64,000 nt of DNA from the NCBI GenBank assembly GCA_016296065.1, contig JAEDKA010000003.1, forward strand, positions 5,093-69,092, in the 5' to 3' direction. Both the position numbers and the translations under genes were made by a program. The notes below the pieces were generated by a model. It was not told the origin of the DNA. It worked only from the letters and a program-made list of their open reading frames with translations, and ran no database searches. The stretch's first letter is position 1; every line of letters starts with the position of its first letter. Positions 1 to 64,000 of this stretch are shown piece after piece. This DNA is from Kiritimatiellia bacterium (GTDB taxonomy: Bacteria; Verrucomicrobiota; Kiritimatiellia; RFP12; UBA1067).

Positions 1-1
1 C

Positions 2-1465
2 GGTGATCCGTATAACGCCAGGGAGCTTGTGAGCGCCCGAGACGCGCCTGCCCTTCACCCATGTCACGGGATCGCCGCGCATCCACTTCGTGCGCGTCTT
101 CGTGAGCGTTCCCCATCCGCAGTATTCGTAGTACCAGTTCGGACCAAAGCCCCACGTCTCGCAGCCGTTGTTCGCAAGCGTGTCCTCCACGGACTTCCTG
201 AGCCACTTGCATTTTTCTTCAGGCACTCCCTTCACGATCGAGTAGTGCATCAGAGCGGCCGTGCGCGGGGCTCCAGGGCCGCCCTGAGCGCCGCGGCCGT
301 GCGGGGACGGCTTGAGCGCCGTCCAGCGGGCGGAGCGGGTATAGGCCTTGTAGAAGAGTCCGTTCTCGAAAGTCGCCTCGTCTTCCTTGTCCGTATACCC
401 GGTCGGCATCCAGTCGCTGAGGTTGTAGCGAAGGTTCCACTCGAGCCCGAGCAGGATGCGGTTGTCGAGCGCGCCGTAGAGGTCGTCGCCCTGGTTCCAG
501 AACATCTCTGCGATGCCAACGTAGTTGAAGAGTCCGTAGTTCGTGTGCGCCATGTCTCGGCACGTCTCCTCGCACTGTCCGTTCTTGTAGATGTAGTACT
601 TCAGCAGCTCGTCGAACCCCCAGTCCTCCTCGTTGCCGCGACTGAAGCGTCCCGTGCGCGAGTGGCAGTAGTCGCCCCACTCCGAGTTGTGCCCCCACGT
701 CTCGCTCGGCCACCACGGAAGCTTCAGGGGCCCCGTCGGATACGGCTCGTCGTCCGGGCGGTGCCTGAGCCCCATGAGATAGTTCCACACGCGGTCGTAC
801 TTCTTCGTGTCGTCGAGGAAGATCGCCATCGCGAGGAGTCCCTTGAATCCGCTAAGCCCCTGGTTGCCCCAGCGCGCGGAGTCGCCGTTCTTTATCGCCT
901 GGTAGAACACGTCGTTGAGGACCTTGCGGAACTTCGCCTTGTCCGCCTCGGCCCAGCCTGGGTAGTCGCGGATGAGCTCCGCCGCCTCGACGAGGAGGAA
1001 TATCTTGCCGTTGTCGAGCGCGGGGGTTCCAGTCTTCCACGGGTCCTTGTAGAGGACGGACGCATTGATGAGATCGCGGGCCCGCTGCGCGTAGCCTTCG
1101 TCACCCGTGAGGCGCCACATGAGCGCCTGGTCGTGCGCGAAGCGTCCGTCGAAGCCAATCGTGTTGTTGAATCCGCGAAGGTCCTCTCCGCGCCACGGCG
1201 CCTTCACGCCGTGCCCGGCCCAGCGCGAGCCGGCAAGCGCGTCGAAGCAGCGCTTCCACGGCTGCACCCCGGCGTCGACCATCGCCTTCATGCGGTCGAG
1301 GTCTCCCTGCGTGTAGCTGATGCCCGGGTGGACGAACACCTTGCCGTCCGAGTTCCGCGGCGCGCGCGGATCAACCGGTTTCGCGGCCCCACGAACGCCG
1401 CTCGCGCCTGACGACAGGAGAGCGATGCAGATTATGGCCTGTACTAAATACGTTCTCATGATCAT
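2..1465 (-). CDS. polysaccharide lyase-like protein (alginate lyase / heparinase II-III type); 3' end cut by window edge
   Basis: Absent from the ORF track because it has no stop inside the window. My minus-strand translation from ATG 1465 (MIMRTYLVQAIICIALLSSGASG..., then HPGISYTQGDLDRMKAMVDAGVQPWK) stays open to position 2. It is paralogous to CDS 8047..9741. The + ORF 29..1411 is its antisense shadow. Confidence 0.8.
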   Translation of the reverse strand, partial: MIMRTYLVQAIICIALLSSGASGVRGAAKPVDPRAPRNSDGKVFVHPGISYTQGDLDRMKAMVDAGVQPWKRCFDALAGSRWAGHGVKAPWRGEDLRGFNNTIGFDGRFAHDQALMWRLTGDEGYAQRARDLINASVLYKDPWKTGTPALDNGKIFLLVEAAELIRDYPGWAEADKAKFRKVLNDVFYQAIKNGDSARWGNQGLSGFKGLLAMAIFLDDTKKYDRVWNYLMGLRHRPDDEPYPTGPLKLPWWPSETWGHNSEWGDYCHSRTGRFSRGNEEDWGFDELLKYYIYKNGQCEETCRDMAHTNYGLFNYVGIAEMFWNQGDDLYGALDNRILLGLEWNLRYNLSDWMPTGYTDKEDEATFENGLFYKAYTRSARWTALKPSPHGRGAQGGPGAPRTAALMHYSIVKGVPEEKCKWLRKSVEDTLANNGCETWGFGPNWYYEYCGWGTLTKTRTKWMRGDPVTWVKGRRVSGAHKLPGVIRIT

Positions 1466-1483
1466 CTACGACATTTCGCTGTT

Positions 1484-4400
1484 TCATCGCATGCGTACGC
1501 CGAAGCCGGGAAGTCGTCCTGTGTCCCCGCAGAAATCGCCGACCTCTCCGCATCCCGCGAACGCAAACGACGATGCTCGTCCGGAAACGGCAAAGCGCGT
1601 CGCGCCCTCTGCGTCGGACAGTGCCGCCCACCTGTCGCCAACCTTGACCGACCACGACACGGCAGGCGTGCCGCCTCTCGCGTCCAAAGTGACGCGCAGG
1701 CGATATACCGCGCCCGCCGCAGGCATGACAGACTCGTTCGAGACCTCGTGCCATCTGCCGCCGTCGTGGAGGAAGAACGCCGGCTCGCCTTTGTCGTTGC
1801 GCGCGAGCGTAAATGCCCCGACTGCGCCTTGCGCAGCCGTGGCCACGTCGCTGATGACGTCGTCAAAGCAAACCGCCATCTCGGCGACGGAGACGCGTCT
1901 CTCCTTCTGCTGGTCGTCGGGGGTGAACCTGAGCCTGTCCCCTGCAGCTCCGTCTCCTCTGACTTCTATGTATCTCACGCCAAGGCGGCTTTCCACCGTC
2001 CCCTTCGCGCCACCGCTCGCGGACCATGTGCCGCGCTGGGCGCTATCCACTATCGACGTGACGTCCGTCCCGCGATCCTGGTTCGCCACCGATGCATCGA
2101 ACCAGCTGCCCTTCAGTTCCCTCGCCGCGACAAGAGGCACGGCATCATGCCATCCGGCTTCTGCCGGAACCAGGCATACTGCTCCGCCGTCCACGAAGTC
2201 GAAGTTGCCGACGACGACACGATCGCCAAGGTCCGTGATGTTCGCCGCTATCCACGCCTTGCGGTCCCTCACGAGCGTTATCGTATCTCCGGCGTCGACG
2301 ACTGTGCCGGCAGGAAGAACGCCGGCGATGCCGCCGGACAGCGTCCAGCCGCTCATGTCAACGGCCTCGGTGTTTGCGTTTAGCACGACAAGTTCGTCCT
2401 CCGTCCTGGCCGCAAGCGAGAGATTCGCGCAAAGAACCGATGCAGGCATCTGCGCATCGGGTATTCCGGCCGAGAGGTTCTGCGCATAGCCGATTCCCTT
2501 CGCCGCGTTGTGGATCGAATGAGTCACGTAGAGATGGCGACGACGGGGAACGAAATAGTTCACCCACAGGTCCTCCACTCCCTGTTCATGCGTGATCTTC
2601 CCGGTCCAGCAGAACGTTCCTGTCTTTGTCCAGAAAGTGCCCGGCCCCGCCGGATTGCTCTCGTGCGCCCGCCACTTCTCGTAGTCGAGGGCTGCGCACT
2701 CGTATGTTGCGTTCGTCACGGCGACAACGTACTGCCATGCCTTCGTCTCCTCCCTGGGCGTGCCCGGCGCGCCAAGCCATTCGTCCATGAGCGAGCGCAG
2801 GCGGCGCAGGTAGATGCGGCGGAACTTCGTGGACTGCAAAATCGCCTCAAACGCATAGTTGGGACGATCCTCCGCGCTTCCGTCGGACTTGTGGCTGAGT
2901 ATCCGCATCCCGCCGAAGAACGGATGCGCCTTGTGGCTGTCGATCTCTGCATACGGATTTGCCATAACGGTGCCAGGCGTTATCTTCGTGCCGTTCCACT
3001 GTCCGTAGTATATGTGGCCCCAGCTCTGGTTCATGTCGTAGGCAAGCGGCTTCCACGTGCCGGTGCCGTTAAGGTCTCCGTAGGTCGAGAGGTTCGCCCA
3101 GGTGTCGTCGCACTCCATCGTGATGCGCGTGGCGGCCATGTAGTTTATCCACGCCGGAAGGTCGAAGCTCTCCACCACGGCGCGACATACCACGGGCTGG
3201 TCGTCCACGCCGTTTGCAAGGGTTGAGCCGAAGCCGGAGGTCCACGCCACGAGCGGCGCATACGCCTTGGCCGTCGTCTCCTCGCCGTCGTCCGGCGTCT
3301 TCTTCTCGCATGTCACCGTGCTTCCAGCGAGCCTGTCGCCGCTGCGGGTCGGCGCAAGCGTTCCCGAGTTCTTGTAACCGTAGCCGTACTCGTCGAATCC
3401 GTACCAGTCCTCGATCATCTCGTCCGAGAACCGGTTGGAGTGGAATGCGAGCTGGTAGAACCCGCCGTTCAGGTTGACGCGCACAGGGTAGTGGAACGGA
3501 GCGTATCCGCCGGATTTGCGGATCAGGTGGAACGCTAGCGACTGCCGTACGTATGCAGGATCGCAGTATTCCGCGACAAGGCTTGTCTTGCGCGTCTCGA
3601 TGGAAGCCCCTTCAAGGTCGTTGACGCACTTCATGGGCTGGCACTTCGAGAAGCGGAGGCCGTGCGACTTCTTGCGGAAGCCGCCGGACGTATTGCCGCG
3701 GAGGTCGATGCGGACATTGTCGTAGTAGACGCCCGTCTGCGAATCGTAGATCGAGCAGCGCGCGTTGTAGGGGACAAGGGACAGATTCTGCTTGTCCGCG
3801 TCGACGTCCATCTGGGCGAGGTTGCTCTCGCCATCGACGAACATGTGCCACGTCTGGAGCTTCGCGTCATCAAGTGCCCCTGGTTCGGTAATCGTGCCGT
3901 ACCACGCATAGCCGTCATCGGGATTTCGGAAGCTTGGTGACGTCCAGACGTTACCGTCGCCGTCCGTAATCCTTGCGCGCCAGCGGATCAGGCGTCCAGG
4001 CCCGGACGGAATCGCCTCCGCCGGAATCGCCGCAGTCCACACGTCGCCATTCGCCTTGTCGCGCGCTCCCTTCGCCATTGGAACGCCGTTCGTCGACCCG
4101 AAGTCGCAGCAGTACTCAAGAGACACGGATGCAATGGCGTCTCCGGACATTGCCGAACCTGAAAACGGATTCACCGCAAGTGAGACCGAATATGGAGCGC
4201 CGCTTGTGGCCATCGCGGTCGAGGCGAGGTCGGAAAAATCGTGCTTAACGCCGTAGAGCGGACCGACGTTGGGTCCGTACGGAACCGACTCGCCGCCAAA
4301 GACAATGTTCCAGGCATATCGCGTATCTACCGACCAGTCGCGCTCGAACGTCGCGCCGTCTTTTATGTCCACTGGAATCGCCACTGCGTCGACGAGATTC

Positions 4401-4816
4401 GTGAACTCGCTTGTCTTGTGGTAGAGCGCGAGAAACGGGAACTTCTTGGGATTGACCTTGCTGGGATAGACCACGCGTCCATCGAAGACCTCGACGTTGC
4501 CGGAACCGCCGAGGTCCTTGCAGTTCGGATACTCCTCGCTCGTCCATACGCGCAATGTCTCGCCAGGCGCAAGGGAGAGCTTCGCAAGATTCTTCTTCTT
4601 TGCGCCTGGCTCGAGCTTCTTTCCGCGGTTGACGCGAATAAGCTCGTACTCGCCGATATCCGCCGCCAAATCGCCGTTGTTGACGAGCTCAACCCAGCCG
4701 TATTCCCTGCCGAGGTCGTCGCGCTCTCCGGGACGCGGACAGACCGCATTGATCCTCACATCGGCAAATGCCGACGCCGTCGCGAGGCCAATCAAGGCGA
4801 TCAATCGCAGCTTCAT
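1484..4816 (-). CDS. secreted CotH kinase-family protein with lamin-tail (LTD)-like domains
   Basis: 1110-aa ORF with signal peptide MKLRLIALIGLATASAFA. LTD-like VRINAV...GWVELVNNG. CotH-like core YDNVRIDLRGNTSGGFRKKSHGLRF and VAEYCDPAYVRQSLAF. A second LTD-like segment is LVVLNANTEAVDMSGWTLSG. Confidence 0.7.
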   Translation of the reverse strand: MKLRLIALIGLATASAFADVRINAVCPRPGERDDLGREYGWVELVNNGDLAADIGEYELIRVNRGKKLEPGAKKKNLAKLSLAPGETLRVWTSEEYPNCKDLGGSGNVEVFDGRVVYPSKVNPKKFPFLALYHKTSEFTNLVDAVAIPVDIKDGATFERDWSVDTRYAWNIVFGGESVPYGPNVGPLYGVKHDFSDLASTAMATSGAPYSVSLAVNPFSGSAMSGDAIASVSLEYCCDFGSTNGVPMAKGARDKANGDVWTAAIPAEAIPSGPGRLIRWRARITDGDGNVWTSPSFRNPDDGYAWYGTITEPGALDDAKLQTWHMFVDGESNLAQMDVDADKQNLSLVPYNARCSIYDSQTGVYYDNVRIDLRGNTSGGFRKKSHGLRFSKCQPMKCVNDLEGASIETRKTSLVAEYCDPAYVRQSLAFHLIRKSGGYAPFHYPVRVNLNGGFYQLAFHSNRFSDEMIEDWYGFDEYGYGYKNSGTLAPTRSGDRLAGSTVTCEKKTPDDGEETTAKAYAPLVAWTSGFGSTLANGVDDQPVVCRAVVESFDLPAWINYMAATRITMECDDTWANLSTYGDLNGTGTWKPLAYDMNQSWGHIYYGQWNGTKITPGTVMANPYAEIDSHKAHPFFGGMRILSHKSDGSAEDRPNYAFEAILQSTKFRRIYLRRLRSLMDEWLGAPGTPREETKAWQYVVAVTNATYECAALDYEKWRAHESNPAGPGTFWTKTGTFCWTGKITHEQGVEDLWVNYFVPRRRHLYVTHSIHNAAKGIGYAQNLSAGIPDAQMPASVLCANLSLAARTEDELVVLNANTEAVDMSGWTLSGGIAGVLPAGTVVDAGDTITLVRDRKAWIAANITDLGDRVVVGNFDFVDGGAVCLVPAEAGWHDAVPLVAARELKGSWFDASVANQDRGTDVTSIVDSAQRGTWSASGGAKGTVESRLGVRYIEVRGDGAAGDRLRFTPDDQQKERRVSVAEMAVCFDDVISDVATAAQGAVGAFTLARNDKGEPAFFLHDGGRWHEVSNESVMPAAGAVYRLRVTLDARGGTPAVSWSVKVGDRWAALSDAEGATRFAVSGRASSFAFAGCGEVGDFCGDTGRLPGFGVRMR

Positions 4817-4817
4817 G

Positions 4818-7800
4818 TCAATTGATTATGATGACAAAGCCCTTTGGACGGAACGAAGCAACGAGCTGATACGTCGGGCTTCCCTCTTCCGTCTCGGCGG
4901 GTATCTCCCTCACCACCAGCTTCCACTTGCCGCGCTCGTTGTCGGCATTTTCCAATATCGGCAGCGGGCCTGAAATCGGCTCCGTAGTCGTGAGTCCGAC
5001 ATACGTCTCAGACGTGTCCGTCAGCGCATCCTCTGCGGTGAACTTGAACTTCGCACCTGCGGAGAAGGTTACGCTACGCACCTTGGTTGTCGCACAGCCG
5101 CCCAGAGTCGAGCTTGAGCTTACCGATATGGCTGGCGAGCCGTTTATCGTGCAATCGTTGTTGAGAAGCAATGCGCCACCATCAACAGTTATGGTAGACG
5201 AGATAATGTTAACCCCTTTGTCGGCTATTATGGTTCCGCCCTTGATGGGAGCATAAAACTCAAATCTGCCATCGCTGGTCAATTGCATCGTTCCCGTAAA
5301 CCCGGTGAAGTCAGTATAGAACCTGACACGGCGACCTCCATCCCAACGAGAATTGAAAAGGAGATAACCAGCGCCCGTGAAAGTCCCCCTGAAGTCCAAA
5401 TTCATCGAATTGCCGCCACGGCATTCGCGATTGTCCCATTCGTTGTCAGTGCCTTCGACTACTTCGACATTCCAAACCGTTTCATTGTTGGATCCGCCTT
5501 TTATTCCGAATCTCTCAATCACTCCTCCCGCCATCTTCAGATGTGACGAGGCGCCAAGCGTTGTTGTGCCGTCATACCAAGGCTGAATGGAAAGACGGGC
5601 ATTGTTGGTCAAAACGACGTTTCCCGCAAAACCCGCCAGCTGGGTTGTGTCGTTCAATATCAACTTGCATGCATCAATCACCAGCTCGCCCGTGCCGTCA
5701 ATCTTGTAGGACGGCGTCCAGTCCTTTCCTCGGACAATCTTTCCGTTGACGGTGCTGTCCATGTGGAGTGAAGTGAGCAGATTGACCGTCCCCTCAGCAA
5801 ACAGCGCCTTGCTGACATCGACATCGCCCTCAAGCGTACGTTCGAGCGCGACGTCCAGATTCAGCGGGCCTTCCGCGTCGCCTGCAAAGCCGACCGTGCC
5901 CTTGACGCAAAGTTCGGCAGGAGCGAACGTGCCGTGGCCCTTGATGAGCGCGTATGAGTTCTCGCCCGTAACTTCGACGTCGACGCCAAGCGGCGCGACT
6001 TCGGAATTGACGAGGACCGTCTGGACGGTATTGTCCTCGGTAAGAACGAGCGCAGCGCGATCCTTTTCTGTGAACGCCCTGACCGTTCCGCTCGTCTCGC
6101 CCTTCCACGTGTCGGCGGCGGTCCACTCTCCGCCGTCGGTGTTAATGACCAATCTTTCAAGACCAGACACAGTAACCTTGAGAACATTGTTGTCAACCGT
6201 GTAAGCGAGAGTCGCGACACCCGGCAGGCCGACAATGTCAACGTTGTCGGACGTAATGGTCGTGTCGACAAGTCCGCCGGAAAGCGTGACAAGATCATAG
6301 CTGCCGTTCGCGCTTATTCCACCTGAGACATCGACAACGAGCGTTCCACCCACGTCGATCTTTAGCGGCTTCTCCACCGTGCCGCCCATAGCGACGACCA
6401 TGGCGCCGTTGGGGGCGATCTCGAAGGAATCAATCTGATCGAAAGTGGACGAAGCGAAGGAAATCACGCCGGTGCGGTCAGCGCCGGTGAACACAGCCTT
6501 TATCGGCTGCTCCTCTGCGGCAGGCGTCAGATTCGCAGAAAACGCAGCGGAATGTCCGCCGGACGCAAGTCCGATGCCGTTCGCGCCGACAGTCATAGGC
6601 ACACCCGAGAGCCATGCTGCCTTGTCCGTCACAGGCGCGAAGGAGCCGCCGTTGACGGTCAGGGTCTGCGTCACACCTTCCCTGGTAGACATCGTGATGG
6701 TGTCGGTATGGAATGTTCCGCCGTTAAGCTGCATGGTAGCAGACGTTCCCGTGTCGTTGTTGAAGCAGAGATCCTGCCCAGCTGGAACATATATGTCGCC
6801 GCCAGTCATGTTCAGCGCGCCCGAGCCGCGCCATGCGATGTGAAACCTCTTGCCGCAGTTCACCGTTCCGCCCTGCATGTTGAAAGTACCAACAGCGTTT
6901 GCGTTGCCGCCGACAACGATATCCTGGTCGTTGTCCGTTTCAAGCGTACCGCCGGTCATAGTGAATGTCGCCGTGCTGCCGCTGCTTGTGTGGTTGTAGT
7001 GCGAACCAATCCAGAACTTCTTTGGGGTGAAGGTGCCGCCCGAAAGAGTCATATCTGCGGTCGAGCCGGTGCCACTCGCAAGGACGAATTCGTTGTCCGT
7101 GTCAAACTCGCCATTGCTCATTGTAATCGTTGCGGAGGAGTTGGAGCCGACGGCTGCACGCGAAAAACCAACGACTTTAATCGATCCACCCGAGATATCC
7201 ATCGTAGTTGTCGCAGCGCCGCTTTTGCCTTCGGCGAGCATGAGCTGTCCGCCGACTCTGAACGAGCCGCCGCTGATGTTCATTTCGGAAGTTCCCTGGT
7301 TCTCGCTGCACGTCGCGTTCGCCGCCGTGTCGACGGATCCGCTCATCAAGTTGAACACGCCTTTGCACCCTGAATGATTGCCCTGGCCAACGATAAACGT
7401 ATCGCTGTTCTGCCTGTATGTACCGCCGTTGACCGTCATTGTCGCAGTGCGGCTATACCCACCGTAGCCGATGCATGTATAGGACTGGTTCGTGAATACG
7501 CCGCCATTCAGCGTGAAATAAGAATCTGCGGCGCCATTGCCGATCCAAAGTTCGCTAGGGAAATAATACACGCCGCCCTCGATCGTCAGGCCGCCGTGTT
7601 TGCCGGTGCCGACATTGATAGCCCGCCCCCATTTACTTTGTGTAAACGATGTGGTCAGACCGGCGCCTTCCTCAGCCCCTTCCGCGACTTTCCATACAAT
7701 ATCTGGCTTGGACTCGTTCTCTATCCAAACTCCGCCTCCAACAGATACCAGCGTCGAGAACGTGACAACGATCGGACCGGAAGACGGAAGCCTTGCGACC

Positions 7801-7970
7801 TGATTGCCTCCGAAGACGTAGTTGCCGCCGCTCGAATACCAGTTGCCGGAATCGGTCCAGTCGGTGGTTTCGCCGCCGCCGGTCCAGAATGTGTCGGCAT
7901 TCGCAGCAAGCGACAAAGCGCATGCGGCGGTTGCAAGAACTGTTGAAATCGACTTGTTTTCTGATGACAT
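4818..7970 (-). CDS. large secreted beta-helix / autotransporter-type beta-strand repeat protein
   Basis: Long ORF, start trimmed to ATG 7970 (MSSENKSISTVLATAACALSLAANA, a signal peptide). It has many degenerate repeats of the type (I/M/L)xGG(T/S)(F/V/L). The stop abuts the CotH start (4816/4818), so the two are likely co-transcribed. Confidence 0.65.
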   Translation of the reverse strand: MSSENKSISTVLATAACALSLAANADTFWTGGGETTDWTDSGNWYSSGGNYVFGGNQVARLPSSGPIVVTFSTLVSVGGGVWIENESKPDIVWKVAEGAEEGAGLTTSFTQSKWGRAINVGTGKHGGLTIEGGVYYFPSELWIGNGAADSYFTLNGGVFTNQSYTCIGYGGYSRTATMTVNGGTYRQNSDTFIVGQGNHSGCKGVFNLMSGSVDTAANATCSENQGTSEMNISGGSFRVGGQLMLAEGKSGAATTTMDISGGSIKVVGFSRAAVGSNSSATITMSNGEFDTDNEFVLASGTGSTADMTLSGGTFTPKKFWIGSHYNHTSSGSTATFTMTGGTLETDNDQDIVVGGNANAVGTFNMQGGTVNCGKRFHIAWRGSGALNMTGGDIYVPAGQDLCFNNDTGTSATMQLNGGTFHTDTITMSTREGVTQTLTVNGGSFAPVTDKAAWLSGVPMTVGANGIGLASGGHSAAFSANLTPAAEEQPIKAVFTGADRTGVISFASSTFDQIDSFEIAPNGAMVVAMGGTVEKPLKIDVGGTLVVDVSGGISANGSYDLVTLSGGLVDTTITSDNVDIVGLPGVATLAYTVDNNVLKVTVSGLERLVINTDGGEWTAADTWKGETSGTVRAFTEKDRAALVLTEDNTVQTVLVNSEVAPLGVDVEVTGENSYALIKGHGTFAPAELCVKGTVGFAGDAEGPLNLDVALERTLEGDVDVSKALFAEGTVNLLTSLHMDSTVNGKIVRGKDWTPSYKIDGTGELVIDACKLILNDTTQLAGFAGNVVLTNNARLSIQPWYDGTTTLGASSHLKMAGGVIERFGIKGGSNNETVWNVEVVEGTDNEWDNRECRGGNSMNLDFRGTFTGAGYLLFNSRWDGGRRVRFYTDFTGFTGTMQLTSDGRFEFYAPIKGGTIIADKGVNIISSTITVDGGALLLNNDCTINGSPAISVSSSSTLGGCATTKVRSVTFSAGAKFKFTAEDALTDTSETYVGLTTTEPISGPLPILENADNERGKWKLVVREIPAETEEGSPTYQLVASFRPKGFVIIIN

Positions 7971-7999
7971 AACAAGACCTTTCACTGATGTTTGTCTAT

Positions 8000-8044
8000 A
8001 TTCTATCAAAACAGCCCGTCCCTATTCCTCCCACTTTCGGGGGG
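8000..8044 (-). promoter_or_regulatory. promoter with CCGAAAGTGGGAG box 23 nt upstream of the -10 TAGAAT
   Basis: Minus strand reads CCCCCCGAAAGTGGGAG-N22-TGATAGAAT. The -10 is at 8000-8005 and the box core (plus-strand tcccac) at 8029-8034. Confidence 0.55.
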
Positions 8045-8046
8045 CA

Positions 8047-9741
8047 CTATTTCGGCACCTTCAACCATTCGAGGTCGAGGCGCTTGCCCTTGGTGCGGAA
8101 CTCGAGCTTGACCAGGTTGCGGTTAGGCGGAGCGGACAGCGTGAAGGTGTGTTCCTTCCACTCCCTGCCCGTAGGCGGGAGCTTCACCTTCTCGACGTAT
8201 ATCCGCTTCTCGCACGTCTCGGGATCGGCGAACTCGGTGTTGTAGTCTTCCGGATTAATGACAGCCATGCCGCTCAATCCATCGCAGCGGTAGCGGATAG
8301 TGTACTCACCCGCCTTTGGCAGTGGTTTGCGGAACGGAAGGAACATAGGGAAGATGAAATCCTTCGCCGCCGAGGAGATGTACTGAGCGCCGGTGGACTT
8401 GTCTTTCTCCATGGAAAGTCCCGCGATCTTCGGCTGGATGAATTCGGCAAACCGGTTCACACCGTCTTTCCCCGGGTCATGGCGTTCGAGCGTACACCTG
8501 CCTGAGGCCTTCTGCGGAAGCCAGAGAAACGCGTGCGAATAGTCAAGGCCCCTTATGTCCAGGGCGTAGCCGATGTACCGCGTCTCCTCCGACTTCGAGA
8601 GGTCCCAGCCCCGGCCCCACTTGTAGTGCATGTAGACAATGTCGACCTCGCTGGAGAGCCTTCCGCGTCCGCCGCCCCAATTCGCCGGGCGCCTCCAGTA
8701 GTCGCCCTTCTCGCGGTTTATCGCGATGGGCGTCCACTCTATGTCAAAGCCCAGGTTGTACTTGCATATCTGGTTGACGCCGCGCAGGTACTGGTGCTTC
8801 AGGAATTCGATTGGGTCGACTGCGTCCTTCTTCGCGGACACTTCGCCTGTCACAGGATTGACCAGTGTATTCTGGGACCACAGAATCGTCAGGTTTTCGC
8901 CGAGCTGGCCTGCGCCCGGGAAGGGATGCCCGATGTCGCGCCCCATCTCGGAATACTGGACGTGCGGCTTCACCTGCGCACCGGTCAGCTCATTCGTCGT
9001 CACGAGGCGGCACATCTCGCGAATTGAGCCATTGCGCTCGCCGACCGGCCCTTGCTTGTTCGCAGTAAGGATCTCGACCATCTCGCAGTATGCATCCCAG
9101 TCGTCCTCCCAGATGGCGCGCGCCAGCGGTCCGCCGAGCGTGAACTGCAGCTGGTTCAGGAGTGTTGAGCGCCCCCACCAGAAGCCTCGCCCTATCGCGA
9201 TGAAGCGGTTGACTCCGTCCGTATCCTCCTTGGTCCAGGCGAGCGGTCCCGTCTTCGGCCCCGTGTAGCGCAGAAGCTCCGCCGCGCGCAGGTACCATCC
9301 CTCGGCGTTCGGCCAGCGGAACTGCGAGTCCCAGTGTGGACGCCCTCCCGTGATGTGGGTGTAGAACCAGCGGACGTAGTCCAGCGCGCGTTCACGGTAT
9401 TCCGCCTCGCCGGTGATTTCATACATGATGGCCTGGTAGTAGGCCGTCTGCGAATCCCATGCGCAGCGGTTGTCGAAGTCCGGACTGTCGATCTGCGTGA
9501 TTCCCTCGCCACGGCGCGCGAAGATTCGCGGCTTCCTCGAGAAGCGGTGGTCGTGCTTTGTGAGCGCGTCGTAGAGGGTCTTCCACGGCTCGACCCCGCC
9601 CTGCACGTTTGCCTTCAGCTGGTCGAGCTGCTCGCGGTTCAGCCCGATGCCAGGATGCCGAAAACGTCCTTGCGCAGCCGTCGCGTCAAAAGCGCAAAGG
9701 CCCGCGAAAAACACAATCGACACAAGGAATTTAGTTTTCAT
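8047..9741 (-). CDS. polysaccharide lyase-like protein (alginate lyase-type N-terminal region) with C-terminal beta-sandwich/CBM-like domain
   Basis: 564-aa ORF with a signal peptide. HPGIGLNREQLDQLKANVQGGVEPWK motif is shared with CDS 2..1465 and the stub at 13023..13265. Confidence 0.6.
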   Translation of the reverse strand: MKTKFLVSIVFFAGLCAFDATAAQGRFRHPGIGLNREQLDQLKANVQGGVEPWKTLYDALTKHDHRFSRKPRIFARRGEGITQIDSPDFDNRCAWDSQTAYYQAIMYEITGEAEYRERALDYVRWFYTHITGGRPHWDSQFRWPNAEGWYLRAAELLRYTGPKTGPLAWTKEDTDGVNRFIAIGRGFWWGRSTLLNQLQFTLGGPLARAIWEDDWDAYCEMVEILTANKQGPVGERNGSIREMCRLVTTNELTGAQVKPHVQYSEMGRDIGHPFPGAGQLGENLTILWSQNTLVNPVTGEVSAKKDAVDPIEFLKHQYLRGVNQICKYNLGFDIEWTPIAINREKGDYWRRPANWGGGRGRLSSEVDIVYMHYKWGRGWDLSKSEETRYIGYALDIRGLDYSHAFLWLPQKASGRCTLERHDPGKDGVNRFAEFIQPKIAGLSMEKDKSTGAQYISSAAKDFIFPMFLPFRKPLPKAGEYTIRYRCDGLSGMAVINPEDYNTEFADPETCEKRIYVEKVKLPPTGREWKEHTFTLSAPPNRNLVKLEFRTKGKRLDLEWLKVPK

Positions 9742-9747
9742 GACGGT

Positions 9748-9796
9748 ATAATAGCAGAAAACACCCCCTCACAACATCCCACTTTCGGGTGGGAAT
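9748..9796 (-). promoter_or_regulatory. leaderless promoter with TCCCAC-N6-GTGGGA box
   Basis: Minus strand reads ATTCCCACCCGAAAGTGGGAT-N22-TGCTATTAT-ACCGTC-ATG. Box-to-(-10) spacing is 23 nt, and the -10 lies 6 nt from the ATG at 9741. Confidence 0.6.
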
Positions 9797-9804
9797 CCTT
9801 GTGT

Positions 9805-11274
9805 TCAGTCTGTGAAAATGGCGGTGCCAGCTTCTCCGCTTTCGTTGTACGTGAATAGGCCCGTCCTGTCGCCGCGGTAGCTTCCCCACGTCATCCTGTA
9901 GGACTCACCTGCGTCCTTCCACTCCTTGCCGTCATACGACCACGCGAAGCGCGCAACGCCATCCATGCCCCACTCGCTGCGAAGAAAGATCTTCTCCCCC
10001 ACCTCGCAATCCAACGCAATGTCACGTTTCCCATTGCGCCAGTAGAGCGACTTCACGCCGCCTTCCAACTTGACTCCGAACTCGCACGATGTCTTGCCGA
10101 AGTGGCAGATCCCCGCGCGCTGTCCATCGGACATCTTCGCCGTCGACAGGCATACGGAGAACTCGTTCGTCGCATTTCGCCATGCGCGCTTCGAGAAGAC
10201 GTTGCCTACGGAGAAGAAGTCGCCTGGCTTCAGCGGACGGAATGCGTCAAGTTCCAGACGCTCTTCACTAATGCGAACCTTCTCAAGGCGAGGCGCATGG
10301 TTCCATGCCCAGTCGGGGAAAAGGAAGCCCTTCGGCACCGCCGCCAAGATGGCGGCTTTCCCAGTTATGACGGGTTTTTGGGGATTCCACACCATCGTGC
10401 CGATGCCGTCCTTGTCCGGCGTGCCGACGATCGGCCAGCCGTCAATCCAAGTCACCGGCAGAAGGCTCGCCGCGCGGCCATACCACTGGCCGTGCCCGTG
10501 GTGCGTGAGGAAGAACCAGTTGCCGGCGTCGTCGACGAGAAACCCGCCCTGGTTCGGTTCGTCCGCCTCACGCTGCGGATGCGAAAGGACGCGACGCTCC
10601 TCGTACGGACCCATCACGTTCTTCGAGCGTGCCATCATAAGGCGGCGCCCGCCTCCAGCCACTTCGCTGTAGAGGTGGTAGTATGTGCCGTTCCACTTGT
10701 AGAGCTTGTTCGCCTCGCGTCCATGTCCCTCGTTGACGAGGGCTCGGCTTTCGGGGACGACATCAAGTCCGTCGGCGGTCAGCTCGAAGACATACGTCTT
10801 GTATCCGCCGGCGAAATGCGTCGCTACGAGATAACCCTTTCCGTCGTCGTCGAACAGAACGCCAGTGTCGTCCCACCCTGCCGTGAAAAAAGACATCTTG
10901 TGCGGCGCAGACCACGGGCCTGCGGCGTTTTCCGCCGTCGCTACGAAAATGCCTTCGTCCGGCGTCCCGAAGTAGCAGCAGAACTTTCCTTCGCGCTCGC
11001 GGATGCATCCGGCCCACACGCCTCGTCCATAGCGGCGCATCCTCTTCCACGTCCAGTCATCGCCGAAAACGGACGTATCGTCTACGACATGTCCAACAAC
11101 TCTCCAGTTGACCATGTCGGGCGATTCGAGTACGTCCATCCCCGGCGAAAGGTGGAGAGTGCTAGTTATCGCATAGAAGCGGTTGCCGCTGCGGATGCAG
11201 TCGATGTCGCTGAAATCCGCCGGCAGAACGGGATTCGTAAACGTCGCGGCAAGAAGAAATGCGCCGATCGTCAT
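9805..11274 (-). CDS. glycoside hydrolase family 43 (beta-xylosidase / arabinofuranosidase type)
   Basis: N-terminal NPVLPADFSDIDCIRSGNRFYAITST, typical of the GH43 five-bladed propeller, plus a C-terminal beta-sandwich. Its ATG overlaps the upstream stop (ATGA at 11271-11274). Confidence 0.75.
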   Translation of the reverse strand: MTIGAFLLAATFTNPVLPADFSDIDCIRSGNRFYAITSTLHLSPGMDVLESPDMVNWRVVGHVVDDTSVFGDDWTWKRMRRYGRGVWAGCIREREGKFCCYFGTPDEGIFVATAENAAGPWSAPHKMSFFTAGWDDTGVLFDDDGKGYLVATHFAGGYKTYVFELTADGLDVVPESRALVNEGHGREANKLYKWNGTYYHLYSEVAGGGRRLMMARSKNVMGPYEERRVLSHPQREADEPNQGGFLVDDAGNWFFLTHHGHGQWYGRAASLLPVTWIDGWPIVGTPDKDGIGTMVWNPQKPVITGKAAILAAVPKGFLFPDWAWNHAPRLEKVRISEERLELDAFRPLKPGDFFSVGNVFSKRAWRNATNEFSVCLSTAKMSDGQRAGICHFGKTSCEFGVKLEGGVKSLYWRNGKRDIALDCEVGEKIFLRSEWGMDGVARFAWSYDGKEWKDAGESYRMTWGSYRGDRTGLFTYNESGEAGTAIFTD

Positions 11275-12965
11275 TGCTCCTCCACAATCGCGGCCCAGCC
11301 GCCGTTTGAAGCGGCGGCAACGTTGAGCCTGTCCTTTGCTGAAAGCGCAAGCACGTCGATGGCGATCGCTCCGAGAGGCTTCGCGACGTCAGGATTCGCA
11401 TCGCGGAAAAGGCGCACCTTGAGCGCGCCGCTCCCTGCGAAATCGAGCGGGATGGAGAATTCGCGTTTTTGGCCCGCGTTGAGGCAGCCGACAAACCACT
11501 TCTTTCCGGCGCGGCGCGCAACAACTGCGATCTCTCCGATCTTTCCGTCTATGAAGCGCGTCTCGTCGAAGACGGTGGGTATCTCGCGCCAGAAGTCGAG
11601 CGCAGGGTTCTTCTCGTCGATCTGGTCCGGACGGGAATACCAGAAGAGGAACTGCCATCCGCTCGTGTAGACGCACGGCAATGCGAGCTGGTGCGCTAGC
11701 GAGTTCTTGACGCGTCCGTTCTTCCAGCACGGCGTGTAGTCGCCAGGGCCGTCCAGGAAGCGCGTGTACACAAGCGCAGCGTTGTGCCTCGCTACGGGCA
11801 TCTCCTCGTTGCCGTGGATGCCCTCGGACGTGAGGATGTTGGGCCACGCGTGCTGGAGCCCCGCGAGACGGAACTCGTCGTGGATATCGACCATCAGTTT
11901 CCTGTCGGCGCACATTTTTATCCAGTCGACGACCTGTTTGCGCCACTTCTGGCCGCCGACGTTGACGAAGCCGAACTTGACGCCCGCAACGCCCCATTCC
12001 GCCAGCTTGTCGAATATCGCCTCCGCGTTCTTCTTGAGCGGCTCGCGGTTTACGTAGAGGATTACGCCAAGGCCCTTCTCCTTTGCCGCGGCGATCACCT
12101 TGAAGATGTCGAGTTCCTCGCCCTTTGCAAGCTTCTCCGGCGCAAGGCCGGGCTTAAGCGGGTCCATCGTGCGCTCGTCGCCGTACCAGCCGCTGTCGAG
12201 CTCGATGAAGGAAAAGCCGTTGCGCGCCGCAAACTCGGCGCATTCGAGTCCGCACGCCGTCGTGAGCTTGGCGACGCGCAGCACCTTGCCGGGCCTGATC
12301 CAGCTCGTGTCCGCGATGCGCGAAGGCGGATTGAGCGCACGAAGCACCGCGTCCTGTCCCTGCGCGAGAGCGGAGCAGTCGGCCGCCGCGCGGACGTACC
12401 GCCACGGTGTCGTGCAGGGAAGCGTCACAGTTGAAGACCCTTCCAGGACCGCCCGGACGACGCCTCTTTTCGGTCCCGGCAAAAAGCGAATGCGCGAATA
12501 GTCCTCGACGCCTGCATCGCCGATGACGGCGGTGAAGTTCTTTCCTTCGACCACAAGCGGCGACTCCGCCGATCCCTCGATGAGATGCTCGTAGCTGCGC
12601 CCCTTGCCCGCGCCGTCGCCCCGGTACTGGTCCGGCATGGGCGCGATCTCGGCGATCGTCGAAATGGTCTTCGGCACGTATTCGCCCTGCGCGTGGCTCA
12701 CCGGCCAGCAGCGCAGGTCGTCGCCGAAGTCGATTGTCCAGGTCTCCTCGGCCACGGTGCGCTCGCCCTGGCCTTCGTATCTGATGCGCCATGCGACTCC
12801 ACCGGCTATGTTCGTCGTCTCGAGCGATGCGCCCACGCCGAGCTGCGGAAATGACACTTCGCACACCCTGGCGCCGTCGGGCGCGACGACATTGACAACG
12901 TCGCGTTCCACGGCAAATGCGGCGGACGCGACAACGGAAAAGACTGACAACAGCATGATTTTCAT
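11271..12965 (-). CDS. GH97-like glycoside hydrolase
   Basis: Start trimmed to MKIMLLSVFSVVASAAFA. The ORF-track start at 13100 reads through a pseudogene stub. GH97-type catalytic strings: NGFSFIELDSGW, GLGVILYVN, GVAGVKFGFVN, WPNILTSEGIHGNE. Confidence 0.6.
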   Translation of the reverse strand: MKIMLLSVFSVVASAAFAVERDVVNVVAPDGARVCEVSFPQLGVGASLETTNIAGGVAWRIRYEGQGERTVAEETWTIDFGDDLRCWPVSHAQGEYVPKTISTIAEIAPMPDQYRGDGAGKGRSYEHLIEGSAESPLVVEGKNFTAVIGDAGVEDYSRIRFLPGPKRGVVRAVLEGSSTVTLPCTTPWRYVRAAADCSALAQGQDAVLRALNPPSRIADTSWIRPGKVLRVAKLTTACGLECAEFAARNGFSFIELDSGWYGDERTMDPLKPGLAPEKLAKGEELDIFKVIAAAKEKGLGVILYVNREPLKKNAEAIFDKLAEWGVAGVKFGFVNVGGQKWRKQVVDWIKMCADRKLMVDIHDEFRLAGLQHAWPNILTSEGIHGNEEMPVARHNAALVYTRFLDGPGDYTPCWKNGRVKNSLAHQLALPCVYTSGWQFLFWYSRPDQIDEKNPALDFWREIPTVFDETRFIDGKIGEIAVVARRAGKKWFVGCLNAGQKREFSIPLDFAGSGALKVRLFRDANPDVAKPLGAIAIDVLALSAKDRLNVAAASNGGWAAIVEEQ

Positions 12966-12972
12966 GCCGGAT

Positions 12973-13018
12973 AGTATAGCAAAACGCACACTGTCCAGAC
13001 ATCCCACTTTCGGGGAGC
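12973..13018 (-). promoter_or_regulatory. leaderless promoter with CCGAAAGTGGGAT box
   Basis: Minus strand reads CTCCCCGAAAGTGGGAT-N22-TGCTATACT-ATCCGGC-ATG. Box spacing is 23 nt, and the -10 lies 7 nt from the ATG at 12965. Confidence 0.6.
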
Positions 13019-13022
13019 GATT

Positions 13023-13265
13023 TACTGAAGCCCGCACGCGCGAAAGCATGCGCGGGTTCTTTGAGAAGGCGTGGTTGTGCTTCCTAAGGTCTTCGAACAA
13101 ACTCTTCCACGGCTACACGCCATCCTGCACGTTTTTCCTGAGCTGGTCGAGCTGCTCGCGGTTGAGTCCGATGCCCGGATGCTGAAAGCGCCCTCTCGCG
13201 GCCTTCGCATCCAAAACGCAAAGGCCGGCAAGAAGCGCAAGCGCAACTGGCAGAATCTGTTTCAT
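13023..13265 (-). pseudogene. N-terminal stub of a third alginate-lyase-like paralog with an in-frame TAG
   Basis: Translation gives MKQILPVALALLAGLCVLDAKAARGRFQHPGIGLNREQLDQLRKNVQDGV*PWKSLFEDLRKHNHAFSKNPRMLSRV. This aligns with the first ~80 residues of CDS 8047..9741. The TAG at 13113-13115 replaces the Glu of GGVEPWK, and homology is lost at about 13023. Confidence 0.75.
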
Positions 13266-14728
13266 TCGTAGACTTTCACCTCCCAAAGGCCGGGATCGCC
13301 GTCGAGAATGCCGATGCGAAGATAGCGCACTTTCCGTCCGACCTTCGCGACGTGCGGCGAACGACAGGGCTTGCCGCGCTCTTCCGCGACCGGCATCCAC
13401 TCCTTTCCGTCGAGGCTGCACTCGAGTTTCCAGTTGTGTCCGAACGCAGGCTGCGTGAAGAACATCTTGACTTCGCCGACAAACGTCTCCGCGCCGAAGT
13501 CCGCCTGAATCCACGGGGACTTGTCGCGCCCGTCGGCCGCCCAGCGCGTGCCGTTGTTTCCGTCGCCCGCAAGCTGCGCGTCATATGCGAAGGTGCGCGT
13601 GTAGTCGCGGTGCGTGCGGCCGCGCGTCATGCGCGGACCGCGAACGGACGACGCGGTCCAGAATGCCTTGCGCGCGAGATTCGTGCGCGTCTCCTGGTTC
13701 GGCCCGAGACAGCCGACGCCCTTGAGGTCCGGCACAACGCGGACGATTCGCCCTTCCGAGTCGAACTCCATGCGGTTCGCCATAACCTGGCGAGTGGTCC
13801 CCCCTTCGCCGTACTCGAGGTAGACGATATAGTAATTGCCGTCCCACTCGAACACGTTGCCGTGGCCGGGTCCCCAGACGTTGCCGGGGTAGTTGCTCTC
13901 GACGACAATGGGATCGGACGGATCGGTCCAACCTTCTAGCGGCGAAACCTTAGACATCATATAGCCGTAGTGGTATCCGTCGCATCCGCCGATGGTGTAG
14001 AGGTAGTAGTAGATGCCGTTGCGCTTGAAAAGGCACGGCCCCTCCGAGTAGCCCTGAAGCGCGGTTTTTAGCTCGACGTGGCGTCCCACGGTCTTTGTCC
14101 GCTCGGCATTCAGCTTCGCGATCCAGCGCTTGCGCCAGACGATATAGGCCGTGCCGTCGTCGTCAACGAACGGATCGCCGTCGATGTCCGGCGCAACCGC
14201 AGCGGACTTGACCTGCTCGCGGTTGAGCGGACCGTTCGCGCCGGCTTCGCTCTCGATCTTTTCGGCGAAGCAGAACGGCCCCTCCGGACGATCCGCGACC
14301 ATCAGCACCGTCGGCGCGGGATTGCCCTTGGGGTCGACGAGCGTCACGTAGAGGTGGTAGCGTCCGTTCGTTTCCACTACCTTGCCGGGGGCCCAGTAGC
14401 GCCAGTAGCCGAAGCCTGGTTTGCCGTCCTTGTTCTTCCCCGTTTCGACGCCCTTGCACCAGTCGACGCCTTCGACCGCCGGCCCCTCGAACGACCAGTT
14501 GATGAAGTCCTTCGACTTCCAGACGACCGGCACGCCCGCCATCGAAAGCTCCTTGTCGATGTCCGTCGTGCCGTAGAGGTAGAACGTGTCGCCGAACTTG
14601 CTCACGCTCGGATCGGCTATCCAGTCGGGGATGACAGGGTTGAAGCTGCATTCGGCCTGGGCACTAAGCGCGACGGCGCAGGCGAACATCATTGCGGACG
14701 ACTTGACGTAAGAGCGTTTCGTTTTCAT
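13262..14728 (-). CDS. GH43 glycoside hydrolase with C-terminal F5/8 type C (discoidin/CBM32-like) domain
   Basis: Signal peptide, then NPVIPDWIADPSVSKFGDTFYLYGTTD (GH43). The C-terminus has GDGNNGTRWAADGRDKSPWIQADFG...YLRIGILDG (discoidin-like). Confidence 0.75.
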   Translation of the reverse strand: MKTKRSYVKSSAMMFACAVALSAQAECSFNPVIPDWIADPSVSKFGDTFYLYGTTDIDKELSMAGVPVVWKSKDFINWSFEGPAVEGVDWCKGVETGKNKDGKPGFGYWRYWAPGKVVETNGRYHLYVTLVDPKGNPAPTVLMVADRPEGPFCFAEKIESEAGANGPLNREQVKSAAVAPDIDGDPFVDDDGTAYIVWRKRWIAKLNAERTKTVGRHVELKTALQGYSEGPCLFKRNGIYYYLYTIGGCDGYHYGYMMSKVSPLEGWTDPSDPIVVESNYPGNVWGPGHGNVFEWDGNYYIVYLEYGEGGTTRQVMANRMEFDSEGRIVRVVPDLKGVGCLGPNQETRTNLARKAFWTASSVRGPRMTRGRTHRDYTRTFAYDAQLAGDGNNGTRWAADGRDKSPWIQADFGAETFVGEVKMFFTQPAFGHNWKLECSLDGKEWMPVAEERGKPCRSPHVAKVGRKVRYLRIGILDGDPGLWEVKVYE

Positions 14729-14734
14729 GCCAAT

Positions 14735-14781
14735 ATGATAGCAGAAAACGCGCGCCGGCTATATCCCACTTTCGGGGGGAT
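14735..14781 (-). promoter_or_regulatory. leaderless promoter with CCGAAAGTGGGAT box
   Basis: Minus strand reads ATCCCCCCGAAAGTGGGAT-N22-TGCTATCAT-ATTGGC-ATG. Box spacing is 23 nt, and the -10 lies 6 nt from the ATG at 14728. Confidence 0.6.
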
Positions 14782-14804
14782 GAACGCGAGCGCCTCGCGT
14801 TCTA

Positions 14805-17800
14805 CTAAAACCTGAAGATATGCACCGCCGGCATGCCGGGGATGGTCTTGAACGACTCGGCGAGCTTCATCCCCTTGGCCTCAAGCGCGGGGCAGTGCGG
14901 AGGCTTTCCGTCCGGAGCGAGCTCTATCGCGTATACGCCTCTGCCGCCGCGCGACTTCATGTAGCGGACGTCGTCCTTCGTCGGCTTCGGGATGCGGCCT
15001 TCGTTGAAGCCCTGCGCGCTGAGCGGCGGCGCGGCTTTGATCTGCGGACCCTCCCCCGCAATTTCGTAGGGATCCGACTCGAAGATCGCGGCACGGTTGA
15101 TCGCCATCCAGTCCGCAACCTCCTCGCATATCTTGCGCTCCAATTCGTCAATCGTTCCGTCGCTCCTGATCGGCACTGAGAGGCAGAGGTTGCCGTTCTT
15201 CGACACGACGTCGCAGAGTATCTGCACGACATGCGCCGCGCTCTTGTAGCCCCTGAATCCGCGCTGGTAGTGCCAGTTGCCGATGCAGGTGTCGGTCTGC
15301 CACTTCGGATACATCGGCGTCGGAGGCGTTCCGCGCTCGACGTCCCATGTAACCGCCTTGCGCTGGTTCTCATTCAGGACCTTCCCCGCCGCCACGGCGT
15401 CCGGGTTCATGCTGTAGAAGTCCGCGACGATCCTGAGTCCCGCGTCGGAAATCGGCCAGAAAGGAACAACCGTGTCATCGAAGTAGATGAGGTCAGGCTT
15501 GTACTTCGCGATTGCGTCCATCGTGCGCAGGCGGAAGTTCTCCATGCATTCTTCGCTCGGACGGCTCGCGCCGTTGTCCCAGTTCCAGCGGCGGTGGATG
15601 AGCCCCATGTTTTTGTAGTCGGGCGACGGCTCGTGATTCTGCCAGTAGAGCTGCTGCGGGTCGTATCCTTCCCACCACTTGCCCTTTCCGTCCTCCTTCG
15701 TCAGAAGTCCGTCGTAGTCGCGCGACACCTCAAGCCACGTCCACGCATGCGCGGCATGGAAGCTCTCGCCGAAGCGGAGTCCGTTCTTCCGCGCCGCCGC
15801 GCTCCACTCGCCGAGCACGTCACGCTTCGGGCCCATGTTCACGGAGTTCCAGGGCTGGTATCTGGAATCCCAGTTGTCGAAGTTGTCGTGGTGGTTGGCC
15901 ATGGCGAGGATGAACGTCGCGCCCATCTTCCGGTAGAGCGCGCAGAGTTCGTCCGGATTCCACTTCTCGGCCTTCCACGCGTTCGCGAGGTCCTTCGCGC
16001 CGAAGTCCTTGGGATCCCCGAAGCGCTCGCGGTGGTGGCGTCCCTGCCAGTGTTTCGGGTCGTAGAGATAGCGCGCATACCAATCGCCATCCTCCGCGGC
16101 GCACTGCATGCCCCAGTGGCAGAAGATGCCGAAGCGCGCATTCTCGTACCACGCCGGCGTCTTGTGTCGGGAGAGCGATCCCCAGTCCGGAGCGTACGAC
16201 TGTCCGCCCTTGACGGGCTTCAGGTGCGCGACATAGCCGCCGCCCGCGCGCATCGCCACATGCAGAACATCGCCTTTCCTCACAGTCCTGAAGTCCGTCG
16301 TATAGGCGTCGAGACGATCCGGCGCGTCCATAAAGACGGAAGCCTCGAAGGTCCCAACGAGGAAGTCCAGCGGAATGTCGAATTCGCGCGGTTCCGCGCC
16401 GTTCTCGACGGCGACAAACCACTCGCTGCCCTTGCGACGGGCGAGCGCCACGCATTCGCCTATCTCGGACGGCGCAAGCACGCGCGTCTCGTCGTATACG
16501 GCAGCAAGCGAGCGTATCGTCCCGAGCGCCGGATTGTTCAGGTAGTTCAGCGGGAAGTCGCCGAAGCAGAGGAACGGACACGCATACACGACGCCCTGCG
16601 CCAGCTGGCGCGCCCATGTGAAGTGGATGAGCTGGCTCTTCTCGAACACCATGGGGGTGAAGTCTCCGTGTCCCTGCACGAGGCGGCAGAACGGAAGTAT
16701 CGTGTCGTGCTCGAACGGCAGCACGCGCTTGTATCTGGTGATGTGGTACTCGTGTCCGCGAATCGCTTCGCGCGCCAGCTCGTGCGGCCAGAAGCGCTCG
16801 CGTCCCGTGGGCTTCACGGCGCCGTGGAAATCGACGACGAGCCCGGCGTCGAAAGTGTCCGCGAGCGTCTCCTCGTACCACTTCATGATCTTGCAGCTAG
16901 GCGGAGGGACGAAGTCGATCTTGATGCCGACGGCGCCCGAGGCGGCAGTCTTCGCGAGGTAGGCCCTGCGCGCCTGAGGATTCATCAATTCGTTGGAATG
17001 CACCCAGATGAAAGTCTTCACGCCGATCGAGTTGCCGTAGTCTATGCACTCCTTCAGCTTCGTCCAGCGCGTCGTGTCGTCACCCCATCCGCGCCAGCCT
17101 TCGTCGATGAGGTAGTATTCGTATCCGAGCGCCTTGGTGCGGTTGTACCAGTCTTTCTGCTCATGGAACTTCGGCGCCCCTGCGGGCAGCCACTGCCAGA
17201 TGCAGCGTCCGGGCTTCGCGAAGCGCTCCTTGACGGCTTTCGCGCGATCGGCGGGCGCCTCGGGGCAAAGCCGCTGCACGATGTCGCTCGCGTACAGCGT
17301 CTGGATGTCCTTCGCCACGAGCATCACGCGCCACGGCGTCGTGTTTTCTCCGGACTGGTCGAATCCGTCGCGGTCTGCGTGAAAGTAGGCGACAAACCTT
17401 CCGCCGCCGGCATACTTGACCGCTAGGTCTGTGTAGTCGACTACGTTTGCCTCCGTCATCATGCGGTATGTTCCGTCCGGAAGCTTCGCCGTGACAGGAA
17501 GCGACAGGACGCGGTCCTGCTTGATGTCCCCCACCTTGCACGATTCATACGGTGCCTCGTAGTCGGCGAAGCCGCCCCTGTCCGTGCCCTGGAACCACAC
17601 CGTGGCGTCCTCTGGGAGATTCCACTCCGTCAGTTCGCGGCCAATCCGCCGCGCTCCGTCTGGAAGCAAATAGCGAATTGCAATGCCATCTTCGAAGACG
17701 CGTCTTTCGCACTTCGTCTCGACTTTGCCATTCACCTCGACGCCGTTCGCGGCAAGTTCCTCGGCGCTCAAGACGCCGCAGTTCGCGACGGCCCACAGGC

Positions 17801-17825
17801 CAACAATGATTTTGTTCATGTTCAT
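14805..17825 (-). CDS. bifunctional GH97-like / GH29 alpha-L-fucosidase fusion
   Basis: N-terminal half (about 16206-17825) has GYEYYLIDEGW, GVKTFIWVH, GIKIDFV, ELAREAIRGHE (GH97-like). C-terminal half (14805-16205) has ARFGIFCHWGMQCAAEDGDWYARYLY and ANHHDNFDNWDS (GH29). Confidence 0.7.
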   Translation of the reverse strand: MNMNKIIVGLWAVANCGVLSAEELAANGVEVNGKVETKCERRVFEDGIAIRYLLPDGARRIGRELTEWNLPEDATVWFQGTDRGGFADYEAPYESCKVGDIKQDRVLSLPVTAKLPDGTYRMMTEANVVDYTDLAVKYAGGGRFVAYFHADRDGFDQSGENTTPWRVMLVAKDIQTLYASDIVQRLCPEAPADRAKAVKERFAKPGRCIWQWLPAGAPKFHEQKDWYNRTKALGYEYYLIDEGWRGWGDDTTRWTKLKECIDYGNSIGVKTFIWVHSNELMNPQARRAYLAKTAASGAVGIKIDFVPPPSCKIMKWYEETLADTFDAGLVVDFHGAVKPTGRERFWPHELAREAIRGHEYHITRYKRVLPFEHDTILPFCRLVQGHGDFTPMVFEKSQLIHFTWARQLAQGVVYACPFLCFGDFPLNYLNNPALGTIRSLAAVYDETRVLAPSEIGECVALARRKGSEWFVAVENGAEPREFDIPLDFLVGTFEASVFMDAPDRLDAYTTDFRTVRKGDVLHVAMRAGGGYVAHLKPVKGGQSYAPDWGSLSRHKTPAWYENARFGIFCHWGMQCAAEDGDWYARYLYDPKHWQGRHHRERFGDPKDFGAKDLANAWKAEKWNPDELCALYRKMGATFILAMANHHDNFDNWDSRYQPWNSVNMGPKRDVLGEWSAAARKNGLRFGESFHAAHAWTWLEVSRDYDGLLTKEDGKGKWWEGYDPQQLYWQNHEPSPDYKNMGLIHRRWNWDNGASRPSEECMENFRLRTMDAIAKYKPDLIYFDDTVVPFWPISDAGLRIVADFYSMNPDAVAAGKVLNENQRKAVTWDVERGTPPTPMYPKWQTDTCIGNWHYQRGFRGYKSAAHVVQILCDVVSKNGNLCLSVPIRSDGTIDELERKICEEVADWMAINRAAIFESDPYEIAGEGPQIKAAPPLSAQGFNEGRIPKPTKDDVRYMKSRGGRGVYAIELAPDGKPPHCPALEAKGMKLAESFKTIPGMPAVHIFRF

Positions 17826-17832
17826 GCCTTAC

Positions 17833-17878
17833 AGTATATCAAACAACCGGCATTACGCGCATCCCACAATTGTAGGAT
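17833..17878 (-). promoter_or_regulatory. leaderless promoter with palindromic ATCCTACAATTGTGGGAT box
   Basis: Minus strand reads ATCCTACAATTGTGGGAT-N22-TGATATACT-GTAAGGC-ATG. GTGGGA lies 23 nt from the -10, and the -10 lies 7 nt from the ATG at 17825. Confidence 0.55.
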
Positions 17879-17899
17879 AGACGGAGAAGGGATTACACT

Positions 17900-20182
17900 C
17901 TAGTATTGCGGATCGGTTCGAACGCCCACGCGGTCTATGACGACCCCTGGATCGACAGCCGTGATCGTGCATGCCTTCGCCCCAGACGGAATTGGCACCT
18001 CAACGCGTATGAAGTTGTCCTGCACGGCCACTGCGCGGACAGAATCCTTCTCGCCGATGTTGGAATCGCTGCGCGGCACCTCCACGTACTTCGCCTCGCC
18101 GCCGTCGAAAGACACTTTCACGCCGAGCCTGAGCCCCGGCCAAAGCGCGAAGTCAGGAAGGAACTGAAGTACAATAGTCCTTTTTTCGACAGGATTAACA
18201 GAATTTACATGATTAAGAGTTGGGGATTCGAGTTGGAGATTGGAATTTTCATTTGCTCCCAATCCTGTCAATCTTGTAAATCCTGTCAAAGAGTATTTTA
18301 CCACTGCGCCATCGCCGACGCCTGGCTTGACAGGCAAAAGCGCGAGGGCGTTGCCGCTCGTGCCGAGGCCCACGACGTTCACCCATTCGCCGCCCTTCGC
18401 GCCGCGCTCGCGCGAGGCAGGCTCGAGCCACGTCGGCTCCGGAACGTCCGCACGGTACGCCGTGGCGACATAGTCGTTCCTGCTCTCGCCGCGGCGATCC
18501 TTCTGCGCCGGATCGTCCGGCTCGTTCCACGGCCACTGCATCTGCGAGCTCCAGCGGTTGTGCGCCGTCGGCTGGTACATCCCGGGCCTCTCGTCGATGG
18601 TGTCGATCCAGAAGCCGGACCACTTTCCGCCGTCAAGCGCGTCCCAGCGCGCATAAAGCGGATCCAGCACCGAATGCGCGTACGCCTTGTCGCGTCCTTC
18701 CAGATGGATTATACCGGCGTAGGCGAGGAAGCGCGTCTGGAAGCCGACGAGGCGGAAGTAGTCGTCAATATGACTGGGGGAAGCGGCGTCTCGCCGCTTC
18801 TGGGAAGAGGAGATATCATTTTTTTGATGAAGCGGCGGGACGCCGCTTCCCCCAGTCAGCTGTCGCTCTTCTTCCCCAGTCAGCAGTTGCTCTTCTTGAT
18901 GAAGCGGCGGGACGCCGCTTCTCCCAGTCAGCTGCCGCTCAATTTCAATGTCCTCGTTCAGCAGGGCATGGTATCGCCTCAGCAGCGACGATTTTACGCT
19001 CTCAGGCAGAGCGCGAGACCACTGGACGCACATGTGCTCGGGCTTGCGGTTGAATCCGAGATTAAAATACTCGTTCAAGTGCTGGACAATGCGGTCAGAT
19101 AGTTTTAAGACAGGATTGACAGGATTATCAGGATTGTTTTCTGAATCCTGTAAATCTTGTAAATCCTGTCCAAAAAAACTCTCCCTCGCCCACATTCTCA
19201 ACGCATCAGCCTGAGGATCAGTCTTTGCCTTCCAGCTCTCGGGGTCTGCGGCGAACTTTCCGAAGGCGTCGAGAAGTATCTCCGCCTGGAATACGTCGCC
19301 CGCATTCACCATCCAGACGTCGCGGACGCCGTTCTCCCAGCACTTCGCGACAAGCTCGTACCACATGAAGGCCGGCGGAGTGGTGCAAAGGTGGATATAT
19401 CCGTGGGGACGGCCCCAGTACGAGAGGTGCCAGTAGATGCCGCCGCCATAGCCCTCGCACTGCGGACCGCCAAGTCGGCGCACGTAGCCGAAGTTGTCGT
19501 TCACCCATAAGATCGTCGCATCCTCCAGAACCTTGAGCCCCGCGTTGAAGATCGGCAGGACCTCCTTGTACGGACAGAACAGCTTCGGCGCACCATCCGG
19601 CAGCATCGCGCACTGCGCGGCGAAGACCTCCTCGAGGATCTTAACCTTTTCCTCCGTCGTCTTTCCGTCCGGCATTCGCCCGTCGTGGATACCGCGCATG
19701 CCGATCGTCCACAAAACTCCCTTATCTCCGTTTCCCGTTCCCCTTCTCACTCCCTCGCGCCAGTAATCCACGAGGAAATCGCGATTCGACACCCAGCTCC
19801 ACTTCTTCTTGTCCGCTTTCGGCAAATAGCAGTTGTTGCGCAGCATCGGCTCGCAGTGGCTTGTGCCCACCGTGATGCCCCAGTGTCTCGCGAGTTCGAT
19901 ATTTTCGGGCCTCGCCGAAAACTCGTAGCCCCCCTCGTGCATCGCAGGCCATATCAGGTTGAGTCCGTTCGCCTTCATGAGCGCGAACACCTCCGCGTAT
20001 GCGTTGGTGCCGATCTGCTCCTGAGCGCCGAAGTGACGGACCGCCCACGGCCGCAGGCCCCAGTCCTCGTCGTTGACGAAGATGCCGCGGTATTTGACGC
20101 CCCGAGGGGAATCCGGAGGCTGCGCAAACAACGACTGCTGCAGACAGCAGACGGCGAACAACAGCGAACATGCGATTTTCAT
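17900..20182 (-). CDS. GH115-like glycoside hydrolase (alpha-glucuronidase family) carrying three in-frame repeat-element insertions
   Basis: N-terminal YRGIFVNDEDWGLRPWA is the GH115 hallmark. The ORF is intact over 760 aa despite low-complexity stretches encoded by palindromic repeats. Confidence 0.65.
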   Translation of the reverse strand: MKIACSLLFAVCCLQQSLFAQPPDSPRGVKYRGIFVNDEDWGLRPWAVRHFGAQEQIGTNAYAEVFALMKANGLNLIWPAMHEGGYEFSARPENIELARHWGITVGTSHCEPMLRNNCYLPKADKKKWSWVSNRDFLVDYWREGVRRGTGNGDKGVLWTIGMRGIHDGRMPDGKTTEEKVKILEEVFAAQCAMLPDGAPKLFCPYKEVLPIFNAGLKVLEDATILWVNDNFGYVRRLGGPQCEGYGGGIYWHLSYWGRPHGYIHLCTTPPAFMWYELVAKCWENGVRDVWMVNAGDVFQAEILLDAFGKFAADPESWKAKTDPQADALRMWARESFFGQDLQDLQDSENNPDNPVNPVLKLSDRIVQHLNEYFNLGFNRKPEHMCVQWSRALPESVKSSLLRRYHALLNEDIEIERQLTGRSGVPPLHQEEQLLTGEEERQLTGGSGVPPLHQKNDISSSQKRRDAASPSHIDDYFRLVGFQTRFLAYAGIIHLEGRDKAYAHSVLDPLYARWDALDGGKWSGFWIDTIDERPGMYQPTAHNRWSSQMQWPWNEPDDPAQKDRRGESRNDYVATAYRADVPEPTWLEPASRERGAKGGEWVNVVGLGTSGNALALLPVKPGVGDGAVVKYSLTGFTRLTGLGANENSNLQLESPTLNHVNSVNPVEKRTIVLQFLPDFALWPGLRLGVKVSFDGGEAKYVEVPRSDSNIGEKDSVRAVAVQDNFIRVEVPIPSGAKACTITAVDPGVVIDRVGVRTDPQY
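18188..18287. repeat. palindromic 9-mer-arm element (100 bp) inside GH115
   Basis: Left arm is GACAGGATTAACAGAATTTACATGATT and right arm AATCCTGTCAATCTTGTAAATCCTGTC, around a ~46-nt centre. The arms resemble the 53600-54426 elements. Confidence 0.75.
18772..18932. repeat. cluster of three GC-hairpin units GAAGCGGCG-NNN-CGCCGCTTC + CCCCAGTCAGC inside GH115
   Basis: Units lie at 18772-18800 (inverted orientation), 18829-18860 and 18901-18932. The same unit occurs at 26511-26542 in hemW. Confidence 0.8.
19109..19170. repeat. palindromic 9-mer-arm element (62 bp) inside GH115
   Basis: Sequence is GACAGGATTGACAGGATTATCAGGATT-gttttctg-AATCCTGTAAATCTTGTAAATCCTGTC. Confidence 0.8.
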
Positions 20183-20188
20183 GCCGCC

Positions 20189-20231
20189 ATTATACCAAAG
20201 CCAGGGCCGAGAGGAAATACCCAGTTGGGTA
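20189..20231 (-). promoter_or_regulatory. leaderless promoter of GH115 with degenerate palindromic box
   Basis: Minus strand reads TACCCAACTGGGTA-N..-TGGTATAAT-GGCGGC-ATG. The -10 lies 6 nt from the ATG at 20182. The box resembles the GTGGGA box only partly (24-nt spacing). Confidence 0.45.
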
Positions 20232-20279
20232 CCCTCTCGGCCGCCAGGTGGATGCGCGCAACTGCGATTACGCCGCGAA

Positions 20280-21158
20280 TCAGAACGAAAACGCTACGCC
20301 GACGCCGCCGTAGAAGGTCCAGGAGTGGTCGCAGCTCGAGCCCCACGCGCCGTTGTAGGCACGCGCGCCGTCGCGGAGCTTTGAGTCGAACCAGTAGTCG
20401 CTGTAGGCGACGTATGCCGTGAGCGCGACATTGTCGCAGAGCGCCCACTCGAACTCGCCCTTGATCGTCGTGTCCATCACGCCGCCATGGTCGGCCGCAA
20501 GCTCGTAGCCGCGCGTGCGGTGCTTGTCGCCGAAGCCCTGTCCGATAGACGGCCTGAATGTAAGCGTCGGGTCTTCTTCATCGCCTACGAGCGCAAAGGT
20601 GTGCCCGACCTCGAGGTTGATGTACGTTCCGTCGTCCGCCATCAGATCGCGCTCGATTCCGAGCGTCGGCTCGAACCAGAGGTCCCCGAGCGAAAGCTCC
20701 AGGTTGATGTACTGCGTGTCGCCCATGTCGCTGTGGTGGCGGCGGAGGTACTCGTAGATGTAGTTGACGTCGACCGAAAGCGCGCCGAGCGTCTCGCCGA
20801 GGTCAAACTCGTGTGCAAGCCCGACGATAGCGTCGAGGGTCGTCCACTTGCCCGCGCGGTTGCCGTAGTCACCGCGCTTCCCGTTGCCCTTGGTGAGGTC
20901 GAATATCGACTCGACTCCGACGTACGCCCAGTCGAAGAACGTGAGCTGCGCGCTCGGGGTGAGGATCGGATCCTTCCCGTCCGTCACGCCGTACGTCATG
21001 TACTTGGAGTCGAGCTGGAGTCCGAACTCGGCGGATACGACCGGCGTCTCCTCCTCGACCTCGCCCTTCTCAGCCTCTGCGACCTCGTCAGCCGCCGTCA
21101 CCGACGCGACGCATCCGAAGATAGCCGCCGCACACGCCATTTTCCTGATGTTCATCAT
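20280..21158 (-). CDS. outer-membrane beta-barrel (porin-like) protein
   Basis: Start trimmed to MMNIRKMACAAAIFGCVASVTA (signal peptide, with AAGGAAA upstream). It has alternating beta-strand patterns and a C-terminal ...GVGVAFSF ending in Phe. Confidence 0.55.
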   Translation of the reverse strand: MMNIRKMACAAAIFGCVASVTAADEVAEAEKGEVEEETPVVSAEFGLQLDSKYMTYGVTDGKDPILTPSAQLTFFDWAYVGVESIFDLTKGNGKRGDYGNRAGKWTTLDAIVGLAHEFDLGETLGALSVDVNYIYEYLRRHHSDMGDTQYINLELSLGDLWFEPTLGIERDLMADDGTYINLEVGHTFALVGDEEDPTLTFRPSIGQGFGDKHRTRGYELAADHGGVMDTTIKGEFEWALCDNVALTAYVAYSDYWFDSKLRDGARAYNGAWGSSCDHSWTFYGGVGVAFSF

Positions 21159-21204
21159 GTTTTCCTTTCTTGAGTTTGTATGTACAGGTTTATGTTTGTT
21201 AAAT

Positions 21205-21217
21205 CTAATCTGATTAG
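21205..21217. promoter_or_regulatory. CTAATC-n-GATTAG palindrome in an AT-rich spacer upstream of the porin gene
   Basis: Perfect 6-1-6 inverted repeat using the same hexamers as the feoA-leader palindrome at 24277-24289. Confidence 0.35.
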
Positions 21218-21273
21218 TTATGTCTAACTCTGCCGCTTTAATAAACTTTTGGACATAAGTAGCACTATGCTTG

Positions 21274-21435
21274 TCAGTCTTCGCCGCAGTCGCAGCACGA
21301 GCAGCCGCCCTTGCGCGAGCAGACCTTGCGCGAACCGCCGCATTCGCAGGGCGCTCCCTTCTTCGCGACCCGCCAAACGGCGAGCGCGAAGAAGATGCCA
21401 ATAACGACGAGGACAACTAGGGAAGAAACATTCAT
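21274..21435 (-). CDS. FeoB-associated Cys-rich membrane protein (53 aa)
   Basis: Below the ORF-track cutoff. My translation is MNVSSLVVLVVIGIFFALAVWRVAKKGAPCECGGSRKVCSRKGGCSCCDCGED: one TM helix plus a Cys-rich tail. It lies 14 nt downstream of feoB, the usual position for this family. Confidence 0.7.
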   Translation of the reverse strand: MNVSSLVVLVVIGIFFALAVWRVAKKGAPCECGGSRKVCSRKGGCSCCDCGED

Positions 21436-21449
21436 CTCAACTTCCCCCT

Positions 21450-24053
21450 TCAGCTTTTAACCTTCTTGCCTGGCCTGAATATCGCCCACAGGCAGAAGGC
21501 GTCGAGCGCGAACGCGAGCGCCGTCCAGATTCCGAATCCGCCGCCGGCGACAAGAACGCCAATCCTGTACACGCTGAGCGCGAGGACGTATCCGACGAAG
21601 AGCTGGAAGCCGACGGCGAACCAGCCCCACTTCTTGGAGCCCATCTCGCGGAACGTCACGGCGATCGCCACCATGCACGGCGGGACGAACAGGTTGAACA
21701 CCATGAACGACAGGGCCGCGAGCTTCGGGAAGTCGCTCACCGAGCCAAACAGCGCCTGGATGTGCGAGCCGGTAGTGGCGCCGTCCATGTTTGCGGCGAC
21801 GAGTCCGAGCGTCGCAGTCGCCTGCTCCTTCGCTATCTCCGCGGAGACGGACGCAGCCGCGCCCTGCCACGAGCCGAAGCCGAGCGGCTCGAACATCCAC
21901 GCGATCCAGCTGCCGAGGTCGTGAAGGATCGACTTCTCGATCTCCTCGTCGGCGAGCAGGTTCAGCGACCAGTCGAAGTGCATCACGAACCAGAGTACCA
22001 CGCACGCCGGGAAGATGATGAGGCCGGCCTTGAGTACATATCCCTTGAGCCGGTTCCAAGTGTGGTGCCACACGCCCGAAACCGTCGGCATGTGGTACGC
22101 GGGAAGTTCGAGGACGAAGGACGACGCCTCGCCAGCGAAGAACCTCGTCTTCTTGAGCGCAATGCCGCCGAGGATGATGATCGCGATGCCGATGACATCC
22201 ATGAGCGCGGCGACGTACCACTGCTCGCGGAAGAAGAGCGCCGCGAACATCGCGATGATGACCGTCTTCGCGCCGCACGGGACGAACGTCGCGAGGATCA
22301 CCGTCATGCGCCGCGCTCGTTCGTTCTCGATTGCGCGCGCCGCCATCACCGCGGGGACGCCGCAGCCCTTCCCGATGAGCATCGGGATGAACGACTTGCC
22401 GGATAGGCCGAAGCGGCGCAGGAGCCTGTCCATGATGAACGCGACGCGCGCCATGTACCCGCAGTCCTCGAGGAACGCGAGGAAGATGAACACGATGAAT
22501 ATGACCGGGACGAACCCGAGCACCGTCGCAACGCCGCCCCACGCACCGTCGACGACGAGACTCTTGACCGTGTCGCTTACGCCCGCCTTGTCGAGCGCAT
22601 CTGTTATCAGCGCGCCTAGGCCAGGCACCCAGACGCCGAACTGCTTTGGATCCGGCTCCTCGAACTCCTTCGCCGCCTTGTACGCGGCGAAATCGACGTC
22701 CCAGAGGTCAGGCTCGCCGCATCCACAGCCGCAGCCCTCGCACTCCTCGCCAGACTCGCGCTTCTTCGCGCAGTTCTCGCAGTCGCACTCCTTGGCAAGG
22801 GGCTCGCCCGTCTCCTCGTCCTCGACGAACACGCCCTTCGCGACAATCGTCGCCGCGACCTTCTCGTCAATCTCCTCGGGCATCTCCTCAACCTTGTCGT
22901 CGTCGGATTTGCCTTCGTTGATCTTCTCAAGATACGCTTCTTCCCAGGCGGACTTCGAGGCGTCCTGTTTGGCGAACACGCCCTGCGCGTCCTCGAACTC
23001 CATTCCCTTGTACTTGCCCTCCGCCCTGCACTCGTGCGTCGTGAACGGAACATGCCATCCGTCGGCGAGGAAGCCGTCGTTCGCCCAGTCCGTTAGAACC
23101 GTTCCCGGGCCATTTTCCGCGACGGCGAGGAACCACATCACGCAGAGGGAGAGGATGAAGATCGGAAGCGCCAGTATCCGGTGCGTCACGAACTTGTCGA
23201 TCTTGTCCGAGAGCGTCGCCTTGTCCTTCCGGTTCTCGTTCAGCGCAAGCGACTTGTCCATAAGGCGCTTGATGAAGTCGTAGCGCTGGCTGGTGATGAT
23301 CGACTCCGCGTCGTCCCCAAGCTCCTTCTCGCAGTCGCGGATGTGCTCCTCGATGTGCTTCATCTCGCCGACGCCGATCTCGAGCTTCTTGATGATCTCG
23401 CGGTCGCGCTCGAAGACCTTGATCGCGTACCACCGTATCGAGCGGAGCGGCACCTTACCCTGTATCGACTCCTCGATGTGGGCGATAGCGTGCTCTACGG
23501 AGCCCGAGAACACGTGCGGCACGTCGGGCAGCTTGCCGGGGCCCTTCTCGACGACGGCCTTCTTGGCCATCTCGACGACCTTCTCTGCGGCCTCCATGCC
23601 GCCCTCGTTCTTGAGAGCAGAAATCCCGACGACCTCGCAGCGGAGCGCCTTCGCGATCTTGTCGAAGTCGATCTTGTCGCCGTTCTTCTTCACGACGTCC
23701 ATCATGTTGACGGCCATCACCATCGGCAGCCCCAGTTCCGCAAGCTGCGTGGAGAAATAGAGGTTGCGCTCGATGTTAGTGCCGTCAACGATGTTCAGGA
23801 TTGCATCCGGCCCCTCCTCGACGAGGAACCGGCGCGACACCTTCTCCTCGATGGAGTACGGGGAAAGGGAGTAGATGCCGGGAAGGTCCTGGATTACGAC
23901 GTCCTTGTGTCCGGAGAGGATGCCGTCTTTCTTCTCGACCGTCACGCCCGGCCAGTTGCCCACGTACTGCTCGGACCCCGTAAGCGCGTTGAAAAGCGTC
24001 GTCTTGCCGCTGTTCGGGTTTCCCGCCAGGGCTATCTTAATGCTCTTAGACAT
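21450..24053 (-). CDS. feoB: ferrous iron transporter FeoB (with a long acidic Cys-rich loop insertion)
   Basis: G-domain GNPNSGKTTLFNALTG and DLPGIYSL. It also has a polytopic C-terminal permease region. Confidence 0.9.
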   Translation of the reverse strand: MSKSIKIALAGNPNSGKTTLFNALTGSEQYVGNWPGVTVEKKDGILSGHKDVVIQDLPGIYSLSPYSIEEKVSRRFLVEEGPDAILNIVDGTNIERNLYFSTQLAELGLPMVMAVNMMDVVKKNGDKIDFDKIAKALRCEVVGISALKNEGGMEAAEKVVEMAKKAVVEKGPGKLPDVPHVFSGSVEHAIAHIEESIQGKVPLRSIRWYAIKVFERDREIIKKLEIGVGEMKHIEEHIRDCEKELGDDAESIITSQRYDFIKRLMDKSLALNENRKDKATLSDKIDKFVTHRILALPIFILSLCVMWFLAVAENGPGTVLTDWANDGFLADGWHVPFTTHECRAEGKYKGMEFEDAQGVFAKQDASKSAWEEAYLEKINEGKSDDDKVEEMPEEIDEKVAATIVAKGVFVEDEETGEPLAKECDCENCAKKRESGEECEGCGCGCGEPDLWDVDFAAYKAAKEFEEPDPKQFGVWVPGLGALITDALDKAGVSDTVKSLVVDGAWGGVATVLGFVPVIFIVFIFLAFLEDCGYMARVAFIMDRLLRRFGLSGKSFIPMLIGKGCGVPAVMAARAIENERARRMTVILATFVPCGAKTVIIAMFAALFFREQWYVAALMDVIGIAIIILGGIALKKTRFFAGEASSFVLELPAYHMPTVSGVWHHTWNRLKGYVLKAGLIIFPACVVLWFVMHFDWSLNLLADEEIEKSILHDLGSWIAWMFEPLGFGSWQGAAASVSAEIAKEQATATLGLVAANMDGATTGSHIQALFGSVSDFPKLAALSFMVFNLFVPPCMVAIAVTFREMGSKKWGWFAVGFQLFVGYVLALSVYRIGVLVAGGGFGIWTALAFALDAFCLWAIFRPGKKVKS

Positions 24054-24264
24054 CTGCCACCTCCACGTTGCGAGCCGTCGCGTCGTTGACCGCTATGCGG
24101 CTCTCGTGCACGGCGAGTATCATGTTTCCGTAGGACTCTCCGACAACGCGCACAATCGTGCCCGCAACGAACCCGAGAGCGCCGAGGTGCCGCTTCACGG
24201 CCTCCTCGCCAGACACGCGGACTATCCGCGCCCTGTCCCCTTCTTTCATTCCAGCCAATGTCAT
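24046..24264 (-). CDS. feoA: FeoA
   Basis: MTLAGMKEGDRARIVRVSGEEAVKRHLGALGFVAGTIVRVV is an SH3-like FeoA domain. The start was trimmed to the ATG at 24264 with GGAGAA upstream. It overlaps the feoB start by 8 nt. Confidence 0.8.
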   Translation of the reverse strand: MTLAGMKEGDRARIVRVSGEEAVKRHLGALGFVAGTIVRVVGESYGNMILAVHESRIAVNDATARNVEVADV

Positions 24265-24276
24265 TTCTTGTTCTCC

Positions 24277-24335
24277 GATTAGCCTAATCTCACTTAGACG
24301 GGGCAAAGTTTACCATATCTAAGTCGCCGTGTCAA
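24277..24335 (-). promoter_or_regulatory. feoA promoter (TTGACA-17-TAAACT) with downstream GATTAG-n-CTAATC palindrome
   Basis: The -35 is at 24330-24335 and the -10 at 24307-24312, with TGG just upstream. The palindrome at 24277-24289 lies in the short leader. Confidence 0.55.
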
Positions 24336-24393
24336 TGGGGGGTCGGAGAATTTTCCGATAATTGTCGGACCGTCCGCGCAGTCGCATGATTTT

Positions 24394-24402
24394 TGGTATA
24401 AT
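24394..24402 (+). promoter_or_regulatory. extended -10 (TGGTATAAT) of metK
   Basis: Sequence match about 75 nt upstream of the metK ATG. Confidence 0.5.
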
Positions 24403-24475
24403 ATCCGCCAATCATTTCAGTCTGTGACGTCCGGACATGGTGCCCGGCGTGTGACACAAGCTGAGTCTACAGGGA

Positions 24476-25675
24476 ATGAAAATGAACACAAAGAAGAATC
24501 ACAGCCACGTGTTTACGTCGGAGTCTGTTTCGGAAGGACATCCCGACAAGGTGGCGGACCAGATATCCGATGCAATCCTCGATGCGTGCATGAAGCGCGA
24601 CCCGAACGCCCATGTCGCGTGCGAAACAACGGTGGGGCCAGACATTGTAGTGAATGTCGGCGAAATCACCTGCAAAGACTTCAAGAAGATCGACATTGAA
24701 AAAATCGCCCGCCGCGTCGTCAGGAAGATCGGCTATACTGTGCCGGAAGAGAAATTCGCCGCCGACACGTTCAAATACCTCAACTACCTCCACGGACAGT
24801 CCCCAGACATCAACCAGGGCGTCTCTCGCGCGAAGAAGGAAAAGCAGGGGGCGGGAGACCAGGGGATGATGTTCGGCTACGCGACGAACGAGACGAAGTC
24901 CTACATGCCAGCCGCGATCGTCTATTCGCACGACCTCCTTAAGATGTTCGCGAAGCTCCGCAAGACGAACCCGAAGTACTCGTGGCTCCGCCCCGACTCG
25001 AAGAGCCAGCTCTCCGTCGTTTACGAAAACGGACGCCCCGTCGCGATAGACACCGTCGTCGTCTCGCATCAGACGACCGAGGATGGCGCGACTAAGAAGC
25101 ACTACGCCGAAATCGAAAATCTCGCGAAGGAATACCTTTCCAAGACCGGGCTCCTCACCACAAAGACGAAGTTCTTCATCAACCCGACGGGCAAGTTCGT
25201 CGTCGGCGGACCTTGCGGTGACTCCGGGCTCACCGGGCGCAAGATCATCGTCGACACGTATGGCGGAATGGCCGCGCACGGTGGCGGCGCATTCAGCGGA
25301 AAGGACCCCTCCAAGGTCGACCGCTCCGCCGCGTACTACGCGCGCTACGCCGCGAAGAACATCGTAGCCGCAGGCCTTGCGGACCGCTGCCAGATCCAGG
25401 TCGCCTACGCGATCGGCGTCGACAAGCCGGTCAGCTTCTGCGTCAAGACGTTCGATACCGCACACGGCGTGACGAACGAGCAGCTCGAGAAGATGCTAGC
25501 GTCCGGCAGGGTGTTCGACTTCCGCCCGTACGCGCTCATCAAGGACCTCGGGCTCCTCAAGCCGAAGGGCTGGAAATACGAGGACACGGCGGCCTACGGA
25601 CACTTCGGACGCTCCAAGTTCCCGTGGGAGAAGCTGGATAAGGTCGCAAAGATCAAAAGCTACCTCAAGGTTTGA
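24476..25675 (+). CDS. metK: S-adenosylmethionine synthetase
   Basis: [25 protein letters not shown] and [10 protein letters not shown] signatures. 399 aa. Confidence 0.95.
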
Positions 25676-25703
25676 ACTCTTGAACCTTTGAACTTTTGAA
25701 CCT
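25672..25703 (+). repeat. 4 x 8-bp tandem TTGAACYY
   Basis: TTGAAC occurs at 25672, 25680, 25688 and 25696. Copy 1 contains the metK TGA, and copy 4 is the hemW TTG start. Confidence 0.85.
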
Positions 25704-26832
25704 CTACGTCCACTTTCCGTTCTGCAGGCGCAAGTGCTCGTACTGTGCCCTCTACTCGCGCGTCGGCTCAACGGCCGACGCGCGACGTCAATACATAGAG
25801 TCGATTAGGGGCGCATTAGGGTCTCATAGCGTCGCATCTCACTACGAGTCTTGCGACACCATATACTTCGGCGGCGGCTCGCCCGCACTCTGCGATCTCG
25901 CGCCTCTGCGCGATGCCCTTCACGCCCTATTCGACCCTATCTCCACCGAATTCACAGTGGAGCTGCATCCGCTCGATGTCACTCCCGGAAAGCTAGACGA
26001 ACTGAAATCCATCGGAGTCAACCGCATCTCGATGGGCGTGCAGTCGCTCGACGATGCTACGTTGCGCACTATGGGACGCGGCTACACTGCGGACGACGCA
26101 GCGCGTGCATTCGAACTCGTGAAGTCCCGCTTCGACAACGCCGGAATCGACCTGATTCTCGGCTACCCCGGCGACCCAACGACGACGAACGCCGAAGCCC
26201 TTCTCGCTCCTCTTGCCGACTGGGGTCTCCGCCACTGCTCGGTCTACTCGCTCCAGAACGAACGCGGACTCAAGAACATCCCGGACGACGACACTGTTCT
26301 GGACGGCATAAGGTCTGCCTCGCGCTTTCTCAAGTCCATCGGACTCTCTCGCTACGAAATCTCCAACTACGCCGCAACTGGCTTCGAATGCCGCCACAAC
26401 CTGGCCGTCTGGCGCGGCGAGGACTACATTGGACTTGGAGACGGCGCATATGGCCGCCTCGGTCTCATCCGTACGCGAAACTGGTGGGGACAGTCCCCGA
26501 TATTTTCAACGAAGCGGCGAGACGCCGCTTCCCCCAGTCAGCACCCACCCAAAACAGGGGGACTGTCCCCGGCGTTTGGCCAAAAAACAGGGGGACTGTC
26601 CCCGGCGTTTGAGACGGTAAGTGAAGAAAACGACGCGAAAGAGCGCACAATCTTTCGTTTGCGCACCATAGAGGGTTTAGACGCGGCGAAGCACCCGGAA
26701 TGGATACCGGCTCTTGAGCGCTTTGTCGAAGATGGTCTTCTAAGGCGCAGAAACGACACAGACCATCCGGTCTACGTGCTTACCGAGCGCGGGACGGAGG
26801 TCTGCGACGCGATTCTCGAAGAGATAATCTAG
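25696..26832 (+). CDS. hemW: HemW/HemN-family radical SAM protein with an in-frame repeat insertion
   Basis: (TTG)NLYVHFPFCRRKCSYCALYS has the CxxxCxxC radical-SAM motif, and a HemN_C-like tail is present. Residues NWWGQSPIFSTKRRDAASPSQHPPKTGGLSPAFGQKTGGLSPAF are encoded by hairpin repeats. Confidence 0.75.
   Translation: MNLYVHFPFCRRKCSYCALYSRVGSTADARRQYIESIRGALGSHSVASHYESCDTIYFGGGSPALCDLAPLRDALHALFDPISTEFTVELHPLDVTPGKLDELKSIGVNRISMGVQSLDDATLRTMGRGYTADDAARAFELVKSRFDNAGIDLILGYPGDPTTTNAEALLAPLADWGLRHCSVYSLQNERGLKNIPDDDTVLDGIRSASRFLKSIGLSRYEISNYAATGFECRHNLAVWRGEDYIGLGDGAYGRLGLIRTRNWWGQSPIFSTKRRDAASPSQHPPKTGGLSPAFGQKTGGLSPAFETVSEENDAKERTIFRLRTIEGLDAAKHPEWIPALERFVEDGLLRRRNDTDHPVYVLTERGTEVCDAILEEII
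26486..26611. repeat. composite of GC hairpin repeats inside hemW
   Basis: GGGGACAGTCCCC at 26486-26498. GAAGCGGCGAGACGCCGCTTCCCCCAGTCAGC at 26511-26542. A two-copy direct repeat of AAAACAGGGGGACTGTCCCCGGCGTTTG at 26551-26579 and 26583-26611. Confidence 0.85.
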
Positions 26833-26842
26833 CGAACTGCGG

Positions 26843-28207
26843 CTACTTGCCTATGTTGAGCACCTTGAAGCCGAGCTTGCGTAGCGCATACGCATCGAGG
26901 CAGTTGCGCGTATCGAACACAAGGGCGGGCTTGCGCATCGACTTGTATATCTTCTCCCAGTCGAGCTCCGGATACTCCTTCCAGTCCGTCATGAGGAGAA
27001 CCGCATCCGCGTCCTTCGCCGCCTTGTAGGGATTCTTCTCCCAGACAATTCCATCCAGGTCGGCGAGATCGCGCTTTCCGTTCTCGATCGCCTTGGGATC
27101 GCTGATCGTAAGCCTCACGTGCTCTGCGTGGAGGAGTCGTGCCACGTTGCCCGCCGGCGTCTCGCGCGTATCGCCGGTATCAGCCTTGAAGGCGAAGCCC
27201 AACATGGCAATCTTCTTGTTCGCGAGAGTGTTGAACATCTCCTTGAAGAGACGCGACACGATGCGCTCCTGCTGGTGCTCGTTCATCTTGATGACCAGAG
27301 ACCAGTATTCGGCCGCCGTATGGAGTCCGAATGACTCGCAGAGATACACGAGGTTCAGCACGTCCTTCTTAAAGCAGCTCCCGCCGAAGCCCGGTCCGGC
27401 CTTGAGGAATTTCGGCCCGATCCTGCGGTCCGCTCCCATGACGCGCGCCACTTCGTCGACGTCAGCTCCCGTCGCCTCGCAGAGTCCAGCAAGGGCGTTC
27501 ACAGAGCTCACGCGCTGCGCGAGCATTGCATTGGCCGCAAGTTTGGAGAGTTCCGCAGACCACACATTGGTCGTCAGTATCTTGTAGCGCGGCACCCACT
27601 TGCCGTCCTTACCGGCATAGATGTCGCATATCTCCTTTACAGCGGAGAATCCGGCCGCAGTCGAGGGGCCGCCGATAAGGACGCGGTCCGGCTCGAAGAG
27701 GTCCTTTATGGCCGTTCCCTCGGCGAGGAACTCTGGGTTCGAGAGCACGGTGAACGTGTGCTTCGCGCTGTCGTTCAGGATCGCCTCCATCGCCGCAGCG
27801 GTGCGCACGGGCAACGTCGACTTCTCGACGACGATCTTGTCGCCATCGGCGTACTCCTTGATCTCTCGCGCCGTCGCCTCCCAGTACTGAAGGTCGCTCG
27901 CGCGCCCGGCGCCGCGTCCGAACATCTTGGTAGGCGTGTTGACTCCCACGAAGACGATGTCGCAGGCCTTGACGGCCTTGCGGATGTCGGTGGTAAAGAA
28001 GAGGTTCTTGCCGCGTACTTCCCTCACAACCTCCTCAAGACCTGGCTCGTAGATCGGAAGCGCAAAGTCCTTGGAATTCCACGCCGCTATGCGCTTCGCG
28101 TTTATGTCGCACACGAAGACCTTGCGGTCGGGGTTCATCTTCGCGATGACGGCCATTGTCGGACCGCCTATGTATCCTGCACCGATGCAGACTATGTTCT
28201 TGTTCAT
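26843..28207 (-). CDS. ugd: UDP-glucose 6-dehydrogenase
   Basis: NIVCIGAGYIGGPTMAV Rossmann fold and GFGGSCFKKD active-site Cys motif. 454 aa. Confidence 0.9.
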   Translation of the reverse strand: MNKNIVCIGAGYIGGPTMAVIAKMNPDRKVFVCDINAKRIAAWNSKDFALPIYEPGLEEVVREVRGKNLFFTTDIRKAVKACDIVFVGVNTPTKMFGRGAGRASDLQYWEATAREIKEYADGDKIVVEKSTLPVRTAAAMEAILNDSAKHTFTVLSNPEFLAEGTAIKDLFEPDRVLIGGPSTAAGFSAVKEICDIYAGKDGKWVPRYKILTTNVWSAELSKLAANAMLAQRVSSVNALAGLCEATGADVDEVARVMGADRRIGPKFLKAGPGFGGSCFKKDVLNLVYLCESFGLHTAAEYWSLVIKMNEHQQERIVSRLFKEMFNTLANKKIAMLGFAFKADTGDTRETPAGNVARLLHAEHVRLTISDPKAIENGKRDLADLDGIVWEKNPYKAAKDADAVLLMTDWKEYPELDWEKIYKSMRKPALVFDTRNCLDAYALRKLGFKVLNIGK

Positions 28208-28218
28208 GATTGCTGACT

Positions 28219-28227
28219 ATTATACCA
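28219..28227 (-). promoter_or_regulatory. extended -10 TGGTATAAT, 11 nt from the ugd ATG
   Basis: Minus strand reads TGGTATAAT-AGTCAGCAATC-ATG, with no SD. Confidence 0.5.
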
Positions 28228-28230
28228 TTT

Positions 28231-28860
28231 TTATCGGTCGGATATCGCGCCGATCATATCCGAAAAGCGGACCTTTATGTTCGCAGAGTTCGACTCCGTG
28301 CCGAGAACTATCCTGAGCACGCAGGATTCCAGGACAGAATAAAAGCCCTCGGCGGCGCGTTCCGGATCCACGTCGGGCTTGAATTCGCCCTTCACTACGC
28401 CTTCCGTCAGGAGTTCACGGAATACCGCCTTGATTCCGCCCGTGAAGCGGTGGATTCGCCCTCCCATGTCCTCGCCTGCGCGCACCATCGACAGTACGAA
28501 GTCGAAGATCGCCGCAAGGAACTCCTTCTTCTCGAAAAGAACGTCCGCGACATGGAAGCACACCATCCCTAGCCTGTCGGCGACCTTGCCGCGACCGGCG
28601 AGCTCCTTCTTGCACTCGCCCATTATCTGACGCGTGGCGGCGAGGATCGCCGCGTCCAGGACTTCCCTCTTGGAGCGGAAATACCGGTACAGGACTGTCC
28701 GAGCGACGCCTGCTGACGAGGCGATCATTATCAGCGACACATTGTCGTAACCTACCTGCGAGAAGAGCTTCATCGCCCTCGACGCGATCTCAAGCCTGCG
28801 CGATTCGTGGTCTATTCTTGCGGACATACTCCAGTTCGTTCCTTGCGAAGTTAGATTCAA
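28231..28860 (-). CDS. TetR/AcrR family transcriptional regulator
   Basis: HTH IASRAMKLFSQVGYDNVSLIMIASSAGVARTVLYRYFRSKREVL. TTG 28860 is favoured because TGGTATAAT lies 11 nt upstream. ATG 28827 is the alternative. Confidence 0.75.
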   Translation of the reverse strand: MNLTSQGTNWSMSARIDHESRRLEIASRAMKLFSQVGYDNVSLIMIASSAGVARTVLYRYFRSKREVLDAAILAATRQIMGECKKELAGRGKVADRLGMVCFHVADVLFEKKEFLAAIFDFVLSMVRAGEDMGGRIHRFTGGIKAVFRELLTEGVVKGEFKPDVDPERAAEGFYSVLESCVLRIVLGTESNSANIKVRFSDMIGAISDR

Positions 28861-30244
28861 GAGGTTTTATAATTATACCAAACTTTTCGGGCTCGCGCGC
28901 AATCGGAGAATGAACAGTCAGCGCGAACCGATGCCAGTAGCACGACTGTATCAGGCCCTTCCTCGCGAGCGACCTCACGTAACGCTCCGCTCCGCGCTGC
29001 TCCGCCTTCGTCTCGGTCGGGAAGTCGTACATCAAATACGCGTGCACGAATATCTTCGCCGCCCTGAACGCGCGCAGCACCTTTTCGGCCGAGGCGAGCG
29101 TGATCCCCTTCTTCATCAGAGCGAGCAGCCTGTCGTTCGCGCACTCCAGCCCGCCCGTCACCGCTATGCACCCCGCCTTCGCCATCTTCTTCGCGAGCGC
29201 AGGCGTGAACGCCGCGTCGAAACGGACGTTCCCCCACCACTCGACGTCGATGCCGCGCCGCAGTATCTCGTCGCAGAGTGCCGACACGAGCGCGGGAGGC
29301 ATCGCCTCGTCGACGAAGTGGACGCCGGAAATGACGGGGCTCGGGAAAAACTCCTCGAGACAGTCGGCGATCTCCGAGGCCTTCGGCATCCTGAAACAGC
29401 CGATGTACGGAAGCTTCACGTCGCAGAACGCGCACCTGTGCCAATAGCATCCGCGAGCCATCACGAGCTTCACCCACTTCCCCGCGCTCCACAGGCTCGT
29501 CACGAAGTTGTCCGTCTCGACGACGTCGAAATACTCGCCCCAGTCGATCCCCTCGTACGAAGGCCTCACGAACGGCGGCACGTCCTCGTCGCGGCACCTT
29601 CCGCCGAGCAGCCTCGCCATCGCGGCGTACCCCTCGTCGAGAAGGAACTCGTCGAAGTATTTCCTCGGCCGTTCGTCCGTCATGTCCCTAAGCTCCGTCG
29701 ACACGTACCCTCCGCCGAGCAGAAGCCTCACGCCCGGATATTTACGCTTCACGTACCGAGCGATCTTGAACGCTGCGACGAGCGTCCCTGGGAATGGACA
29801 CGTCACCCCCACGACGTCCGGCCTCGCCTCATCCATCGCCGCCTTGAGATGCCTCTCCAGCGGAGCGTCCATTACGCCGCGCCGCTTGACGCGCCTCTCG
29901 AGCTCTCCGAAGTCCGTGACCGCGCGGCAGAGGTGCTCCGCGTAGCGCGAGAAGCCGAAGTCCGGGTCGATGTTGTCTCGTATCCATATCGCGAGCGAGT
30001 CGATCGCCTCGCTCGCCTCGCGCTTCGCCTCGAGCGGCGCGGGACCGGACAGGAACTCCAGAAGCTCGTCGGTCGTCTCGTCGCCGTACTTGAGCAGAAC
30101 GTCCCGAGCGACCTTTATCGACAGGTCTCGCTGGAATACCTCGAATCCGCGGCTCTTCAAGAAGCCCGCGAGGTGCATCGTCGCGGGATACGGCGTGTTC
30201 GTCTGCAGCAGCGGGGGCGTGAGGAGGAGTAGTTTCTTCTTCAT
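28790..30244 (-). CDS. B12-binding-domain radical SAM protein
   Basis: N-terminal MKKKLLLLTPP...HLAGFLKSRGFEV is a B12-binding-like fold. The cluster motif ARGCYWHRCAFCD is CX4CX2C as read. Confidence 0.6.
   Translation of the reverse strand: MKKKLLLLTPPLLQTNTPYPATMHLAGFLKSRGFEVFQRDLSIKVARDVLLKYGDETTDELLEFLSGPAPLEAKREASEAIDSLAIWIRDNIDPDFGFSRYAEHLCRAVTDFGELERRVKRRGVMDAPLERHLKAAMDEARPDVVGVTCPFPGTLVAAFKIARYVKRKYPGVRLLLGGGYVSTELRDMTDERPRKYFDEFLLDEGYAAMARLLGGRCRDEDVPPFVRPSYEGIDWGEYFDVVETDNFVTSLWSAGKWVKLVMARGCYWHRCAFCDVKLPYIGCFRMPKASEIADCLEEFFPSPVISGVHFVDEAMPPALVSALCDEILRRGIDVEWWGNVRFDAAFTPALAKKMAKAGCIAVTGGLECANDRLLALMKKGITLASAEKVLRAFRAAKIFVHAYLMYDFPTETKAEQRGAERYVRSLARKGLIQSCYWHRFALTVHSPIAREPEKFGIIIKPLESNFARNELEYVRKNRPRIAQA
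28872..28880 (-). promoter_or_regulatory. internal extended -10 TGGTATAAT for the TetR gene, embedded in the radical SAM gene 3' end
   Basis: Minus strand reads TTTGGTATAAT-TATAAAACCTC-TTG. Confidence 0.4.
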
Positions 30245-30255
30245 TCAGCCGGTTC

Positions 30256-31335
30256 TCACTTTGTCGAGGCGCTCGGCGCGAAGAAGACCACCTTCGCCGC
30301 GTCGTCCTTCCTTGCCTTCGTCAGCATGAACCTCGCCCTCGCGGAACCCGCGGGGATCTTGTAGCCCTTCTTCGACGACTGCTTCACCGTCAGCGACTCG
30401 ACTCCGTTCACGGCTCCCGACGGCGTCTCGAACACGATCTTCAGCTGCAGCGGGTCCGACTCCTTCGCGAGCGTCAGGTTCGCGCACACCTTCGACTGGT
30501 CGGAGTCCAGCACCAGTTCCCTCTGGTCCACGACGAGCGCCGGATCTTCCTCCACGTTGTACGACTTCGGGACTATCGCCCACACCGCGAGCGCAGTGAC
30601 GAGCGCCGCTGTGCATGCAGCCCCGACGACGACGCGCTTCTTCGCGCGCAGGCTGTCGACGCCGCGCTGCATGACGCTCGAAACCTGAAACGGGAGGTAC
30701 CGGAACGACACCGTGCGCTCCGTAGAGTCGTATATGACGTACGACGAGCAGCACGCCGTGTCGCGCGGATACCCCACCGAGCCCGGATTAACGATGTACC
30801 GCTTGTGGTCCTCTATCGTGAAGTCCTGCGGACCCGTCTTGTACACCTTGCCGGAGCGCCCCGTGAGGAATATCGCAGGCTCATGGGTATGGCCCACGAA
30901 AATGAGCTTCGCGTCCGTCTTCGCGAAGTTCGCCTCCGCGCCGGACTCGTCCATGATGTAGTAGAACTTCGGCGGATCGAACACGTCGCCGTGCGAGGCT
31001 ATCGCCTTGTCGATCGTGCAGGTGTAGGGGCGCGTCTTGAGCCACGCCAGGTCATGCTCGGAAAGAGCCGCCCTGTGCCGCTCTACGGCGTCCTTCGCGA
31101 GGTCGATGAAACTCGACGCGTCGCCACGTCCGGAAACGGCATCGTCGTGGTTCCCCGCGAGCGTGATGAAGCACGTCTCCTTCACGAGCGCAAGCGTCTC
31201 TGCCGGCTGAGGTCCGTACCCTACGACATCGCCGAGGCACACGAACTTGTCGACGTGGTGCGCCTTCGCGTCCGCTATCACCGCCTTCAACGCCGTCAGG
31301 TTGGCGTGGATGTCGGATATTATCGCGTATTTCAT
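30256..31335 (-). CDS. metallophosphoesterase with TM helix and C-terminal extracytoplasmic domain
   Basis: MKYAIISDIHAN, GDVVGYGPQP, GNHD and GHTH motifs. The TM segment is VVVGAACTAALVTALAVWAIV. Confidence 0.7.
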   Translation of the reverse strand: MKYAIISDIHANLTALKAVIADAKAHHVDKFVCLGDVVGYGPQPAETLALVKETCFITLAGNHDDAVSGRGDASSFIDLAKDAVERHRAALSEHDLAWLKTRPYTCTIDKAIASHGDVFDPPKFYYIMDESGAEANFAKTDAKLIFVGHTHEPAIFLTGRSGKVYKTGPQDFTIEDHKRYIVNPGSVGYPRDTACCSSYVIYDSTERTVSFRYLPFQVSSVMQRGVDSLRAKKRVVVGAACTAALVTALAVWAIVPKSYNVEEDPALVVDQRELVLDSDQSKVCANLTLAKESDPLQLKIVFETPSGAVNGVESLTVKQSSKKGYKIPAGSARARFMLTKARKDDAAKVVFFAPSASTK

Positions 31336-31336
31336 C

Positions 31337-32110
31337 CTATATCACCTTAGGCCTTCCCGCCGCGAACTTGTCGGGCAGCATCCTGTTGAGAAGCTCGTTC
31401 ATCCACTGCGGCATCACGCCGCCCGCCCACGCGGCAAGGCGCATCGGCCAGGGGAACGCGATGAGCCCGACGTCGCGGTCCGCCCGCCGCAGTATCGTCC
31501 GCGCCGCAGCGTCCGCCTCCATGAAGAACGGCATCGGACACGTATTGCGGTCCGTTATGCGAGAGCGAACGAACCCGGGGCATATCACCGAAACCTTTAT
31601 CCCCTCCCGCCGCAGCATTCCGCGCAGGGACAGTCCCCACGTCTTCACGCATGCCTTCGTAGCGGAATACGCGGGGCAGGCGCGCAGCGGACCGTACCCT
31701 GCGATAGACGACGTTATCAGAATCTGGCGCGGCGCATCCGCCGCGCCGCGAGCGCGGAAGACGGCAATCGCGGGAAGGACGGTGTTTACCACGCCTCCGA
31801 CGTTTGTCGCGAACGTGCGACGCACGTTCTCCTCGTCCTCGATTCCCGTTCCGATTCCGGCGTTCGCAAACACCCTTTCAAGCGGCGCGTCGGCGTCGCA
31901 CGATTCGATCCATCCCCGCATCGCGCCCTCGTCGGAGACATCCACCGCGTCCGCGCGCACCGTCGCGCCGAGAGCACGGCACTCCTCGGCGACGGCGTCA
32001 AGCCGCGCCTTGTCGCGTCCGCAGAGGAAAAGCCTGTCTCCGCGCGCGGCGGATGCGCGCGCGAGTGCCGCCCCTATCCCGGAGCTCGCGCCTGTTATCA
32101 GGACATTCAT
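31337..32110 (-). CDS. short-chain dehydrogenase/reductase (SDR)
   Basis: MNVLITGASSGIGAALA (TGxxxGxG) and YSATKAC (YxxxK). Confidence 0.85.
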   Translation of the reverse strand: MNVLITGASSGIGAALARASAARGDRLFLCGRDKARLDAVAEECRALGATVRADAVDVSDEGAMRGWIESCDADAPLERVFANAGIGTGIEDEENVRRTFATNVGGVVNTVLPAIAVFRARGAADAPRQILITSSIAGYGPLRACPAYSATKACVKTWGLSLRGMLRREGIKVSVICPGFVRSRITDRNTCPMPFFMEADAAARTILRRADRDVGLIAFPWPMRLAAWAGGVMPQWMNELLNRMLPDKFAAGRPKVI

Positions 32111-32122
32111 GCTTATTTGAGG

Positions 32123-32131
32123 ATTATAGCA
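32123..32131 (-). promoter_or_regulatory. extended -10 TGCTATAAT, 12 nt from the SDR ATG
   Basis: Minus strand reads TTTTTGCTATAAT-CCTCAAATAAGC-ATG. Confidence 0.5.
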
Positions 32132-32149
32132 AAAATTACGGCGTCTGTG

Positions 32150-34372
32150 TCATGCAAGCCGCTCGGCGAGGGTCGTGCGGCGCTCGCGCACGACGTTGGT
32201 GTCGATGGCGCGGCTCACGGCGTAGGGGACGCCGATCAGCAGGACGAGCTTCTTGCCGCGCGTTATCGCCGTGTAGAGGAGGTTGCGCTGCAGCATCACG
32301 TAGTGCTGCGTGTGGACGATCACTATCACGGCCGGATACTCCGAGCCCTGCGACTTGTGGATCGTCGTCGCGTAGGCGAGAACGAGCTCGTCGAGATCGC
32401 CCGGCTCGTAGCGGACGGGCCTCCCGTCGAACAGCACGACGAGCGAGCGCGTCTCCGCGTCCACCGCCTTCACGAACCCGACGTCGCCGTTGTATACGTC
32501 CTTGTCGTAGTTGTTCCTCAGCTGCATCACCCTGTCCCCCACGCGGAACGTCGTGCCGCCGCGCACTATGGCGGGGCCTGTCGGATTCAACGCCTTCTGC
32601 AGCTCGAAGTTGAGGTTCTCCGTCCCGAGCAGGTTGCGCCGCATCGGCGTGAGGATCTGCACGTCGGCGAGCGGATCGAGCCCGAACTTCCTCGGGATCC
32701 TCGTCGTCATGAACTCTATCGCGCGCCTTAGGCACTGCTCCGGGTCCTCGCAGCGGACGAAGTAGAAGTCCGTGTCGCCGTGTCGTATCTCCAGCGGCTC
32801 GCCCGCGTTCACGTGGTGCGCGTTCGCGATGATGAGTCCGCCCGCCTCCTGGCGGAATATCTGGTCGAGGCGCGTAAAGGCAACTACCCCGGACTTTATG
32901 AGGTCGCCCAAAACGCTGCCCGGTCCCACGCTCGGAAGCTGGTCCGTGTCCCCTACCCACACGACCGCGGAGCGCGGCGGAATCGCCGCGAGGAGGTCGT
33001 CCGCGAGGTTGATGTCCACCATCGACGTCTCGTCGAAGATGAAGACGTCCCCCTCTAGCGGATTCTCCTCATCGTACGTGAAGCGGTTGGTGACGGGGTT
33101 CCACTTGAGGAGCCGGTGGATCGTCTGCGCATTCGCGCCGACGGACTCCGCCATCCGCCGCGCGGCGCGTCCAGTCGGCGCGGCGAGGACGACCTTGAGT
33201 TTGCGCGCGGAGTATATCTCGACGAGCGCGCGTATGATCGTCGTCTTGCCGACGCCCGGTCCGCCGGTGATGATTGAGAACTTGCTCGACAGGCACTTCT
33301 CGAGCGCCGACGCCTGCTGGTTTGCGAGGGTGAAGCCCGCTCGCCTCTCCCACCACTCGACGGCGCGCGGAGCGTCGACCGGACGAAACGACGGCGGCGT
33401 CGCGAGTATGCGCGCGACGTACTGCGCCGTCTGGCGCTCCGCCCAGTAGAGCGAACGGAGGTATATTCGGCGCGGCGCGACGACGTCGTGGCGCTCTGCC
33501 CAGTCCGCGCCCTTCTCGGCATCTCCCGCCGCATCGCCTTCCGCGACGACGCGCTTCTCCTCGATCTCCTTCTCGAGCGCCTCTCCGAGTATCTCGGTCG
33601 GAATGCCCGTCAGCTCGTTCGCGTGGAGAAGAAGGTCGTTCTCGAAAGTCCAGCAGTGTCCGCCCTCCTCGGCCTCCGTCTCCAGCGTGTACGAGATCGA
33701 CGCGCGGGCGCGGAGCATGGAGTCCTTCGGGATGCCCACGGAGAGCGCGATGCGGTCCGCGGTCGCGAAGCCGATTCCCCAGATGTCGCGGCAGAGCTTG
33801 TACGGATCGGCCTTCACGATCGCGATCGCGTCGGGTCCGTACTTGCGCACTATCTTCGTCATCTTCGCGATGGAGATTCCGTAGGTCTGCCCGAAGATCA
33901 TGTTCTCGCGCATCGTCTCGTTGGCGTGCCAGCTCGCCCGGATCTGCTCTATCTTCGCCCTGCCGAGCTTGGGGACCTCGGAGAGCCGCGCCGACTGGTG
34001 CGAGAGGACGTTGAGCGTCTCCTCGCCGAACGTGTCGACGATGCGCTTCGCGAGCACCTTGCCTACGCCCTTTATGAGCCCGGAGGCGAGGTAGCGTTCG
34101 ATTCCGACGAGGGACTTCGGCGCGACGCAGACGATCGAGTCGGCCTTGAACTGGCGTCCGTGGGTCTTGTCCGTCACCCACTCTCCCGTCGCGCTTACCT
34201 CCTCGCCCTCCCAGACGGCCTGGGTCTTCCCGACGATTGTTATCTCGTTGAGCTGGCGGAGCGCAAAACCTGAGGGAATCTCGACGTGGAGGACGGTGTA
34301 TCCGTTCTCGTCGTTGTGGTAGACGACGGACTTAACCGTCCCCTCGACCGTCTCCTTCGATTCCTCCGCCAT
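32150..34372 (-). CDS. recD2: RecD2-type SF1B DNA helicase
   Basis: Walker A ITGGPGVGKTT and Walker B VFIFDETSMVD. A C-terminal SH3/2B-like region is present. 740 aa. Confidence 0.85.
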   Translation of the reverse strand: MAEESKETVEGTVKSVVYHNDENGYTVLHVEIPSGFALRQLNEITIVGKTQAVWEGEEVSATGEWVTDKTHGRQFKADSIVCVAPKSLVGIERYLASGLIKGVGKVLAKRIVDTFGEETLNVLSHQSARLSEVPKLGRAKIEQIRASWHANETMRENMIFGQTYGISIAKMTKIVRKYGPDAIAIVKADPYKLCRDIWGIGFATADRIALSVGIPKDSMLRARASISYTLETEAEEGGHCWTFENDLLLHANELTGIPTEILGEALEKEIEEKRVVAEGDAAGDAEKGADWAERHDVVAPRRIYLRSLYWAERQTAQYVARILATPPSFRPVDAPRAVEWWERRAGFTLANQQASALEKCLSSKFSIITGGPGVGKTTIIRALVEIYSARKLKVVLAAPTGRAARRMAESVGANAQTIHRLLKWNPVTNRFTYDEENPLEGDVFIFDETSMVDINLADDLLAAIPPRSAVVWVGDTDQLPSVGPGSVLGDLIKSGVVAFTRLDQIFRQEAGGLIIANAHHVNAGEPLEIRHGDTDFYFVRCEDPEQCLRRAIEFMTTRIPRKFGLDPLADVQILTPMRRNLLGTENLNFELQKALNPTGPAIVRGGTTFRVGDRVMQLRNNYDKDVYNGDVGFVKAVDAETRSLVVLFDGRPVRYEPGDLDELVLAYATTIHKSQGSEYPAVIVIVHTQHYVMLQRNLLYTAITRGKKLVLLIGVPYAVSRAIDTNVVRERRTTLAERLA

Positions 34373-34381
34373 CGCCGGAAA

Positions 34382-36562
34382 TTACGTGGCGGGAGTTCCG
34401 CCTCCGGCGGGAGCCGTCGGGACAAGCACGCCGCCGCAGCTGCCGGGCTCGCCCGCAAAGAGGATCATCCCCTCCGAGACGCCGACCGACATCTTGCGCG
34501 GGGCGAGGTTCGCCACGAACACGACCTCCTTGCCGACAAGCACGGCGGGGTCGGGATATGCCTGGCGAATCCCCGAGAAAATCGTGCGCTTGCCGAGAGA
34601 ACCCGCGTCAAGCACGAACTTCAGCAGCTTCGAGCTCTTCGGCACGATCTCGCAGCTCTCGACGACGCCGACCCTGAAGTCAAGCTTCTCGAAGTCGGGG
34701 AACGCCACCTCGGGCTTTATGGCCGGCACTTCGCGGCTCGCAGCCGAGCCAGAATTGACGGCCGAACCAGATTTGATGGCCGAACCAGATTTGATGGCCG
34801 AACCAGATTTGATGGCCGAACTGTGTTCGGCCTGTCCTTTATTCTTGCTCGCCCTCGACTCGTGCGCCACCTCGCCGGAGTCGGCGGGCTTCACCGTCGC
34901 GGCGGCGACCATCGCCTCGACCTGCTTGGCGTCGATGCGGCTGGCGAGATACTCGTACTCGCCGAGCGAGACGCCCTCGACGGCCGTGTCGCGCGAGGCC
35001 CACGACCACTCCTTCTCGCCGAAGAGCTTCATCGCCTTGTCGGCGTAGACGGGGAGGATGGGCTTCAGGTAGATGGCGAGGATGCGGAAGGCGTTGAGCG
35101 CCGCGGTGAGCACGACGCGCGTCGCCTCCTCGTCGGTCTTCACGGTCTTCCACGGCTCCTTGCGGTCGAAATACTCGTTGGCAGCGTCGGCGAGGCGGCA
35201 GATTCCGACGACGACCTGGTTGAAACGGCGGTTCTCGTAGTCCTGCGCGATCTGCTCTCCGCCGTCGCGCAGCTTCTGGAGAAGCGCGAGCTCCTCGTCG
35301 TGCCCGGCGAGCGTCGCGAGCGTGCCGCCGAGCTTCTTCTGCAGCATCTGCGCGGAGCGGGACGCGATGTTCGTAATCTTGCCGACGAGATCGGAGTTTA
35401 CGCGTGTCACGAAGTCCGTGAGGCTGAGGTCCATGTCGTCGGTCGTGCCGCCGAGCTTCGCCGCGTAGTAGTAGCGCAGCGCCTCCGGCGGAAGATGGTC
35501 GAGGTACGTGCGCGCGTTGACGAATGTTCCCTTAGACTTCGACATCTTCTCCCCGTTGACGGTGAGAAAGCCGTGGACGAAGATCTTGTCGGGCTGGTCG
35601 AACCCGGCGACGTGCAGCATGCCGGGCCAGAACAGGCAGTGGAAGCGGATGATGTCCTTGCCGATGAAGTGGTAATGCTCCACCTTGGGCTGGGGTTCGG
35701 CGCCGCAAGAGGCCCCGTCCGTTGTCCCCCACCAGTCCTCGAACTTCTGTCCGTTCCTCTCGCACCAGTTGCGGAGCGAGGCGAGGTATCCGATGGGCGC
35801 GTCGACCCAGACGTAGAAGAACTTGCCGGGGTATCCCGGGATCTCGAAGCCGAAGTACGGCGCGTCGCGCGAGATGCACCATCCGCGCAGGGGCTCCTTG
35901 AACCACTCGAGGAGCTTGTTCGAGACGTCGCTCGTCGTGTGCTCGGGGATCCACTTCTCGAGGTAGTCGTGCTGAGGCTCGAGCTCGAAGTAGAGATGCT
36001 CCGAGTCCTTCACGACCGGCGTGGAGCCGCACGTCGTGCACCTGGGGCTGCCGAGCTCCTCGGCGCCGTACGTGGAGCCGCAGTGGTCGCAGCTGTCGCC
36101 GTACTGGTTCTCCGCGCCGCACTTCGGGCAGACGCCCTTCACGAAGCGGTCGGGGAGGAACATCCTGCAGTGCTCGCAGTAGAGCTGCGGCGAGGTCTTC
36201 TTCGTGATGCCGCCCGACTTCTCCATCGCGGCGAAGAACTGCTCGGAGAACGCCTTGTTCTCGGGCGAGTTCGTCGTGTAGTAGTTGTCGAACGAGACCT
36301 GGAAGTCGGTGAAGTCCTTGAGGTGGATCGCGTGCATGCGCGCGATGAGGTCCTCCGGCGCAATCCCCTCCTTGCGCGCGCGGAGCATCACGGGCGTGCC
36401 GTGCGTGTCGTCCGCGCAGACATAGACGCAGTCGTTGCCGCGCAGCTTCTGGAACCTGACCCAGAAGTCGGTCTGAAGGTACTCGACGAGATGGCCGAGG
36501 TGGATGTCTCCGTTCGCGTACGGAAGCGCGCTTGTAACTACAATTCTTCTTTTTTCTGACAT
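34382..36562 (-). CDS. metG: methionyl-tRNA synthetase with C-terminal tRNA-binding domain
   Basis: ALPYANGDIHLGHL (HIGH) and KMSKS. Start trimmed to MSEKRRIVVT at 36562. Confidence 0.95.
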   Translation of the reverse strand: MSEKRRIVVTSALPYANGDIHLGHLVEYLQTDFWVRFQKLRGNDCVYVCADDTHGTPVMLRARKEGIAPEDLIARMHAIHLKDFTDFQVSFDNYYTTNSPENKAFSEQFFAAMEKSGGITKKTSPQLYCEHCRMFLPDRFVKGVCPKCGAENQYGDSCDHCGSTYGAEELGSPRCTTCGSTPVVKDSEHLYFELEPQHDYLEKWIPEHTTSDVSNKLLEWFKEPLRGWCISRDAPYFGFEIPGYPGKFFYVWVDAPIGYLASLRNWCERNGQKFEDWWGTTDGASCGAEPQPKVEHYHFIGKDIIRFHCLFWPGMLHVAGFDQPDKIFVHGFLTVNGEKMSKSKGTFVNARTYLDHLPPEALRYYYAAKLGGTTDDMDLSLTDFVTRVNSDLVGKITNIASRSAQMLQKKLGGTLATLAGHDEELALLQKLRDGGEQIAQDYENRRFNQVVVGICRLADAANEYFDRKEPWKTVKTDEEATRVVLTAALNAFRILAIYLKPILPVYADKAMKLFGEKEWSWASRDTAVEGVSLGEYEYLASRIDAKQVEAMVAAATVKPADSGEVAHESRASKNKGQAEHSSAIKSGSAIKSGSAIKSGSAVNSGSAASREVPAIKPEVAFPDFEKLDFRVGVVESCEIVPKSSKLLKFVLDAGSLGKRTIFSGIRQAYPDPAVLVGKEVVFVANLAPRKMSVGVSEGMILFAGEPGSCGGVLVPTAPAGGGTPAT
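34743..34832. repeat. 18-bp tandem repeat (about 4.5 copies of GCCGAACCAGATTTGATG) in the metG linker
   Basis: Units lie at 34743, 34761, 34779 and 34797, with a partial unit at 34815. They encode (SGSAIK)n between the catalytic core and the tRNA-binding domain. Confidence 0.9.
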
Positions 36563-36572
36563 ATCGCCGCCT

Positions 36573-36581
36573 ATTATAGCA
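36573..36581 (-). promoter_or_regulatory. extended -10 TGCTATAAT, 10 nt from the metG ATG
   Basis: Minus strand reads ATATGCTATAAT-AGGCGGCGAT-ATG, with no SD. Confidence 0.5.
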
Positions 36582-36622
36582 TATTGAGGGGACAAATTGT
36601 TGTGCGATCACTGCGCTTTCGG

Positions 36623-37255
36623 TCAGCCGATAGGCATCGCTGGGTTGCCAAGGACCGTTATACCGGGATCAACGTCTACAAATACCGCAGAACCAGCTCC
36701 GACAACAGATGAGGCGCCGACCTTCCTGCGCGGGGCCACGACGGAGCCAGGATATACTACCGCGCCCTCGCCAAGGATTACGGAACCGCCGATGGAGCAC
36801 TGCGCGTAGACGTGCGAAAAGTCGCCGAGACGGGAGTCGTGTCCGACGGAACTCGAGTGGAACACCGAGACATGACGGCCAACCGAGACGTCCGCCGTCA
36901 GCGAAACGTGCGGCGCGATAAACGAGCCTTCGCCTATCGTCACGTTCGGACCAATCGTCGCGGTGCGGTGCACTATCGCGACAAACCTTGCTCCGCGCGA
37001 CTCCAGCTTCTCCGCGCACCTGCGGCGCGACTCGATGTTGCCGAGCGCCGTGACGAACACGTCGTCCTCGGCGATTTCGTATCCGTCTGGCGAACCGATC
37101 ACCGTGGGATACCCGGCAAACCGCGCAAGCGCATCAGGCTTCGCGTCGAGAAACCCCTTAACGTCGAATTCCACGCCGTATCCGACCGACTCCAGAGCCG
37201 CGCCGTACATCTCGCGTCCGAATCCGCCGGCGCCGACTATCACTAGATGCTTCAC
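36623..37255 (-). CDS. NeuD/PglD-like hexapeptide-repeat sugar acyl/acetyltransferase
   Basis: (GTG)KHLVIVGAGGFGREM Rossmann-like N-domain plus left-handed beta-helix repeats. The GTG start overlaps the upstream stop (GTGA). Confidence 0.7.
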   Translation of the reverse strand: MKHLVIVGAGGFGREMYGAALESVGYGVEFDVKGFLDAKPDALARFAGYPTVIGSPDGYEIAEDDVFVTALGNIESRRRCAEKLESRGARFVAIVHRTATIGPNVTIGEGSFIAPHVSLTADVSVGRHVSVFHSSSVGHDSRLGDFSHVYAQCSIGGSVILGEGAVVYPGSVVAPRRKVGASSVVGAGSAVFVDVDPGITVLGNPAMPIG

Positions 37256-37473
37256 TGCGCAACCCCCGCCGCCTTCATGAGGTCGGCGACTGTCCTGCAC
37301 GATTCGATATCCGCACCGGAAAGCCGCCTGCCGCAGCGCTGGTCGATCATGACGCGGAGCGCGAAAGCCGTAAGCGAATCCCACAGCGGACCGGCTCGGA
37401 AGTCGGTCTCGGGTGTCACGGAGGGGACTTCAAGCAGTCCTGCCGTCCGGTCGAGGAATTCGTTCGCGTCCAT
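37252..37473 (-). CDS. acyl carrier protein-like (73 aa)
   Basis: GPLWDSLTAFALRVMID contains the DSL phosphopantetheine-attachment motif. It lies 2 nt downstream of proB. Confidence 0.6.
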   Translation of the reverse strand: MDANEFLDRTAGLLEVPSVTPETDFRAGPLWDSLTAFALRVMIDQRCGRRLSGADIESCRTVADLMKAAGVAQ

Positions 37474-37475
37474 GG

Positions 37476-38234
37476 CTAGAGAGCGGCACCGGGGAAGAAC
37501 GTGCCGACGGACTTTCCGCCGAGGAGCGACTCGAGCACGCGCTTCCTGCCGTTGGCGATGAAAGTGTCGATTCCAGCGCCGACGGATGCCTTGACGGCGC
37601 GCAGCTTGGAGTCCATGCCGCCCTTGGAGAGGCTGCCCTTCTCGCCGGCCCTCACGAGCTTCGCGATGTTGCGGAAGGAATCAACCCGCGGAATTCGGCG
37701 GCCCTTCGCGTCGAGAAGTCCGTCTACGGTCGTGAGCAGCACGAGCGTGTCGGCCTTTACGAGGCGGGCGATGAGATACGACATCCAGTCGTTGTCGCCG
37801 AACGTCTTCCCCTTGAGCTCCTCGTCCGCCACGACGTCGTTCTCGTTGATTACGGGGACGATCCCGCACCTGACGAGATGGTCGAGCGACTTCTTCACAT
37901 TCTGCGCGCGGTGGTGGTCCTCGAAATCGTAGTGCGTGAGAAGAATCTGCCCGATCTTCACGCCGTGCTCCGCGAAGAGGCGCTCGTACTCGTATATGAA
38001 GCGGGCCTGGCCTACGGCGGCGCACATCTGGACGTCGTTGACGTCAGCAGGGCGCGCCTTGAGCCCAAGGGCCTCGATTCCGGCGGCTACAGCGCCGGAG
38101 GAGACGAAGAACACCTCGTGCCCCGCCTTGCGCAGTGCGCTGAGCTGTGCGACGAGCCGCTTGAGCGCCGCATGGTCGGGTTTTCCGGCCTTGTTCGCGA
38201 TCGCGTGGGTACCGACTTTGACTACGATTCTCAT
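37476..38234 (-). CDS. proB: glutamate 5-kinase (short form, no PUA domain)
   Basis: MRIVVKVGTHAI, FFVSSGAVAAG and VPVINENDVV. Confidence 0.85.
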   Translation of the reverse strand: MRIVVKVGTHAIANKAGKPDHAALKRLVAQLSALRKAGHEVFFVSSGAVAAGIEALGLKARPADVNDVQMCAAVGQARFIYEYERLFAEHGVKIGQILLTHYDFEDHHRAQNVKKSLDHLVRCGIVPVINENDVVADEELKGKTFGDNDWMSYLIARLVKADTLVLLTTVDGLLDAKGRRIPRVDSFRNIAKLVRAGEKGSLSKGGMDSKLRAVKASVGAGIDTFIANGRKRVLESLLGGKSVGTFFPGAAL

Positions 38235-38245
38235 AAGTGGTGAAT

Positions 38246-38254
38246 ATTATACCA
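38246..38254 (-). promoter_or_regulatory. extended -10 TGGTATAAT, 11 nt from the proB ATG
   Basis: Minus strand reads ATATGGTATAAT-ATTCACCACTT-ATG. Confidence 0.5.
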
Positions 38255-38264
38255 TATCGCGGAC

Positions 38265-38909
38265 TCAATCGGCGTCGCGGACGGCGTCGAGCAGATCCTC
38301 GACCATCACGAAGCGCCCCTTGACCCGGCAGGTCACGATGCGGCCGATGAGCGCGCTTTCTATGTCAGAAATGCAGACTCCGTCCTTGCGGTCACGGAGG
38401 ATGCGCATGAGGTCTCGTCCGGTGACGCGGTACTTCTGCTCCTTGCGCGGGACGAAGAGGTCCGTGATGCGGACAAGCACCGTCACGAGCGGACGCAGCG
38501 CAACCGACAGTACGCGGTACGTCCTCGCCATCTGCAACGTCCGGCGAAGCGGCCTTGCCGCGCACAGCATCTTCGGCATGAACTCGGAGACATACAGGAC
38601 GACGAACGCCGACGCAACGCTCCATACCGCATTGCCAACGCGCGTAGGACCCAGCACCTCGAGCGCCAGCGCGGCGGATGCCGAGGAGTAGGCGACGGCC
38701 GCGAGGTTGTTTCCGATAAGAAGCGTCGTAAGCGTGCGCGACATCTCCGAGAGCGCCGCCTGCACCAACTTCGCCTTCTTCCCGCCCGCGCGGGAGAGGT
38801 GCAGCACGCGCTCGCGGCTCACGGAGAGGAAGCCCGTCTCCGCGCCCGCGCAGAACGCCGCAGTCGCCAGGGCCGCAAGCGCGGCAAGCAGCAGGAAGAA
38901 CGCCGTCAT
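38265..38909 (-). CDS. DUF21/CNNM transmembrane-domain protein (truncated paralog)
   Basis: GAETGFLSVSRERV and TLLIGNNLAAV motifs. It lacks the full CBS pair and CorC domain. ATGA overlap with the upstream gene. Confidence 0.6.
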   Translation of the reverse strand: MTAFFLLLAALAALATAAFCAGAETGFLSVSRERVLHLSRAGGKKAKLVQAALSEMSRTLTTLLIGNNLAAVAYSSASAALALEVLGPTRVGNAVWSVASAFVVLYVSEFMPKMLCAARPLRRTLQMARTYRVLSVALRPLVTVLVRITDLFVPRKEQKYRVTGRDLMRILRDRKDGVCISDIESALIGRIVTCRVKGRFVMVEDLLDAVRDAD

Positions 38910-40165
38910 GCGTCGTCCTCCTCAGTCCGCTCCACTGCGGCGTCCGTTTCCTCCATAAGCTCCTCGTCGGACGCAGCCGGCGTCCGCGAAAGCACCTCGA
39001 ACCTGACGAGCGTAACGCGCCGACCGCGGCGTTTCAGCACCGTTGCGCGGCATCCGTCCGCCTCGATTTCCTGTCCAACGTGAGGAATGCGCTCAGCATG
39101 GTAAGTGACCCATCCTGAAAGCCTGTCGGCATCCTCCGCCTCGAGTTCCACGTCCAGCTCGCGGTTGACCTCGTCGAGGCTGGCGCGCGCGTCTATCTCC
39201 CAGACGTTCTCGCCCTTCTTCGCGATCACGGGCTCCGCGCCCTGCGCGTCGCCGAACACCTTCGGACCCATTATAAGCTCCAGGACGTCGTTGAGCGCGA
39301 TTATGCCAGCCGTGCCGCCGTATTCGTCCAGAACGACGGCGAGGCGCTTTCCGCTCTTCGCGAACACCACGAAGAGATCGTCAAGGGTCATATTCTCCGG
39401 AACGAAAAGCGCATCCTCTCGCTCGCGTGTCTTCGAATTGACGACACCCTCTATCGCATCCGGAGTGCGGCGGAACACGGGAAGGATCGTGTGCGTCGCC
39501 TTCGAAAGCGCCGCCTCGCGCGCCTCCTCCGGAAGGTCGAGGTCGTATCCCTCTATGTCCACTCGTGGCGTCATCTCGTCATTCGCGTGGAGCTCCGAAA
39601 GCCTGAGCACGCCCTCTATCATCTCCACGTCGACTGAAAGCGAATCGTCGCTTTCCGCAGCGGATTCCAGCACGGACATAAGCTCCTCGTCGGAAAGAGC
39701 GCGCCTTTCGCGCTCAAGCGCCGGCGCGAAGGCCTGCGACGTGAAGCTGAGCGCGCGGTTGAAGGGCCTCAGGACAAAGCGCCAGAACGCGAGCAGCCTC
39801 GCGCAGAGCGGCGCAAGCTCCTCGCAGTACCGTAGCGCAAGCCGCTTCGGCGTAATCTCGCCGAAGACGAGCAGCAGCACCGTCATAGACGGCACGGCTA
39901 GCCAGGCTCCGCACGGGACGTACGCGCGGAACGCGTGGAACCCGATGGTGGAGATGGCAAAGTTTACTAGCGTGTTGCCGACGAGAAGCGTGGAAAACAG
40001 CACGGCCTTGTCGGCAAGGCATTTGGCGATGAGCGCGTCCGCGGAGGCGTTTTTCGCGCGAATCCTCTCGCGCTGCGCCCCCGTCAAAGAGAAGAGCACT
40101 GTCTCCGCTCCGGAAAAGAAGGCCGAGAGCAGAAACAGTGCCGGCAACGCAAGCAGCATCGCCAT
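38906..40165 (-). CDS. CNNM/CorC-HlyC family protein (DUF21 + CBS pair + CorC_HlyC)
   Basis: GAETVLFSL and TLLVGNTLVNF motifs, then a CBS region and a C-terminal transporter-associated domain. Confidence 0.75.
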   Translation of the reverse strand: MAMLLALPALFLLSAFFSGAETVLFSLTGAQRERIRAKNASADALIAKCLADKAVLFSTLLVGNTLVNFAISTIGFHAFRAYVPCGAWLAVPSMTVLLLVFGEITPKRLALRYCEELAPLCARLLAFWRFVLRPFNRALSFTSQAFAPALERERRALSDEELMSVLESAAESDDSLSVDVEMIEGVLRLSELHANDEMTPRVDIEGYDLDLPEEAREAALSKATHTILPVFRRTPDAIEGVVNSKTREREDALFVPENMTLDDLFVVFAKSGKRLAVVLDEYGGTAGIIALNDVLELIMGPKVFGDAQGAEPVIAKKGENVWEIDARASLDEVNRELDVELEAEDADRLSGWVTYHAERIPHVGQEIEADGCRATVLKRRGRRVTLVRFEVLSRTPAASDEELMEETDAAVERTEEDDA

Positions 40166-40174
40166 GCGTCAGTC

Positions 40175-41008
40175 TTAGGCGCCGAGCTGGAGGCGCGCGA
40201 AGCGCTTCACCGTTATCGGAGCGCCGATCTCCTTGGCGACGGACGCAAGGTACTGCTCGACCGTCTGCTCGCCGTCAGCGACGTAGTCCTGCTTGACGAG
40301 GCAGATCTGGGTGCAGAACTTCTGGGCCATGCCCTTCTTGATTCCGACGAGAGCCTGCTCGGGCGGAAGCTTCCCCTTCTGCTCCTTGAGGGCGTTGAGC
40401 TTGATCTCGATCTCCGCGTCGATCTCGGACTGCGGAACGTCCTCGGGGTTGACGTACTTCGGCGCGTTAGCCGCGACCTGGAGGCACACCATGTGCGCCG
40501 CCTCGTCGAGCTTCTCGCAGGGCTTGTCGCACGCGAGCTCCACGAGCACGCCGATCTTGCCGCCCATGTGGATGTAGCCGGAGAGGCACCCCGCACCCTC
40601 GAGCACATAGCGCTCGCTGCGGCGGATCTTCACGTTCTCGCCCGTCTTGGTGAGGAGCATCTTGTAGTCGTCGTTGAGCGTCTGCTCGATGTCCTTGCCC
40701 TGAAGAGCGACCTTGGCCGCGTCGTCGACGAACTTGATGAACGCCTCGGTCTTCGCGACGAAGTCGGTCTCGCAGTTGATCTCCGCAAGCGCCATCGACT
40801 TCTTGTCGTCCGCGACGGCAAGAGCGACGATGCCCTGCTTCGACTCCTTGTCGACGCGCTTGGCGGCGACGGCGAGTCCCTTCTCGCGGAGATACTTGAC
40901 GGCCTCCTCCATGTTGCCGTTGGTGGCCGTAAGGGCCTCCTTGCACGCTCCCATTCCGGCGGCGGTCGCCTCGCGGAGCTCCTTGATCTGCTGAATAGTG
41001 ATTGCCAT
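40175..41008 (-). CDS. tsf: elongation factor Ts
   Basis: MAITIQQIKELREATAAGMGACKEAL is the UBA-like N-terminus. 277 aa. Confidence 0.95.
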   Translation of the reverse strand: MAITIQQIKELREATAAGMGACKEALTATNGNMEEAVKYLREKGLAVAAKRVDKESKQGIVALAVADDKKSMALAEINCETDFVAKTEAFIKFVDDAAKVALQGKDIEQTLNDDYKMLLTKTGENVKIRRSERYVLEGAGCLSGYIHMGGKIGVLVELACDKPCEKLDEAAHMVCLQVAANAPKYVNPEDVPQSEIDAEIEIKLNALKEQKGKLPPEQALVGIKKGMAQKFCTQICLVKQDYVADGEQTVEQYLASVAKEIGAPITVKRFARLQLGA

Positions 41009-41044
41009 TGTTTTAAACCTTTCTGTTCCTTGCTGAAGGGGTTC

Positions 41045-41064
41045 GGGGGAACCGGGGTTCCCCC
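41045..41064 (-). other. GC hairpin between rpsB and tsf
   Basis: GGGGGAAC-CGGG-GTTCCCCC has an 8-bp stem and no U tract. It may be a processing or attenuation structure. Confidence 0.4.
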
Positions 41065-41077
41065 GTCCGTTCCAATG

Positions 41078-42091
41078 TTACTCGGCCTTCGGCGCCTCGG
41101 CAGCGGGAGCGGCCTCGGCGGCAACGGCGGCCTCAGCCTCTGCAACCTTGGCCTGGCGCTTCGCGGCGAGATCGGCCTTCGCCTTGCTCTCGGCGGCCTC
41201 CTTGGCGGCGCGCGCGGCCTTCTTGACGTCGGCGGTCACTCCGCCCTTCTTGGCGGCGGGAGCGCCCGCGGGCTTCTTGGACACAGCCTTGGCCCTGCGC
41301 TCTGCGCGGGCTGCCTTCTCGGCCTCGGCGCGCGTCTTGCTCTCCTGCTCGCGCTTGCGGCTCTCCTCGGCGGCCTTGGCGCTGTACTCCTCGTTGGCGC
41401 CCTTGATGACCTTCGTGAGGGCGTTGATGATGAGCTCGACGCCGCGGACGGAATCGTCGTTGCCGGGGATGACGTAGTCGATCGGCTCCGGATCGGCGTT
41501 CGTGTCGACGATCGCGACGACCGGGATGTGGAGACGCACAGCCTCCTTGACCGCATTGGCCTCGCGAACGACGTCAACGATGACGACTGCACCCGGAAGC
41601 TCAGCCATGTCGGCGACGCCGGTGAGGTTCTTCTCGAGCTTGGCGAGCTCGCGGCGAAGCACCGAGGCCTCCTGCTTGTGCTGGGAGAGTTCGCCGCCGT
41701 TCGCCTTCGCCGTGGCCTGCAGCTGGCGCATGCGCTTGACGGAGGAGCGGATCGTCTTCGCGTTCGTGAGCGTGCCGCCGAGCCAGCGCTCGGTCATGTG
41801 GTACTGCTCGACTGACTCCGCAGCGTTCTTGACGATTTCGGAGACCTGCTTCTTCGTCGCGACGAAGAGGACCTTCTTGCCGGCAAGGATCGTGTTCTTG
41901 AGGAACTCTGCCGCCTCGTCGAGAAGAGCGACGGACTGCGTGAGGTCGATGACATGGATTCCGTTGCGCTTGTCGAAGATGTATCCTTTCATCTTCGGAT
42001 TCCAGCGCTTCGTCTGATGACCGAAGTGAAGGCCGGCATCAAACATGTCCTTGAGCGTGATGCCCGTGAGGGCGGACGTAGGCATTTCCAT
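41078..42091 (-). CDS. rpsB: 30S ribosomal protein S2 with ~90-aa Lys/Ala/Glu-rich C-terminal tail
   Basis: GLHFGHQTKRWNPKM and VVIVDVVREANAVKEA. Confidence 0.95.
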   Translation of the reverse strand: MEMPTSALTGITLKDMFDAGLHFGHQTKRWNPKMKGYIFDKRNGIHVIDLTQSVALLDEAAEFLKNTILAGKKVLFVATKKQVSEIVKNAAESVEQYHMTERWLGGTLTNAKTIRSSVKRMRQLQATAKANGGELSQHKQEASVLRRELAKLEKNLTGVADMAELPGAVVIVDVVREANAVKEAVRLHIPVVAIVDTNADPEPIDYVIPGNDDSVRGVELIINALTKVIKGANEEYSAKAAEESRKREQESKTRAEAEKAARAERRAKAVSKKPAGAPAAKKGGVTADVKKAARAAKEAAESKAKADLAAKRQAKVAEAEAAVAAEAAPAAEAPKAE

Positions 42092-42201
42092 TTTGTTTTC
42101 TCCTTTAATCCTTGTTTTTTAGAGATTAATCCGCTTTGGCCGAGGATGGACTACCCCTGCTCATTCGCTTCATCCCGCCCACCGTGGGCAGAATGGCGGA
42201 T

Positions 42202-42210
42202 AGTATACCA
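42202..42210 (-). promoter_or_regulatory. extended -10 TGGTATACT of rpsB (about 110-nt leader, canonical SD)
   Basis: Minus strand reads TTTTTGGTATACT, then a GC-rich leader, then AAAGGAGAAAACAAAATG. Confidence 0.45.
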
Positions 42211-42246
42211 AAAACGCCGGCACCTGCGCAAGGGGGCGTCGTTTTT

Positions 42247-42255
42247 TGGTATAAT
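42247..42255 (+). promoter_or_regulatory. extended -10 TGGTATAAT of the lipoprotein gene
   Basis: It is divergent from the rpsB promoter and gives a ~60-nt leader. Confidence 0.45.
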
Positions 42256-42319
42256 GTTGTCAGAAAGCAGTCGAGGCAGTCCCTAACTTTGCGTCGGCAG
42301 ACAGAAAGGCAGGTATCAT

Positions 42320-43060
42320 ATGAACAACAGGAACGACAAAACCATCGCGGTCGTGGCCGCAGCACTTGCGGCATGCGCGCTCACTGGCTGCAGGAGCTAT
42401 CCGCCCACAATGCGCAGCTCGAGCTATGTTACCTATCCCACCTCGTCTACAACCTATGTCTCGCCCGCCTCGTACGCACCGACCTATGTCGCGGAGCCGG
42501 GCGTGACCACCTCGACATACGTGACGGAACCCGTCGCCGTCGGCACTTCCACGACCTACGTTGAATCCTACTACAACGACCCCTACTACTATGGCCCCGG
42601 TTATTACGGCCCTGTATACTACGACGGGGGCGTTCCCCCGCCGCGCCACCACCACCACGGCCGCGGACCTGAACACGGTTACGGGAGAGGCCCGGTGATG
42701 CCTCCGCGCGGAGCCGGCCCGGCGCGCGGTCCGTCTCCGCACTCGTCCGCCAACGCCGTTGCGCAGCGCGCCGCCGAAATCCAGAGGAACGCCGCCGCTC
42801 GCAAGATCGAAGCCGCCCGCCAGGGCGCGGCGATGCGGGCTAGCGCAGCCAGAAACGCAGCGGCAATGCAGGCTAGCGCAGCCAGAAACGCGGCAGCGGC
42901 GCGCAACGCGCAGGCCGCGCGGGGCGCACAGGCGGCCCAGGCCGCCGCAGCGCGCAATGCGGCGGCGGCAAGGAACGCCGCCGCAAGGAACGCCGCAGCC
43001 GCCAGAAACGCCGCGGCAGCAAGAAACGCCGCGGCAGCGCGCGGGATGCGCCGACGCTAG
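42320..43060 (+). CDS. low-complexity lipoprotein with (A)ARNAA repeats
   Basis: Lipobox AACALTGC, then a Tyr/Pro/Thr-rich region, HHHH, and a C-terminal array AARNAAAARNAA... Confidence 0.6.
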   Translation: MNNRNDKTIAVVAAALAACALTGCRSYPPTMRSSSYVTYPTSSTTYVSPASYAPTYVAEPGVTTSTYVTEPVAVGTSTTYVESYYNDPYYYGPGYYGPVYYDGGVPPPRHHHHGRGPEHGYGRGPVMPPRGAGPARGPSPHSSANAVAQRAAEIQRNAAARKIEAARQGAAMRASAARNAAAMQASAARNAAAARNAQAARGAQAAQAAAARNAAAARNAAARNAAAARNAAAARNAAAARGMRRR

Positions 43061-45414
43061 CGTGCAAGAAGTCTGGCACGCGAAAGCATGGAACGTTCGC
43101 CGGACTTGAGAGGAACCTTGATCCACCCAAGGGAGGGCGTCTCGCCGGAAAGCGGACGCCTTCTTTCTTCCTTCGTCTCGGCGAGAACGGACACCGTCGT
43201 GTCCCATGCCGTCGTGTTGACGAGCTCCAGCGATCCGTCGATCCAACGCGCCTCGATGCGGTCGATTGCGCGAACATCGGCGGAGTCTCCGTCTAGAAGC
43301 ACGTAGACTCCGGGATTCTCCATCATCTCCATCGCGACGGTCGAGCACCAGTTCAAGTTCGAGTCCCCTTCGTCGATCGAGTTGCCGATTCCGGAGCGCT
43401 CCTCCCAGTCGCCGGTGTTGACGCGCTCGCTCACCGCGCCGTTCGTTCCGTCGGGGATGACGGGATGCAGCGGAGTATGCACGTACTGCCCGCAACCGCG
43501 CGCGCTGTCGCGCATGAGCTCGAACACCCGAACGTCGTCCGTAGCCCTCCAGACGCGAAGGAAGACGTCATGGCCCCAGAAGAACGGACCAGGCGCGCCG
43601 TGGCGGTTCTGAAGGTTCGCCCACACGGCGCCGGTCGTATGCGTGCCGAGGCGACCTTCGCGCGAGTCGGGCGGGAGCGGATAGTCCCACGCGTCGACCC
43701 ATGTCGCGTACAACGCCACCGCGTCGCGCGCGGCCTTGAGCCACTTTACGTCGCCCGTGTTCTCCCACAGGCGCTCGAAACTGACGGCGAGTTCGCCGAT
43801 GGACTCGCTGTCCGGACACTGCAGCGCCTCGCACGGTCCGCCACCCGAATAACCCTTTTCGAGGTGATTCTTGAGAAAATAGTCCCCGATCTCCGCCGCA
43901 GCTGCGGCGTACATTCCTCCGCCGAACTCCCGCTCGCACAGCAGCAGCGCCGCCGGAACGAGCGCGCCGTTAGTCGAGTTCCACGTCACGATGCGGCCGG
44001 TATCCGCGTCAAGGAAGTGCCCGAGCTGTCCGTTCTCCTTCCACACCTTCACGAGCGCGTCGGCGGCGCGGCGGCACATTTCGCGCCACTCCGCGCGGAC
44101 CGGATAGCCCAGGCGCTCCATCGCGCGAACCTGCTGCAGGACGGCGCATATCGCAACGGACTGCCGGCGGACCATTGTGTGGACGCGGTACTTCACCGGA
44201 TCGGGATACGCATCGCCGAAAATCTCCTTCCCGCGGCGAATGGCGTAGAAGAATCCACTCGCGCCCTGCATGGACTCCATCGCGTCGAAGGTGCGGGAGA
44301 CACGGCGGATACGCTCCGCATTCGGGGCGAGGACGTACGGAAGCGAGTGGTGTGGAGCACCGCACCATCCGATCTGTAGATGCCAGAAGATGCAGTCGGA
44401 GTCAGGCTTGTCGGCGATGTACTCTACGCCGTCTTTCGAATACCACTTGTCGGCGTCGTAGTGTCCGAGAACATACTCACAGAGCTTTCCGAAAGGCTCT
44501 ATGCGCGGACTCTCCCCCCGCGGCGTGATGTCCTTGCGGTGCGAGAAGACGAAGTCGAGGTATTCGTTCACGTCGGCGGCGCTGCACTCGAGGCGGAGAA
44601 TGCCGAGCGGAACCTTGCGCGCGGGGTCGGCGGGACGGTCGTCGGACGGCACGAAGCGAGTCATCCTGTACATGCGCGAGCGCACGCCCGGCGCGGAGAC
44701 GCGGAATGTGCACTTCCCGGATGCGGGATCCTCCTCAATGGCAAACCCAGTCTCGCCGGCTTCAGTGAATGGATCCGCAAGGATCACGACGCCCCTTCTG
44801 GCCCGCGGATCGAACCAGCCGAGGAGCGGAGCGGACGAGTCGCCCGCAAGCCACTCGATCTTCGCCGGGGCGCCGTCCGTCGAAAGACGGTAGAGGTCCG
44901 CCATCGTCACCGGCATGTCGGGAGAGCTTTCGAGGAGGTACGGCGGATACTTCATCGGCACGACGCGGAAGCGGTTCCCGCCGTAGCACACGGTCGGCGC
45001 GAACGGCCAGCAGTTGGTGGTCCATCCTGAAACCGTCTCCTCGTAGACGTTCGTCACGACGAACGACCTGCCGTTCTCCGCCGTCGGCGCGGCCGACGCG
45101 AAGGGAGCGGACAGGAGCAGCGCGGCCGCGAGCGTCGGAGCCGCAGCGCGCGACGCGGCGATGTCGAAGCGCCGGTTGCGGAAATAGAGCGCAATGTCGA
45201 CTGCAACGACGAAGAACAGAGCGACATACATCCAGATCACCCAGTTGCAGTCGTTGAGGATCTTGTGGACGATTCCGAAGACGTATCCAAGCTCGACAAG
45301 CAGCATGAACATTATGCTCTTTCCTTTCGCGCTCCTGGAGCGCAGTGACTTCGCAATTGAAAACGGCCACGAGAAGCCAAAGCAAACCAGCATCATGAAT
45401 TCAAATATGCCCAT
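43057..45414 (-). CDS. PQ-loop/SemiSWEET-like 3-TM module fused to a large (alpha/alpha)-toroid-like putative glycan-processing domain
   Basis: The N-terminal 85 aa (FGFSWPFSIAKSLRSRSAKGKSIMFMLLVELGYVFGIV...) align by eye with bacterial SemiSWEETs. A fourth hydrophobic segment follows, then ~680 aa I cannot assign to a family. Confidence 0.5.
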   Translation of the reverse strand: MGIFEFMMLVCFGFSWPFSIAKSLRSRSAKGKSIMFMLLVELGYVFGIVHKILNDCNWVIWMYVALFFVVAVDIALYFRNRRFDIAASRAAAPTLAAALLLSAPFASAAPTAENGRSFVVTNVYEETVSGWTTNCWPFAPTVCYGGNRFRVVPMKYPPYLLESSPDMPVTMADLYRLSTDGAPAKIEWLAGDSSAPLLGWFDPRARRGVVILADPFTEAGETGFAIEEDPASGKCTFRVSAPGVRSRMYRMTRFVPSDDRPADPARKVPLGILRLECSAADVNEYLDFVFSHRKDITPRGESPRIEPFGKLCEYVLGHYDADKWYSKDGVEYIADKPDSDCIFWHLQIGWCGAPHHSLPYVLAPNAERIRRVSRTFDAMESMQGASGFFYAIRRGKEIFGDAYPDPVKYRVHTMVRRQSVAICAVLQQVRAMERLGYPVRAEWREMCRRAADALVKVWKENGQLGHFLDADTGRIVTWNSTNGALVPAALLLCEREFGGGMYAAAAAEIGDYFLKNHLEKGYSGGGPCEALQCPDSESIGELAVSFERLWENTGDVKWLKAARDAVALYATWVDAWDYPLPPDSREGRLGTHTTGAVWANLQNRHGAPGPFFWGHDVFLRVWRATDDVRVFELMRDSARGCGQYVHTPLHPVIPDGTNGAVSERVNTGDWEERSGIGNSIDEGDSNLNWCSTVAMEMMENPGVYVLLDGDSADVRAIDRIEARWIDGSLELVNTTAWDTTVSVLAETKEERRRPLSGETPSLGWIKVPLKSGERSMLSRARLLAR

Positions 45415-45449
45415 TGTATATTGCCTTTTTCAACTCTTCGACATTGCCA

Positions 45450-46343
45450 TCACAAATCCCTTGACCGCATGAGGGCAAGCCCGGCGATGGCGGCGGCAAG
45501 CACTGCGGGGAGAGCGGCAAGCGCCGCCACGGCGACATAGGACGCGGGGATAGTACCGTCGCCCGAAAGAGCTTCGGAGAGGCAGTAGTTTCCGGCGAAC
45601 GGAATGAACGCGCACACGAGGAGCGCAGAGACCGCCGTCGCCGCGTTGGTCCTGAGACGCACTGCCGCGGCCGACGCGGCGGCGGCGAAGAACGCAGGGG
45701 GAATCCAGAGAAGCACTATCGCCGGAAGTAGCCGCGCGATGCCCTCAAAGTCCGGACGGTACGCGACGGACGCGACGGATATCGCAACGGTGGAGAGAAA
45801 CGCGCTAAGTGCGAAGCGGAAGTTCGCCGCACGGTTGAGGACTGCTCCGATCACGTACGGAGCGACCACAGCCGCAACGCCGAGGGCGTAGGACGGCCCC
45901 CACAGACGCGGAATGTCGCCGGTCTTCCTTGCCACGACCGCGCCTATGCTTGCACCGTTCACGATCGTCGCCGTTACCGCTCCTAGCGCGACTGCGAAGA
46001 GCGCGAACGCGGCAAATGCGCCGCACGCCTTTGCAAGAAAGAACTGCGCACGGGAGACTGGATGCGACAGCACGACGGCAGCGGTTCCGCTTTCAAGCTC
46101 GCGGCGCATGGACCGCACTGCGCCGGAGACGACAAAGACTGTCCCGCCGATCAGCAGCGCGGAAAGTCCCGCATCGCGCGCCATGCGCGTCGCCTCGCCG
46201 AACTGGTGGTAGTGGAAGGCGGGAGCGAACACCGCGAGCGCAAGCGCGGCGGACAATAGCAAAAGCGACAGCGGCTCGCTGATGATCTCGAGCGCCGTCG
46301 CTTTCGTGATCGAGACAAAACGCCTCACTGTCCCCATCCGCAT
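45450..46343 (-). CDS. polytopic membrane protein (ABC-2-permease-like)
   Basis: 297-aa ORF with about 6 hydrophobic helices. No ATPase partner lies nearby. Confidence 0.45.
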   Translation of the reverse strand: MRMGTVRRFVSITKATALEIISEPLSLLLLSAALALAVFAPAFHYHQFGEATRMARDAGLSALLIGGTVFVVSGAVRSMRRELESGTAAVVLSHPVSRAQFFLAKACGAFAAFALFAVALGAVTATIVNGASIGAVVARKTGDIPRLWGPSYALGVAAVVAPYVIGAVLNRAANFRFALSAFLSTVAISVASVAYRPDFEGIARLLPAIVLLWIPPAFFAAAASAAAVRLRTNAATAVSALLVCAFIPFAGNYCLSEALSGDGTIPASYVAVAALAALPAVLAAAIAGLALMRSRDL

Positions 46344-47185
46344 CCGCCGCAGTAGAGCGGAAGGTGCAGATCCTGCCAGAAATAGTACCAGCCGAGGATA
46401 CCAATCGTCACGCAGGCTGCGATCTGGACGATGAGGCTGGCGATGTTCGTGCCCTTAGAGACGTCAGGAATCGCATCGGCCGGAATCTCGGGAGCCGCGA
46501 ACTTCGGCTGGTTGGCGGGCATGTCGGGAATGTCGGCGACATCCGGGATGTCGGCAACCTCTCCTTCCGCCGCACCGCCGGAGGTCGGCTTCTTGACGCC
46601 GAACTTGCCGGTGGGACGCACCGCACCGGGGCGCGAGATCTTGAGCGTCTTGCGCTGCGTGAGCGTGGGCTTCGCGGGCTCTTCCGCCACGGGGGCGGCA
46701 GGAGCAGGCTCGGGAGCTGGAATAGACGCCGTCTTCGAAATCGCGTCCGGACGCTTTATGCGGATCGTCTTCATCGGCGCTGCCTCGTTCTGCACAGGAG
46801 CAACACCCATCGCGTCGGAGAGCGAGATACGGGCCGTGCGGGACTTCGCCGCCTGCTTCTGCTGCTCCGTAAGGTCCTGGTCTGCAATGATGCCCGTCTT
46901 GTGGAGAATTGCCTGCTGCGGAATCTCCTGCGTGACGCCCTTGAGCTTCTGAGTGACGCTCTTTAGCTGCTCCATCGCGCCCCCCTCGGCGGGTGCGACA
47001 GGCGAAGGGGCCTGCGTGGGAAGCTTCATCCCGGGCTTGATCAACGGACGTGCAGTGCCGGTTCCGCCAAGCGTAGGCTTGCGGATGACGGGCTTTAGCT
47101 TAAGCGTCGACGCGCGAGGACGCGAAAGCGGGTTCGCGGGCGGCGGCTCGGAGCCGGAAACAGGTGTCATGTTCTCTTCTGCCAT
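46325..47185 (-). CDS. Pro/Ala-rich hypothetical protein with C-terminal TM helix
   Basis: GGAGG SD 6 nt upstream of the ATG. The low-complexity body ends in IVQIAACVTIGILGWYYFW...CGGCGWGQ. Confidence 0.5.
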   Translation of the reverse strand: MAEENMTPVSGSEPPPANPLSRPRASTLKLKPVIRKPTLGGTGTARPLIKPGMKLPTQAPSPVAPAEGGAMEQLKSVTQKLKGVTQEIPQQAILHKTGIIADQDLTEQQKQAAKSRTARISLSDAMGVAPVQNEAAPMKTIRIKRPDAISKTASIPAPEPAPAAPVAEEPAKPTLTQRKTLKISRPGAVRPTGKFGVKKPTSGGAAEGEVADIPDVADIPDMPANQPKFAAPEIPADAIPDVSKGTNIASLIVQIAACVTIGILGWYYFWQDLHLPLYCGGCGWGQ

Positions 47186-47239
47186 GTCAGACCTCCATTT
47201 TTAAGCGTTAACTTGAAACTTCAAACTTCATTAACCGAG

Positions 47240-47803
47240 TCAAACCGCCATCACCTCGGCCTCCTTGGCCTTCAGCTCTGCGTCGATCTTCGCGATGCCG
47301 TCGTCCGTCGCCTTCTGGATCTTGTCCAGCGCGGACTTCAGGTCGTCCTCGGAAATCTTCTTGTCTTTCTCGAGCTTCTTCGCGGCGTCGTTCGCGTCGC
47401 GGCGGACGTTGCGCATCGCGACCTTCTGGGCCTCGGCCTGCGTCTTCGCCGTCTTGACGATCTCCTTGCGGCGCTCCTCGTTGAGCTCGGGAACCGTGAT
47501 GCGCACGACCTTGCCGTCGCTCTGGGGCGTCACGCCGATGTTGGCGGCGAGAATCGCCTTCATGATTCCGTCGATCGTCGAAGGATCGAACGGAGTAATC
47601 TTGATCTGGCGCGGCTCGGGCGTCGAAATCGTCGCAATGTTCTTGAGGGGCTGTTTCGAGCCCCAGGCCTCGGCCTGGATGCCGTCAACCATCGCCGGGC
47701 TGGCCTTGCCGGTCCTGAGTCCGGCAAACTGCGATTTTAGCGTCTCGAAGCTCTTGCCGATCTTCGACGTTGCGTCATTCAAGACTTCCTGAACTGTCTC
47801 CAT
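47240..47803 (-). CDS. frr: ribosome recycling factor
   Basis: Full-length match of the pattern, including LRTGKASPAMVDGI. 187 aa. Confidence 0.95.
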   Translation of the reverse strand: METVQEVLNDATSKIGKSFETLKSQFAGLRTGKASPAMVDGIQAEAWGSKQPLKNIATISTPEPRQIKITPFDPSTIDGIMKAILAANIGVTPQSDGKVVRITVPELNEERRKEIVKTAKTQAEAQKVAMRNVRRDANDAAKKLEKDKKISEDDLKSALDKIQKATDDGIAKIDAELKAKEAEVMAV

Positions 47804-47850
47804 GTCTTTCTTGCCTTTCTACGGTATTTCCACTTTTCTGCTTTCAGCTT

Positions 47851-48579
47851 TCAACTTACCACGGTGCCGACCGTCTTGCCGCGCACGACGCCTTCAAGCG
47901 CCTTCGGGTCGAAGAAGTCAAAAACTATGATCGGGATGTTGTTGTCCATGCAAAGCGCAAAAGCCGCGGAGTCCATGACCTTGAGCCGTTTCTCCAGCGC
48001 CGTCTCGTACTTGAGCGAACCGTACTTCTTCGCGTTCGGATCCTTCTTCGGGTCTGCCGTGTAGATGCCGTCGACCTTCGTCGCCTTGAGAAGAGCGTCA
48101 GCGCCAATCTCGCTCGCCTTGAGCGCCGCGGCGGAGTCGGTCGAGAAGTAGGGATTTCCAGTGCCGCCGCCGAAAATCACGACGCGGCCCTTCTCGAAGT
48201 GCCTGAGCGCGCGACGCTGGATGAATGGCTCCGCGAGCTTGGGCATCTCGATCGAAGTCATCACGCGCGTGGGCACGCCGATGGACTCGAGCGCATTCAT
48301 CATCGCGAGTGCGTTGATGATCGTCGCGAGCATTCCCATCGAGTCGCCTGTGACTCGGTTGACACCCTTGCCAGCACCCGTGAGACCGCGAAAGATATTG
48401 CCGCCGCCAAGAACGATGCCGACCTCCACGCCCATGGAGTGTATCTTCTTGATCCGCTCCGCCATGAAAGCAAGATTACCCGGGTCGATGCACTCGCCCG
48501 TTTCCTTGTTGCCAAGCACTTCCCCGGACAGTTTCAGGAGTATCCGGTGATACTTGACTTTACATGCAGTTTTTTTCAC
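47851..48579 (-). CDS. pyrH: UMP kinase
   Basis: RILLKLSGE and GGGNIFRG. Start trimmed to GTG 48579, which sits 7 nt after TGCTATAAT. Confidence 0.9.
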
Positions 48580-48586
48580 ATTGGGA

Positions 48587-48595
48587 ATTATAGCA
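48587..48595 (-). promoter_or_regulatory. extended -10 TGCTATAAT, 7 nt from the pyrH GTG (leaderless)
   Basis: Minus strand reads TTTTTGCTATAAT-TCCCAAT-GTG. Confidence 0.5.
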
Positions 48596-48671
48596 AAAAT
48601 GCGCTGCGCCGACAATACAGCCCAGGGAAGATTTTTCGGAGACATCCCGATCCTGCCAAACCGGCCGCCGG

Positions 48672-49190
48672 TCATTCGGGGAAGCTCTCGACTACGGTAG
48701 CGATCAGCCACGGACCCTTGGTACGGCCGAGGAGCGCGGACCAGAACCAGCTCGGGACGTCTGGCAGCGTCGAGCCGTCCGCGGCGCGAATCTGCTCGCG
48801 CACTACAAGCGACTCGCCGCCCTTCTCCGCGCGGAAGCGCGACCACTCGCCGGAATCGAGCCGCTCCATGGGCAGCGGCTCGACGGACCATCCGCTCGCC
48901 GCAAGACACGTTGCAGCGCTATGCACGCGGTGGGTCGCACGGTCCGTCTCGCGCAGGATCACTACCTTGCCGCCTGCGGTGTAGCGTCCGATCTTCCCCG
49001 GGAACCCCTCCGCAAACGCCGCCTCGCGCTCCGTGAGCGGCTCCTCGACTAGACGAGCGCCTTCGAAGGTGGTTGGAGCAATGGGGTTGCGTCCTTCGGC
49101 CCGAAGGACCTCGGACCTTGACGCGCGGGGCGAACCGCGGAACACGAGCAGCGCGGCGGCGATGAACAACACCCAGGCGAGGCGTCTCAT
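48672..49190 (-). CDS. EpsI-like exosortase-associated protein
   Basis: Start trimmed to [17 protein letters not shown]. It has one N-terminal TM helix plus a ~150-aa domain. ATGA overlap with the exosortase stop. Confidence 0.5.
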
Positions 49191-50014
49191 TTCGACCTCC
49201 CCGAAATGAAATGGGCCAAGAGCGCGATTGCGACGATTGCCGGCACGAGCAGAACGCAGCCGACGGCGGAATGCGCGCCCCGCGAAAGTTCGGTGCCGCG
49301 CAGCGCGAACGCGGTGAGCGCGACTATGCGCGCGACATTCGCGACGAGAACGGCGAATAAAGCCACGACCGCAAGGAGCGCTGTGCGCCACCAGTTCAGC
49401 CTGAACAGCGCGGCAAGCACGAACGCCGTCAACGCTCCGGCCCCGAGCATGTGCACTCCCGCGCACGGGACGTCAACCCAGACCGACGTTCCCCCGACTG
49501 CGATCTCGAGCCCCGTCTGCACGACAGGCAGTCCCGCAAACCCTAGAAGCGCGACGGCAGCTGCAGTTGCTATGGAACGCAGAGGAAGTCCGAGAAAGAG
49601 ATCGAGTATCATCATCGTCGGAAGGCCCATGAAGGCAAGGCCGAGATACGGACACAGCGGCGCGCCCGTCGGCAGCAGCAGCGGAACACCGCAAAGAATC
49701 GCGAAGACGCCGCTCGCCGTCGGAGGAACCACGCCGCGCAGCAGATGAAACGCCACGAGCCCCGCGGCCGCGAGAATAAGGCTCCATGTCGGCGGAGCGA
49801 GTCCAGGTCCGACATCGGCGGCGCGCGTCATGGTCCGAGGCCCTCCAGGCCGAAGGACAAACCATTCCCTGTCCGCCAGCCCCGCGAGCGCCGCCCACGC
49901 CACGACGTCTATGTCGATCGGCTCGGCGAAGCGGCGCACCCACCACGCCCAGAGAGGCGCGAGAGACGCCGCCCAAACCACGACGGCGGCAATACGCTCG
50001 ACGGCCGGCTTCAT
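49187..50014 (-). CDS. exosortase-family transpeptidase
   Basis: Polytopic, with VDVPCAGVHML (catalytic Cys region), ANVARIVAL (N..R) and GAHSAVG (His). ATGA overlaps occur at both ends. Confidence 0.7.
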   Translation of the reverse strand: MKPAVERIAAVVVWAASLAPLWAWWVRRFAEPIDIDVVAWAALAGLADREWFVLRPGGPRTMTRAADVGPGLAPPTWSLILAAAGLVAFHLLRGVVPPTASGVFAILCGVPLLLPTGAPLCPYLGLAFMGLPTMMILDLFLGLPLRSIATAAAVALLGFAGLPVVQTGLEIAVGGTSVWVDVPCAGVHMLGAGALTAFVLAALFRLNWWRTALLAVVALFAVLVANVARIVALTAFALRGTELSRGAHSAVGCVLLVPAIVAIALLAHFISGRSK

Positions 50015-52239
50015 GCGCGGCGCGCGGCGCGGCGGCGGAGCGCCATGACGCAGAGAAGGACGCAGAACGCAATCGCGAGGCACAGGACGGACGACGGCTC
50101 GGGAACGGTCGGCACGCTCTCCGCGTTCACCTGTTTGAGACCGTTGTCCTCGTACTGCTGCTGCGACTCGAGCACCACCGCGCCGGTCACTGGCGTCACG
50201 ATGTGCCACGGGAGCGACAGCTCCTGCGCGACGCTTAGCGTCGTCGGATGTCCAGGCTTGTAGAGAAGCGCTGTCTCCTCTGCGGCCCAGAGGCGACCGA
50301 GGTGCTTCGACGCCAGCGGCGCGCCCTGCGGCACCTCGTTCTTCGCGACCTTCTCGCGCGTCGCGCGCCAGCCCTCGCCACTGAGCGCGGACGCGACAAT
50401 CCCCGACTTGCCGAAGGTTCCGTCCCTGCGCGCGGCGAGCGCTTCGGAAGTCAACGAGACGACGCGCTCCGACTGCGGGAGAGATTCGAGGATGGCGCAC
50501 GGCCCTTCAGTCACCTGAAGATCGAAGAAACGGACCTTCTCCGCCTTGTTGAGCGCAGCCGCTAGCGCGTCGCCTGTCTCGTCCGCGACGGGCTGCGGAC
50601 CGTGCACCCATACGAGCGCGGCAGATTCGCCGCGCTTGCCGAGAGAGGCGACGGCCTTGAGGAGCGTGCGCAGATTGGGTCGTCCGCCGACGCACTTGAG
50701 GTCCTCCGTAAACGCATCCCAGGCGTATTCCGGGACAACGTCGCCGACGATCCAGTGTTCGCGCTGAATGTTCGTCGGGAGAGAGTATATCTCGCGGCAG
50801 ACGGCGGGCATCGCGTCCTTCATCGCCGCGGAAGTGTCTATCACGACCGCAATGCGCTTAGGCTCCCAGCGCTTCTCGACGCCGGAGGTCTGTAGAATCG
50901 CGGAATCTGCAAGCGCTGCGAATCCGTCCTCGGCATAATAGCAATGCTGCGGAAGCGCGCTTTCGAAGGCAACCTGCTCCGCCGCGGGAAGTCCGGGGAG
51001 ATCGGTCGCGACGGCGAAGTTGCGCTCGAGAATAGCGGGGGCGGGGAGGCGCGCGGACTTCCCGTCCGCGGCGACGTCCATCGGGATCGTCACGCCGACG
51101 CGTATCTTCATCTCGCCTCCGCCGCGCGGGACGGGGAAGCACTGGATCTGCACCTGGTCTGGTCCGCACACGTTCACGAGAAGCGGATCGCGGTTCCTGC
51201 GCACGACCGATTCATAGGCGCGGCGGACATCCCCCTTCTTTCCGAACGCGGCCTCGCACTCCTCGCCGTTGATCCAGAGCGTGACGCGGGATACTACCGC
51301 GCCGTGGGGCAGCGCGATCCTCATGCGCGCCTCGCGGTCAGAATGCCAGGTGTTTCCGAATGTCATAGTCCATTCGCCATAGCCGATTCCGGCGGTCTTG
51401 TCGAGCGTCGTCTCCCATGCGGAGCCCTTCATGGAAAGCCCCTCCAGCTCCCCGCCGACCTTCTCGCCGCCGGTGATCATGTCCCAGCTGAAGCCCCTGC
51501 GTCCGCGGCTCCACCAGCCTGCGAGCGCGACGGACGGATCCTCTCCGGTCACGCGGTAGTAGATGCTCGACCCCTCTTCGTGTGAAATCGGATCGCTTCC
51601 GACGATCATCTTCGTGAGCGACACCTGGAATGGACCGCGAGAATATCCGCGGCAGAGCTCCTTGAGGACGTCGGTTCTCGTCGAGATGCGGCAGAGGCGG
51701 ATTCCGCGCTCGGCGGTGGCGGGATCGGACGACCTGGCGAGTTTGACGCCGTACGCCATAAGTCCGCCGTCCGCAAGGAGGATTCCGCACACGGCGAGCG
51801 CGGCAAATGCGCCGCGCCAGAAGCCAGGGCCCTTGGCGAGGCGGTGCCGGAGAATGAGCGCGGTCAAGAACGCGAAGAACGGAGCGCACGGGAGGAGTCC
51901 GATAAGCCCTACGCCGAAATACCAGAAGAACAGGCAAGCCAGGACGATTCCGAAGAACGAGAGCGGCGCAAACAAGATCGCGTACATCACCGAAACGACG
52001 ACCGTGAAGCCGGCGAGTGCGCGGAGCCACGTGCTGTCGCGTCCCTTCTCGTCTTTGACGGCGAGTAAAAGGAGGAGGTTTGCGATCGGGACGGACGCGA
52101 CAAGCGCGCCGTGTATCCACGTCGGCATCGGGTCGACGCCGATCTCCGAACACATTCCCGTCGACAGCTCCGTCACGAACGCCGCCGCGGGGAGAATTAC
52201 GCCGAATATGACAAGAAGCACTTTGTTCACTGTTTTCAT
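50011..52239 (-). CDS. multi-TM VIT + vWA domain protein with PEP-CTERM sorting signal
   Basis: Start trimmed to MKTVNKVLLVIFG. About 6 N-terminal TM helices. VIT-like LPHGAVVSRVTLWINGEECEAAF, vWA-like RIAVVIDTSAAM, and C-terminal VPEPSSVLCLAIAFCVLLCVMALRRRAARRA. Confidence 0.7.
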   Translation of the reverse strand: MKTVNKVLLVIFGVILPAAAFVTELSTGMCSEIGVDPMPTWIHGALVASVPIANLLLLLAVKDEKGRDSTWLRALAGFTVVVSVMYAILFAPLSFFGIVLACLFFWYFGVGLIGLLPCAPFFAFLTALILRHRLAKGPGFWRGAFAALAVCGILLADGGLMAYGVKLARSSDPATAERGIRLCRISTRTDVLKELCRGYSRGPFQVSLTKMIVGSDPISHEEGSSIYYRVTGEDPSVALAGWWSRGRRGFSWDMITGGEKVGGELEGLSMKGSAWETTLDKTAGIGYGEWTMTFGNTWHSDREARMRIALPHGAVVSRVTLWINGEECEAAFGKKGDVRRAYESVVRRNRDPLLVNVCGPDQVQIQCFPVPRGGGEMKIRVGVTIPMDVAADGKSARLPAPAILERNFAVATDLPGLPAAEQVAFESALPQHCYYAEDGFAALADSAILQTSGVEKRWEPKRIAVVIDTSAAMKDAMPAVCREIYSLPTNIQREHWIVGDVVPEYAWDAFTEDLKCVGGRPNLRTLLKAVASLGKRGESAALVWVHGPQPVADETGDALAAALNKAEKVRFFDLQVTEGPCAILESLPQSERVVSLTSEALAARRDGTFGKSGIVASALSGEGWRATREKVAKNEVPQGAPLASKHLGRLWAAEETALLYKPGHPTTLSVAQELSLPWHIVTPVTGAVVLESQQQYEDNGLKQVNAESVPTVPEPSSVLCLAIAFCVLLCVMALRRRAARRA

Positions 52240-52405
52240 TTGTTGTTCCTTTCGATTGTATAAATGCACTCCGTCGGCGAAAATGTCACCGCATTTATAT
52301 TTTGCCGCTTCGCGCTTGAGCCGGCCACGACCTTCCCTCGCGGTCATCCTGCGACAGCCGCCCGACGGCCCATATCCCGACGCTCACCATTCGAATGCGG
52401 TCTTG

Positions 52406-53029
52406 TCACTTCGCCTGCCGCACAGCCAGCACCTCGGCGATGTACACGATGTGCAGATCGGCGGCCGAGGAGTACCACTTCTCGAACTGCGCGCGGTCAA
52501 TGAACGACGCCTCCGTCATCGGCTGGCGGTAGAGCGTCCGGCATTCGAGCACGAGGTTCGCTTCCTTGAACGTCGGCGGCTTCACCGCTTCCGACGCGAC
52601 GGGCGTGAGACCGGTGAGCGCCATCTTGTCGCAGTCGCGTCCGCTTTTCGTTCCGCAGACGGTCAGCGCCTTTCTGTATTTCTCGGGGAACGCCGAAAGC
52701 GTGAACTCCGCCCGTGCGTCGAGGAACTCGCGCGTGTACCGCGTCGGACGCACGACGACGGCGACGACTGGCCTGCCCCACATCGTCCCCGCGAATCCCC
52801 AGCTCACGGTCATCGTGTTCCACTTCGCGGAGAAGTCTCCGCCGGTCAGCAGAAACCAGCCCTTGTCAAACTGCGCGAACGGCCTCGCGACGAATTCGGA
52901 GGGCTCGACCCTGTTCATTTCGTTGTCCATTTTCTCTCCTTTTGTCTGTGCAAATATCCGCGGGGCGGCGAATGCCGCTGCACCCGCCACCGCCCCGGAC
53001 ATGAAATCCTTTCTCGACAGATTCTTCAT
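52406..53029 (-). CDS. flavin reductase-like (FMN-binding split barrel) protein with Tat-like signal
   Basis: NTMTVSWGFAGTMWGRPVVAVVVRPTRYTREF and VCGTKSGRDCDK. N-terminal MKNLSRKDFMSGAVAGAAAFAAPRIFAQ. An alternative start is at 52930. Confidence 0.65.
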   Translation of the reverse strand: MKNLSRKDFMSGAVAGAAAFAAPRIFAQTKGEKMDNEMNRVEPSEFVARPFAQFDKGWFLLTGGDFSAKWNTMTVSWGFAGTMWGRPVVAVVVRPTRYTREFLDARAEFTLSAFPEKYRKALTVCGTKSGRDCDKMALTGLTPVASEAVKPPTFKEANLVLECRTLYRQPMTEASFIDRAQFEKWYSSAADLHIVYIAEVLAVRQAK

Positions 53030-53538
53030 ATTGTCGCCACGAGTTCGGAGACGCTCTTGCGGGTTGAGTGCAGAGGCGAAGGCTTGGCTGCGGGATCGGC
53101 GTATCCGACAGGGAAGATCGCGACGAGATCGTAGCCGGCGAGTTCGGGGATGAGTTCCTGGAGCTTCGGCGCGTCGAAGTGTCCTACCCACGTCGTGGCG
53201 AGTCCCTGGTCCTCGATGGCGAGCATCATGTGGGTAGCCACTATCGTCGCGTCGACATCTGCGAAGTTGGCGTTGTCCGCAGGGCGCACCCACGCCTCCT
53301 CGCGCTTCGCCCCGACGATGAGGAACACTCCTGCGCCGAAGGTAAACGGCGTCACGTCGTGTATCGCCTTGAGCGCATCGGGCGACTTGGCGACCCAAAT
53401 CCTGAACGGCTGCTTGTTGACCGCCGTCGGCGCAAGTATGCCCGCCTCTATAATCGCGTCGAGCTTCTCCTGCTCCACGGGTTTCGCCGCCAGCTTGCGG
53501 CACGAGTAACGCTTCCTTGCCAAATCATTGAACGACAT
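53026..53538 (-). CDS. nitroreductase family protein
   Basis: RYSCRKLAAKPVEQEKLDAIIEAGILAPTAVNKQPF. AAGGAG SD upstream. Confidence 0.8.
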   Translation of the reverse strand: MSFNDLARKRYSCRKLAAKPVEQEKLDAIIEAGILAPTAVNKQPFRIWVAKSPDALKAIHDVTPFTFGAGVFLIVGAKREEAWVRPADNANFADVDATIVATHMMLAIEDQGLATTWVGHFDAPKLQELIPELAGYDLVAIFPVGYADPAAKPSPLHSTRKSVSELVATI

Positions 53539-53599
53539 TGTTTTTCTCCTTGTTTAGTTGTTTATTGAAACTGCTGTGACGTTTGTTTTAGATACTCAT

Positions 53600-53684
53600 A
53601 ATTCTGTTAATTCTGTCAATCATGTGTCTTAAAACCTCCCGTGCTTTTTTGTTTAGACACATCATTTACAGAATTTACAGAATT
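53600..53684. repeat. 85-bp palindromic element, copy 1
   Basis: AATTCTGTTAATTCTGTCAATCATGTGTCTTAAAAC...GTTTAGACACATCATTTACAGAATTTACAGAATT. It overlaps the 3' end of the GxxExxY ORF. Confidence 0.9.
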
Positions 53685-54074
53685 AAGACCTGTTGTGGTT
53701 TTGGGGCGATAGACGCGATATTTGTGCTTGCGCTCAAGCGATGCTGCACCGAAGTTGATAAGCAGCCCATCGTCTATTCCCGTTGCAGCAAGGTAATTGA
53801 CAAGCTGTGCCTCATGCGCAGCACACAAGGCAGAGACAGCCTTCAACTCAAGAATCATGCACTTCTCGACAATGATGTCTGCCCTGTAGTCGCCAACACG
53901 TACACCCTTGTATTCTACGGGAATCGGAACTTCCTTCTCGCATTCAAGGCCAAGCTCCTTCAATTCGATCATCAAGGCGTTCTTATACACCTCTTCTAGA
54001 TAGCCCGGCCCGAAATGCCTATGCACCGCCATTGCTGCGCCTGTTATCTTGTAGCGAAGTTCCTCAACATTCAT
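53616..54074 (-). CDS. GxxExxY protein (PD-(D/E)XK-like fold family)
   Basis: Start trimmed to MNVEELRYKITGAAMAVHRHFGPGYLEEVYKNAL, which contains GYLEEVY (GxxExxY). The last ~20 codons are encoded by repeat copy 1. Confidence 0.7.
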   Translation of the reverse strand: MNVEELRYKITGAAMAVHRHFGPGYLEEVYKNALMIELKELGLECEKEVPIPVEYKGVRVGDYRADIIVEKCMILELKAVSALCAAHEAQLVNYLAATGIDDGLLINFGAASLERKHKYRVYRPKTTTGLNSVNSVNDVSKQKSTGGFKTHD

Positions 54075-54426
54075 AATTCTGTTAATTCTGTTAATCATGT
54101 GTCTTAAAACCTTCCGCGCCTTTTTGTTTAGACACATCATTTACAGAATTTACAGAATTGAGTGGCTCGCGATTGAAATAGGCAACGGGCCTTTTGCATT
54201 CCGTTCTCCCGCGCGAATCTCCAGCTACTTTAATTCTGTTAATTCTGTTAATCATGTGTCTTAAAAACTTTCCGTGCTTTTTTGTTTAGACACATCATTT
54301 ACAGAATTTACAGAATTGATGGTCTCGCGATTGAAATAGGCAACGGGCCTTTTGCATTCCGCTCTCCAGTGCGAATCTCCAGCTACTTTAATTCTGTTAA
54401 TTCTGTTAATCATGTGTCTTAAAAAC
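54075..54426. repeat. tandem array: two full and one half copy of the 85-bp palindrome, each separated by a near-identical 72-bp segment
   Basis: Palindromes lie at 54075-54159, 54232-54317 and 54390-54426 (left arm only). The period is 157-158 bp. Confidence 0.9.
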
Positions 54427-54515
54427 TATTCGTAGTCGGTTTCCATCTTCTTCTCGATCTCGCTCTCAATCCGCCCCATGTTGTCGATGTTGTCGGACAT
54501 TGTCATCTCCTTATC

Positions 54516-56000
54516 TTATTTGTGTTCACTTGCCGACAGTGCGGCACGGCCTTTGTCCGTCAGTCGATACTTCTGAAGTTTGGAATGCTTAACTTCAGGC
54601 TTAGTCTGTTCAATAAAACCCGCCCTTAGCGTCGGACGAATATATCCCTCCCGGAAATAATTGCGGTCACGGATATGCAGTGCCTTCAGAAGTTCAGCCG
54701 TGCCAAGCTCCAAGTTCTTGAGAGCTTGCAGAAGCCTTTTCTGCTTTTCGTCAACTGGTGGGGTAACTGGTGGGGTAACTGGTGGGGTATCATGGTGGGT
54801 CGCGAGTGATGGCGAAGCATTCTTCGGCACTCCGTATGACGAGTTGTCGACGGCTGCGACGAGCTGTTCGTCTGTGAATCCATAGAGAAGATTCGGCAGT
54901 GTAACGCGAAAATAGTCGCTCTCGGACTCAAGGACAGGCATGCGTTTCCCAAGGTTGACCGACAGTTTCTCGTAGTCCTCGTTGAGCTTCTTGAACCCGC
55001 TGCCCTTGCGTTCCATGAGATCGAGCCGTTCAAACATATCCGCAAGGCACTTATTGCGGCGACGCGACGGAATCCGCCGAATGTTCGGATACTCCTGAAC
55101 CTTGCGGTCGCCCGGCATACCGCCTGGGGAGGTTATTTCCATCCGGTCGTCGAAGATATCAACATGGACTTCGCTACCTGTCTCAAGGTAGTCGCGGTGA
55201 ACGAGTCCGTTGATGAGCATCTCCTGAACAGAGCGTTCGGGATACTCGCGGAAGTTCACGCGGTCCGTCGGACGTTTGTGCCACGCGCGGCGTGAGTGAA
55301 GGCGAACGAAGTCCTCGGCGTATTTTAACAGCTGGAGAAGCCCGCCGCTGTACTCCTGGTCGTCGGCCGCATCCATTACGCCCGCAGTCATGTCGAGCCC
55401 GTTCCAGCGCGTGCAGAACACGCGAGAATGACGTATCGGCGATTCGTCAGCCAACAGCGCGCCGGTATTTGTCATCACGCCCGTCTCCGTGACGAGTCCG
55501 AATGATAGAAAATCCACCTTGCTCATCTTTGCGCCGTTCACCTTTTCATAGAGGTTCTTGAGCGCGATGAAAGTGAAGTCGGACGCCCGGTATCCGCCGA
55601 AGCAGGACACACAGTCCCATTCCTGCCCGGATCGCTCCATCAGGAACTGCGTCAATGCCGGCCCGGTCAACAACATCTTGACCGATCCCGTACGATAGTG
55701 GAAGCGCCCCTGATAGCTGACTGGGAAGGCGCTTGCTGCGACCTTGATCCGTATCACATCCTTGCCCTGCTTCTTGAGCAACGCGACGTCGGCCACGATG
55801 CCCATCGTGTTGCGGATGGAGTTGGGGATGTCCTCCATCAGCTTGTTAGCGTTCTTGACGCCGACGGGCTTCTTGGTTCCGTCCTCTATGCCGATGTAGA
55901 GCGTCCCGCCCTTGGCGTTCGCGTAGCCGCAGATCCACTCCAGGTACTTCTCGTGCCAGGACTCCTTGTACTCGACCGTCTGGTTCTCCTCGCGTTTCAT
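54516..56000 (-). CDS. AlbA_2 (Schlafen-like) DNA-binding / HATPase_c_4-type ATP-binding protein
   Basis: N-terminal EENQTVEYKESWHEKYLEWICGYANAKGGTLYIGIEDG is the AlbA_2 signature. TPPVTPPVTPPV linker and a C-terminal wHTH-like tail. Confidence 0.65.
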   Translation of the reverse strand: MKREENQTVEYKESWHEKYLEWICGYANAKGGTLYIGIEDGTKKPVGVKNANKLMEDIPNSIRNTMGIVADVALLKKQGKDVIRIKVAASAFPVSYQGRFHYRTGSVKMLLTGPALTQFLMERSGQEWDCVSCFGGYRASDFTFIALKNLYEKVNGAKMSKVDFLSFGLVTETGVMTNTGALLADESPIRHSRVFCTRWNGLDMTAGVMDAADDQEYSGGLLQLLKYAEDFVRLHSRRAWHKRPTDRVNFREYPERSVQEMLINGLVHRDYLETGSEVHVDIFDDRMEITSPGGMPGDRKVQEYPNIRRIPSRRRNKCLADMFERLDLMERKGSGFKKLNEDYEKLSVNLGKRMPVLESESDYFRVTLPNLLYGFTDEQLVAAVDNSSYGVPKNASPSLATHHDTPPVTPPVTPPVDEKQKRLLQALKNLELGTAELLKALHIRDRNYFREGYIRPTLRAGFIEQTKPEVKHSKLQKYRLTDKGRAALSASEHK

Positions 56001-56023
56001 TGCCTCTCTCCGCTCAAATTATT

Positions 56024-56239
56024 TCACTTAATCTCCAGAATATCGCGCGGCTTGCATTGAAAGAACTTGCAAATGCGATTGATGGTTTCTTCGCGAATCT
56101 TCTGACCCTTGTTCATCCTTGCGAGTGTAACAGTCGACAGCCCCACGGCAAGACGCATCTGCGTCTTTGTCATGTTGCGGTCTATCAGCATCTTCCAGAG
56201 TCGGTTGTAGCACATTTCTATACAATAAACCTTATCCAT
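56024..56239 (-). CDS. XRE-family helix-turn-helix regulator (71 aa)
   Basis: NRLWKMLIDRNMTKTQMRLAVGLSTVTLARMNKGQKI. Confidence 0.75.
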   Translation of the reverse strand: MDKVYCIEMCYNRLWKMLIDRNMTKTQMRLAVGLSTVTLARMNKGQKIREETINRICKFFQCKPRDILEIK

Positions 56240-56323
56240 TTTTTGACGAGTATTATATCATTTAGACCGAACTATCATCAAATATTATGTTTGTGTCGTG
56301 TAGATTTCAAAACCGGAAAAGTT

Positions 56324-57690
56324 GTAGCGAGCAAAACCGGAATGATTTTCATGCTCTCGCGGCGACCCAAGCTAATACAGCCGGGCTGTTTTGAAGGCCC
56401 GGCTGCCGCTTGGGCACCCCGCCGCGACACCTCTCCATTCAGTCACCGACTCCTGTACACCTTCGGATTGTTGGTGAACACCACCTTCGGCGACGTTCCC
56501 TTTTCCGGCTTGTTGAGCACGAGAGACACGGTTCCGTCAAGGTGCCGGCAGATCCACACGCGGGTTCCATTTGCGCATTCCGTCGAGCAGAGGAATCCGT
56601 CGACCAGCAACCGCCCGCGCGGCCCGATCGTCGAACCTTTCCATTCCGACCAGATCAGCTCCCACCATCCGTCCTGCGGGGGCTGACGCAGCTTGCACTG
56701 GCCCGACCTGATCTTGTCCGTCCAGACGTTCAGCGGCACGTCGTGAAGCTCACGGTGACGCTCGAACCCGTTGCGGTAGTCGACCAGGCAGTCCAGCTGT
56801 TCGTTTACCTCTTCAAGGGGAGTGTCTCCCGTAATGCCTTCCCTCGCCGCGTACGCCGGAAGCCTGTCCTGCCAGACCTGATGCACACGCTCGATCTTCC
56901 CCTTCGCCTCGGGCGTGTTCGCAAAGACGAAGGAGATGTCGACGAACTTCAGCCTCCTGCCGAGCTGGGTCAGCGACCCGTCGTCGTTCCTGAAGAAACC
57001 CGCCTTGTCCACGTAGATTTCCAGGGGGAGGCCGTATCTTGTGAAGGCTCTGTAGAACAAGTCCAGATACGACTCGACCGTCTCCCTCCGGTAGAGCCGG
57101 CAGCCGACCTGCATCCGGCTGCAGTCGTCAACCATGTCGATGAGCAGCAGAGCCTGGCAGGAGCGTCCGAGAAAGTAGTCGGGCGTCGCGTCCAGCTGCC
57201 ACAGCTCGCCGACCGACTTGCGCTGCCAGCGGCGGACGTGCGCCGGAGGCCGCGCCCTGTGGTCGGCCAGGTGGAGGTTGTGCGCAATGGCCCAGTGCCG
57301 GACCTGGGAGCGCTCTACGGGGAAGCCGAAGCGCCTCCCGACCTCGCTGGCGACAAACGCATACGAATACCGTTTCGCGTCGCCATCCGGCTCCAGTGCC
57401 CTGCGCAGGAACGACTGCACCTTGTCAGGCCACGCCGGCATGTGGTTGCCGCCGGACGAACCAGGCTCCCAGTCGTCGCCGAGCCCCTGAGCCCGTGCCG
57501 CGAGGTAGGACGTGCGCAGCGAATACAGCTGCGACTGCCCGACCTGAAGCGACTCCATCGCCTGCTGGCGGGTGATCGCTCCGGTTACGAACTGCATCAT
57601 CGTGTCTCGGACATGCGCGACACCCAGTCGGTTTGATATTTGCTGTTTCATGGAGCATAGTATACTCCACATTCCGGTTTTGCTCGCTAC
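56324..57690 (-). mobile_element. insertion sequence (1367 bp) with perfect 21-bp terminal inverted repeats and one DDE (rve) transposase
   Basis: GTAGCGAGCAAAACCGGAATG at 56324-56344 and its reverse complement at 57670-57690. I saw no clear target-site duplication. Confidence 0.75.
56443..57651 (-). CDS. DDE-type (rve integrase core) transposase
   Basis: WQLDATP, YVDKAGFF and KGKIER form the DDE triad context. Start trimmed to MKQQISN, 7 nt after a TATACT -10. Confidence 0.75.
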   Translation of the reverse strand: MKQQISNRLGVAHVRDTMMQFVTGAITRQQAMESLQVGQSQLYSLRTSYLAARAQGLGDDWEPGSSGGNHMPAWPDKVQSFLRRALEPDGDAKRYSYAFVASEVGRRFGFPVERSQVRHWAIAHNLHLADHRARPPAHVRRWQRKSVGELWQLDATPDYFLGRSCQALLLIDMVDDCSRMQVGCRLYRRETVESYLDLFYRAFTRYGLPLEIYVDKAGFFRNDDGSLTQLGRRLKFVDISFVFANTPEAKGKIERVHQVWQDRLPAYAAREGITGDTPLEEVNEQLDCLVDYRNGFERHRELHDVPLNVWTDKIRSGQCKLRQPPQDGWWELIWSEWKGSTIGPRGRLLVDGFLCSTECANGTRVWICRHLDGTVSLVLNKPEKGTSPKVVFTNNPKVYRSR

Positions 57691-57800
57691 ACCGAGACGG
57701 CCGCCCCCCATGGGGGGCGTATGGTTTTCTTAACTTTCAACAATCGCCATCTTTGAAGCAAAATCCCTCGCTGAAGCCCGCTTAACAGGCTCTCTCGCTC

Positions 57801-57821
57801 CATTCCGGTTTTGCTCGCTAC
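57801..57821. repeat. extra solo copy of the IS right-end 21-mer
   Basis: CATTCCGGTTTTGCTCGCTAC is identical to 57670-57690 and in the same orientation. A degenerate fourth copy follows at 57824-57838. Confidence 0.85.
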
Positions 57822-57981
57822 AGCATTCCGCTTTTGCTTTCACCGCGACATCGCGCAAAGCGGCGACATGGACAACGTAGTCGATATTTTCCTCAAAGAG
57901 CCGCGGCAGCCGTGCGGCTTGAGCCAGTCGAGGTAGTCTTCAATCAATTCGTCGAGCGTGGCTCGGGCGACAAGAGTGGTC

Positions 57982-58596
57982 TCATACCTGGAAGAACAGT
58001 CCGTAGATTATGAATAGCACAAACACGATTGAGCAGATCAGCGCGAAACAACAGCCACGAAGGTCGTCTTCAGGACCGCGGCTCTCCCAATGTCCGCCCT
58101 GGGGTTGCCTCGCTCCGCCTCGGCTGGACGCACAAGCGTACGGGTAGTCGTCGTGTCCGTAATCGTCGTCAGCGCCGTAGTCCTCGTCATCTTCGTCGTC
58201 GTCCGAATCGTAGTCGTCGTCATCCCGCGAGCTGCCGAAGTTGTAGTCGCCGTCGGGCATCTCGCCGGAGTAGTACCTGTTGCGCTTCTTCAGCATCATC
58301 AAGGCGCCGTACTCGGATCCATCGCCGTCCCCGAACGAGTCCCCACGCGACATGCCGGTGCTTTCGTACGTCGGACCGATGAAGTTGCTTCCGTGCGCTT
58401 CGCCGACATAGTTGTGGTCGATGTCCCACAGCTTTCCGGAGGCGTCTATACGGCCCTGCCTGACGCCGCCATTGTCGTAGATGTCGTCCCCCTCGATCCG
58501 GCCGACATACTGGTGGTTTTCGTCATAGAGGCGGCCATCGTCGTCGATGCTCCCCTCGAAGTCGCTCATCCCGCGGAACAGATTTCTCTCGCTCAT
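57982..58596 (-). CDS. hypothetical tail-anchored protein with G-x-I/Y-D repeats and poly-acidic region (204 aa)
   Basis: Start trimmed to MSERNLF with a strong SD (AGGAGGAAAACAAAATG). C-terminal TM CCFALICSIVFVLFIIYGLFF. Confidence 0.6.
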   Translation of the reverse strand: MSERNLFRGMSDFEGSIDDDGRLYDENHQYVGRIEGDDIYDNGGVRQGRIDASGKLWDIDHNYVGEAHGSNFIGPTYESTGMSRGDSFGDGDGSEYGALMMLKKRNRYYSGEMPDGDYNFGSSRDDDDYDSDDDEDDEDYGADDDYGHDDYPYACASSRGGARQPQGGHWESRGPEDDLRGCCFALICSIVFVLFIIYGLFFQV

Positions 58597-58822
58597 TTTG
58601 TTTTCCTCCTGTTGTTTTCGTTGGCATAGAGGCCACCTGGAGCCGCAGAAACGCTGTCGCCCGTCTCTGCGCGGGACGGGCGACCTTCGGAACTTGTTTT
58701 CCCAAAAGGGCCCATCCTTTTTCCACCGCGGCGTTCCCGCTCGGTTGGCAGATGCGCTCCCGCACATCACTCTTGATGGTCTCAACACCGTATATTATAT
58801 CATATTGCTAATTCAGCCACAA
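58597..58822 (-). promoter_or_regulatory. sigma70-type promoter plus ~190-nt structured leader (copy A)
   Basis: TTGTGG (58817-58822), 17-nt spacer, TATAAT (58794-58799). P1 hairpin at 58751-58768 and terminator-like hairpin at 58656-58684. It is a near-duplicate of 61025-61254. Confidence 0.6.
58643..58684 (-). terminator. leader terminator-like hairpin, copy A (weak U tract)
   Basis: GUCGCCCGUC-9 nt-GACGGGCGAC followed by AGCGUUUCUG. Confidence 0.45.
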
Positions 58823-58889
58823 GGGGGTTCGCGAAATTTTTTCCCGCTCATGATGCTTATTTCCTCCGTTCCCAAGGTGAATCGCCTTG

Positions 58890-60335
58890 TCATGGTCCCA
58901 TCACATAAAAGCCATCAAAACATCTATCAGAGGCATCGCACTGCTCTATAAGCCACCATACGAAGAAATCAAGAAGTGCCAAAATCCGAAAACGGTTCTT
59001 CGACAACATTTCTCGCTTCGCTATTTCCATCTTCTCTTTATCCTCGTCCAAGGCAACTCTTTCACCGCTTGGGGATTCCCAGGCAAAGTCTGAATTTAGC
59101 AGCCTTTGCGAAATCTTGCCTAGAGCTGGATCGCAAGGATCTTTGATAATCTGCAACCGAACGACCTTGATTCGATCCAAAATCAGCCCGGCTTCCTCTT
59201 TACGGAAGTGGAATTTCTCGTAATAGTATTCGTAATAGTATGGAACAACGCTCTCGAAGATGGCAAGCAAAGGTTCTATCTTTTCTGCGTACATCAGAAA
59301 GACAGATCCGGTCTTCCATGCATCCCATCCCAAATTATCATCATCGTAAGCGTAAATCGCAAACTCTCTAGAACATCTCCCCGGATGACGCCCATAGATC
59401 ATGCCGAGATTCAACTTCTTCAACCTGCGCGAAATCCTGTAGCTGTCAACGAATCTATCGGCCGGGTTTCGCAAATCACCGCGCGTGCCAAACTTCTCGT
59501 CATAATACTGGCGCGAACGAGCCTCCGACTCCTCCCCCACACCCAATTTCCCGACGCCCCGTATCGCATGATAAAGGCTCATTCTGTGCAACAACTCAAG
59601 TTTGACCGCTCCATCCTCGATCCACCCCATGTACTGCGCCGACTTGCCAGGTCCTTCGACAACAAACCTGATCTTGTAGCGGACAGCCTTGCTTTCAACG
59701 ATAAAACATCCGTTCGCGCAATACAAGACCTCATCTCCCGAAAGAGCCGACCGCAAGACTTTATCAACAGTTTCCACCGCATCGGCAATGGATCCTCTCA
59801 ATATCATAATTGCGGTGTCAATTGTCGCATCATAATGGAAACATTCCCCCAAGCTGAAATACTTAGCCCATGCACAGCACTGACCGGGGGAAAGTGCTCG
59901 CCTCTTCCAAAGTGCAATCCTCAAACGCTGATGCGCAAGCCGAGCCAATACGAACCTTACGCGCTCGTCTTTGCTTATCTTCGTTGAACACCCCATCTCA
60001 GCGTCAAACAACTTCAGTCCATCATTCCCAAGGCATGTTTCAATCGCGAGGCACCTTGCAAGTACGTCCGCAACAAGCTGAGCATTTATGTATTCTGCCG
60101 TTACAGACACTAGAGGCAATCCAGGCTCTTGGCGAAATCTGAAGATAGGCTTCGATTTCGCAGATTCGCAAGACGAGGGGCGAAGCATCTTTGTCAGTCC
60201 GTCTAAATCAAACGGCGAGAAATCCTCTCGACAAATGTCAAGCGTCCCGCTTTCAACGTATGCACGAAGCGACCTTGAAATCATCACGTCAAAGCCAGGG
60301 AATCTCGGCTTACATATGTAGAATCGATAGCGCAT
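58890..60335 (-). CDS. hypothetical protein (481 aa), no recognisable domain
   Basis: AT-richer ORF. ATG 60335 is preceded by GGAG-ATAATC. The TTG at 60347 in the track is less likely. Confidence 0.6.
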   Translation of the reverse strand: MRYRFYICKPRFPGFDVMISRSLRAYVESGTLDICREDFSPFDLDGLTKMLRPSSCESAKSKPIFRFRQEPGLPLVSVTAEYINAQLVADVLARCLAIETCLGNDGLKLFDAEMGCSTKISKDERVRFVLARLAHQRLRIALWKRRALSPGQCCAWAKYFSLGECFHYDATIDTAIMILRGSIADAVETVDKVLRSALSGDEVLYCANGCFIVESKAVRYKIRFVVEGPGKSAQYMGWIEDGAVKLELLHRMSLYHAIRGVGKLGVGEESEARSRQYYDEKFGTRGDLRNPADRFVDSYRISRRLKKLNLGMIYGRHPGRCSREFAIYAYDDDNLGWDAWKTGSVFLMYAEKIEPLLAIFESVVPYYYEYYYEKFHFRKEEAGLILDRIKVVRLQIIKDPCDPALGKISQRLLNSDFAWESPSGERVALDEDKEKMEIAKREMLSKNRFRILALLDFFVWWLIEQCDASDRCFDGFYVMGP

Positions 60336-60359
60336 GATTATCTCCAACTGCCACTTGAA

Positions 60360-60590
60360 TTACATCAACACCTCGCCAGGCATCTTCAGATACCACACCT
60401 GCGTCTTGTACACGACGACCGTCATAGGCCCCGCCTTGATCGTCACAAAACCGTCCGAGTCGGGCTTAACGTACCCGATTTGAGAGTACTGCTGCCCGCC
60501 CGGCGTCTTGCAGAACGTCATCCAGTAGTCCGCCTTCGCAATGAGCGTTGCGGCAACCACCAATCCCGCAACCATAAGTTTTCTGATCAT
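60360..60590 (-). CDS. small secreted hypothetical protein (76 aa)
   Basis: Start trimmed to MIRKLMVAGLVVAATLIAKA (signal peptide), with an AGGAG SD. Confidence 0.5.
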   Translation of the reverse strand: MIRKLMVAGLVVAATLIAKADYWMTFCKTPGGQQYSQIGYVKPDSDGFVTIKAGPMTVVVYKTQVWYLKMPGEVLM

Positions 60591-60625
60591 GACACTCCTT
60601 TCCCGCTTTCTCTTAGCCGATTCGC

Positions 60626-61024
60626 TTACCGAGCTGTATCGCAATCGTCGTCGCAGAAATCCCAGTTCTTCAGGATGAACTGGCATTCCGGATCGCCATC
60701 CCGAAAATCAAGCACGGCAGGATGGTTGAAGTTCGCCACATAGCACTCCCCTTCTGACGATGCACCTCTGACGACATGGCAATAGTCGCCCATCTTCCCA
60801 AGCGCAAGGTCTTTGCCCGGCGGCAGGAGTCCTAGGGCATGGAAGAGCTCGTTGCATGTCTCTACGACAAGCCGCTCGTCCGTCTCGATCGGAATGCTGA
60901 CAAGGTATGCAAACGGATTCTCGCCGTCGTTGCAGAGGCTGGCACCCTCAATTTCGCTATTTCCGACGACGTCGCCGACGACATAGTCAATGTATTCATG
61001 CGCCTTAGGTGTTAGTTCCCTCAT
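60626..61024 (-). CDS. acidic Cys-containing hypothetical protein (132 aa)
   Basis: Start trimmed to MRELTPKAHEYI with SD AAAGGAGTAAGACTATG. It is the first gene after leader copy B. Confidence 0.55.
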   Translation of the reverse strand: MRELTPKAHEYIDYVVGDVVGNSEIEGASLCNDGENPFAYLVSIPIETDERLVVETCNELFHALGLLPPGKDLALGKMGDYCHVVRGASSEGECYVANFNHPAVLDFRDGDPECQFILKNWDFCDDDCDTAR

Positions 61025-61254
61025 AGTCTTACTCCTTTCGTTTTTGGTTTTCTGTTGTAACCGCCAAGAGCCTCCGCAAAAAACGATGTCGCCCGTCTCT
61101 GCGCGGGACGGGCGACCTTCGGAACTTGTTTTCCCCAAAGGGCCCATCCCTTTTCCACCGTGGCGTTCCCGCTCGGTTGGCAGATGCGCTCCCGCGCATC
61201 ACTCTTCATGGTCTTGATGGTGAATATTATATCATATTGCTGATTCAGCCGCAA
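61025..61254 (-). promoter_or_regulatory. sigma70-type promoter plus ~190-nt structured leader with intrinsic terminator (copy B)
   Basis: TTGCGG (61249-61254), 17-nt spacer, TATAAT (61226-61231). P1 hairpin GAUGCGC-GGGA-GCGCAUC at 61183-61200. Terminator at 61078-61116. Confidence 0.65.
61078..61116 (-). terminator. intrinsic terminator inside leader copy B
   Basis: 10-bp perfect stem GUCGCCCGUC / GACGGGCGAC (61088-61116), then AUCGUUUUUUG. Confidence 0.65.
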
Positions 61255-61292
61255 GGGGGTTCGGGAAATTATTTGCGGGCGCGCCGGGGTAT

Positions 61293-61323
61293 GGTTTAGA
61301 CAGGTTAGACAAGATTTACAGGG
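61293..61323. repeat. half-copy of the 9-mer-arm palindromic element family
   Basis: GGTTTAGACAGGTTAGACAAGATTTACAGGG resembles the right arm GTTTAGACACATCATTTACAGAATTTACAG. Confidence 0.55.
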
Positions 61324-61548
61324 CCGTGGCTCAAGAGGGACGGACTCTGACCCGTCCGCAATAGGGAGGACCGCGCTTGTCGCGGCCGTCATGAGGACGC
61401 GGAGGGAGCGCAGCGAGCGCAGTGTCCGAACAGCCACGCTCGCTCCAATCCTAACCACATGTCTACCCTCCGCAGTGAATCAAAATCGCTGTCGGACAGA
61501 AGAAGTCATGCACGTTGAACAGTCGCTGTATTCCTCACAGATTGTCAC

Positions 61549-64000
61549 TCACGAAAACTCAGCACGTGAGAATCCGAGATTGTTGCAGTTTTCGCTAACT
61601 GTGCGGACGACAATCGGAGTAAATGGATTTACGTTTTTTGCCTCAATCGACAACGTGACCTTTACATTGGCACCTGAAGCTGAAAGATGGGAAATAACTT
61701 CATCCACGATTTCTCCGATTCTTGATGATCCATGCGAAACATCAACGCGAGCTTCACCGATAAACTTTCGCTTTGCAGCCGTCGGCAATGATGCAGGCTT
61801 GCCCCCTGGGCCGATTCCTTGCCCTTGTCCACCATTGATTGCGTCTCCAGAGCCACCTGCGAGGTTGCCGGGGCCATCATCGATGACATCATCTGAAGTT
61901 ATATCGCCCGTTAACGATGCTTTATATTCAGCTGCTTCCTTGTCTCTGACAATCAGCTCATTGTCAGAGACGCCTATTGCCATTGGGTTATCCCCAAACG
62001 CAAATACCGAATAACAGCCATCCTCCCCTTTGTCGCGGGCATAGCCAAACAAACCAGAAGCAACGCCCTGTCTTACTGTCTCGCAAAACGCCGCTGCCGA
62101 AACAAGTCTGCTGAAGTACAGGTACGAGGCCATATCCTGCCATATCTTGCGCGTCGACACTTCATGGCATCCATTCTTGAAGTAATATTGCGCAAGATCG
62201 GATTTCATGAAACGTGGCGCCCAAACCCGCAAAATGTCTTCGTTATCTTCCAATGTCTTGCAAACAGCGTCGCCAAGAAGTGACACACTTGCCACATTCA
62301 TCTTTCGGACGACAAATCCGATATCATTCCCCGCCTGCTCGGGCACCAACAGATATTTGAAGCACTCGCAGATCAAACCCCTCAGCATTGTATCGCTCTG
62401 CGCGATAAAGGCCTGTACCTGGGCATCCTCCTGCTTGGTGACATTGATTGACCCGCCCATTATAGCATCCCTCACTGCGCGCCACGCAAGCAGCGTGCGG
62501 CATTGATCTTCAATGCGTCCGACCATGCTCAAATCGGCCGCCAAAAAGACAAGTCTGTTTTTCCTCATACGCGCGACCGTTCCGCATTTGTTGACATATA
62601 CTCGTGCAGCATCAAACGTATGGCTCTCCGTCGCCTTCGAATACGACGAGACCAACGGGAGCACCACAACACGTACGCCTTCCACAATGTCATCAGGCAC
62701 TTCACCATCATCTGCAAACACATGCAACCCAGCGATACAGCTGGGCGAACCCCACTTGTTCTTCAGAGCCATCTCGAGGGCTTCTCTGACATCTTTCTGC
62801 TTGATGCGCCCCTTATACTCATTCATTGTCCTAGATAAATTAGGACGTGTATCATACCAGTAGCGGTCGTCGCTGGAGAACAGATATTGCAGTCTCTCGC
62901 GCATCTTGTGAAGTGCATCCTCGTAGAATGAAAGTTCCTGCCCGGGAATGGCACACCCAAGAAGTATCTGCTTACGGGCTATGCCTCTAACAGTCTGCTC
63001 GGCGGTGGACGCAGCACTTCCAATGAAAATCGTCCGTGCAACTCGAACCGCCGCATGAAGCGCCCCAAGATGTGGATCGCTGACGTCAATTCGAACTGGC
63101 TGTGACTCCACGCCGTCAATTTCTCTATCAATGATAACGCCCCATCCATTCGGGAGAAACTGCGTGGACTTGTTCGCTACCGCCGTGTCGCACAGCGGAA
63201 TCGACGCTGGCATGATCAGCGGTTCATCGCTACCTGTCTTCCACTGGCTGTTGATCACGATCGCCATGTACTGCAACACGCCGCGCGTCTTCTGGAAGTT
63301 TGGCAAAGTCGACCAGTCCTCGTAAAGACGAATAAACACCTCTGGATGGATAGGATAGCACTGCCGCATTCTATCCGTCCAGATTCCCTCCTGGATATAA
63401 GGAGGCAGCGAGTCCCGTTTTTCGTGATAGTAGGATGCAAATTCCTGACAGGTTTCCTCTACAGCCGCAGTATCTTCAATCTTCTCGAAAAGACGGCGTT
63501 TTACGATTTCAAAGCCCTCTTCTGCCGTGACAGGCCTCCATATCGCATTGACGCGACCGAATGTTTTTTCCAAAGTCACAAGCGCCGTGCGCCCGAATGT
63601 ACCGGCAGCCTCCGTGTCAGAACTCGGAAGCGATACGAGCATCATTGCCTGTGGCGCGCTCTTCACAGCCTCTGTCAAGGCCTGCGCAAAAGATATATTG
63701 CTTTCATACGTCCCGCCTGCCAAAGCGCCGCCAGATCCGAACTGGCGATAATACGACACAAGTTCGTCCATCAAGACAACACAAGGCCCTGCATCTTTCA
63801 AAAGTGACTCCAAAATCCCCTTCCCCGGCGAGGTTCCCGCTGCATCGCTGTCCGCAACCTTTGCGTATCCTTCAGGCCCAAGGAGCTGCCATGCCAGGTT
63901 TCCCCAAAGCGTTCTTATTGAAAGTCCGCCTTGCTTCAATGGCTGGTTGGGCGCCAGAGCATTGCCGTCTATTACCGCCACTCTCGCGTGCGGGACACTC
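61549..64000 (-). CDS. DUF499-type (BrxC/PglY-like) ATPase, 5' end outside the window
   Basis: The ORF is open to the right edge, with no stop upstream of the listed GTG at 63981. GPCVVLMDELVSYY is Walker-B-like. LWGNLAWQLLGPEGYAKV and the overall length fit my recollection of DUF499. Confidence 0.55.
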   Translation of the reverse strand, partial: SVPHARVAVIDGNALAPNQPLKQGGLSIRTLWGNLAWQLLGPEGYAKVADSDAAGTSPGKGILESLLKDAGPCVVLMDELVSYYRQFGSGGALAGGTYESNISFAQALTEAVKSAPQAMMLVSLPSSDTEAAGTFGRTALVTLEKTFGRVNAIWRPVTAEEGFEIVKRRLFEKIEDTAAVEETCQEFASYYHEKRDSLPPYIQEGIWTDRMRQCYPIHPEVFIRLYEDWSTLPNFQKTRGVLQYMAIVINSQWKTGSDEPLIMPASIPLCDTAVANKSTQFLPNGWGVIIDREIDGVESQPVRIDVSDPHLGALHAAVRVARTIFIGSAASTAEQTVRGIARKQILLGCAIPGQELSFYEDALHKMRERLQYLFSSDDRYWYDTRPNLSRTMNEYKGRIKQKDVREALEMALKNKWGSPSCIAGLHVFADDGEVPDDIVEGVRVVVLPLVSSYSKATESHTFDAARVYVNKCGTVARMRKNRLVFLAADLSMVGRIEDQCRTLLAWRAVRDAIMGGSINVTKQEDAQVQAFIAQSDTMLRGLICECFKYLLVPEQAGNDIGFVVRKMNVASVSLLGDAVCKTLEDNEDILRVWAPRFMKSDLAQYYFKNGCHEVSTRKIWQDMASYLYFSRLVSAAAFCETVRQGVASGLFGYARDKGEDGCYSVFAFGDNPMAIGVSDNELIVRDKEAAEYKASLTGDITSDDVIDDGPGNLAGGSGDAINGGQGQGIGPGGKPASLPTAAKRKFIGEARVDVSHGSSRIGEIVDEVISHLSASGANVKVTLSIEAKNVNPFTPIVVRTVSENCNNLGFSRAEFS

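Follow-up and report, generated by a model that had tools for sequence, protein, structure and literature searches.

A duplicated SAM-I/IV riboswitch module, predicted to act as a SAM-OFF attenuator, precedes uncharacterised defence-island genes in a Kiritimatiellia bacterium

The SAM-I-IV riboswitch variant was first described by Weinberg et al. 2010 (PMC2864571), and PMC6890682 credits the crystal structure of the env87 SAM-I/IV aptamer to Trausch et al. 2014. SAM-I/IV RNAs are told from SAM-I and SAM-IV by an unsplit P2 without internal loop or PK-1, by a 3' hairpin and by the pseudoknot PK-2 (PMC2864571, PMC6890682). SAM-I (S-box, RF00162) and SAM-IV (RF00634), both in clan CL00012, have a ligand-binding core in common with the leader described here. 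In SAM-I, unlike in this leader, P2 contains a K-turn and PK-1 and the junction is four-way, with P4; in SAM-IV, P2 is split into P2a and P2b, with PK-1.

The window, a 64-kb stretch of DNA analysed over its whole length, carries on its minus strand a leader that the original prediction had presented as unclassified. Rfam cmscan of the entire window returned exactly two matches above the gathering score of 41.1, both to SAM-I/IV (RF01725) and both on the minus strand. One of them covers this leader, which rules out an unclassified riboswitch. Both copies span the full model and are not truncated; they were the sole RF01725 matches in the 3.7-Mb genome, and 14 control genomes gave zero RF01725 matches. 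SAM-I proper was rejected for the leader, as a genome-wide search gave no RF00162 match. The elements discussed first are the following:

61226..61254, minus strand: promoter A, with -35 TTGCGG at 61254-61249, a 17-nt spacer and the extended -10 TGATATAAT at 61234-61226
61117-61216, minus strand: SAM-I/IV aptamer, copy A (RF01725, 49.9 bits, E = 3.6e-5, model positions 1-99 of 99)
61037-61032, minus strand: Shine-Dalgarno sequence AAGGAG of ORF1, whose start lies at 61024
58685-58784, minus strand: SAM-I/IV aptamer, copy B (RF01725, 50.4 bits, E = 2.9e-5), with a canonical 5-bp P1

Promoter A was located on the minus strand where the original prediction had placed it, with the -10 TATAAT at 61231-61226 and the TG of the extended -10 at 61234-61233, and transcription is expected to start near 61219. 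It was not listed by a simple consensus promoter scan because its -35 fits only 3/6 consensus positions. The same UP-like AAAATTT tract, -35 and TGATATA(A/C)T (TGATATAAT) also precede homologous leaders in sister genomes. Folding of the copy A leader was more stable than that of shuffled sequences (z = -3.5), none of 200 shuffles being equally stable, and we agree with the original prediction that there is no obvious leader peptide.

The hairpin GAUGCGC-GGGA-GCGCAUC, originally labelled P1, was found at 61200-61183, but this 7-bp helix is P2, and it contains no internal loop, K-turn or PK-1. P1 itself is formed by 61211-61207 with 61148-61144 (CCAU(G)/GAUGG), P3 spans 61181-61155 and a 3' hairpin (GGCCC-UUUG-GGG) occupies 61143-61133. 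The segments GGAAC (61169-61165), in the P3 loop, and GUUCC (61125-61121), in the 3' tail, had been read as a stem enclosing a small hairpin; both the pairing and the hairpin are present, but their identity is that of PK-2 plus the 3' hairpin. All three features that define SAM-I/IV were found in the leader, which we consider to be a new example of this curated class and ordinary as an RNA. The binding core, made of P1 CAUC/GAUG, J1/2 AAGAG and P3 CCAACC...GGUGG, was present in both copies and invariant in 21 aligned relatives, metK-linked ones included, with one exception: at the innermost P1 pair (window position 61207), copy A carries G, where copy B, the orthologs in genomes G257 and G243 and 20 of the 21 aligned relatives carry C. 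In copy A, the G at 61207 thus faces another G, and this G.G mismatch may make SAM binding weaker or the switch leakier.

Since the covariance model cannot score PK-2, this pseudoknot provides independent support for the assignment to SAM-I/IV. PK-2 varied in a compensatory manner among relatives (GGAAC/GUUCC, GGAAG/CUUCC, GAAAC/GUUUC, GAGAAC/GUUCUC, CGAAC/GUUCG and UGAAC/GUUCA). In the alignment of 21 sequences, 88% of the cells in P1 and PK-2 were paired, as compared with 22-46% when the partners were slid. Changes on both sides of a pair were counted in 13 cells of the same alignment, a number matched by 0/500 shuffles.

Downstream of the aptamer, the leader contains two structures that use the same sequences:

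61078..61121, minus strand: intrinsic terminator A, with the stem GUCGCCCGUC/GACGGGCGAC at 61116-61088, a CGA/UCG extension and U6 at 61083-61078
61105..61150, minus strand: antiterminator A (predicted, SAM-free), pairing GGGAUGGGCCCUUUGGGG at 61150-61133 with UUCCGAAGG at 61124-61116 and GCCCGUCCC at 61113-61105

The intrinsic terminator with a run of six U residues anticipated by the original prediction was found; its hairpin is GC-rich and 10 bp long (-24.2 kcal/mol), with AUCG between stem and U6. Across the modules found in the window's genus, the position of the terminator hairpin was constant and the sequence of its stem changed compensatorily (GUCGCCCGUC/GACGGGCGAC, GCCGCUCGUCUUG/CAAGAUGGGCGGC, GUCGCGCGUC/GAUGCGCGAC and CCACCAGU/ACUGGUGG). 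The predicted antiterminator, in which GGGAUGGGC and the terminator left arm take part, ties up the P1 3' strand, the 3' hairpin, the PK-2 3' strand and the left arm of the terminator. For the full leader, both the minimum free energy (MFE) fold and the centroid fold contained it and retained P2 and P3, and the segment alone folded at -28.3 kcal/mol. A pairing between the P1 3' strand, (G/A)GAUG, and the terminator left arm, CGUC(CC/UU), occurred in most homologous modules. The broader claim that the leader is a riboswitch with a competing terminator and antiterminator agrees with these computed and conserved structures, which fit an OFF switch, the conserved pairing being the one that uses the P1 3' strand.

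We therefore propose, with a probability of roughly 0.85, that the leader is a SAM-I/IV riboswitch acting as a SAM-OFF transcription attenuator; within this reading we infer that SAM is bound, that transcription does terminate and that SAM turns expression off. The SAM-bound aptamer would be kept closed by P1, the 3' hairpin and PK-2; the GC-rich hairpin downstream and U6 would then form, and transcription would end ahead of ORF1. Under low SAM, an 18-bp antiterminator would instead join the terminator left arm to the P1 3' strand, the 3' hairpin and the PK-2 3' strand, and RNA polymerase would continue into ORF1-ORF2-ORF3. A second promoter-riboswitch-hairpin module, built around copy B, would gate ORF4:

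58794..58822, minus strand: promoter B, with -35 TTGTGG at 58822-58817, a 17-nt spacer and -10 TATAAT at 58799-58794
58646..58684, minus strand: terminator-like hairpin B, with the same stem as in A and the weak tail AGCGUUUCUG (-23.3 kcal/mol)

Modules A and B shared ~97% identity over the span that opens with the -35 and closes with the hairpin; the sequences outside this span were unrelated. In the orthologous locus of genome G257, the same riboswitch A leads to ORF1-ORF2 and then directly to a homolog of ORF4. In the window and in the 96%-related metagenome contig L035, ORF3 and the second module sit between ORF2 and ORF4. As the operon of G257 has no ORF3, ORF3 is an insertion relative to that genome, and ORF4 would have retained its SAM control through the duplicated leader.

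The strongest competitor of the attenuator model is that both copies are decaying relics of SAM riboswitches, with RNAs that no longer switch and promoters that drive the cargo roughly constitutively. The G.G of copy A at a near-invariant C-G pair would fit such decay. Poor U-tracts were also found in copy B and in several relatives (GCGUUUCUG, GCGUUUGCGG), which makes the efficiency of termination uncertain. In L035, riboswitch B was kept (48.1 bits) and its terminator (L035 2390-2440) had two uncompensated mismatches, suggesting that the copy B hairpin may be degenerating in that lineage. Moreover, homologs of ORF1, ORF3 and ORF4 function elsewhere without a riboswitch. We nevertheless hold decay to be improbable, since both copies score ~50 bits across the whole model, and changes in PK-2, P2 and the terminator are compensatory rather than random across modules. 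The near identity of the two copies and their conservation in G257, G243 and L035 also argue for purifying selection.

The genes placed under the two switches, all on the minus strand, are listed below:

60626..61024, minus strand: ORF1, 132 aa, acidic, the first gene after riboswitch A
60360..60686, minus strand: ORF2, small and secreted-looking
58890..60335, minus strand: ORF3, 481 aa, with a weak likeness to Pol-beta-type nucleotidyltransferases
57982..58596, minus strand: ORF4, 204 aa (beta-flower-like repeats, poly-acidic linker, C-terminal TM helix)

The description of the downstream cassette as one of unknown proteins was borne out: ORF1-ORF4 had no assignment above cut-off in Pfam, NCBIfam, PADLOC or PHROGs, and none to SAM or methionine metabolism in these collections. 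The absence of SAM-metabolism cargo is atypical for RF01725; it breaks a contextual expectation, not a structural criterion. ORF1 matched nothing in Pfam, NCBIfam, PADLOC or PHROGs, and its family comprises 12 clusters. Its AF2 model (pLDDT 83) found nothing better than E = 0.08 among PDB folds. Elsewhere, homologs of ORF1 lie 33-56 nt 3' of type I hsdMSR, SLFN/AlbA_2 or SWI2/SNF2 helicase genes, often with homologs of ORF2 and ORF4 and with no riboswitch. The start of ORF2 is probably at MIRKL (60590), giving a protein of ~76 aa, and homologs were found in L087, L035, L043 and L090. ORF4 is the sole gene behind riboswitch B; it matched Pfam Bflower_2 at E = 1.9e-7, under the curated cut-off, and its homologs accompany those of ORF1 in L043, L044 and L087. 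The ORF1/ORF2/ORF4 homologs recur as a trio or a pair (L043 6337-9184, L044 2143-3160, L045 3362-3748 and L087 309-1335), and those of L043 adjoin an integrase.

The sequence of ORF3 had no match in Pfam, NCBIfam, PADLOC, PHROGs or the PDB sequences, and its homologs, which form ~25 clusters from rumen and gut metagenomes, are all hypothetical. Foldseek searches with its AF2 model (pLDDT 88) returned CdnB, DncV, CdnE/G, OAS and the CCA-adding enzyme as top matches, all of them nucleotidyltransferases of the Pol-beta type, with E-values down to 2e-4 but TM scores of only ~0.2; a search of the viral structure library with the same model returned nothing. Residues D111 and E113 of a D-x-E motif are invariant and D173 is near-invariant, all of them on strands, but the G[GS] of the G[GS]...[DE]h[DE]h catalytic motif was not found at the expected place. 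D111, E113 and D173 are a candidate acidic triad of ORF3. Neighbourhoods of ORF3 homologs contained Kinase-PolyVal, RlaP, ADP_ribosyl_GH, Sel1/AAA, type I R-M and DUF932/ImpB genes. Two ideas about the history of the locus were rejected: co-travelling of the riboswitch with its cargo, as distant and mid-distance homologs of ORF1 and ORF3 had no nearby riboswitch, and a phage or plasmid origin of the module or of ORF3, for which phage and plasmid collections gave no match.

The cassettes begin 295 nt past the stop codon of a defence gene, which runs past the end of the window:

61549..64000, minus strand: HmaC AAA+ ATPase (DUF499), running past the window end (PADLOC HmaC, E = 1e-275)

HmaC is the final gene of an Hma (helicase-methylase-ATPase) defence operon, on the same strand and directly upstream of the cassettes. 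Further upstream on the same strand (L039) are an HmaB methylase (PADLOC E = 0), a DUF4420 gene and a Z1 helicase. On the other side, an IS element with an rve-type transposase (window 56443-57711) directly follows ORF4; another gene occupies this place in L035. A second SLFN/AlbA_2 gene and a PD-(D/E)XK gene are found on this side as well.

SAM-I/IV was the sole Rfam riboswitch family on SAM-related leaders in this genome, where it is found on island cargo only and not on metK. The housekeeping metK (window 24476-25675, plus strand) has a leader of ~420 nt (from 24054 on) that gave no Rfam riboswitch match at E <= 1; relatives in other genera, unlike this genome, place SAM-I/IV on metK. A second MetK is encoded ~12 kb further upstream on the island, beyond the window:

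L039 11792-16393 (contig C73 80791-85392), minus strand: accessory MetK operon

This operon encodes a MoxR-like AAA_5 ATPase (503 aa), a 467-aa protein that carries a HELYH motif, and a divergent paralog of MetK (387 aa) in which the three Pfam domains of MetK are all present. No riboswitch was detected ahead of it in this genome at E <= 1. Genome G270 carries the same three-gene operon (73-75% identity) behind a SAM-I/IV riboswitch, and the riboswitch-AAA_5-467-aa arrangement was found in four other genera too.

Within the window's genus, we counted 19 modules in 12 genomes, ahead of ~12 unrelated first-gene families and in no case (0/19) ahead of the housekeeping metK. Later genes of these cassettes included DUF3990, microbial PARG, ADP-ribosylglycohydrolase and HIRAN genes as well as HigBA-like and Phd/VapC-like pairs, the toxin-antitoxin assignments being made by inspection. 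The genus modules have in common a UP-like tract, a promoter, an aptamer, a hairpin and a 5'UTR that extends to the Shine-Dalgarno sequence. As all of these parts are shared, the cassette as a whole is a portable unit, and both modules of the window would represent such a cassette, inducible by low SAM and reaching from the UP-like tract through the Shine-Dalgarno sequence. Among 131 ORFs from the 171 kb that surround the genus modules, N6_Mtase was the commonest Pfam family (5 ORFs), followed by Type_ISP_C (3), SLFN_AlbA_2 (3) and Methylase_S (2); NgoPII plus a C5 methylase, HipA_C and ADP_ribosyl_GH were also found. PADLOC reported Type IIG (3), Type I (2), PDC-S01 (2) and mad5 (2) in the same neighbourhoods. 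Genus-wide, ~95 N6_Mtase matches in 93.6 Mb give an expectation of ~0.17 in 171 kb against 5 observed, a ~29-fold excess that is a rough figure, as the counts come from different methods and some loci are homologous to each other. In two loci (L094 and L041), the module directly follows a co-oriented Type ISP gene, like the arrangement with HmaC.

At the level of the order, RF01725 matches were found in 53/319 genomes, 47 of them above the gathering score, and copies A and B (~50 bits) were among the better scores. Many of these matches precede metK, as is canonical (L015, L019, L023, L024, L058, L067/L068, L079-L084, most sampled loci of genus g39 and two of genus g42). Further matches lie ahead of the accessory-MetK operon, of a sigma-70-family gene (genus g15) or of a 278-aa family. 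The metK leaders of g39 and g42 (L079-L084, L060 and L061) had no PK-2 complement in their 3' tails, and their aptamers adjoin the start codon, which suggests that they use another platform, a translational one. In g15 (L069, L071, L074 and L075), the aptamer sits directly on the start codon of a sigma-70-family protein of ~200 aa. In other genera (L016, L065, L066, L022 and L070) the aptamer lies ahead of the family of 270-278 aa, and these targets are non-metabolic.

The island cargo, unrelated to methionine or SAM biosynthesis, would be accounted for if the island aptamers had drifted to another ligand, for example SAH or a different nucleotide of the adenosyl-sulfur type or derived from SAM. 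Ligand switching inside one riboswitch fold has precedents in other families, and these lend the idea some weight. We rate it as quite improbable, less so only than the last alternative below, because the junction and P3 core are the same in metK-linked and cargo-linked aptamers of the order, with CAUCAAGAG, CCAACCG, CGGUGG and GGAUG identical between island leaders and metK-linked relatives. In addition, modules in sister genomes gate the operon that ends in the MetK paralog, which fits SAM as the ligand. The last alternative, an unclassified attenuator whose antiterminator would be formed by GCGCGGGA (5' arm and loop of P2) and UCCCGCGC (terminator loop), deserves next to no credence: its complementarity is real, extends to a perfect 9 nt in copy A (UGCGCGGGA/UCCCGCGCA) and is kept in copy B with one G.U, but a match of the 8-9 nt stressed originally is not beyond chance (at least one perfect 8-bp complement in 16% of dinucleotide shuffles), the pairing is missing from the MFE and centroid folds, it is lost uncompensated in the orthologous leaders L047 and L050 because P2 changed there (to GUGCGAGA and GUGCGAAA, respectively, both still self-paired) and the terminator loop did not, and it is also missing in L020 and in other modules with a different P2 and loop.

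Taking the SAM-OFF attenuator as the preferred reading, the value of the leader lies in the genes controlled rather than in the class of RNA. The switch marks a set of uncharacterised island proteins as low-SAM-induced, if this reading holds, and offers an experimentally simple handle on them. In the genus, the cassette is reused beside SAM-dependent restriction and methylase systems, toxin-antitoxin pairs and ADP-ribose-processing enzymes, and a low-SAM regulon on defence islands is an interesting lead. The SAM lyase of phage T3 defeats Type I R-M and BREX through SAM destruction and MetK inhibition (10.1101/2023.02.27.530186). We tentatively suggest, as a possibility that is more doubtful than not, that a defence-island regulon responding to low SAM has the SAM-I/IV modules as its sensor arm and guards a metabolite targeted by phages. 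The Hma, Type I and Type ISP/IIG systems next to the modules need SAM and would be disarmed by its loss to a phage, and the adjacent SAM-OFF switch would then turn on back-up genes as the first line fails. The back-up would be the accessory MetK operon in sister genomes and, here, the putatively membrane-associated ORF1-ORF2-ORF4 trio together with the nucleotidyltransferase-like ORF3. This suggestion is in line with the R-M enrichment and with the accessory MetK operon that this switch precedes in sister genomes, and neither is proof; simple induction of mobile-island genes by starvation or in stationary phase is an equally good fit. No paper that combines the terms SAM riboswitch and defense island turned up in a full-text literature search. 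If true, the suggestion would amount to an RNA-based guard of a metabolite targeted by phages.

Compared with known systems, the leader shares with the SAM-I/IV class a SAM-I-like core, the unsplit P2, the 3' hairpin, PK-2 and, by prediction, the OFF-switch architecture. Many relatives have an optional P4 insertion between P3 and the P1 3' strand, which copies A and B do not have. The predicted terminator/antiterminator logic is that of SAM-I and SAM-IV, in which the P1 3' strand also doubles as a part of the antiterminator. Likewise, the classical S-box logic, by which SAM stabilises P1 and PK-2 and so frees the terminator, matches the predicted platform. The metK-linked SAM-I/IV leaders of the order belong to the same family with the same core sequences, and intrinsic terminators occur in some of them (L023 and L024); they differ from the present leader in sitting on the gene for the housekeeping SAM synthetase, whose start codon often follows the aptamer immediately, an abutment that suggests translational control. 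The family is usually found on metK, ahcY and methionine genes, whereas copies A and B are on island proteins, and two near-identical aptamers 2.4 kb apart are unlike typical SAM-I/IV. As for the Hma system described in PADLOC-DB, HmaB and HmaC have their counterparts at this locus, and the riboswitch-gated genes lie outside the described Hma set, with promoters of their own.
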